NCBI GenBank assembly: GCA_016839765.1
Contig: JAEOTP010000029.1
Coordinates: 1-44,232, forward strand
Reading direction: 5' to 3'
DNA: 44,232 bases
DNA from: Promethearchaeota archaeon
GTDB lineage: Archaea > Asgardarchaeota > Lokiarchaeia > Sigyniarchaeales > SOKP01
The notes beneath the pieces are model-generated. The model made no database searches and was not told where the DNA came from. It worked only from the letters and a program-made list of their open reading frames with translations. Position 1 is the first letter of the stretch, and each line of letters begins with the position of its first letter. Position numbers and translations under genes: made by a program. Positions 1-44,232 of this stretch are shown here, piece by piece.

Positions 1-133
1 TAAAACTTTCTTGATGATTTTTTAAAAAGAAAAAATTTCTTTTTTTTGAAATCCCAATAACTGCCATTGATTTAATATTGTTAATAAATGAAATATCCTT
101 TACATTTAAGTCTGAACTCTCTTGTTGTTCCAT
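1..133 (-). CDS. CoA-binding (Rossmann) domain protein, N-terminal part only (acyl-CoA synthetase, NDP-forming alpha-like); runs off the left edge
   Basis: Not in the ORF track. ATG at 133 on the minus strand reads MEQQESSDLNVKDISFINNIKSMAVIGISKKRNFFFLKNHQESF with no stop before the edge. SMAVIGIS resembles the S-(V/I)-A-V-I-G-x-S first strand of CoA-binding domains. Confidence 0.6.
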   Translation of the reverse strand, partial: MEQQESSDLNVKDISFINNIKSMAVIGISKKRNFFFLKNHQESF

Positions 134-277
134 CAATCTTATAAAATTAAAGATACGTTTAATAGTTTTTAAATCAAGAAATAGGATTTATTCATAATTT
201 TTTTATATTTATTTTGATCTAACTCTGCCATACAAAGAACTTCACAACACTTAAATACTTTGTTTGATATTATTATC

Positions 278-306
278 TTAGAAGGATTATAAGAAAATCC
301 TTCTAA
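278..306. promoter_or_regulatory. Perfect 11-bp inverted repeat (TTAGAAGGATT-N7-AATCCTTCTAA), candidate operator or 5'-UTR hairpin
   Basis: Arms at 278-288 and 296-306, in the divergent intergenic region, about 20 nt downstream of a TATA-like TTAAATA (251-257) and upstream of the ABC operon. Confidence 0.5.
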
Positions 307-406
307 ATAGGAAAACAATAATCAAATTCATAATATAGTAATTAGTTCAATTTAGGTTAAAATGTTAAAAAATTGTAAAAAAAAGTGTATTTAAGGAGGA
401 AAGAAA

Positions 407-1243
407 ATGGAAAGTTATGCTATAAGGACTCATGAACTTACTAAGAGTTTTGGTAGTGTTCTAGCAGTAAATAAATTAAATTTAAAAATTCCCTATGGTA
501 AAACTTATGGGTTATTAGGACCTAATGGAGCGGGCAAAACAACTACAGTAAGGATGCTAAACGGAATAATTTCAAGAACTTCAGGTGAAATCTATATCAC
601 AGACAAGGATATTAAATCTCATGAGAAATATGTGAAGATGATAAGCGGATTCTTACCAGAGAGTCCTGGATTATATCAAAAACTGAGTGCCAGAGAATTT
701 TTAATTTTTATTGGAGAATTATATTATTTACCTAAAAGCGTTATAATCTCCAGAGTTGAAGAACTTTTAGAATTATTTGGGCTATCTGAGAGAGCAAATG
801 ATCTGTTAGAAGGCTATTCTCGTGGTATGAAGCAAAAGGTATGTTTATGTGCCGCTCTCATTCAAGATCCACAAATTATATATCTTGACGAACCAACCTC
901 AAATCTCGATCCTGCGATTGCACGGATGGTCAAAGATTTAATAAAAGAGCTTGTTGTGAGGGCAGATAAGACCATTTTTATATGTACTCATCAATTAGAT
1001 GTTGCTGAAGAATTATGTGATCAAATTGGTATAATTAACAATGGGATTTTGAAAATTGAAGGGAGCCCAACAGAAATTATAGATAATATGGGAGCAAAAA
1101 ACTTAGAAGATGCTTATCTTAAAGTTATGGATGTAACCAAAATGGAAGATCTTTTAAGTTGGAGAGAAAGTGGCGAATTGAATAAGAAAATTGTAATATC
1201 AAGAAAAGGAAAAGTCAAAAAAGGAAAGAAAATGGTGGTATAA
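407..1243 (+). CDS. ABC transporter ATP-binding protein (ABC-2/DrrA-like exporter)
   Basis: Walker A GPNGAGKTT, signature YSRGMKQK, Walker B IYLDEPT, H-loop CTH; SD AAGGAGG upstream. Confidence 0.95.
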   Translation: MESYAIRTHELTKSFGSVLAVNKLNLKIPYGKTYGLLGPNGAGKTTTVRMLNGIISRTSGEIYITDKDIKSHEKYVKMISGFLPESPGLYQKLSAREFLIFIGELYYLPKSVIISRVEELLELFGLSERANDLLEGYSRGMKQKVCLCAALIQDPQIIYLDEPTSNLDPAIARMVKDLIKELVVRADKTIFICTHQLDVAEELCDQIGIINNGILKIEGSPTEIIDNMGAKNLEDAYLKVMDVTKMEDLLSWRESGELNKKIVISRKGKVKKGKKMVV

Positions 1244-1244
1244 A

Positions 1245-2876
1245 ATTCTTATCTTAGAACCTGAATATAATTATCAAGCAAACAAGCGAAAATTATGGCT
1301 AACAATAGCTAAAAATGAAATTAAGTTAAGAACTAGTTCTTTTCGAAATAATAGAAAACTGTTTTTTATTTTTTCATATTCAATATTAATACTATGGGCA
1401 TTCATTATAGCTCCACTCTTATTCGATTCATTCATGCCAACTATAGCAGCTCAAAATGCAGGTATATTTAAACCAGTTGTTGCTCTTTTAATTGAATCAT
1501 TCATGATGATACTATTTTTAATCATATTAATGCTTCCATTAAATAACGTCTATAACAAAGATGAAACAGGAATTAGAGAATCATTGGTGGCTTCTCCTGT
1601 TTTAGCACGCGACATCTTTCTTGGAGAATTTTTAGGGAAATTACCCCTCTATACTTTTGCAGTGTTGATTTTCGCGCCAATAGTAGTTGGAATGATAAAT
1701 CCTATTATAGATTTAACGGTAATTCAATATATCATTATATATACGTGTGCATTTGGCCTTGTTTATTTTGCTAATTTAATTGGTTCTATAATTTCTAGCT
1801 GGTTAGAGCATAAAATCTCAAAAAGTGAAAGTGCTCGAGATTGGGGAAAAGCATTAATCATGATTCTTACGATTGTTATGGTCATAATGATGTATGCGGT
1901 TATATTTTTTATCAACGAGATACTTATGAATCCGGAGTTAAAGAATTGGCTAAGTTTTTATCCATCAATTTGGTTTTCTAATATCATATTACATGCAATT
2001 GACCCCTTGCTACTTAATTCATACCTTCTAAATATTTGGTTTAGTATTGGTTTGACTCTCTGCATTCCTCTAATGGTATTATATATTTCATATAAAAAAG
2101 CCCATGTTTTTTACTCTTTAGAAGGTATAAGTGCAAATAGCACTTCAGGAACTAAACAAGATAGCATCTTCTATTCAATGTTAAACAAATTAGCAGGTCG
2201 TAAATTTGGAGGATTATTAATTGTTCAGATGAAACGATTCGTTAGAAAAAAGGCAAATCTCGCAAGAATAGCTTATGTAATCGGGTTAGTTGGATTTATG
2301 ACATGGTTTATATCTACAACTATGGAAGACTATGAAGGAATGATTTTCAGTTCCTCAATGCTAATTGCTATAGGAGGAGCTGTATCAAGTATGATGCTAG
2401 GACATCTTATATTCATCAATTCAAAAGATGTAATCTGGGTTTATAAGAAATCGCCAAGAGGGATTAAAGGATTGGTCTATTCTTATTTGTTGAATATGCT
2501 GATAATAAGTTTATTTATATCATTATTTATAACTATCCTGCACTCGTTTTTTGCCAATATTAAATTAGTTGATGCATTAATTTTCTTTTCATTATTTCTG
2601 GTGAATATGGAAATTTCTATGCTACAATCAGTGGGTTTACAATCTATGAATCCTGCATTTGGAGAGAAAGAGTCTAATATGAAATCTAATACTATAATAT
2701 CTATGCTTATAATGCAACCAGTATTCATGATGCCAGTTTTTTTATTGATCTTTATCAACCCACCCACACTATTAATGATGAGAATTGTCATGCTAGCGCC
2801 AGTGTTTATATTCAATATTGTGGTAGGAACAATACTACTATATATTGGGATGAAAAAATTAAATAAAATAGAATAA
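1245..2876 (+). CDS. ABC exporter permease (multi-TM)
   Basis: Many hydrophobic helices and an SPVxARDIFLGEFLGK permease-like motif; follows the ATPase. The track starts it at 1434, but the frame is open from 1197 and contains an extra TM (LFFIFSYSILILWAFIIAPLLF). Proposed start is ATT at 1245 behind GGTGG (1234-1238). Confidence 0.8.
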   Translation: MLILEPEYNYQANKRKLWLTIAKNEIKLRTSSFRNNRKLFFIFSYSILILWAFIIAPLLFDSFMPTIAAQNAGIFKPVVALLIESFMMILFLIILMLPLNNVYNKDETGIRESLVASPVLARDIFLGEFLGKLPLYTFAVLIFAPIVVGMINPIIDLTVIQYIIIYTCAFGLVYFANLIGSIISSWLEHKISKSESARDWGKALIMILTIVMVIMMYAVIFFINEILMNPELKNWLSFYPSIWFSNIILHAIDPLLLNSYLLNIWFSIGLTLCIPLMVLYISYKKAHVFYSLEGISANSTSGTKQDSIFYSMLNKLAGRKFGGLLIVQMKRFVRKKANLARIAYVIGLVGFMTWFISTTMEDYEGMIFSSSMLIAIGGAVSSMMLGHLIFINSKDVIWVYKKSPRGIKGLVYSYLLNMLIISLFISLFITILHSFFANIKLVDALIFFSLFLVNMEISMLQSVGLQSMNPAFGEKESNMKSNTIISMLIMQPVFMMPVFLLIFINPPTLLMMRIVMLAPVFIFNIVVGTILLYIGMKKLNKIE

Positions 2877-2905
2877 AATAAAAAAAAACATGAGGTAGAA
2901 TAAAG

Positions 2906-3322
2906 TTGGCATGGATGATTCCAATTATCTCAGCGGGGGATAATAAAAAGAGAAAAGGAGTTAGTATAATATTAGCTTTATTAATATTAGCTGGAATGTT
3001 ATTTATGATGTTAGGTTTCTTTTATTCTTCAGAGCATTTTCAACTTGGCTCAATTCGAATATTGTTTACAATAATCGTTGCTTTAATTATTTTTGGAGTG
3101 TTTACTATTTTTATGATTATATTGATAAAAAGCAAAAATACGCGTCAAGAAACAATAAAAAAATATAGCCATGAACATGAAATACAATCCCAAGATTATG
3201 AATATCAAGTAAAACCTCAAGAAGGCTCTAAAAGATCACGTGAAATGTATTGCCCTTATTGTGGTGGCAATACAACTTTAGATGCAATTTTTTGTCCAAA
3301 CTGTGGAAATAAAATAGAATAA
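2906..3322 (+). CDS. Two-TM membrane protein with C-terminal zinc ribbon
   Basis: Two hydrophobic helices, then CPYC-x10-CPNC; TTG start behind GAGGT. Confidence 0.85.
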   Translation: MAWMIPIISAGDNKKRKGVSIILALLILAGMLFMMLGFFYSSEHFQLGSIRILFTIIVALIIFGVFTIFMIILIKSKNTRQETIKKYSHEHEIQSQDYEYQVKPQEGSKRSREMYCPYCGGNTTLDAIFCPNCGNKIE

Positions 3323-3453
3323 GTTTAACATAATTGAGGGTTAAAATTAAAATCAAAATTTTTTCAATTATTAATTAAAAAATAAAAAAAGTTTATGAAA
3401 GGAGGAAAAAAGATATACATTATAAGTAATAAAAAGAGGGTTTAGTTTATTCT

Positions 3454-4104
3454 ATGGTTGAAGATATTGATTTAGAATCTATTCAAAAAAAGATTATAAA
3501 AACTGCTCACCAACATGGGCTTTTTGACATGTTATTCGGCTTTATTTATGCAGGAATGGCATTTGCTCCCTTTTTTCGTGAATCTTTACCTGAACCCTAT
3601 AGATATTTCTTATGGCCACTAATTCTTCTTTGTGTAGTTTATATAGTAACATTTATCGTTGTTAAATACGTCATCAGACCTAGGATGGGATTTGCAAAAC
3701 CTGGGCCGAAACTAAAATCTGTTAGAAAAAAATTAATTATTATTACCTTAATCCAAGTTATATTCACATTAACAATCTTTCTTTTGCCTATCATTGGAAT
3801 CACATCTGGAGTACAAGTAGAAGGCGTTCTATTTGTATTGATTATAGGTTTGGTTTTTATCATACCACCTTTCACGATTATAGCTTATTTATTAAAATAT
3901 CCAAGGTTATATGCAATAGGAGCACTTATTTGGATGGGTATTTTCATCAATGAAACATTAAACCGTTCAATAGATTATAGAATTAGATGGCTTTTCTCGT
4001 TTGGAATTATTGGAATTATTATTCTTTCAATGGGAATTATAATTTTTGTTCGATTCCTTAAAAATTATCCATTACCAAAAAAGGAGGATATTTCAAATGG
4101 TTGA
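3454..4104 (+). CDS. Hypothetical multi-TM membrane protein (paralog of the next gene)
   Basis: About 6 TM helices; shares GxxDxxxG, PRxGxxKxGxKxK and FLxxYPxPKK with 4097..4747. Confidence 0.85.
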   Translation: MVEDIDLESIQKKIIKTAHQHGLFDMLFGFIYAGMAFAPFFRESLPEPYRYFLWPLILLCVVYIVTFIVVKYVIRPRMGFAKPGPKLKSVRKKLIIITLIQVIFTLTIFLLPIIGITSGVQVEGVLFVLIIGLVFIIPPFTIIAYLLKYPRLYAIGALIWMGIFINETLNRSIDYRIRWLFSFGIIGIIILSMGIIIFVRFLKNYPLPKKEDISNG

Positions 4105-4747
4105 TATTGATAATGATGTATTAGATATAAAATCTTTAGAAAAGAAAGTGTATAGATCTTTCTTTGAAGATGGTTTTTGGGATATTTTTATTGGTATGTT
4201 ATTGCTTGGTTTCGGTTTGGGTTGGACTCGAATAATTTTCGATATATTTGAGCCTTTGGACATTATGATAATTTCAATTATCTGGACCACTATAACCTTT
4301 TTAATATATTATCTGGGAAAGAAATTTATAACCCTTCCTCGAATTGGAATTGTTAAATTTGGACAAAAAAGAAAGGTTCGGCAAAAAAAATTAAAAATTT
4401 TCCTCTTAATTAATGTTTTATTTGGTTGTATTGTCTTTATTCTAACATTTTTTGGATTATTAGAATTTCTTGCTTTAGCGGGATCATTAACTCCTTTGCT
4501 TATTGGTTTGATTTCATATACCTTTCCTTTTACAATTGTTGCCTACTTCTTGGACTTTAATCGGCTTTATATTTATGCTCTTATGGGGGGTTTCAGCTTT
4601 TTCATCTCGGATATTATTTATTCTATTCTAGGAAGTCCATTAGATAGCATAATCGGATTTGGAGTCCCTGGAGGAATTATAGTGGTGGTTGGGTTAATAT
4701 TTTTCATAAAATTCTTACGTAAGTATCCTAAACCAAAAAAAGATTAA
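4097..4747 (+). CDS. Hypothetical multi-TM membrane protein (tandem paralog)
   Basis: The track start at 4046 is unlikely. ATG 4097 follows AAGGAGG, overlaps the previous stop and gives MVDIDND..., which aligns with the paralog N-terminus MVEDID. Confidence 0.85.
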   Translation: MVDIDNDVLDIKSLEKKVYRSFFEDGFWDIFIGMLLLGFGLGWTRIIFDIFEPLDIMIISIIWTTITFLIYYLGKKFITLPRIGIVKFGQKRKVRQKKLKIFLLINVLFGCIVFILTFFGLLEFLALAGSLTPLLIGLISYTFPFTIVAYFLDFNRLYIYALMGGFSFFISDIIYSILGSPLDSIIGFGVPGGIIVVVGLIFFIKFLRKYPKPKKD

Positions 4748-4770
4748 AAAATCCAAAAGGTTGATTTAAG

Positions 4771-5097
4771 ACGAGCAAAGAAAAAAATAATATAGATAAA
4801 ATAACTTCGATTTCAGATATTGATAAATTAATTCATGAACCTGCTCGTCTTAGCATTATAGCTTATTTATATGTAGTAGAAAGCGCAGACATGGTATTTT
4901 TAAAAAATCAAACAGAGTTAACATGGGGAAATCTATCTTCACATATCAGTAAACTTGAAGAAGCTGGTTATGTAAATGTTGAGAAACGATTTAAAGGTAA
5001 GAAACCTCAAACATTACTCCATTTATCAGAGAAAGGACGAAATGCTTTTACTGAATATAGAAAAAAATTAACTCAGGTTTTGGGTAAAATATCTTAG
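4771..5097 (+). CDS. Winged helix-turn-helix transcriptional regulator (ArsR/MarR-like, HTH_34 type)
   Basis: GNLSSHISKLEEAGYV recognition helix and wing. The family N-terminal motif DKLIHEPARLSI lies in frame upstream of the track ATG (4891). Proposed start is ACG 4771 behind AGGTTGA; ATA 4792 and 4801 are alternatives. Confidence 0.85.
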   Translation, partial: TSKEKNNIDKITSISDIDKLIHEPARLSIIAYLYVVESADMVFLKNQTELTWGNLSSHISKLEEAGYVNVEKRFKGKKPQTLLHLSEKGRNAFTEYRKKLTQVLGKIS

Positions 5098-5220
5098 AGA
5101 AAAATTTAAGAAAACAAATTGATTACACTTAAACTTAATACTTTATAAAAAAAATAATTATATAGATTCTAAAATCTTATAAAATTAATTTATTGCATAA
5201 AATTTAAATTGAATTGAGTT

Positions 5221-5721
5221 ATGACTGAGATGGATAAAATAAAAGAACGGTCAGAAAGGATGATAAAATTATTTAATGCATTCAAAAACCAGGAATTAAA
5301 AGATTTCCCCGTACCTCCTTTTTCAAAATGGCTAAATGGTAAGATTATTAAAGCAGAATATGGAAAATTAGAGTTGGAATTTAAAGTTAGACCTGAGATG
5401 GCAAATCCTACCGGTTTATTACATGGTGGAATGCAATGTGGATTAATGGATGATGCTATAGGAATGACGACAGCAACTTTAGGGTATGAAGGATTCCCCA
5501 TTTCAATAGATTTTCATGTTGATTACTTAGGGAAAGTAAAAGTTGATGAAAAAGTAAAAGTTATTGGTAAGATAATCCGCGAAGGTCGAAATATAATCCA
5601 TGCCATTGCGGAAATTTATGACTTCAATGGAAATTTAATCTCTACTGGAAATTCTAATTTACTTAAAACCACCTATGTGCCTAATTATGTGAAAAATGCT
5701 GATAAACTAAAAAAGATATAA
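5221..5721 (+). CDS. PaaI-family hotdog-fold acyl-CoA thioesterase
   Basis: NPTGLLHGG-x6-DD motif. Confidence 0.9.
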   Translation: MTEMDKIKERSERMIKLFNAFKNQELKDFPVPPFSKWLNGKIIKAEYGKLELEFKVRPEMANPTGLLHGGMQCGLMDDAIGMTTATLGYEGFPISIDFHVDYLGKVKVDEKVKVIGKIIREGRNIIHAIAEIYDFNGNLISTGNSNLLKTTYVPNYVKNADKLKKI

Positions 5722-5832
5722 TAATTCTTCTTATCATAATAAGAAAATAATTACCTATCAACTGAATTTATATATGAATATTTTCAAAATTAAAGAAATT
5801 AAAAAAATGAGTTAATTATTAAATGAAACTAC

Positions 5833-8800
5833 TCATCTGAGAATTGACATTTTTTTAATAATGATATTATGAAGCTCTACGATATTTTTTTCCATATCCA
5901 TCAAATCGAATTCAAGTCCTAATCGTGATTTAAGAAGCGGAGGAATATATTCTGGTTTTAAAAACACAGGAATGATAGGTTTGTCAATCATATCAGCTGC
6001 AGTCCATTCTTTTTTGACAGGTATAGAATTTAGAGCATTTTCAGAACAAAATATTATTAGTACATGGCTCTTACCAAGATATTCATCCATATACTCCATA
6101 ATATTATCTGTTATGTGTTTTTCACAATAATAAACTTCTTTTATTTCGTCATATTCAGTTAATCTTTTCGCAATCTCTTCTATTTTAAATAGTTCTGCAT
6201 CTTTTATAGCATAACTCACAAACACTAAAAGATCTGTTAATTTTTCACTTGGCTTAAATTTTTCTTCTAGGAGAGGATAATTTCTGAATTTCTGAATAAA
6301 ACCCCCATCCTTTAAAAATTTACCAATTTTTTTTGCTGTTTTATAATCATATTCCAGCTTGACTACTAAATCATAAAGGGTGGGTTTAATGAATTCTCTT
6401 AAGATTTTTGTACTAAACGATTGTAATTCTTCAATTTCAGAAGTATTGTAAGTTATAGGATTTAATAAGATATTTTGATAATAATCAGTATCTGAAATTT
6501 CAATATTTAAATAAGAAACCATTTCTCCTTTTGTTATATCTCTCTGTTTCTCATACTCAAATTCTATAATCTTTTTAACAGCATTGTTGGTTTCTGTAGG
6601 ATCTCTCAGATTTTTTAACTTTTCAAAAGCAATAGATTGAATTTCCTCAAAATTAAATAAATCAGCGCTTTCTAAAATGTAGTTCAATTGTTCGATTGCT
6701 ACTGAATAATTATTTTCTGCAATTAACTCCTCCACATCGGATAATTTGCCTCGTAACTCTTTAACGAGTTGTTCTTTTTCTTCCATTAATAAATCCCATA
6801 TCAAGACATCGCCTGAACTATAACCTGCCATTATTTGCTTTTTATTTGGAATAAACCTTAACGAATTGACTTTTGATAAATAATAATAGGTTGTTTGATA
6901 TTTTTCAATAAAATCCCATATTCTAACAAAATTATCTTCTGTTCCACATGCTACAAATAATCCATCAGATGAGAACGCTACTGATGTTACTGGACTGTTT
7001 ATTTTTTCAAATGTATAATCAAGTTCACCTGTATTAAATTTCCATATTCTTACAGTTTGGTCTTTAGAACCACTAGCAATATATTCTCCATCAGGTGAAA
7101 TTGCAACTGCTGTTACTGGTTCAGTATGTCCTTGAAGTGTTCGAATTGGTTTCCCTCCTTTTAGTTCCCATATATTTATAGAATTATCTTCTGAACCAGT
7201 AATAATATAATCTCCATCAGGAGAAACATCAATACTAGTGATAGCTTTAGAATGCCCTTTTAATTTTTTTTTTAATTTACCCGTAGAATATTCCCAAATT
7301 ATTGCAGTTTTATCTTTAGAACCACTAACAATATATTTTTTATCCTTTGCTACTGCAACAGAAGTTATAGCATCTTCATGACTACTAAAGGTCCAAATAT
7401 CCTCCCCACTATCTACTTCCCATACTTTTAAAGTGTTATCATTGGAAGTACTAAACACAAAATTTCCATCAGGAGAGAAAGCTACAGAATTGATAATATC
7501 TGTATGACCTTCGAGGGTTTTAATTAATTCTCCGTTAGAAAGATCCCATATAATTAAAGATTTATTTGATAAACCACTTACTGCATATTTTCCATCAGAA
7601 GAAACTGCTACTGAATTTACATTATCAGAATGACCCTTTATGATTTTAAAAATACCACCGAAACTTAGAGACCAGGTTCTTACAGTTCCATCTAGGGAAC
7701 CACTAACCGCTAATTTACCATCTGGACTAATAGCTACGGTTGAGACTTCTTTTAAGTGGTCATCAAATGTTTGAATTAGTTGGTGTTTAGTCGTATCCCA
7801 TATTTTGACTGTAGTATCACTAGAACCGCTAATTAAATGTGGTCCTATAGGAGAACATGAAACACTCAATACCTCATCTGTATGGTCTTCAAGAGATTTA
7901 ATTAAATTAAATTCTGAATAGAAATCCCACATCTTTATTGAGTTATCATCTGAACCACTAAAAATGATTCCACCTTTAGGAGAAATTGAAATGGATAAAA
8001 CTTTACCTTTATGTTCACTAATGGTTTTAATTGCTTGTTTTGAAGAAAAATCCCATATTTTTATATTTTTATCTTCTGACCCAGTAACAAAATATTTCTC
8101 ATTAGGGGTAAAAGCTATAGATGTTATTGGTCCTTTATGTTCTTTTGTTTCCCATATGAAATCTTTTACGTCATAATCCCATATTTTTAAATAATTATTG
8201 TTTAAGCCCAACATTATTTGGTTACTTTTCGGGATAAAAATTGCTGAAAGCGCAACATTTGGCAATTTTTGAGATGTTAAGTTATTTTGTGTTTTAACAT
8301 CCCATAAAATTACACTTTTATCCCAAGATGCACTAATAAGATAATCTCCATCAGAAGAAAATGCAACTGAAGAAATCGGTTTTTTATGTCCTTTAAAAGT
8401 TCCTAGGAGTCTTTGTGTATTGATATCCCATATTTTTATTAAATTATCGTTTCCTCCTGTCGCTAAATAGACTCCATTTGGAGAAATTGTTATTACAATT
8501 ACACCATCAGAATGAGCTGCTATAGGACTAAAAAGTTTATCTTCTGCCAACTCCCATACCATTATATTATTATCAGAAGAACCTGCTATTAAGTATCTCC
8601 CATTAGGAGAAAAAGTTAAAGATCGTATTGAATCAGTATCTCCCTTCAATGTCCTAATAAGCTTACCTGTAGATAATTCCCAAAATTTAATAGTTTTGTC
8701 ATCAGATCCACTTATAAATAAATCTTCCTTGGGGGAAATTGCAATAGATTGCACACTCCCTTCATGATCTTTAAGTAAGTAAATAGGTCTTCCTTTAGAG

Positions 8801-9510
8801 AAATCCCAAACCTTAACATTATTGTCTTCTCCACCACTAACGATAAAGTCTCCATTAGGAGAAATTGCTAATGAATTCACACCACCAGAATGCCCTTTTA
8901 TTGTACGAATAAATTTTTGCTTCTCTAAATTCCATACTCTAATAGAACCTTCCTCAGTTCCTGATACTAAAGAATTACCATCTTGGGAAATGGCAATTGA
9001 AGAAACAGCATTTTTATGTTCTAATTTTTTTCCCACCTGTTTTCCTGTGAAAATATCCCATACAATTACATTGGTATCTTTAGAACTACTAATAAAATGT
9101 TTTCCATTAGGTGAAACTGTAACTGCTGTTATTGGTTCAGTATGTCCTTGAAGTGTTCGAATTGGTTTCCCTCTTTTTAATCCCCATACTTTAATCGTGT
9201 TATCCGAAGAGCCACTAATTATATAATTATCGTCCATAGACACAGCTACGGATAATATTGATTGATCGTGAGCTTCAATTGACTTTAGAAGATTTCCCGT
9301 TGAGAAATCCCAAATTTTAATTGTATTATCTTTTGAACCGCTAACTATATATTCTCCATTATGAGATATACTCACCGAGGTTACATCATTACTATGTCCA
9401 AAATTTTGCGTTAATTGAAATGCTTTCCCAAGACCTTTTTTTTCTGGAAATAAATGCTTTGGATATTCAAAACTGCCCTTTTTACCATTTTCTTCTAATT
9501 CATATTGCAG
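5833..9510 (-). CDS. WD40-repeat (21 repeats) protein with C-terminal TIR domain
   Basis: 21 repeats of about 42 aa (GH...S.DG...SGS.D..IK.WD) counted by hand, then a helical linker and a TIR domain (VFVSY, IFCSENALNS..VKKEW, IIPVF). The track start GTG 9375 cuts repeat 1. The frame extends to CTG 9510, 6 nt behind a perfect AGGTGA. Confidence 0.92.
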   Translation of the reverse strand: MQYELEENGKKGSFEYPKHLFPEKKGLGKAFQLTQNFGHSNDVTSVSISHNGEYIVSGSKDNTIKIWDFSTGNLLKSIEAHDQSILSVAVSMDDNYIISGSSDNTIKVWGLKRGKPIRTLQGHTEPITAVTVSPNGKHFISSSKDTNVIVWDIFTGKQVGKKLEHKNAVSSIAISQDGNSLVSGTEEGSIRVWNLEKQKFIRTIKGHSGGVNSLAISPNGDFIVSGGEDNNVKVWDFSKGRPIYLLKDHEGSVQSIAISPKEDLFISGSDDKTIKFWELSTGKLIRTLKGDTDSIRSLTFSPNGRYLIAGSSDNNIMVWELAEDKLFSPIAAHSDGVIVITISPNGVYLATGGNDNLIKIWDINTQRLLGTFKGHKKPISSVAFSSDGDYLISASWDKSVILWDVKTQNNLTSQKLPNVALSAIFIPKSNQIMLGLNNNYLKIWDYDVKDFIWETKEHKGPITSIAFTPNEKYFVTGSEDKNIKIWDFSSKQAIKTISEHKGKVLSISISPKGGIIFSGSDDNSIKMWDFYSEFNLIKSLEDHTDEVLSVSCSPIGPHLISGSSDTTVKIWDTTKHQLIQTFDDHLKEVSTVAISPDGKLAVSGSLDGTVRTWSLSFGGIFKIIKGHSDNVNSVAVSSDGKYAVSGLSNKSLIIWDLSNGELIKTLEGHTDIINSVAFSPDGNFVFSTSNDNTLKVWEVDSGEDIWTFSSHEDAITSVAVAKDKKYIVSGSKDKTAIIWEYSTGKLKKKLKGHSKAITSIDVSPDGDYIITGSEDNSINIWELKGGKPIRTLQGHTEPVTAVAISPDGEYIASGSKDQTVRIWKFNTGELDYTFEKINSPVTSVAFSSDGLFVACGTEDNFVRIWDFIEKYQTTYYYLSKVNSLRFIPNKKQIMAGYSSGDVLIWDLLMEEKEQLVKELRGKLSDVEELIAENNYSVAIEQLNYILESADLFNFEEIQSIAFEKLKNLRDPTETNNAVKKIIEFEYEKQRDITKGEMVSYLNIEISDTDYYQNILLNPITYNTSEIEELQSFSTKILREFIKPTLYDLVVKLEYDYKTAKKIGKFLKDGGFIQKFRNYPLLEEKFKPSEKLTDLLVFVSYAIKDAELFKIEEIAKRLTEYDEIKEVYYCEKHITDNIMEYMDEYLGKSHVLIIFCSENALNSIPVKKEWTAADMIDKPIIPVFLKPEYIPPLLKSRLGLEFDLMDMEKNIVELHNIIIKKMSILR
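7105..7157. repeat. 53-nt direct repeat, copy in WD40 repeat 19
   Basis: AACTGCTGTTACTGGTTCAGTATGTCCTTGAAGTGTTCGAATTGGTTTCCCTC; 52/53 identical to 9121-9173. Confidence 0.9.
9121..9173. repeat. 53-nt direct repeat, copy in WD40 repeat 3
   Basis: AACTGCTGTTATTGGTTCAGTATGTCCTTGAAGTGTTCGAATTGGTTTCCCTC; offset 2016 nt, which is 16 x 126 nt. Confidence 0.9.
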
Positions 9511-9717
9511 GAAAAATCACCTTTCTAAGTATTTTTGAATTTCAAAATAATATTTATATTACAGTTAAATATTGATCGCTTCTACGTTTAAATATTTTCA
9601 AATTTATATGAAATCGAGAAATTTAATAATTTAGTCTTAAAAAAATAAAGATTAAGGTTTGTTAATTGTTAACTTGAAATTTAAAACTTAAAAAGAAAAA
9701 AAAAGTAATTAATTATT

Positions 9718-10152
9718 TTAAGCGTATCTTTTCCTAGTGAAAAGTAACCATATAAATCCAATTAACCCAACAAGAAAAGCAATTATAGTAATATAATTCG
9801 GCCAAAATTCCACATCGAAGGACGCAGGATTTTGAATCCAACTAATTATTGGAGATATGCCAGTGATAACCATAATGCTTAAAACTACTAATGCTTGCCC
9901 CATAGCCCATTCCGCTTCCCTAAACATACCGATTCCGGCTACGATACACCAAAAACCTAAAGCTATAGATATTAAGCCTAGACTACCAAATATAGAAAGG
10001 GCTGAACCATCGGTAATAATCGCTTCAAAAACTGGGGGAACATATATTCCTGCCCAAGCTAATAATTCAAGAATTGATTTGAATATAAAAATCAATCCAA
10101 TGACAATCATTAAAGTATTTAAAATTCCACTCGATTCTTTTACTTTACTCAT
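9718..10152 (-). CDS. Hypothetical four-TM membrane protein (paralog of 27804..28229)
   Basis: Four hydrophobic helices; about 50% identical by hand alignment to 27804..28229. Confidence 0.9.
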   Translation of the reverse strand: MSKVKESSGILNTLMIVIGLIFIFKSILELLAWAGIYVPPVFEAIITDGSALSIFGSLGLISIALGFWCIVAGIGMFREAEWAMGQALVVLSIMVITGISPIISWIQNPASFDVEFWPNYITIIAFLVGLIGFIWLLFTRKRYA

Positions 10153-10316
10153 TAGAATTCTTCCACTCTTTTTTTTTTAAAAAATGAGATTATTATACAG
10201 AAAAATCAAAGTTATCATATAAAGTTAATTTAAGCAATTGAAAAATTTACAATCTAGTTATGCATAATTTTATTATAACTACAATTATACCTGTTGAAAA
10301 TATCCAATTAAAAAAA

Positions 10317-11252
10317 ATGAATAAATTGGTTAGTAAAGAAATTCGAAACCAAATTACGAATTTAAAAAAGAATAATAAATCGGGAGCTAATGAATTTATC
10401 AATAAAACTCTAGAGATAATAAATTGTCAATTGGAATTAGTTAAAGATCAGTATAAAGATATTAATCCTCTTATGTTCGAATTATCTAAAGAAGTTATCT
10501 CTTCACGTCCTAGCATGGCACCATTAATTAATACAATTGGTTTTTTAATCCATGGCTTGAAAATAGTAAATAAAAACTCGATTCTTTTAAGAATTAAACA
10601 AATTAAGGAAGAAAGAGAAAAAATATCTTCAATTCTAATGTCAAATTTTCTATCATTTCTTACTAAATTCAAAAAAACAACCCTGAAAATTATGTTAATA
10701 TCCTATAGTTCGACAATTATCGAGCTATTAACTCAATACGATAAGAATGACCTTATTATTTATGTGCTAGAATCTCGACCTCTTTTTGAAGGTCATCGAG
10801 TTTCTGAACTCTTATCAAATAAGTATGAGACTCATTTAATAATTGATGCTGCAATGGGAAAATATATAGATGATATTGATTTTGTTTTTATTGGTGTTGA
10901 CAGTGTATTAGAAGATGGTTCTATTATTAATAAGATCGGCACTTATCCTCTAGCTGTGCTAACAAAATCCACAAATGCGCAAGTCTATGCCATATGTGAT
11001 ACTTTTAAATATAATTTATTAAGCCATTATGGATATGAAGTTAAAATTGAAGAAAAACCTATAAAGGAAGTATATAATAAAAAAATCAAGCAGGATTTGC
11101 TTAAAGTACATAATTATTATTTTGATATAACTCCTCCCGAATATATTGATGGAGTAATTTCGGATTTGGGAATACTAACAATTAAAGAATTTATTGAAGA
11201 AGTTAAGAATAAACTCCCTATAGATTGGTTTGAAAAATTTATTAAATCATAA
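10317..11252 (+). CDS. eIF2B alpha/beta/delta-family (IF-2B) protein
   Basis: RPSMAPL, ISYSSTI, ESRPLFEG, GVDSVLEDGSIINKIGT, FDITPPEYI. ATG 10317 preferred over the track start 10260. Confidence 0.88.
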   Translation: MNKLVSKEIRNQITNLKKNNKSGANEFINKTLEIINCQLELVKDQYKDINPLMFELSKEVISSRPSMAPLINTIGFLIHGLKIVNKNSILLRIKQIKEEREKISSILMSNFLSFLTKFKKTTLKIMLISYSSTIIELLTQYDKNDLIIYVLESRPLFEGHRVSELLSNKYETHLIIDAAMGKYIDDIDFVFIGVDSVLEDGSIINKIGTYPLAVLTKSTNAQVYAICDTFKYNLLSHYGYEVKIEEKPIKEVYNKKIKQDLLKVHNYYFDITPPEYIDGVISDLGILTIKEFIEEVKNKLPIDWFEKFIKS

Positions 11253-11266
11253 AAGGTGGAAATTGT

Positions 11267-12241
11267 TTGGATGAATGGAAAAAGCAGATTAAATTTGATC
11301 CCATACCTCCTCTTATTTTAACAAAAAGTAAGGCATTATCGTATTTTATTCGGTATGATCTTCTAGAAGAGGATGTTGGCTCTCTAAAACAGCTATGGGA
11401 ATTAGATGGAGCCCAAAAAATACTGAAAAAACAACAGATGGACGGCTCGTGGAAATATCCTGGTGGAAAAAAAGATATGCGTTCTCAAGAAAATTATGAT
11501 CAATTAGAAACATATAGACAACTGGGATTTTTAGTAGAAATCTATGGATTCAATAATACACATGCTTCAATAAAAAATGCTGCCGAATTCCTATATTCTT
11601 TTCAAACAGATGAGGGTGATTTTCGAGGTATTTATGGAAATCAATACTCACCTAATTATTCTGCGGGCATTCTTGAACTCTTAATAAAAGCAGGCCATCA
11701 AAATGATATTCGTATTGAAAAGGGTCTCAAATGGCTTTTGTCTGTTCGACAAGATGATGGTGGATGGGCCGTTCCAATAAGAACTAATAATGCGAAATGG
11801 CAAGAAGTAATGAATTCCAAAGAACCTCTTCAACCAAATAGAGTAAAAACTTTCTCTTACATGATTACAGGTGTGGTTTTAAGAGCATTTGCAATACATC
11901 CTAAATATCAAAAAAGTCCTGAAATCAAATTAGCAGGCGAATTATTATTATCTAGATTTTTTGAGGATGATAAGTATCCTGATAGACGTGATAAGAGTTA
12001 TTGGACAAAATTCACCTTTCCTTTTTGGTTTACAGATCTTCTTTCTTCCTTAGACTCCCTTTATTTCATTGGTTTTACAAAAAAACATCCGAAAATAGAA
12101 AAGGCTATGGAATGGTTCAAATCAAAACAGGAAGATGATGGTACATGGAATTTAAAGTTATTAAAAGGCGCAAAAATTGAAGACTATAAACTCTGGATAA
12201 ACTATTTAATTTGTAAGACTTTTAAGAGATATTTTTTTTAA
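11267..12241 (+). CDS. Prenyltransferase/squalene-cyclase-like QW-repeat alpha-barrel protein of unknown function
   Basis: Four QxxDGxW-type repeats (QQMDGSW, QTDEGDF, QDDGGW, QEDDGTW); no DxDD cyclase motif seen; TTG start behind AGGTGG. Confidence 0.75.
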   Translation: MDEWKKQIKFDPIPPLILTKSKALSYFIRYDLLEEDVGSLKQLWELDGAQKILKKQQMDGSWKYPGGKKDMRSQENYDQLETYRQLGFLVEIYGFNNTHASIKNAAEFLYSFQTDEGDFRGIYGNQYSPNYSAGILELLIKAGHQNDIRIEKGLKWLLSVRQDDGGWAVPIRTNNAKWQEVMNSKEPLQPNRVKTFSYMITGVVLRAFAIHPKYQKSPEIKLAGELLLSRFFEDDKYPDRRDKSYWTKFTFPFWFTDLLSSLDSLYFIGFTKKHPKIEKAMEWFKSKQEDDGTWNLKLLKGAKIEDYKLWINYLICKTFKRYFF

Positions 12242-13555
12242 TCATTCTATTTTTTCAGCCATATATGGCTTTAATAAGCGAATAGCTATAATATAGAAAG
12301 GAATTATTAACAATTCGATAAATATTGAGATTAAGAAAGGTGCAAAGGATCCAAAAATAACATAAACGATTCCTCCAATAATAGGTCCTATTATTGCTCC
12401 AAGAATACTTATCCATTGTGAGATGCCAAATATCTTCCCTCGATGACTTTTAGATATACGACTTAATACATTTTGTAATATTAGCATTCCCCCCCACATA
12501 AAAGTGGAATCTAAAATTAAAATCAAACTGAATATCCAACCCATTGTTGAATTTATAATTAACCATGTGACTAAGGCTCCAAAGCTACTAATAACAATAA
12601 TTCCTAACATTGGATTAATTTTATCAGCTAATCTTCCCAATTTTGGTGCTATTAATAATGCTAAAACATGACTTGGAAACTGGATTAGCATAACAAGAGT
12701 AGGATCCACAACATTTAAATCATCAATTAAATAAGATTGCAGGAAAGGTTCAGCTATCATTTGATTCATATTAGTTGCTAAAAATGCAAACATTAAGACT
12801 GTAAATCCCAAAACAAACATGTAGTTTATTTTTGGTTTTAATTTTGTTTCTGAATTAGAATCATTTATTTGAGGTATGCTAAAAGAATCTTCTCTTATTA
12901 TTCCTAAATTAGTAAGATGATCATCAAATGTTAGGCTTTCATCAACATCACGATTAAAAATTATCCCAGCATACAAATTGGAGGCACCAAACAAAATTAG
13001 GGGGCTGTAGACTAAAAAAATATTCTCGGAAAAAAAATAATTTGTTAATCCAAAGATTAAAAAACTAATGATTGATCCAACTAAATTACCGATCCCCATC
13101 ATCCCTCCTCTTTTTCCAAATGCATAGGAGCGATTTCTTTTATGTGATTTTTCAGAAATCAAAGTATCTAAAGGACTCCAAAAAAATCCTACAAAAAATC
13201 CCAAAATAAATAATCCAATGGCGAAGATATAAAGTGAATAAAATATTATAGCAATATACATTACAAAATAACCAACTCCTCTGCCAAAACTTCCAATTAA
13301 TACTAATAATTTTTTTGATACTTTATCAGTTAAATATCCTACAAGAGGAGTGCTTAATAATGCACCAAATAATTGACTTGAATAGGCAAGTCCCAATTCT
13401 ATTTCTGAAAACCCTAGAAATCGCACAGTCACGTAAGGTACTAAAAATGAAAAGAAGAAAAACCCTAAACTATTCCAAAATATGATCTTAATCATGGGAT
13501 TAAAATCAGGCGTTACCTTTTCTTCACTTGTTTCAGATTTATTTTGCTTTGACAT
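12242..13555 (-). CDS. MFS transporter
   Basis: About 12 TM helices, motif A GYLTDKVSKK and a second copy GRLADKIN. Confidence 0.92.
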   Translation of the reverse strand: MSKQNKSETSEEKVTPDFNPMIKIIFWNSLGFFFFSFLVPYVTVRFLGFSEIELGLAYSSQLFGALLSTPLVGYLTDKVSKKLLVLIGSFGRGVGYFVMYIAIIFYSLYIFAIGLFILGFFVGFFWSPLDTLISEKSHKRNRSYAFGKRGGMMGIGNLVGSIISFLIFGLTNYFFSENIFLVYSPLILFGASNLYAGIIFNRDVDESLTFDDHLTNLGIIREDSFSIPQINDSNSETKLKPKINYMFVLGFTVLMFAFLATNMNQMIAEPFLQSYLIDDLNVVDPTLVMLIQFPSHVLALLIAPKLGRLADKINPMLGIIVISSFGALVTWLIINSTMGWIFSLILILDSTFMWGGMLILQNVLSRISKSHRGKIFGISQWISILGAIIGPIIGGIVYVIFGSFAPFLISIFIELLIIPFYIIAIRLLKPYMAEKIE

Positions 13556-13641
13556 CTAAAAAATATAAAATCTGCTTATTAACTGATCAAACTTTAATAT
13601 CTGGAGAAAGGAAATAAATCAAAAAAATTTAATCAATTTTC

Positions 13642-14127
13642 TTAAAACAATTTTCTTAATTTCCAAATAATAACATAATTTATCGAAGAAATGATTGTAA
13701 TAATAATTTGAACTATTGGAATTAGGAATTCCAGGGGTCCATATAAATAAACAAGGGGAATAATGGTGCTAGCAGATATCCAGCAAATTACAGTTGTAAA
13801 GTACGCATCTAAAAACCTTTTCTTACCCTTTTGAATTCTCTCTGATTGATCTATTTTTTCAAGTAAATTAAAGGAAGCCTTCCCTATTTCTGATAAATGA
13901 TATTTACTTTCTTTTTGGATTATAAGAGTGTTTAAACTTTTTAGGTGATATGATAGAGTTGGACTGTCAATTGTCATAATATTATTTTTAATGTCGGTGA
14001 AGGTTGAATCTTTCTTATTTCCAATATATCTAATGATATCTCGACGTATTTCATGGCTCAATGATTTAAATACAGCATCTTCATTTGTATCTGAATTATC
14101 CTTTCCTACTTTTTCTTGAGAATTCAT
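13642..14127 (-). CDS. ArsR-like winged-helix protein with two C-terminal TM helices
   Basis: FKSLSHEIRRDII...SPTLSYHLKSL...YHLSEIGK followed by two hydrophobic segments. Confidence 0.85.
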   Translation of the reverse strand: MNSQEKVGKDNSDTNEDAVFKSLSHEIRRDIIRYIGNKKDSTFTDIKNNIMTIDSPTLSYHLKSLNTLIIQKESKYHLSEIGKASFNLLEKIDQSERIQKGKKRFLDAYFTTVICWISASTIIPLVYLYGPLEFLIPIVQIIITIISSINYVIIWKLRKLF

Positions 14128-14335
14128 AATTAATAATATAGATTGATTGAATTTATTATAATTGGAATTAATTATAGATTTCTGATATTAACACTACTTA
14201 AACAAGTTCCTTTCATTTCAGAATTAAACTTTATGGAATAAATGGATAAAGCTTAATTTTTTAAGAATATTCTTCTTAGTGTTTATTTTATTGCAAAAAA
14301 TAATTAGAAAAAAAATATTAAAGATTCGAAAAAAA

Positions 14336-15337
14336 ATGTTAACTGCTGAACAATTAAAAGAAGTTTTAAAAGAGAATGTTATAAATCTGCGATTTCATGC
14401 GAGAGGCGGACAAGGTGGAGTAACAGCTTCAAACTTATGTGTAGAAGCCTTTTATGGTTATGGTGTTTGTCAACCTATGTTTGGAGCTGAGCGTATGGGT
14501 TCACCTACGGAAAGTTATGTAAGACTGAGTGCTAATGACGATTTAGTTAGAACAAATGAACAAGTATATGCTCCTCATGTTGTAGCGGTATTAGATCCTT
14601 CTCTTTTAGGAGAAATCGATGTAACTGCCGGATTAGCCAAGGGAGGTTGGTTGATTGTTAATACCGTTTTAAATCAAGAAGAAATTCAAGGTGTTGTTGG
14701 CAGAAAAGATATTAATGTTGGTACAATTGATGCGACTAGAATAGCTTTAGATGTATTGGGTAGAAATATAACCAATACCATTATTTTAGGTGGCATTATC
14801 CGTGTTATGCCAATATTTTCGACAGACGCTTTAGCAGATGCTATAATGAGGCGTTTTAAAGGAGAAGTGGCTGCTAAAAATATTGCTGCAATAAAACAAG
14901 CGATTGAAGAAACATGTGTTTACGATATTGGTTTGGATCCCGATTTTACCATTGATACAAAAGTACCTTGGCAACAAGTATTTCTTGGATTACCGGGATA
15001 TAAAGAAGTTGATAAAGCGGGAGTTTGGTACTGTGATGAAGATGTTATTGAAATTGGTAGTGGACAAGTAAATACAGGTTCTTGGGGAGAATATGATATG
15101 ATCTGGGACGAAGAAAAATGTACAGATTGTGCTCAATGTTGGTTTATATGCCCTGATTTTGCGATTATTAGGGAAAAAGGAGAGGATGGACTATGGCACA
15201 TGAAAGGAATTGATCAATTCCATTGTAAGTCTTGCCAGAATTGTCTTGAGGTTTGTCCCGTTGATGCAATAAGTAAAAAATTAAAACAAGGTCCGGCATC
15301 TTGTGCTGTTCCAGAAGATCAAGAAGGAGGTAGTTAA
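14336..15337 (+). CDS. 2-oxoacid:ferredoxin oxidoreductase gamma-delta fusion (PorC-PorD-like)
   Basis: RFHARGGQG, FGAERMGSP and NTIILG (gamma), then NTGSW plus CTDCAQCWFICP and CKSCQNCLEVCP (delta, 2x[4Fe-4S]). ATG 14336 preferred over GTG 14279. Confidence 0.92.
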   Translation: MLTAEQLKEVLKENVINLRFHARGGQGGVTASNLCVEAFYGYGVCQPMFGAERMGSPTESYVRLSANDDLVRTNEQVYAPHVVAVLDPSLLGEIDVTAGLAKGGWLIVNTVLNQEEIQGVVGRKDINVGTIDATRIALDVLGRNITNTIILGGIIRVMPIFSTDALADAIMRRFKGEVAAKNIAAIKQAIEETCVYDIGLDPDFTIDTKVPWQQVFLGLPGYKEVDKAGVWYCDEDVIEIGSGQVNTGSWGEYDMIWDEEKCTDCAQCWFICPDFAIIREKGEDGLWHMKGIDQFHCKSCQNCLEVCPVDAISKKLKQGPASCAVPEDQEGGS

Positions 15338-15339
15338 AA

Positions 15340-16569
15340 ATGTCAATAGAACCAATGAGAATATTTTTTAAAGAGATAAAAGAACCGATAACAACTACGA
15401 TGATTGGAAATTATGCTGTTGCAGGGGGAGTAACCCAGACAGATCCTGATGTAATTTGTGCATTTCCTATAACACCACAAACTCAATCTGTTGAGGGATT
15501 ATCTGATGTTGTCCATCAAGGAAGATTAAAAGCTGCCTTTGTCAATGTAGAATCTGAATTAGCTGCTATCAGTTTTTCAACGGCTGCTTGTGCAGCAGGT
15601 GCAAGATCATTTACTGCAACAGCGAGTCAAGGATATTTACTAATGACTGAAGCATTACCCATGGCAGTAGGATGGCGTCTACCATTAACTATGATGATTA
15701 GCGCAAGAGCCTTTAACAGTCCTAATTTAAGTATTTGGAATTCATGGGAGTTTACTGAAACAAATTCAGAAATGGGGTGGAATTGTATCGTATCTGAAAA
15801 TGTTCAAGAGACTTATGATGCTGCAATCCTCTCAGTAATGATTTCTGAAGACTCCTTATTCCCAACTATGTTTGTTCATGATGGTTTTATTATTTCACAT
15901 TCAGTTCAAAAATTAACTCTTATTCCAGATGAAGCTGTTAGACAAATGACTCCGAAGAAACCACGACATACAATTGACCCTTCAAAACCAGGGACTTGGG
16001 GAGGAATTGTAACCCCCTCTTATTTTATGGAAGGAAGAAAGAATCTAGATGAGGCTAAAAAACCTGTTTTGAATCAGATGAGAGAGGTTTTTTCAAGATT
16101 TAAAAAGTTTACTGGGAGAGAATACGATTTAATTGAAACCTATAATCTAGATAATTCTTCAAAAACAGCCTTTTGCACGATGGGATCAATGTGTGGAAAT
16201 ATTATCAGTTGGATGCTCAAAAATAAGGATATTGGGCTTATCAAAATACGTGCTTTTCGACCATTTCCTCATGAAGAATTACGAAAAATAATTGAAGAGC
16301 ATAATATTGAGAAATTAATAATTCTAGAGAAGTCTGATTCGCTTAATGGTATGCTACCACCATTTTCAATGTCTATTGCAACAGCATTATATCCTCTTGG
16401 AACATTATTTAGAAGTTTTATAGTAGGTTTAGGTGGTAGAGATGTAACTAGAGATGAATTCGATGTAGCTAAAAAGAAAATGGCATTAGTTTCAGATATG
16501 AATGGACGGCTTTATCAATATCTCGGTGTGAGAGAAACTAAAGGAAATATTTATGAGGTGGATTATTAA
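15340..16569 (+). CDS. porA: Pyruvate/2-ketoisovalerate:ferredoxin oxidoreductase alpha subunit
   Basis: GNYAVA, FPITPQT, VESE, TATASQG, DGFIISH, RAFRPFP, GLGGRD; SD GGAGGT. The substrate cannot be determined from sequence. Confidence 0.92.
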   Translation: MSIEPMRIFFKEIKEPITTTMIGNYAVAGGVTQTDPDVICAFPITPQTQSVEGLSDVVHQGRLKAAFVNVESELAAISFSTAACAAGARSFTATASQGYLLMTEALPMAVGWRLPLTMMISARAFNSPNLSIWNSWEFTETNSEMGWNCIVSENVQETYDAAILSVMISEDSLFPTMFVHDGFIISHSVQKLTLIPDEAVRQMTPKKPRHTIDPSKPGTWGGIVTPSYFMEGRKNLDEAKKPVLNQMREVFSRFKKFTGREYDLIETYNLDNSSKTAFCTMGSMCGNIISWMLKNKDIGLIKIRAFRPFPHEELRKIIEEHNIEKLIILEKSDSLNGMLPPFSMSIATALYPLGTLFRSFIVGLGGRDVTRDEFDVAKKKMALVSDMNGRLYQYLGVRETKGNIYEVDY

Positions 16570-17658
16570 ATGTCAAAACCAGAGAGAAACGTAATTAATT
16601 TCGAAGATATATTAGCGAGAGATGGCAAATGTAATGTTTTATTCTTCAATTATGATAATGAAGCTTTTATGAATACTGGAATTCAAGAAAGTGGAGGAAC
16701 GCCCCCATATGCTTCTACCACCACGGGACCTGCAGGAGAAAAAATTCCTGGTAAAATTGGAGTTAAACAAGACTTGGTTACTCCCTTTGCTTTTTATGGA
16801 ACAAAAAAGCTGTTCTTAGCAACGGTTAATCCCGCTTATCCAGCAGATTTCATGGGAAAAGTAGCGGATGCTCTTAAATCAAATGGTTCTGCATTTATTC
16901 AAGCATATTCAGATTGTATGAGAGGTTGGAGACATGGAGCTTCTGCAGCTCTGGAAATATCAAAATTAGCTACAGATTGTGGTTATTGGCCTTTATACAC
17001 CATAAGAGTAGAGGATGGTATTCCTATATTTACCTATTATCGGGGATTGGATATTGATAAAGAGAAGTTTGTCGAATATTTAAAATCTATGGGAAGGTTT
17101 AGACATTTATTTAAACCTAAGTTTATGGAAAAAGAAATTGATGAAATTATCTATTTAACGGAACAACGAAATAAGAAACTTAAAGGACTTATTGAACAAT
17201 TTGGAGCAGAAAAACCAATAGATTTCTATCGAGTGAATCGTAAAAAACTAGAACCTCAAAAGCATCTTCAACCAGGCCATGGACTTTGCCCCGGTTGTGG
17301 TGCTGGTATGGTCCTTAATCAACTCGCCACTGCAGCTCAAGCTGTTTCGGGAAAGAATATTATATATATCAATAATACGAGTTGTTCTGAAGTCTCCACT
17401 TCAAAAGATAACGTAACATCTTGGAACGTGCCTTGGGTTCACCACTTATTCGAATCAGGAGCTACCGTTGCTGATGGGATCATAACAGCTAAAAAAATTA
17501 TGAAAGCAAAGGGTCTATATGATAAAGAAATACCCTGGGTTATCCATATTGGTGGTGATGGGTCAACATACGATATAGGATTCCAATTTCTAAAAGCTGC
17601 CCTTATTAGGACAAGTAGTTTCGTAGAAATGAATGAATACTTAGCAAATCAAAAATAA
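16570..17658 (+). CDS. porB: Pyruvate/2-ketoisovalerate:ferredoxin oxidoreductase beta subunit, circularly permuted
   Basis: All PorB motifs are present, but in the order YDNEAFMNTGIQ (aa 28), DCMRGW (C116), GYWPLY, PGHGLCPGCG (C240/C243), NTSC (C272), GGDGSTYDIGFQ (aa 328). Confidence 0.9.
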   Translation: MSKPERNVINFEDILARDGKCNVLFFNYDNEAFMNTGIQESGGTPPYASTTTGPAGEKIPGKIGVKQDLVTPFAFYGTKKLFLATVNPAYPADFMGKVADALKSNGSAFIQAYSDCMRGWRHGASAALEISKLATDCGYWPLYTIRVEDGIPIFTYYRGLDIDKEKFVEYLKSMGRFRHLFKPKFMEKEIDEIIYLTEQRNKKLKGLIEQFGAEKPIDFYRVNRKKLEPQKHLQPGHGLCPGCGAGMVLNQLATAAQAVSGKNIIYINNTSCSEVSTSKDNVTSWNVPWVHHLFESGATVADGIITAKKIMKAKGLYDKEIPWVIHIGGDGSTYDIGFQFLKAALIRTSSFVEMNEYLANQK

Positions 17659-17662
17659 AATA

Positions 17663-17683
17663 TTTTTTAGTCTTTTTTTTTTT
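17663..17683 (+). terminator. Oligo-T archaeal terminator candidate after the por operon
   Basis: TTTTTTAGTCTTTTTTTTTTT directly after the stop codon. Confidence 0.55.
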
Positions 17684-17722
17684 GAGAATAAATTTATTAT
17701 CTTTCTAATTCTAATTTTTTTC

Positions 17723-18484
17723 ATGACAATTTTAATTGAAAAGAAATATCCAGTTTATACAGTAATTATTGATAATCCTGAAGTGAAAAATGCTGTGGAT
17801 GGTCCGACAGCATTAGAGCTTACTAATGCATTCAGAGAATTTGAACAAGATAATAATGCACTTGTTGCTGTTTTATGGGGTGCGAATGGTGTGTTTTGTT
17901 CAGGCGCAAATCTTAAAGCTATTGCTGAAGAGCGGGGAAATAAAGTAGAAAGAGAGGGAGATGGTCCAATGGGCCCTACTAGAATGATGCTTTCTAAACC
18001 TATTATTGCTGCTGTAGCAGGTTATGCGGTTGCTGGCGGTCTAGAACTTGCATTATGGTGTGATTTACGAGTGGTTGAAGAGAGTGCTATTTTTGGAGTA
18101 TTTTGTCGCAGGTTTGGTGTACCGTTAATAGATGGAGGTACTATAAGGCTACCTAGATTAATAGGATTAAGTCGTGCTTTAGATATGATCCTTACTGGAC
18201 GACCAGTGTCCGCTCAAGAAGCTTTTGTATGGGGTTTAGCAAATAAAATTGTAAACGATGGAACATCACGAGAAGAAGCTGAAAAATTAGCTAGCAAGAT
18301 TGCTAAATTTCCCCAAATTTGTATGCAAAATGATAGGTTATCGACTTATGAACAATTTGGTATGAATTTAAAAGAAGGAATGAAAAATGAATTTGAATAT
18401 GGCTTAAAAACGTTAGAAAGTGGAGAATATCTTAAAGGCAGCGAGGAATTTACTTTTGGAAAGGGAAAACATGGAAAATTCTAA
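17723..18484 (+). CDS. Enoyl-CoA hydratase/crotonase family protein
   Basis: FCSGANL, KPIIAAVAGYAVAGGLE, GVPLIDGG, LTGRPV. Confidence 0.93.
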   Translation: MTILIEKKYPVYTVIIDNPEVKNAVDGPTALELTNAFREFEQDNNALVAVLWGANGVFCSGANLKAIAEERGNKVEREGDGPMGPTRMMLSKPIIAAVAGYAVAGGLELALWCDLRVVEESAIFGVFCRRFGVPLIDGGTIRLPRLIGLSRALDMILTGRPVSAQEAFVWGLANKIVNDGTSREEAEKLASKIAKFPQICMQNDRLSTYEQFGMNLKEGMKNEFEYGLKTLESGEYLKGSEEFTFGKGKHGKF

Positions 18485-18495
18485 CAAAAAAATTA

Positions 18496-19122
18496 TCAAA
18501 CCTTTTTAAACAAATAATAACTGGCCGTTTTCTTGTAACCAATTCCTTTCATCTTTTTTTCTAAATATTCCATAGTAATTTCTCTTTCCTTTTTTGGAAC
18601 AAAAAATTTTTCTAAATTTTTCTGACTAAGATATAATTTCCTATTAGACCGATATATTACACCATATAAAATAAATTCTTTATCTAAATCTGCCATACTT
18701 GCATCACCATGTGAATTGTTGACCAACAATAGCCCCTCTTTTGTTAAATATTTTTTACAATATTTAGATACAAAACCAGCATATAGGGAAATTAATAAAT
18801 CGAAATTTTTATCCAATTCTTCAATTTTTTTTGTATAATCTCTGAAATAGAACTGTAAAATCGGTTCCCCCTCATATTTTTTATTTTTAAGTATTAAGCT
18901 CAATAGATTGCGCTTAGAAAAGAATTTATCTGTTTTCTTAAAATTATCGATGTACACTGTTTTACGGTAAAAAAAAGAGGGGGTAATGTCAATGTAGCTT
19001 CCGGGATATAATGCACTTTCAATATCAAATTTTTTTCCCAAAAGTTCAAATAATTCAGTTCTATCCCCTACTTTTTGCATGTAATTCTTATATAATTCAG
19101 CAGAACTAATGGTATTATGCAT
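18496..19122 (-). CDS. Hypothetical protein, possibly class I SAM-methyltransferase-like fold
   Basis: 208-aa ORF. ALYPGS...VYID...FDLLISLYAG...YLTKEGLLLV follows a Rossmann MTase strand pattern; weak. Confidence 0.65.
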   Translation of the reverse strand: MHNTISSAELYKNYMQKVGDRTELFELLGKKFDIESALYPGSYIDITPSFFYRKTVYIDNFKKTDKFFSKRNLLSLILKNKKYEGEPILQFYFRDYTKKIEELDKNFDLLISLYAGFVSKYCKKYLTKEGLLLVNNSHGDASMADLDKEFILYGVIYRSNRKLYLSQKNLEKFFVPKKEREITMEYLEKKMKGIGYKKTASYYLFKKV

Positions 19123-19160
19123 AATTTAACATTAAAATAGTATCTTTTCCTATAAATCTT

Positions 19161-19565
19161 ATGATATTATTTAAAGATTTTAAGATAAAGACTCCAAAAA
19201 GGGAAGTATTGGTAAATATTACAAGTGAAGTGAGCAAAATTGTACGTGAATCTGGTGCAAAGGAAGGTGTGTGTCGAATATTTGTACCTCATACGACAGC
19301 AGGAATTACTATTAATGAAAATGCGGATCCCGCAGTAATGAGAGATATTATAAATTTTTTAGGAAGTTTGATTCCACAACGCGCCAGATTCGCTCATATG
19401 GAAGGAAATTCAGATGCTCATATAAAGTCGAGTTTAACAGGACCTTCCCTGGATGTAATAATACATAATAGAAGCTTAGTTCTGGGTACTTGGCAAGGAT
19501 TGATGTTTGCCGAATATGATGGACCTCGAAACCGAAGAGTTATTGTACAAATTCAAGGAGAATAG
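19161..19565 (+). CDS. yjbQ: YjbQ/UPF0047 family protein
   Basis: PHTTAGITINENAD, H.EGNSDAHIKS, LGTWQG, EYDGPR. Confidence 0.95.
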   Translation: MILFKDFKIKTPKREVLVNITSEVSKIVRESGAKEGVCRIFVPHTTAGITINENADPAVMRDIINFLGSLIPQRARFAHMEGNSDAHIKSSLTGPSLDVIIHNRSLVLGTWQGLMFAEYDGPRNRRVIVQIQGE

Positions 19566-19596
19566 ATTAATTAATATAATTAAAAAAGGGGAGTAT

Positions 19597-20013
19597 TTAC
19601 TTTGGTCTACCTATAAAACAAATTACTCCCCCAATAGTAATAAGTAATGCTTCTATGGATATTCCTAAAAACAGGTTACTTTCAGGCCAACTAAGGCCCC
19701 AGAGAGTAAAATAGGAATATTGCCACGTCTCAAGAACAGCATAATTTGTACTCCAATAAATTATTCCTAATATGATGGATAATAACCCAGCAGCTAGAAG
19801 GATTGGTCCGCTTGGTTTTTTTGACAGGAATCCTAAGATACCCCCTACTATTGCAAGGATTGCAACCATTAAATTCCAAATCCATCCTGAAATATGAGCA
19901 AGGCTCCCCAAGCTTGGAGAAAATACTACTCGAGAATACCAAATCGCATAAAATAATATAAACACTCCCGCAACAAATCCAATAATTCCTCCAATAATTT
20001 TACCTAAACTCAA
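19597..20013 (-). CDS. Hypothetical four-TM membrane protein
   Basis: Gly-rich TM helices. TTG 20013 behind GGGTGA preferred over the track start 20070. Confidence 0.75.
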   Translation of the reverse strand: MSLGKIIGGIIGFVAGVFILFYAIWYSRVVFSPSLGSLAHISGWIWNLMVAILAIVGGILGFLSKKPSGPILLAAGLLSIILGIIYWSTNYAVLETWQYSYFTLWGLSWPESNLFLGISIEALLITIGGVICFIGRPK

Positions 20014-20114
20014 TTTTTTCACCCACTTAATAGATTTTAAAATAATCTTTAATGAAAATATGTGCTCCATCTATATAAAGGTATAAAAAATGAGGATCTC
20101 AATTTAGTCTATTT

Positions 20115-21509
20115 TTAGATTTTGTGAAAATAGTATCGATCAAAAGTAAAATGAACTTCCTGTATGGTCTCTTCTACAAAAAATTGAACTTTTATTTTTC
20201 TATTTGGATACACAATAGGTACATAAAATTTTAACTCATTAATATCTTCAGGAACAAGCGGTAATTTCATGGGTATAAAGAAGTCTAAAGATTCTTTAAT
20301 TTCAGCATAAAGAATGTCATTGTCGAATGAAATAATTATGTTCTCAAGGTTCTTGTAAGTTGAGTATTTCCCTGTCAATGACTTCAATTTCTTGTCTATT
20401 TTTAGAGCAGGAGTTGTTTTACTAATTTCTATTCCTAATAGGAATCCAAGAATTAGATGAGCTAAAGAACTTAATACAATTGATGCATTACAATTTGCTC
20501 CAAGTATAACTCCCATTTTTTCTTCTGGAAGTAGTGCTAAAAAGGCAGTAGAAGATCCTACATCTCCGCCATGATGAATTAATCTATGTCCGAAAAAATC
20601 CTTTTCTATTACCCAACCAAGACCATACCATGCATCTTTACCACCAAGAGTTTCTTCTGGTATTTTTATATAAGGAGTCCACATTTGCTCTAATAATGAT
20701 TGTTGAATAATCCTCGAGTTATTAAACAAACCCCCATTAATCAAGGTAATTATATAATTTTGCATTTCTCTTGCTGAGCTTACCAATCCTCCGGGAGCAT
20801 AAACAATCTTATCAAATGGATGAGAAGTTTCTTTATATAGTTTTTTTTCTTCAGAAGGAATATAACCTGTTAATACATCATTATCTTTTTCAAAATCCTC
20901 CTTTAAGTAAATAGATCTATCCATATTTAGAGGTTCAAGTATATTTTTTTTTATATATGCTTCAAATTTCATGTTCGTTAATTTTTCAATAATAAGACCA
21001 ACACAAGTAAACATATCATTATTATAGAAGAAATTTTTATCAGGTACATCAAAAACTTCTGTAATTGCATTATTAATATGGAGAAAGAAATCATTCCAGC
21101 TACTCATAGGAATGGTGACATCAAAATTTCCAAGTTGGCGTACTAGTGCCACCACATTAGCGCTTAATTCAGGAATACCTGAGGAATGTGATAATAAATG
21201 ACAAATTTTTATTGGATTTTTATTATCTCCTAACTTAAAATTAAGATATTTACTCACAGGATCTTGAAGGTTAATTTTCCCTTCTTGTATAAGTTGTAAT
21301 AAAGCTAGAGCGGTAAATGACTTCGATATAGAGCCAATTCCAAATAAAGTATTTTCTGTAAATGGAAGATTCTTTTCTACATTTCTTGCTCCAAATCCTT
21401 TAGCATATATGGGTTTTCCATGCTCAACAATTCCAATTGAAAGTCCGGGAATTTTAAATTCTCCCATTAGATCTACTACTTTCTGTTCAATTTCTTCAAA
21501 TCTTTCCAT
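20115..21509 (-). CDS. Serine hydrolase, class C beta-lactamase/CubicO peptidase-like, with C-terminal extra domain
   Basis: F.IGSISK (SxxK), LLSHSSG, YNN (YxN), HGG. Confidence 0.92.
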   Translation of the reverse strand: MERFEEIEQKVVDLMGEFKIPGLSIGIVEHGKPIYAKGFGARNVEKNLPFTENTLFGIGSISKSFTALALLQLIQEGKINLQDPVSKYLNFKLGDNKNPIKICHLLSHSSGIPELSANVVALVRQLGNFDVTIPMSSWNDFFLHINNAITEVFDVPDKNFFYNNDMFTCVGLIIEKLTNMKFEAYIKKNILEPLNMDRSIYLKEDFEKDNDVLTGYIPSEEKKLYKETSHPFDKIVYAPGGLVSSAREMQNYIITLINGGLFNNSRIIQQSLLEQMWTPYIKIPEETLGGKDAWYGLGWVIEKDFFGHRLIHHGGDVGSSTAFLALLPEEKMGVILGANCNASIVLSSLAHLILGFLLGIEISKTTPALKIDKKLKSLTGKYSTYKNLENIIISFDNDILYAEIKESLDFFIPMKLPLVPEDINELKFYVPIVYPNRKIKVQFFVEETIQEVHFTFDRYYFHKI

Positions 21510-21666
21510 TTTCTTTTTAACCTTTTTTTCTTAAAAATAATTGGATTATGTAATCCTTTAAATAACATTTTCTTTTATACTTTATTTTCCAATGATATAA
21601 TGAATCTTTTTATCTGATTATACTAAATAATAATTACTATAAATTTCCTAAAAAGTTCATATAATA

Positions 21667-22578
21667 ATGCTCGATAAAGAATTATTAGAGTTTTTGGAGA
21701 GATTTTTTTCCACCAGTAATTTAAATAAACTCCATAAAACATATGGAGGAGGAAGAATTTTTTTATCTCCGATAGTAGGAGTTGCCAGTGGTAATGATCC
21801 GATATTCAAAAAATTTAAAGAAGTAGTTGGTCCTGAACATTTAACTCCGATTGAAATGTGGTTAGCTTCGGGACAAGATAGTATATCACCATCAAAATTG
21901 CGAATAGTATCTATAGTTCTTCCATTTAGTGATGAAATTCGAAAAGGAAGTAGAAATGCTATACAACTCTCACGGATAAAATTACCTGCTGAAATTTATT
22001 CGCTTGGTCGAAATTATGCGAATGCTTTTAAAGCTGAAACATTAAGACAATTAATAAAATTTTTTAAAAAAAGGGGATATAAAGCGGTTGCTGGAATGTT
22101 AAGTGAATCCTTTAGTATTATTGCAAAGGGGGGATTTCATTCAACATGGTCTGAACGACATATAGCGTTTGCCGCTGGATTGGGAACCTTTAGTTTACAT
22201 GAAGCATTGATAACTGATCTTGGCTGTAATATCCGACTTGCTTCAATTATAACAAATGCTCCTTTTAAGGTAAGTAGTAGAAAGACGGATGATCCATATA
22301 AAAATTGTCTGTTCTACGGTAAAGGAATTTGTAGAGAGTGCGAAAAAAGATGTCCAGGTAAAGCCATAGATAAGAATGGACATGATAAGTTGAAATGTTA
22401 TGAATACGGCCAAAAAATTGCAAGAAAAATGATTCAAAGAATTGGACCAATCTTAAAACCTCACAAAAGAAGAGTAAATGGAAAATTACGACCTGAAGTT
22501 TATCCTGTTGGTTGTGCTTTTTGCCAGTTTGATGTTCCTTGTATGGATAAAAATCCAATGGCTAATGAATACCAGTAG
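21667..22578 (+). CDS. QueG/reductive-dehalogenase-like Fe-S (possibly cobalamin) protein
   Basis: WSERHIAFAAGLG, G..IRLASIITN, C-x7-CRECEKRCP, CAFCQFDVPC. Confidence 0.8.
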   Translation: MLDKELLEFLERFFSTSNLNKLHKTYGGGRIFLSPIVGVASGNDPIFKKFKEVVGPEHLTPIEMWLASGQDSISPSKLRIVSIVLPFSDEIRKGSRNAIQLSRIKLPAEIYSLGRNYANAFKAETLRQLIKFFKKRGYKAVAGMLSESFSIIAKGGFHSTWSERHIAFAAGLGTFSLHEALITDLGCNIRLASIITNAPFKVSSRKTDDPYKNCLFYGKGICRECEKRCPGKAIDKNGHDKLKCYEYGQKIARKMIQRIGPILKPHKRRVNGKLRPEVYPVGCAFCQFDVPCMDKNPMANEYQ

Positions 22579-22640
22579 TAATTTTCTTAAACTATTTTAA
22601 ATAGTGTTTTATTAACAGTTAAAAAATTCGGTGTATTAAA

Positions 22641-23507
22641 ATAGAAGAGTTAAAATTTAAGATTTTTGATGCTCACATCCATACTTTTGGGACATTTTTA
22701 GATAAGAATGAAGATTTAATTAGTTATATGGATAAACACAATGTTGAAAAAGCTGTTTTGACAACAATAAACAGAGCAGTAAGTTCTAAAATCTATTCTA
22801 ATGAAAATGAAGAGGCGAGTAGAACGAATAATGAAGATAATAAATTGTCAAAAGCGTTTGAACGTATGAAAAATACTATGTCAAAAGATCAATTAGATCA
22901 TCAAGATGTTATAGATATTGCAAAAAGAGCCCCGAAAAGATTCTATAAATTCTTCTGGTTTAATCCTAATATGCCTCCCGAAGAGGAAGATAAGAGTTAT
23001 AAAATTTTAGAAACTCATTTTAAAAAAGGCTTCTGTGGAGTAAAAATTCACTCCGGCATTCATCTAATAAAAATTCCTAGGGATATATTAAAATTAGTGG
23101 ATTTTATGCAGAATTATAATCAAAACTTTCCCCTATTTATCCATTTCACTCCAAAGTTCGCCATTTTTAGCGGAATTAGTAGCAATGATATAGCAAAACT
23201 TGCATCAAAATATCCAAATCTTAAAATCATTGTTGGACATGCAGCTTTAGCAATGGAATTAGCTGTTGATTTATCATTAAGCTTGAAAAAATATAAAAAT
23301 ATTTTATTTGAGACTTCTTGTTCAATCCCGTATGGCATTCTAAATCTAATTAGAAATGTTGGGAGTAAAAGAATTCTTTTTGGCTCTGATGCTCCTGTAA
23401 CGAATCCATTACAACTCGAGATTTCTAAAATTTTATGCTTACCAATCAATGATGAAGAAAAACAAGATATTTTTTATAATAATGCTTTTTCATTATTTGG
23501 ACACTAA
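22641..23507 (+). CDS. Amidohydrolase-2 family metal-dependent hydrolase
   Basis: GVKIH, FIH, IVGH, ETS, FGSDAP. The metal-binding DAHIH lies in frame upstream of the track ATG (22728). Proposed start is ATA 22641 behind GGTG. Confidence 0.9.
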   Translation: MEELKFKIFDAHIHTFGTFLDKNEDLISYMDKHNVEKAVLTTINRAVSSKIYSNENEEASRTNNEDNKLSKAFERMKNTMSKDQLDHQDVIDIAKRAPKRFYKFFWFNPNMPPEEEDKSYKILETHFKKGFCGVKIHSGIHLIKIPRDILKLVDFMQNYNQNFPLFIHFTPKFAIFSGISSNDIAKLASKYPNLKIIVGHAALAMELAVDLSLSLKKYKNILFETSCSIPYGILNLIRNVGSKRILFGSDAPVTNPLQLEISKILCLPINDEEKQDIFYNNAFSLFGH

Positions 23508-23751
23508 GATTTTTTAAATCTAGATTATCATGATCCTCCTTGAATTTTTTTAAAATTAATCGTTTCTTACTCTAATTTTTCTTATAGATTAATGTATTAT
23601 TAAATGTAGAAATTCAAAAAATTTACAAATTAAAATTTTTTGTAAACTAGTTAATTATTTTCATTTTAATAATAAATTAATTAAATAAGATCACGTAAAT
23701 TTTAATATAATCAAGTTAAAAATTTTAATTAAAGATACAGTAGATTAATTA

Positions 23752-24291
23752 ATGGATAATAAAAATTACACGGAAGATAATAACTGGGATTTAATAGAAG
23801 TCTCAAAGGTTAACGACAAAATTATTAAAAAGCTTTTAAATTATCTTAAGTATGATATTTCGGAAAATTTTTTCATATCCTTTGAAAGTCTACTAAAATT
23901 AGGAAATAAAATTCCCGAATACACAATTGAAAGTATCATAAAAGAATTGGACCAAACCCATAATTTTAAAAAGGAATTATTTCAATTCATATTAAATTTT
24001 ACAAAAAATGGAATTATTGAGTATCATCTATTACCTCAATTGTATAATCCTGATTTTATTATACGTGCTCGTGCCGTTATGAAAATTAAAGAAAATAATG
24101 ATATTAAATACATTAAGTTTTTATTGCCCCTATTAGAAGATCCAGATGATTCAGTTCGTTGGAGTATAATAAGGTATCTCGCCAATTTTAGAGATAATCC
24201 TATTATTTTGAATGAATTAAAAAATCATTTAGATAAAGAGCTAAATCCAATTATTTATAAAAACTTAAAAGAAATTTATTTGGGAGAATAA
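23752..24291 (+). CDS. HEAT-repeat protein
   Basis: LYNPDFIIRARAV and LLPLLEDPDDSVRWSII PBS/HEAT-like units. Confidence 0.8.
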   Translation: MDNKNYTEDNNWDLIEVSKVNDKIIKKLLNYLKYDISENFFISFESLLKLGNKIPEYTIESIIKELDQTHNFKKELFQFILNFTKNGIIEYHLLPQLYNPDFIIRARAVMKIKENNDIKYIKFLLPLLEDPDDSVRWSIIRYLANFRDNPIILNELKNHLDKELNPIIYKNLKEIYLGE

Positions 24292-24550
24292 TCTCATTTT
24301 ACTTATTTCTTCTAATTTATTCAACTGGAAAGGTTTATTTTTTAGTAGTTGAGAATATCGCTAACTTATTATGAAAAGTAAAGAATTAAAAAAGACAATT
24401 TTAATTATAATAATAAGCTAATATCAAAGAATTATCAATAGATATATTAAGCACTATTTCAAAGACATAGCACAAATGAAGAATAAAGCACTAAAATCAA
24501 AAAGTTAATTTGGTTGAGGATATAAATCATTTTTAAAAAGGTGTTATAAT

Positions 24551-25078
24551 ATTCCAACATATGATTATACATTTAAAATTCTTTTATTGGGAGACGCATC
24601 TGTAGGGAAAACTTCATTTACTAAAAGGTATTGTTATAATATTTTCAACCCCTCAGAGCGATTAACAATTGGAGTTGATTTTCATGTTAGAACTATAGAA
24701 CTCCATGGAAAAAAAGTTAAATTGCAGATTTGGGATGTCGGTGGAGAGGAAAGGTTTAGATTTTTACTCCCAACATACTGTTTGGGAGCAAATGCTGCTT
24801 TTCTTCTCTATGATATCACTCGCCCTCCGACTTTAGATAATATACCCGAGTGGGTAAGTATAGTTAGGCAAAAAGCTGGCGGAATTCCTATAGTACTAGT
24901 TGGATCAAAGATAGATTTAAATACTCAACGTAAGATTGCAAGAGATTTTGGTATTCAAATATCTGAAAGAAATAATTTCTCTGGATTTGGAGAAATTTCA
25001 AGCAAAACTGGACAAAATGTCAATAAAACATTTGAAGTACTTACAGAATTGACGCTAGAAAAGATGGAAAATAGGTGA
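24551..25078 (+). CDS. Rab-like small GTPase (Ras superfamily)
   Basis: G1 GDASVGKT, TIGVDF, KLQIWDVGGEERF, LLYDIT, GSKID, EISSKTG. The beta-1 strand YDYTFKILLL is upstream of the track start (24587). Proposed start is ATT 24551 behind AGGTG. Confidence 0.95.
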   Translation: MPTYDYTFKILLLGDASVGKTSFTKRYCYNIFNPSERLTIGVDFHVRTIELHGKKVKLQIWDVGGEERFRFLLPTYCLGANAAFLLYDITRPPTLDNIPEWVSIVRQKAGGIPIVLVGSKIDLNTQRKIARDFGIQISERNNFSGFGEISSKTGQNVNKTFEVLTELTLEKMENR

Positions 25079-25082
25079 TCTT

Positions 25083-26045
25083 ATGGAAGGAAGCGAGCTT
25101 TTACCTCTCAGTTCTTTATTTGATGCTATTGGTGTTATCGAAAAAGGCATTGAGAAAATATATCATTATTTATTAAAAAATGTTAGAATCGATAATTTAA
25201 AAGATGTATCTTCTCATTTTGGTCTCACCTTAAAAAGAGGTTATAAAATTTGCTCAGTATTAAATGATTTAGAGCTTGTCCAAATATATGATCGCCCAAT
25301 GAAAATTCACTTGGCTACACCTGTAATTCCAATATGGCAAAAAATTATTAATAATCGAATAGAAGAATTATCGCAAGAATTTCAAGAAAAAAAGGAAAAA
25401 GCGGAATTTGCATTAGATGATTTTTTAAAATCGTATAAACTTACCGATCAAATTAGCCAAGAATTTGTAGAATTCATAAAGTATGATTTAAATAATATTT
25501 ATGAAACTTATTATGGCTTTACAGCTAGAAATGAATGTAGAATTGCAATTGGTATAAGATATGACAATGAATTAATGACTATGATTAAACAACAAGGACC
25601 AACTTACGTACCAGGAGATTTAAAAGATACGATGAAGAATGGAATGATCAAAATTAAAGATAATGTAAAAAACTTAGATATTAAAGTCATTTTTAATGCA
25701 GAATTAGTGAAAGACCTATTAATAAGCGAAGATTTCAAAGTTTTATCTAACCACCTTAATCAATATGATTTAGAATTTAAAAGTATTGATGTTCACGTTA
25801 CTTATGATGATTTTAGTAACTTTGGTCTTACTGATGATGAATTAGTTCAACCTAGTTTTGATCCTACAAATAAATTAATTGGGGCATATATCTCAAGGAA
25901 TAGTAGTATTTACAAGATTTTTCATGAAAAATTTAACGAATTGTATGAAAAAGGGATACCAGTTAATAACTTTATAAACGAAAATAAGGATTTAGGCATT
26001 GAACCAATTAACGCAATGCAATACTTTGTTTTGTGTCTTTTATAA
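25083..26045 (+). CDS. TrmB-like protein (N-terminal wHTH, coiled coil, PLD-like effector domain)
   Basis: EKIYHYLL...KRGYKICSVLNDLELVQ...P wHTH pattern, a coiled coil, and a C-terminal F..KFNELYEKG pattern. Its SD (AGGTGA) overlaps the GTPase stop. Confidence 0.6.
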   Translation: MEGSELLPLSSLFDAIGVIEKGIEKIYHYLLKNVRIDNLKDVSSHFGLTLKRGYKICSVLNDLELVQIYDRPMKIHLATPVIPIWQKIINNRIEELSQEFQEKKEKAEFALDDFLKSYKLTDQISQEFVEFIKYDLNNIYETYYGFTARNECRIAIGIRYDNELMTMIKQQGPTYVPGDLKDTMKNGMIKIKDNVKNLDIKVIFNAELVKDLLISEDFKVLSNHLNQYDLEFKSIDVHVTYDDFSNFGLTDDELVQPSFDPTNKLIGAYISRNSSIYKIFHEKFNELYEKGIPVNNFINENKDLGIEPINAMQYFVLCLL

Positions 26046-26100
26046 AAAATTGGTTAATTAAAATAAAAAAAAGAATATAAAATAATTTAAATTAGCAGTT

Positions 26101-27633
26101 TTATTCTTGATTTCTCTTTCTTAACATTGCTTCTCTGAATTTTTCAAGTTGTTTTCTAGGGGTTACTGTAGGGCGTTCATACCGTTTTAGTTTTTTCTTT
26201 ATTCCAAATAGATATTTTGCTATATCTTTTAGTTTTTCTATGTCATAACGCATCATCATTGTTATTGTTTCCATTTGTGGTGATCCTCCTCCGTGTAACC
26301 CAGCTACCTGCATTACTCCTGCGAGATCTGATACTGCCATTCCCTCAATTCCTTTAAAACACCTCAATATATTCTCGGGTTTGACACGAGGATTTCTTTG
26401 TAAGTACTTCATAGCAAGCTCGCCAACTTCTTCGCTAAAAAAAGTTTCCTCGAAAGGCAATGTTGCAATTAATCCACCAGAAAGATCCGCTAATATTTTA
26501 TACTCCTCATAAATCATCTCTCCCGCAAGTCTTCTTCCAGCATTTGTTAAAATCTCATCTGGTACTTGGGTACCTGAGGGTGCCTTTTCGGAATGTTTTG
26601 CGCTTGATTCTCCAGCAGCAAACACGAGTTCAGCTGTACCTATAATATGAGATATTTTATCTCTTGCGTGAGAAGTGTTTTCAATGCCATTATATTCTGC
26701 CACTAATGCAGCAGCACTTGCAATTACTTCAGATACTGCTGGTTTGCAACCAGTATAGCTATGACGATGATAATGTGCAAACATAAGGGCTAAGAATCCA
26801 GCATAAGGAGTTTGCCTTGGATCACCATGACCATTCAAGAAAACTCGGTCATTTGGAACAAAAACGTCATCAAAAATAATAAATGTTTCACAATCTCCAA
26901 TTTCTAAAACAGGAGCTTCAGCAAATTTACTTTTTCTGAAATTTGCAGGGCGTGTAAGTAATTTTACGCCATCCCAATCTGTTGGTAAGGCGAAAGCTAC
27001 AGCATAATCTTTATCTTCTGGACCCATGTATCTACATGGAACAACAATCATCTCATCAGCGTAAGGAGTATTTGTAATATTAACCTTACATCCTCTAACT
27101 ACGATACCATGCTCTCGTGTTTCGATTACTCTCAAATATTGATCAGGATCCACTTGTTCATGTGGTCTTTTCAATCGATCTCCCTTAGCATCAGTTTGAG
27201 CACAACTTGCTACAAGGTCATTTTCTTGAAAATATTCCATATATTTATTAAATCTAATGTAGTGATCTGTTCCAAGTGCTTGGTCCATTTCGTATGTTAT
27301 TACTGAGAGTGCATTAAGTGAATCAATTCCCATGCATCTTTGGATACATCCACCACAGCGATGACAAAGTTGCCTGGTCATTAATTGTTTTTTTAATAAA
27401 TCATCTTCACTCTGATGGATATGACAAAATCGATTAATCTTCTTACCCGTTAAATGGCTTGTAGCAGTACAGATATCTTCCCACTCTGGTTCATGAGCTT
27501 TATCAAAAGTTTCTTTTATGATTCTCATTCCCCCTTTTAAACGAGGATCGTCGCGACCAACTTTTTCCTCACTGATGTAGACATTCGGTTTCATTTTATA
27601 TAATCTTTGGACATAATCTTCAAAAGTTTTCAT
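26101..27633 (-). CDS. 4-hydroxybutyryl-CoA dehydratase/HpaB-family flavin-[4Fe-4S] protein, divergent paralog
   Basis: CIQRC, TDAKGDR, HRHSYTGC, LHGGGSP. Confidence 0.9.
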   Translation of the reverse strand: MKTFEDYVQRLYKMKPNVYISEEKVGRDDPRLKGGMRIIKETFDKAHEPEWEDICTATSHLTGKKINRFCHIHQSEDDLLKKQLMTRQLCHRCGGCIQRCMGIDSLNALSVITYEMDQALGTDHYIRFNKYMEYFQENDLVASCAQTDAKGDRLKRPHEQVDPDQYLRVIETREHGIVVRGCKVNITNTPYADEMIVVPCRYMGPEDKDYAVAFALPTDWDGVKLLTRPANFRKSKFAEAPVLEIGDCETFIIFDDVFVPNDRVFLNGHGDPRQTPYAGFLALMFAHYHRHSYTGCKPAVSEVIASAAALVAEYNGIENTSHARDKISHIIGTAELVFAAGESSAKHSEKAPSGTQVPDEILTNAGRRLAGEMIYEEYKILADLSGGLIATLPFEETFFSEEVGELAMKYLQRNPRVKPENILRCFKGIEGMAVSDLAGVMQVAGLHGGGSPQMETITMMMRYDIEKLKDIAKYLFGIKKKLKRYERPTVTPRKQLEKFREAMLRKRNQE

Positions 27634-27803
27634 TTTAAAATCCTTCTAATTTATAAGTTTTGATAGGGATAATTTTTATCAATTAATAAATAAAACTCCT
27701 AATTTCTTTAACATTTGTTTTAGAAGTTATTTATTTAACTATTGAGTTAGGAAAAAAAAATAAAAAAATAATATATAATTAAATTTTGAATTTCTTATTG
27801 GGC

Positions 27804-28229
27804 CTAATCATATCTTTTATATGTAAAGAGTAACCAGATAAAGCCAGCCGTTCCGATTATAAATGCAACCAAGATTATATAATTGGGCCAAACTTCATAC
27901 CAATTAGTACCGGGCCATGATAGCATTACTGCTAGAGTTTGAACCGCCATAACACTTAAAACAACTAGACCCATTCCCATGGCATATTCCTCTTCACGAA
28001 ACATACCAATTCCAGAAACTATACACCAAAATCCTAGTATTGCTGAAACTAAGCCGGAAGGTCCAAAAATTGAAAGTGTTGCTACAACATAAGGATCTGA
28101 TAGATCAATTCCTAGACTAACTCCTGCCCATGCTAAGAGGTTGATCACACCCATCAAGACAAAAAGAGCACCGATGATTATCATTAAAATATTCAATAAC
28201 TCATTAGAATCTTTTTTTTTCTCGCTCAT
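27804..28229 (-). CDS. Hypothetical four-TM membrane protein (paralog of 9718..10152)
   Basis: Shares LLAWAG, LSIFG, LGFWCIVxGIGMFRE, WPNYI and GFIWLLFTxKRY. Confidence 0.9.
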   Translation of the reverse strand: MSEKKKDSNELLNILMIIIGALFVLMGVINLLAWAGVSLGIDLSDPYVVATLSIFGPSGLVSAILGFWCIVSGIGMFREEEYAMGMGLVVLSVMAVQTLAVMLSWPGTNWYEVWPNYIILVAFIIGTAGFIWLLFTYKRYD

Positions 28230-28490
28230 TTTTTTTCAACTTAGATACATTTAATTTTGTATTAAATGTTAATGAAAATAATAGAAACTCACTTATATAA
28301 ATTTTTAATATTAAAATTATATATTTAGTAACTTCTAAAACTGTTCAATTAATACTTGGTTTTTAAAATATACTAATATGATTTTAACTCGCTTAATAAA
28401 AAATAACATAATTGTTATTTAATTAAATTATATAAATGAGGAAGTTAATATTGTGTTAGTTTACTGAATATTATAAGAATTAAAAAAAAC

Positions 28491-37605: not shown

Positions 37606-39126
37606 ATGACTATTAATAAAATCGGTTTTGATAACGAGAAGTATTTAAAAGAACAATCTAAGAGTATCTTAGATCGAGCAGCTCAATTTGGAAATAAATT
37701 ATACCTTGAATTCGGAGGTAAACTGGTATGTGATTATCATGCTTCACGAGTTCTCCCAGGATTCGATCCCTATGTAAAAATGAAGCTTTTAAAGGTTCTT
37801 AAAGATAAAATTGAAGTGATAATTTGTATATATTCTGGAGATATAGAACGAAGGAAGATTCGTGCAGATTTTGGTATAACTTATGACACCAATGCATTGA
37901 AATTAATCGATGATCTTCGCGAAGGGGGAATTAATGTATGTGCAGTGGTGGTGACACGTTATAATAGACAGCAAATAGTGCAACAATTTATGAATAAACT
38001 GGAACGTCGCAATATTAGAGTATATACGCATAATCTTATTAGGGGATATCCCACAAATATTGATGTAATCATTAGTGATGAGGGTTACGGTACAAATCCT
38101 TATATCCAAACATCTAAACCTATAATCGTTGTTACTGCGCCTGGACCCGGTAGCGGGAAGCTAGCAACTTGTCTATCTCAAATATATCATGAGCATATAA
38201 GGGGGATCGAAGCAGGGTATGCAAAATTTGAAACTTTTCCAATTTGGAATTTACCATTAAAACACCCCGTAAATTTAGCATATGAATCAGCCACTGCTGA
38301 TCTTGGGGATTTTAATCAAGTAGATCCTTTTCATCTTGAAGCTTATAATATAACGGCAATAAATTATAACAGAGATATAGAGATTTTTCCGGTGGTTAAG
38401 AAAATTATGCAAAGGATTATGAACAGCAAATTAATATATAAATCACCTACAGATATGGGTGTAAATAAAGCGGGTTTTGCTATAATTAACGATGATCTAG
38501 TCCAACAAGCAGCAAAACAGGAGTTGATCAGAAGATATTTACGATATAGTTGTGAATATGTAATGGGGGTCTCAGATAAAAAAACTGTTCAGAGAGCGGA
38601 GTTGTTGATGAAAGAATTGAATCTCACAGTATTAGATCGAGAAGTGGTAAAAAAGGCCCGGCAAGCGTCCATAGATGCTAAAATGAAAGGTAAAGGCAAT
38701 GAAGGTGTATTTGCTGGAGCTGCTTTACAATTGAGGAATGGAAAAATAATAACTGGAAGTAATTCTCCACTAATGCATGCCGCTTCCAGTTTAATTTTAA
38801 ATACCATTAAAGAATTAGCTGAGATTCCTAAAAATATCCATCTTCTTTCTCCTAATATTTTACAATCCATAAGTTTTTTAAAATCTGAGATTTTCAGCTC
38901 TAAGCGATTAAGTCTTAATCTTGAAGAAACTCTTATCGCCTTAAGTATTAGTGCTGATTTCAATCATTCTGCCAAAGTTGCTATAGAAAAACTCAAGGAA
39001 CTTTACGGTTGCGAAATGCATTCAACACACATACCAACTCCAGGAGATGAAGCTGGTTTGAGAAGATTAGGACTTAATATAACCTCGGATCCAAATTTTT
39101 CATCAAAAAGTCTATTTATAACCTAA
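37606..39126 (+). CDS. DUF1846/UPF0371 family protein
   Basis: GFDNEKYL, KLYLEFGGKL..D.HASRVLPGF, APGPGSGKLATC, GYAKFETFPIWN, NYNRD, SPTDMGVN. Confidence 0.92.
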   Translation: MTINKIGFDNEKYLKEQSKSILDRAAQFGNKLYLEFGGKLVCDYHASRVLPGFDPYVKMKLLKVLKDKIEVIICIYSGDIERRKIRADFGITYDTNALKLIDDLREGGINVCAVVVTRYNRQQIVQQFMNKLERRNIRVYTHNLIRGYPTNIDVIISDEGYGTNPYIQTSKPIIVVTAPGPGSGKLATCLSQIYHEHIRGIEAGYAKFETFPIWNLPLKHPVNLAYESATADLGDFNQVDPFHLEAYNITAINYNRDIEIFPVVKKIMQRIMNSKLIYKSPTDMGVNKAGFAIINDDLVQQAAKQELIRRYLRYSCEYVMGVSDKKTVQRAELLMKELNLTVLDREVVKKARQASIDAKMKGKGNEGVFAGAALQLRNGKIITGSNSPLMHAASSLILNTIKELAEIPKNIHLLSPNILQSISFLKSEIFSSKRLSLNLEETLIALSISADFNHSAKVAIEKLKELYGCEMHSTHIPTPGDEAGLRRLGLNITSDPNFSSKSLFIT

Positions 39127-39236
39127 TCTTATCATTTATTGGTTTTATTTTAATCTCGAAATTCTTATTAAATGTGTTTTATATTTAATATTTTTAATTT
39201 GAATTTTATGAATAATTAAAGTTTGGATTGATTTAG

Positions 39237-40946
39237 ATGAATAACAAAAATACAGAAAAATCATCATATATGGATGCTAAGATGGTATTCGTAACTGGAG
39301 GAGTCATGAGTGGAATTGGGAAAGGGGTAGTCACTGCTAGCATAGGAAAGGTCCTCCAATTTCGAGGATTTAAAGTCTCTGTTGTAAAAATAGACCCTTA
39401 TCTTAATGTAGATCCCGGAACTCTTAATCCTGTAGAACATGGTGAATGTTTTATTACAGAAGATGTATTGGACTTTAAACCTGTCCCTGATTCAGATGAA
39501 CGATCTTATAAAATTTCTGAAATTGACCAAGATTTTGGGACATACAGTAGATTTTTAGGTATAGAGATGCATCCTTCTCATAACATTACTTCAGGTCAAA
39601 TTTATCTTACAACGATTCTAAGTGAAAGGAAGGGTCGATTTTTGGGCAAAACTGTTCAATTGATTCCGCATGTAACTGATATAATTAAGCATAGATTAAT
39701 GGAAATAGCAGAAATTGAAGATTTGGATGTATTATTAATTGAATGTGGAGGAACTGTAGGGGATTTAGAATCTAGTATTTTTTTAGAAGCATTTCGTCAA
39801 ATGAAGTTGGAATTCCCAAAACATACTGCTTTTGTTCACGTGACATTAATTCCTTATTCTAGTGCTGTAGGACAACAAAAATCGAAACCAACTCAGCATT
39901 CTGTTAAAACGCTTCAGAGTATGGGACTACAACCAGACATTATAATTGGGAGAAGTGAAAAACCATTAGATTCAGATATTAGAAGAAAAATTTCTTTATA
40001 TTCTAATGTTCCAGGAAATGCGGTATTTTCTAATCCTGACCTAGAAATCGTTTATGAATTACCACTTCTATTTGAAAAGCAAGGATTAGGAGATATTATA
40101 TGTGAATTAATTGATTTGAAAGCAAAACTAGTCTCTTATAGTGAAGTAACAAATTACTCTGAATGGGTAAAAATGGTTGAGATGTATAAGAATGCTACTA
40201 AAAAAATAAAAATAGGAATGCCCGGGAAATATTTCAACATTTCTGATTCTTACATTTCTATAAATAATGCGTTAGAGCATGCTGCAGCTCATCAAGGATA
40301 CAAACCTGAATTAAAAATGATAAATATAACAGAGGAAACGGATATTGAAAAGGAATTGAGTGATTGTAATGGTATTTTACTTACTCCTGGTTTTGGAGAA
40401 AGGGCAGTGGAAGGAATGATTCATTCTGCTGAATATGCCATGGAAAAGAAAGTACCTTTTCTCGGAATATGCTTTGGAGCTCAGTTGTTTTATATTGCTT
40501 TTTGTAGAAAATATTTAGGATTAAAAGGAGCACATTCAACTGAAATAGATCCGAATACACCTTATCCAGTAGTAGATTTGCTAGAAAGTCAAAAGGAAGT
40601 GACTGAAAAAGGAGGGAGTATGAGATTAGGGGCTCAAAAAATTATCATAGAACCTGATACTAGACTTTTTAATACATATCAAAAAAAAGAGATATTTGAA
40701 CGATTCAGACATAGATTTCATATAAAAGAGAGGTTTATTACGGATGAAGCTAAGCAAAAAGGGATGGTTGTTTCAAGTAGAGATGAAACAGGAAAAATAA
40801 TTAATAGTATTGAGTTAAATCGGAAAGATCATTGGATGGTAGGTACACAATTTCACCCAGAGTTTAAATCGCGTCCATATAATCCTTCTCCCATTTATAC
40901 TGATTTTATAAAGGCATGTATTGCTATAAGAATGAGTAATAAGTAA
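39237..40946 (+). CDS. pyrG: CTP synthase
   Basis: FVTGGVMSGIGKG, KIDPYLNVDPGT, GGTVGD, KSKPTQHS, GATase GICFG and QFHPE. Alternative start ATG 39270. Confidence 0.96.
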   Translation: MNNKNTEKSSYMDAKMVFVTGGVMSGIGKGVVTASIGKVLQFRGFKVSVVKIDPYLNVDPGTLNPVEHGECFITEDVLDFKPVPDSDERSYKISEIDQDFGTYSRFLGIEMHPSHNITSGQIYLTTILSERKGRFLGKTVQLIPHVTDIIKHRLMEIAEIEDLDVLLIECGGTVGDLESSIFLEAFRQMKLEFPKHTAFVHVTLIPYSSAVGQQKSKPTQHSVKTLQSMGLQPDIIIGRSEKPLDSDIRRKISLYSNVPGNAVFSNPDLEIVYELPLLFEKQGLGDIICELIDLKAKLVSYSEVTNYSEWVKMVEMYKNATKKIKIGMPGKYFNISDSYISINNALEHAAAHQGYKPELKMINITEETDIEKELSDCNGILLTPGFGERAVEGMIHSAEYAMEKKVPFLGICFGAQLFYIAFCRKYLGLKGAHSTEIDPNTPYPVVDLLESQKEVTEKGGSMRLGAQKIIIEPDTRLFNTYQKKEIFERFRHRFHIKERFITDEAKQKGMVVSSRDETGKIINSIELNRKDHWMVGTQFHPEFKSRPYNPSPIYTDFIKACIAIRMSNK

Positions 40947-41071
40947 ATTTAGAAAGTGTCAGAGAGATATTAATAAGCTATGAGGAAATAATTTACAATT
41001 ATTAGAGTTATTTTTAATAACTAAACGATTTTTTATTAAATAGTTAAAAATTAAAAATTTAGATTATAAAA

Positions 41072-42517
41072 ATGACATTAAAAACCCCTGAAGAGTATTT
41101 AGAAAGTATAAAACGTCCAGTAAACTTATATTTGTTTGGCGAAAAAGTTGAGGAATTTTGGAATCATCCTATTATAAAACCCTCAATTAATACTGTAATG
41201 AAAATTTATGAATTAGCTCAAATGGAAGAATATAAAGATTTAATGACGGCAAAATCACATTTAACAGGTGAAATAATTAATCGATTCACCCATATTCACC
41301 AATCCACAGAGGATTTGATTAAAAAAGTTAAGATGCAAAGATTATTGGGGCAATATACGGCCTGTTGTTTCCAACGATGTGTTGGTTTTGATACGGCAAA
41401 TGCTTTATACAGTGTAACTTATGAAATGGATAAAAAGTATGGTACTAATTACCATGAACGATTTAAAAAATATTGGATCGAAGTTCAACGGCAAGATCTT
41501 ATGGTAGATGGAGCAATGACAGATACAAAGGGAGACCGAAGTAAACGACCTAAAGATCAACCAGACCCTGATGCATATCTGCATATTGTTGACGAGAATG
41601 ATGATGGTATTATAGTACGGGGTGCAAAAGTTCATCAGACAGGATTTCTTAATTCTCATCGGGCGATAATTATGCCCACTCTCTCATTAAGGACCGGTGA
41701 AGAGGATTATGCTGTTAGTTTTGGAATTGATACAAACCAAAGAGGAATTACATTAATATATGGAAGGCAGTCCTGTGATACTCGAAAAATAGAAGAAGGT
41801 AAATTAGATATCGGAAATTTTAAGTATGGTGGACAAGAAATTTTCGTAGTGTTTGATAATGTCTTTGTACCTAAAGATAATATCTTTATGAAGGGTGAAA
41901 TCGAATTCTCTGGAGAATTAGTAAATCGGTTTGCCGGATTTCATCGACAATCTTATGGAGGATGTAAAGTAGGAGTTGGGGATGTGCTTATAGGAGCTAC
42001 AGCTCTAATTTCAGAATATAATGGAACTGAAAAAGCATCTCATGTAAGGGATAAGCTTGTTGAGATGACACATTTAAATGAAACCTTATACAGTTGTGGT
42101 GTAGCTTGTAGCTCATTAGGATTTCAAAGAGAAGCCGGAAATTATGAAATGGATATGTTATTGGCAAATGTCTGTAAACAAAATGTTACACGATTTCCTT
42201 ACGAAATAGGAAGGCTCGCTGAAGATCTAGCTGGAGGGATGATTTGTACAATGCCCTCTGAAGAGGACCTTAGATCGGAAGAAATTGGACCATTAATTGA
42301 AAAGTATTTGACTACATGTGAGGGAATTTGTGCTGAAGATAGATATAAAGTATTACGTTTTATTGAGAACTTAACCATGGGTGTTGCATCTGTGAGTTAT
42401 AGAACAGAATCAATGCATGGTGCGGGCTCACCTCAAGCTCAAAGAATTATGATATCTAGACAAGCGAATTTAGAAGAGAAAAAGAAGCTAGTAAAAAAGA
42501 TACTTGAAATTGAATGA
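41072..42517 (+). CDS. abfD: 4-hydroxybutyryl-CoA dehydratase/vinylacetyl-CoA delta-isomerase
   Basis: CFQRC, MTDTKGDRS, GGQE, HRQSYGGCK, TESMHGAGSPQAQR: the full canonical motif set. Confidence 0.93.
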   Translation: MTLKTPEEYLESIKRPVNLYLFGEKVEEFWNHPIIKPSINTVMKIYELAQMEEYKDLMTAKSHLTGEIINRFTHIHQSTEDLIKKVKMQRLLGQYTACCFQRCVGFDTANALYSVTYEMDKKYGTNYHERFKKYWIEVQRQDLMVDGAMTDTKGDRSKRPKDQPDPDAYLHIVDENDDGIIVRGAKVHQTGFLNSHRAIIMPTLSLRTGEEDYAVSFGIDTNQRGITLIYGRQSCDTRKIEEGKLDIGNFKYGGQEIFVVFDNVFVPKDNIFMKGEIEFSGELVNRFAGFHRQSYGGCKVGVGDVLIGATALISEYNGTEKASHVRDKLVEMTHLNETLYSCGVACSSLGFQREAGNYEMDMLLANVCKQNVTRFPYEIGRLAEDLAGGMICTMPSEEDLRSEEIGPLIEKYLTTCEGICAEDRYKVLRFIENLTMGVASVSYRTESMHGAGSPQAQRIMISRQANLEEKKKLVKKILEIE

Positions 42518-42654
42518 ATTTAATTTAAAGCATTTATTTTAAAATCCTTCATCAACTTCTATTAGATGGATATTTATTGAAATTAATTTTTACTAATTTT
42601 GGAATAAAATACTTATTAAGAACTATAACAAATTAAAATTATTATATTCAAGAT

Positions 42655-42686
42655 ACAAACAAACAAAACAAACAAACAAAAAAAAA
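42655..42686 (+). repeat. Short (ACAA)n/poly-A low-complexity tract
   Basis: ACAAACAAACAAAACAAACAAACAAAAAAAAA, about 20 nt upstream of ATG 42705. Confidence 0.6.
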
Positions 42687-42704
42687 TTATTCTAGGTTTT
42701 AAAT

Positions 42705-43841
42705 ATGGCAAATGACTTTAAAGAAGAATACCGGAAAGCCGCTAATATAATAAATAAAGCAGGAGGATTTCCTTATCCAATTACAAAAACTATGCTTAAT
42801 ATTTTGAAGTTCAATATAAAAGAAGAAAACTTGGATCTCGTGATGGCATTCAAGGATAATATTTCACAGACAATGGAACAACTTAAAGAAAGCAGTGGAT
42901 TATCTGAGGAAGAAATTTTAAAAAAGGCTGATGCTCTTGCAAAGAAAGGTGTGTTATTCAATCAACCAAGTAGTAAAGGTATTATGGTTTATCGATTACT
43001 ACCAATTGCAAGACAATTTGAATATACTTTCATGAAAAAACTTGATAAAACTGGAGAAAATAATCAGTATGCAAAATTATTTCATAATTTTAATGAAGAA
43101 GTAAGAGATCTTGTTCAGTCAAATTACGAGAGATTTAAATCAACAATAAATGGTTTGCCGCCTACAGATAGAACTGTCCCAATCTTGGAGAACCAAGAAA
43201 CAGGTGAAGAACTTGAAATTATTGTAAATAAAGAATTAGAAGTTCCTATAGAAAAACTATTACCTACTCAAAGAATTAAAGAGTTAATTGAAAAATATGA
43301 TGATATAGCAGTAGGTTATTGTTATTGCAGGCAACATAATGAGTTTTTAGGTAAACCGTGCAAACTAATTGAACTTACGCCGAGTTGTTTTACTCTAGGC
43401 AAGTCTGCTAGACATACTTCAAACCATGGCTTCTCAACTTTAATATCCAAGGAGGAGGCATTAAAAGTATTGAAGAAGTGTGAAGAAGCTGGATTAGTTC
43501 ATAAAGCATATCATTTACATAGCGATACTAAAAAAGAGGAAGTAGCAATTTGTAATTGTTGTAGTTGTTGTTGTTTAAATGCTAGAGAGGGCTTAATTTT
43601 TCCCACAGCTAATGCAACCAATTACCTAGCCAGTATAGATCATAATTTATGCATAGGATGTGGCACATGTGTTAAGAAATGTTATAACAAAGCAATTGAA
43701 TTAAATGATGATAATAAAGCAGAAAGATTTGAAGAATTTTGTGTCGGATGTGGTGTTTGTGCATATTTCTGCCCCGAAAATGCGATATCTCTTATTGAAA
43801 GTCCAAGAATAGTAAGAATGCTCCCTCCAAAAATAAAATAA
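42705..43841 (+). CDS. 4Fe-4S dicluster protein with N-terminal wHTH-like region and Cys-rich middle domain
   Basis: CYCR, CNCCSCCC, CIGCGTCVKKC, CVGCGVCAYFCP. Confidence 0.88.
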   Translation: MANDFKEEYRKAANIINKAGGFPYPITKTMLNILKFNIKEENLDLVMAFKDNISQTMEQLKESSGLSEEEILKKADALAKKGVLFNQPSSKGIMVYRLLPIARQFEYTFMKKLDKTGENNQYAKLFHNFNEEVRDLVQSNYERFKSTINGLPPTDRTVPILENQETGEELEIIVNKELEVPIEKLLPTQRIKELIEKYDDIAVGYCYCRQHNEFLGKPCKLIELTPSCFTLGKSARHTSNHGFSTLISKEEALKVLKKCEEAGLVHKAYHLHSDTKKEEVAICNCCSCCCLNAREGLIFPTANATNYLASIDHNLCIGCGTCVKKCYNKAIELNDDNKAERFEEFCVGCGVCAYFCPENAISLIESPRIVRMLPPKIK

Positions 43842-43896
43842 AAAAATTACTTTTTTCTTTTTATTTTAAAATTAATCTACAAATGTTTATATGATA

Positions 43897-44232
43897 TTAT
43901 TCTACTAAAGCATAGGCATTTCCAAGAACTACTGCTCTTTCTGTTTTTACTTGAATTATATAGCGTTCATTATCTTTCCAACCTTCTATATTTAAAGTTT
44001 CTCCGGGATATACTTCACTTGTAAATCGCGCTTTGAATTCTTTTAAGCGCTCCACCTTTCCATTACAGGCACCATAAATTATAGCACGTGTTGCGAATCC
44101 ATACGTACATAGACCATGGAGAATTGGGCCCTTAAATTGCCCACTTCTACTGGCAAATTCAGGATCTATATGTAAAGGGTTTAAATCACCATTAAGCCTA
44201 TACAAAGCAGCTTGATTTTCGTTAGTTTTATA
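43897..44232 (-). CDS. MaoC-family (R)-specific enoyl-CoA hydratase, MFE-2 hydratase-2-like; 5' end beyond the window
   Basis: YRLNGDLNPLHIDP and PILHGLCTYG. The frame is open to the right edge. Confidence 0.92.
   Translation of the reverse strand, partial: YKTNENQAALYRLNGDLNPLHIDPEFASRSGQFKGPILHGLCTYGFATRAIIYGACNGKVERLKEFKARFTSEVYPGETLNIEGWKDNERYIIQVKTERAVVLGNAYALVE

Follow-up and report, generated by a model that had tools for sequence, protein, structure and literature searches.

2-Oxoacid:ferredoxin oxidoreductases (OFORs) belong to the most ancient enzymes at the core of anaerobic carbon and energy metabolism. In ThDP-binding enzymes, the GDG..N motif is a contiguous signature of textbook standing. 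In PorB, the beta subunit of the archaeal four-subunit PFOR (Methanosarcina acetivorans, PDB 9bt4 chain C, hereafter 9bt4_C), the chain follows the canonical order CxxC, C and GDG, then DNE..N, C, WPLY and GRF. The oxalate oxidoreductase of Moorella thermoacetica (5c4i) carries its counterparts of the gamma and delta domains on one fused subunit, and its beta subunit (5c4i_C) also has the canonical chain order. In the single-chain PFORs (1b0p, 6cin and 7plm), the equivalent domain VI forms the C-terminal portion of a chain of 1,200 residues and is likewise canonical. The ThDP superfamily tolerates rearrangement of whole domains, in which the order of the PYR and PP domains, or the chain that carries them, differs. 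Full-text literature searches found no publication that describes permutation of an OFOR or of a PP domain, and a review of PFOR diversity from November 2026 (PMC13768988) is silent on both permutation and Asgard archaea.

Here we describe an OFOR operon on a 44,232-nucleotide (nt) contig (the window, to which all coordinates refer) of a Loki-type Asgard archaeon; these archaea are the closest known relatives of eukaryotes. The beta-subunit gene of this operon, the open reading frame (ORF) at 16570–17658 on the + strand, shares with 9bt4_C the CxxC..C..C, GDG, DNE..NTG, WPLY and GRFxHL motifs, an adjoining alpha gene and, as modelled, the alpha–beta interface, but its two halves are swapped, and it carries a 19-residue linker, a 19-residue N-terminal extension and a 10-residue C-terminal tail. 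Unlike the whole-domain rearrangements of the ThDP superfamily, the cut lies inside the PP domain and runs through the GDG..N motif. We put the probability at roughly 85% that this ORF encodes a working ThDP- and [4Fe-4S]-binding beta subunit of a PFOR/VOR-type OFOR with a circularly permuted chain, for which we infer the fold, assembly and activity.

Chain order of the permuted PorB

The ORF at 16570–17658 translates without an internal stop into 362 residues. The PorB model NF008819 (NCBIfam) matches the product in two stretches whose order is swapped: searched against the genome DNA, nucleotides 16630–17151 correspond to profile positions 119–286, and nucleotides 17236–17625 to positions 4–122. 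A phmmer search against the PDB yielded 9bt4_C as the best match (E = 3.2e-48 overall), with query residues 226–347 aligned to PorB residues 3–115 and query residues 24–194 aligned to residues 120–283. The second-best match, the oxalate oxidoreductase beta subunit 5c4i_C (E = 6.2e-45), comprises an equivalent pair of swapped blocks. A canonical-PorB HMM, built from 58 sequences (56 canonical-order homologues and the two canonical PorB proteins of the same genome), placed residues 22–204 at positions 172–342 and residues 224–352 at positions 50–174, with block scores of 152 and 117 bits. With homology found over both halves, the protein is, on the evidence of its sequence, an OFOR beta subunit of the PorB/VorB type.

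The motifs follow one another as the first-pass annotation had read them: YDNE..NTG at residue 28 (nt 16651), C116, C240 and C243 (nt 17287), C272, and GGDG at residue 328 (nt 17551). That annotation had placed the break inside the GDG..N motif, and the profile alignments agree: the cut falls in the loop between the helix after GDG and the β-strand ending in DNE..N, so that the Mg/diphosphate motif is split over both ends of the chain. The canonical order is absent from the permuted PorB and from all 113 collinear relatives described below.

Standard profiles return partial matches to such a chain, another point correctly anticipated from the sequence. Pfam TPP_enzyme_C covers only residues 20–111 (25.6 bits against a cut-off of 21.9), and NF008819 splits into the two swapped blocks. 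The whole-protein scores fall below the cut-offs, in part because the alignment is split: 210.7 against 405 for NF008819, 171.7 against 405 for NF008818, and 185.1 against 590 for the oxalate oxidoreductase beta model NF045792.

Architecture of the gene and operon

The operon occupies the + strand and begins with a fused gamma–delta gene (14337–15337), which differs from the four-subunit archaeal PFOR in joining gamma and delta in one gene. Its product has a POR gamma domain at the front and a 2×[4Fe-4S] ferredoxin-like delta domain behind it (Pfam POR, E = 8.8e-26, and Fer4 families; NCBIfam PorC_KorC and PorD_KorD), and is also matched by the oxalate oxidoreductase delta model. Its reading frame is open from a GTG at 14279, and the ATG at 14337 is the likelier start. 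The alpha-subunit gene porA (15340–16569; 409 residues) follows, matching Pfam POR_N (E = 7.5e-54) and PFOR_II, and scoring 302 bits with NCBIfam PorA_Arch against a cut-off of 550. The porA stop codon TAA occupies 16567–16569, and the permuted porB ATG follows at 16570 without a gap, preceded at a distance of 8 nt by the Shine–Dalgarno-like GAGGTGG at 16555–16561, within porA. Downstream of the stop codon are runs of 6 T (17663–17668) and 11 T (17673–17683), and this segment (17663–17683) is likely to act as an archaeal oligo-T terminator. These boundaries, read directly from the sequence, are those initially assigned to the gene. An enoyl-CoA hydratase gene of the crotonase family lies beyond, at 17723–18484 (NCBIfam NF006108, 397 bits against a cut-off of 273), and a homologue of it lies a few kilobases or less from the permuted porB in two relatives (L027 and L006).

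The permuted porB comprises five parts. A new N-terminal extension (residues 1–19; 16570–16626) without a counterpart in canonical PorB leads into block A (residues 20–204; 16627–17181), which corresponds to the canonical C-terminal half (9bt4_C residues 120–283; canonical HMM positions 171–343) and carries the DNE..NTG strand, the cluster cysteine C116, WPLY, GRFxHL and the canonical C-terminal helix. A new linker (residues 205–223; 17182–17238) then joins the old C terminus to the old N terminus. Block B (residues 224–352; 17239–17625) corresponds to the canonical N-terminal half (9bt4_C residues 3–115; canonical HMM positions 50–174) and carries CxxC (C240 and C243), C272, the VPW motif and GDG (residues 329–331) with the helix that follows it. 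A new C-terminal tail (residues 353–362, ending at the TAA stop at 17656–17658; 17626–17658) closes the gene. Both terminal extensions noticed at first reading thus lie outside the two HMM blocks, and the old C/N junction contains, as had been stated, neither a stop nor a duplicated block. In the AlphaFold model, the linker forms the end of a helix and a strand, in a stretch (residues 181–230) with pLDDT values of 90–93. The sequences of the extension, linker and tail are conserved across the permuted family, with L207 and Y220 of the linker invariant in an alignment of 30 members.

Recurrence of the permuted order

A word-indexed protein search with the permuted PorB returned 248 matches. The best 120 of these come from JGI, ENA, NCBI and Logan assemblies; almost all have a length of about 360 residues and align over 97–100% of the query, at identities down to 53%. 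When 271 homologues were re-scored against the query, 113 were collinear over the full length and 122 showed the canonical order in two blocks; no third chain order occurred among the 271. When 1.84 billion cluster representatives were searched exhaustively, one collinear full-length match emerged, a Hel-type protein with 54% identity, and the remaining strong matches were all of canonical order.

In a survey of 400 genomes of the phylum, every one of the seven families sampled from the window's own class proved to have full-length matches. These class-wide matches have E values below 1e-100 and identities of 52–100%, and several lie in genomes closed as a single contig. In the 26 remaining families, the only matches were half-matches to canonical PorB, apart from one fragment at a contig end; this fragment, 97% identical and assigned to one other family, is probably bin contamination. 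NCBI names on a few near-identical proteins (Thor and Hermod) conflict with a restriction to one class, and we take them as submitter labels. Altogether, over 100 protein clusters and some 130 genomes, all of one Asgard class, share this full-length order. Within that class, the gene is missing from some genomes of the same genus with an estimated completeness of 100%, and the permuted porB is therefore dispensable.

The window comes from a draft genome of 96 contigs, in which two porB pieces or tandem copies could have been wrongly joined by assembly or binning. Such an artefact is exceedingly improbable, given that the order recurs in independent JGI, ENA, NCBI and Logan clusters and in species genomes that include closed ones, that conservation and purifying selection extend to the junction regions, and that nothing is duplicated at the junction. 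Misassembly is excluded.

The permuted relatives are named 'hypothetical protein' at NCBI and 'oxidoreductase beta subunit' at JGI; the former label arises because the swapped order halves the profile scores. Metabolic reconstructions of Loki-type Asgard archaea, which rely heavily on ferredoxin-dependent 2-oxoacid oxidation, would consequently show the OFOR operon as lacking its beta subunit, and the permuted family would be truncated or misplaced in alignments and trees built on the assumption of collinearity.

Conserved residues and purifying selection

Across 30 members with 53–87% identity, C116, C240, C243, C272, GDG (residues 329–331) and D29-N30-E31..N35-T36-G37 are invariant. The four cysteines align with those of 9bt4_C that ligate the proximal [4Fe-4S] cluster, confirming that all four cluster cysteines are kept. 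The ThDP/Mg residues G329-D330-G331 and D29-N30-E31..N35 are present, non-contiguous in the chain, and are predicted by modelling to meet in space. A comparison of the permuted porB with 11 orthologues (Nei–Gojobori) yielded dN/dS values of 0.02–0.04 overall; for the new extension, linker and tail, the values do not exceed 0.18 where measurable. The permuted porB is under purifying selection.

The genetic context is conserved as well. porA adjoins the permuted porB in 8 of the 11 related loci examined, and a homologous fused gamma–delta gene lies 5′ of porA in seven related loci, distant members included. In one closed genome (L024), the permuted porB has no neighbouring porA.

These data bear on whether the permuted PorB could be a decaying or non-catalytic relic, kept for a non-enzymatic role or not at all while canonical paralogues do the work. 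The genome also has two canonical porB genes beside alpha genes, as well as one KorB-like gene; some complete relatives do without the permuted gene, and in others short stop-bearing inserts break it, all of which a relic would accommodate. We nevertheless regard this explanation as very unlikely, because the dN/dS values are low, every cofactor and cluster residue is invariant, the operon with its own alpha and gamma–delta genes is conserved, and the inserts are shaped as spliceable tRNA-type introns in genes otherwise without defect. A genuine and probably functional permutation, as the first-pass annotation proposed, is supported by recurrence, dN/dS, the invariant residues, the operon and the alpha–beta model described below, from which we infer function.

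Inserts in orthologous genes

Orthologues in four additional genomes from the same family (L026, L027, L028 and L030) carry an insert of 30–31 nt at one site inside the I38 codon of the NTGIQ motif, corresponding to the position between nucleotides 16681 and 16682 of the window, where the gene itself has no insert. The operons of the insert-bearing orthologues are intact. The inserts introduce a stop or a frameshift, and their precise removal restores the reading frame. They form hairpins of 7–9 bp in which pairing is kept through compensatory changes. The four I38 inserts, together with two further inserts in L006, show the bulge–helix–bulge geometry of archaeal tRNA introns, as tested with insert boundaries set by protein alignment. 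In this fold, three or four central pairs are flanked by 3-nt bulges, whose predicted cut sites coincide with the inferred junctions, and by an inner helix; three central and six inner pairs are reached by 0.06% of same-length windows in these loci. The shape of the inserts therefore appears to fit that of spliceable tRNA-type introns.

The gene calls of several relatives start only at Met117. Such relatives were considered as pseudogenes or as cases of selenocysteine sites, and both ideas were dropped: in L006, the one locus examined, the call is split by two stop-bearing inserts and a frameshift.

Models of the permuted subunit and its complex

The AlphaFold model of the permuted PorB alone has a pTM of 0.83 and a mean pLDDT of 76.5. 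Low confidence in this isolated subunit is confined mainly to residues 31–74, a loop expected to wrap the cofactor at the subunit interface. The only strong structural matches are PFOR domain VI, the oxalate oxidoreductase beta subunit and PorB (Z = 9.4–11.4; 159–174 aligned residues). The best are to domain VI of the single-chain PFORs (Z = 10.5–11.4, over 159–174 residues), for which sequence matches to block A are also detectable. Foldseek and VIA-align, which depend on chain order, aligned about half of the model, with TM scores of 0.39–0.48; such half-chain alignment is expected of a permutant, since these aligners respect chain order.

Prediction of the complex, which had been proposed along with the permutation, produced an ipSAE of 0.81 for alpha and the permuted beta, compared with 0.00 for the best control. 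In calibration, 58 of 80 solved complexes attained the ipSAE mark, as did 2 of 110 mismatched pairs. Three runs shared at least 96% of contacts, with partner pLDDT values of 85–86, and the modelled interface with alpha is formed by block B. The result may partly reflect likeness to known structures, because a solved PorAB complex exists; with that reservation, the model supports binding of the permuted beta subunit to the adjacent alpha subunit.

Proposed function and substrate

The permuted beta subunit would assemble with the adjacent alpha and the fused gamma–delta subunits into a complex that converts a 2-oxoacid and CoA to acyl-CoA, CO2 and reduced ferredoxin, or runs in reverse, with amino-acid or pyruvate catabolism as the likely setting. 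In the alpha/beta architecture typical of ThDP PP domains, helix-to-strand loops lie opposite the ligand-binding ends of the strands. The cut loop would accordingly be located on the face of the PP domain opposite the cofactor, far from it in space, and the folded site could stay unchanged. The occurrence of a class-wide natural variant cut inside the GDG..N motif implies that the PP domain tolerates such a topology.

PorB and PorA are the best-scoring models for the beta and alpha proteins, each far below its equivalog cut-off. Scores below the cut-offs of every named OFOR family mark the pair as a diverged paralogue whose substrate is not readable from the models, and we therefore keep the assignment to a PFOR/VOR-type 2-oxoacid:ferredoxin oxidoreductase. 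The neighbouring genes, which encode the enoyl-CoA hydratase in the window and an M32 carboxypeptidase and a PLP enzyme in the closed relative L023, hint at a role in acyl-CoA and amino-acid catabolism.

A functional ThDP/Fe–S subunit could also have a chemistry or substrate outside PFOR, VOR and OOR, with neofunctionalization alongside the permutation recorded in the long stem of the family tree (1.4 changes per site). Consistent with this, the alpha and beta scores are far under all equivalog cut-offs, the genome holds two canonical sets to which the gene adds a third paralogue, and the neighbours vary by lineage, from the enoyl-CoA hydratase in the window to the carboxypeptidase and PLP enzyme in L023. 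PorB and PorA nevertheless remain the top-scoring models, and all of the OFOR-specific residues checked, namely the cluster cysteines and the ThDP/Mg residues, are kept; we consider a chemistry of this kind unlikely. Less probable still, though not negligible, is that the permutation was adaptive and created a new OFOR class restricted to Loki-type Asgard archaea, with a new contact surface, for gamma–delta or for a specific electron partner, and a new specificity. The N-terminal extension, the linker strand and the C-terminal helix would in that case be conserved new elements arising from the moved chain ends, and the long stem and third-paralogue status would be traces of the change. A permuted PFOR/VOR-type subunit remains our preferred reading.

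Origin of the permutation

After in silico re-permutation, the permuted family forms one clade with an SH-aLRT support of 100, in an unrooted tree of 36 re-permuted members and 58 canonical sequences built by a quick method. Behind its long stem, the clade has short internal branches. The canonical PorB paralogues of the same genome fall in the other half of the tree, and the nearest canonical cluster, at 44% identity, is from Bathyarchaeia. One ancient event, with strong conservation ever since, would be in keeping with this pattern. The permuted PorB offers enzyme engineers a natural template and provides a clean case for studying how permutations originate.

Duplication followed by trimming is the classical route to a permuted protein. 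The permuted porB may have arisen in this way, from an in-frame tandem porB–porB fusion in which copy 1 lost its first half and copy 2 its second half; we hold this tentatively, at a little short of even odds. In its favour, three to four profile positions are matched by both ends of the chain at the cut (canonical HMM positions 171–174; PRK11865 positions 119–122), and both termini carry extra residues. By eye, these termini had resembled decayed copies, the tail recalling the strand with DNE and the N-terminal extension recalling the GDG helix, a candidate that was dropped after anchored profile alignment against 300 column shuffles: 148 of the 300 aligned as well as the N-terminal extension with the canonical segment before the cut, and 100 of the 300 as well as the C-terminal tail with the segment after it. 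Also at odds with a tandem ancestor, no tandem or double-length form is present among the 271 homologues.

Alternatively, porB may have been split at the cut loop, and the halves reordered and re-fused, a course of events that we find rather doubtful. Several proteins of about 190 residues that contain only the C-terminal half start near the cut (P0215, P0224, P0236 and P0262), as the products of such a split would; however, P0215 starts at a contig end, P0262 lies in an unrelated gene context, and no gene pair that clearly represents a split porB came to light. The small profile overlap at the cut is, moreover, unexpected from a clean split. Separately, long proteins with a gap between the two halves, considered as candidate double-length forms, were found to hold inteins.

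Short inserts in permuted porB orthologues

The permuted porB orthologues of four other genomes carry 30–31-nt inserts at one common site, which lies within the NTGIQ ThDP motif and is equivalent to window position 16681/16682 (L026:5353–5382, L027:3032–3061, L028:4970–5000 and L030:4282–4311). Each insert introduces an in-frame TGA or a frameshift into the reading frame, and compensatory changes among the four preserve a hairpin. With boundaries inferred from the protein, the inserts at these four loci fit a bulge–helix–bulge geometry, with three or four of the four central pairs formed. These inserts are probably tRNA-type mini-introns within an mRNA.

A further orthologue, at locus L006, carries two inserts at sites other than that shared by the four loci: one of 31 nt after aa 39 (L006:5710–5740) and one of 30 nt after aa 113 (L006:5962–5991). 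The bulge–helix–bulge geometry also fits both, and the doubly interrupted gene is identical across three independent assemblies. Because the two inserts interrupt the gene, the L006 protein (P0115) starts at Met117 in the gene calls. This orthologue has no adjacent porA; an 842-residue open reading frame with a LAGLIDADG_3 domain lies upstream (L006:2887–5415), and shows no match to porA. The orthologue's final 33 codons occur a second time, as a stray copy, at L006:7523–7621.

Inteins in canonical-order PorB

Four PorB homologues from metagenomes with the canonical order (P0149, P0150, P0205 and P0257; 607–756 aa) contain inteins, as evidenced by Intein_splicing and LAGLIDADG_3 domains, between their GDG and DNE..NTG segments. 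The intein insertion points are a few residues away from both the permutation cut and the mini-intron site. Several kinds of insertion seem to be drawn to the conserved GDG/DNE..NTG motif region of PorB.

Distant and fragmentary copies

The distant permuted orthologue of genome G123 (L029:1690–2790, minus strand; 53% identity) has an in-frame TAG some 13 codons ahead of the usual stop, within the new C-terminal tail. This TAG could shorten the tail, be read through, or simply be an error. In genome G075, which belongs to a different family in the phylum, a 266-residue fragment of permuted porB with 97% identity is located at a contig end (G075:C23:2002–2799), and is most simply explained by bin contamination rather than by transfer.

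Gamma-delta subunit

Between the window and loci L026–L028, the gamma-delta subunits share only 44–46% identity, as compared with 82–86% for alpha and 76–87% for beta at the same loci, indicating either much faster evolution of gamma-delta or its replacement. The gamma-delta open reading frame (window 14279–15337) begins at GTG 14279, and the family match extends from residue 35 onwards; ATG 14337 is the likelier start.
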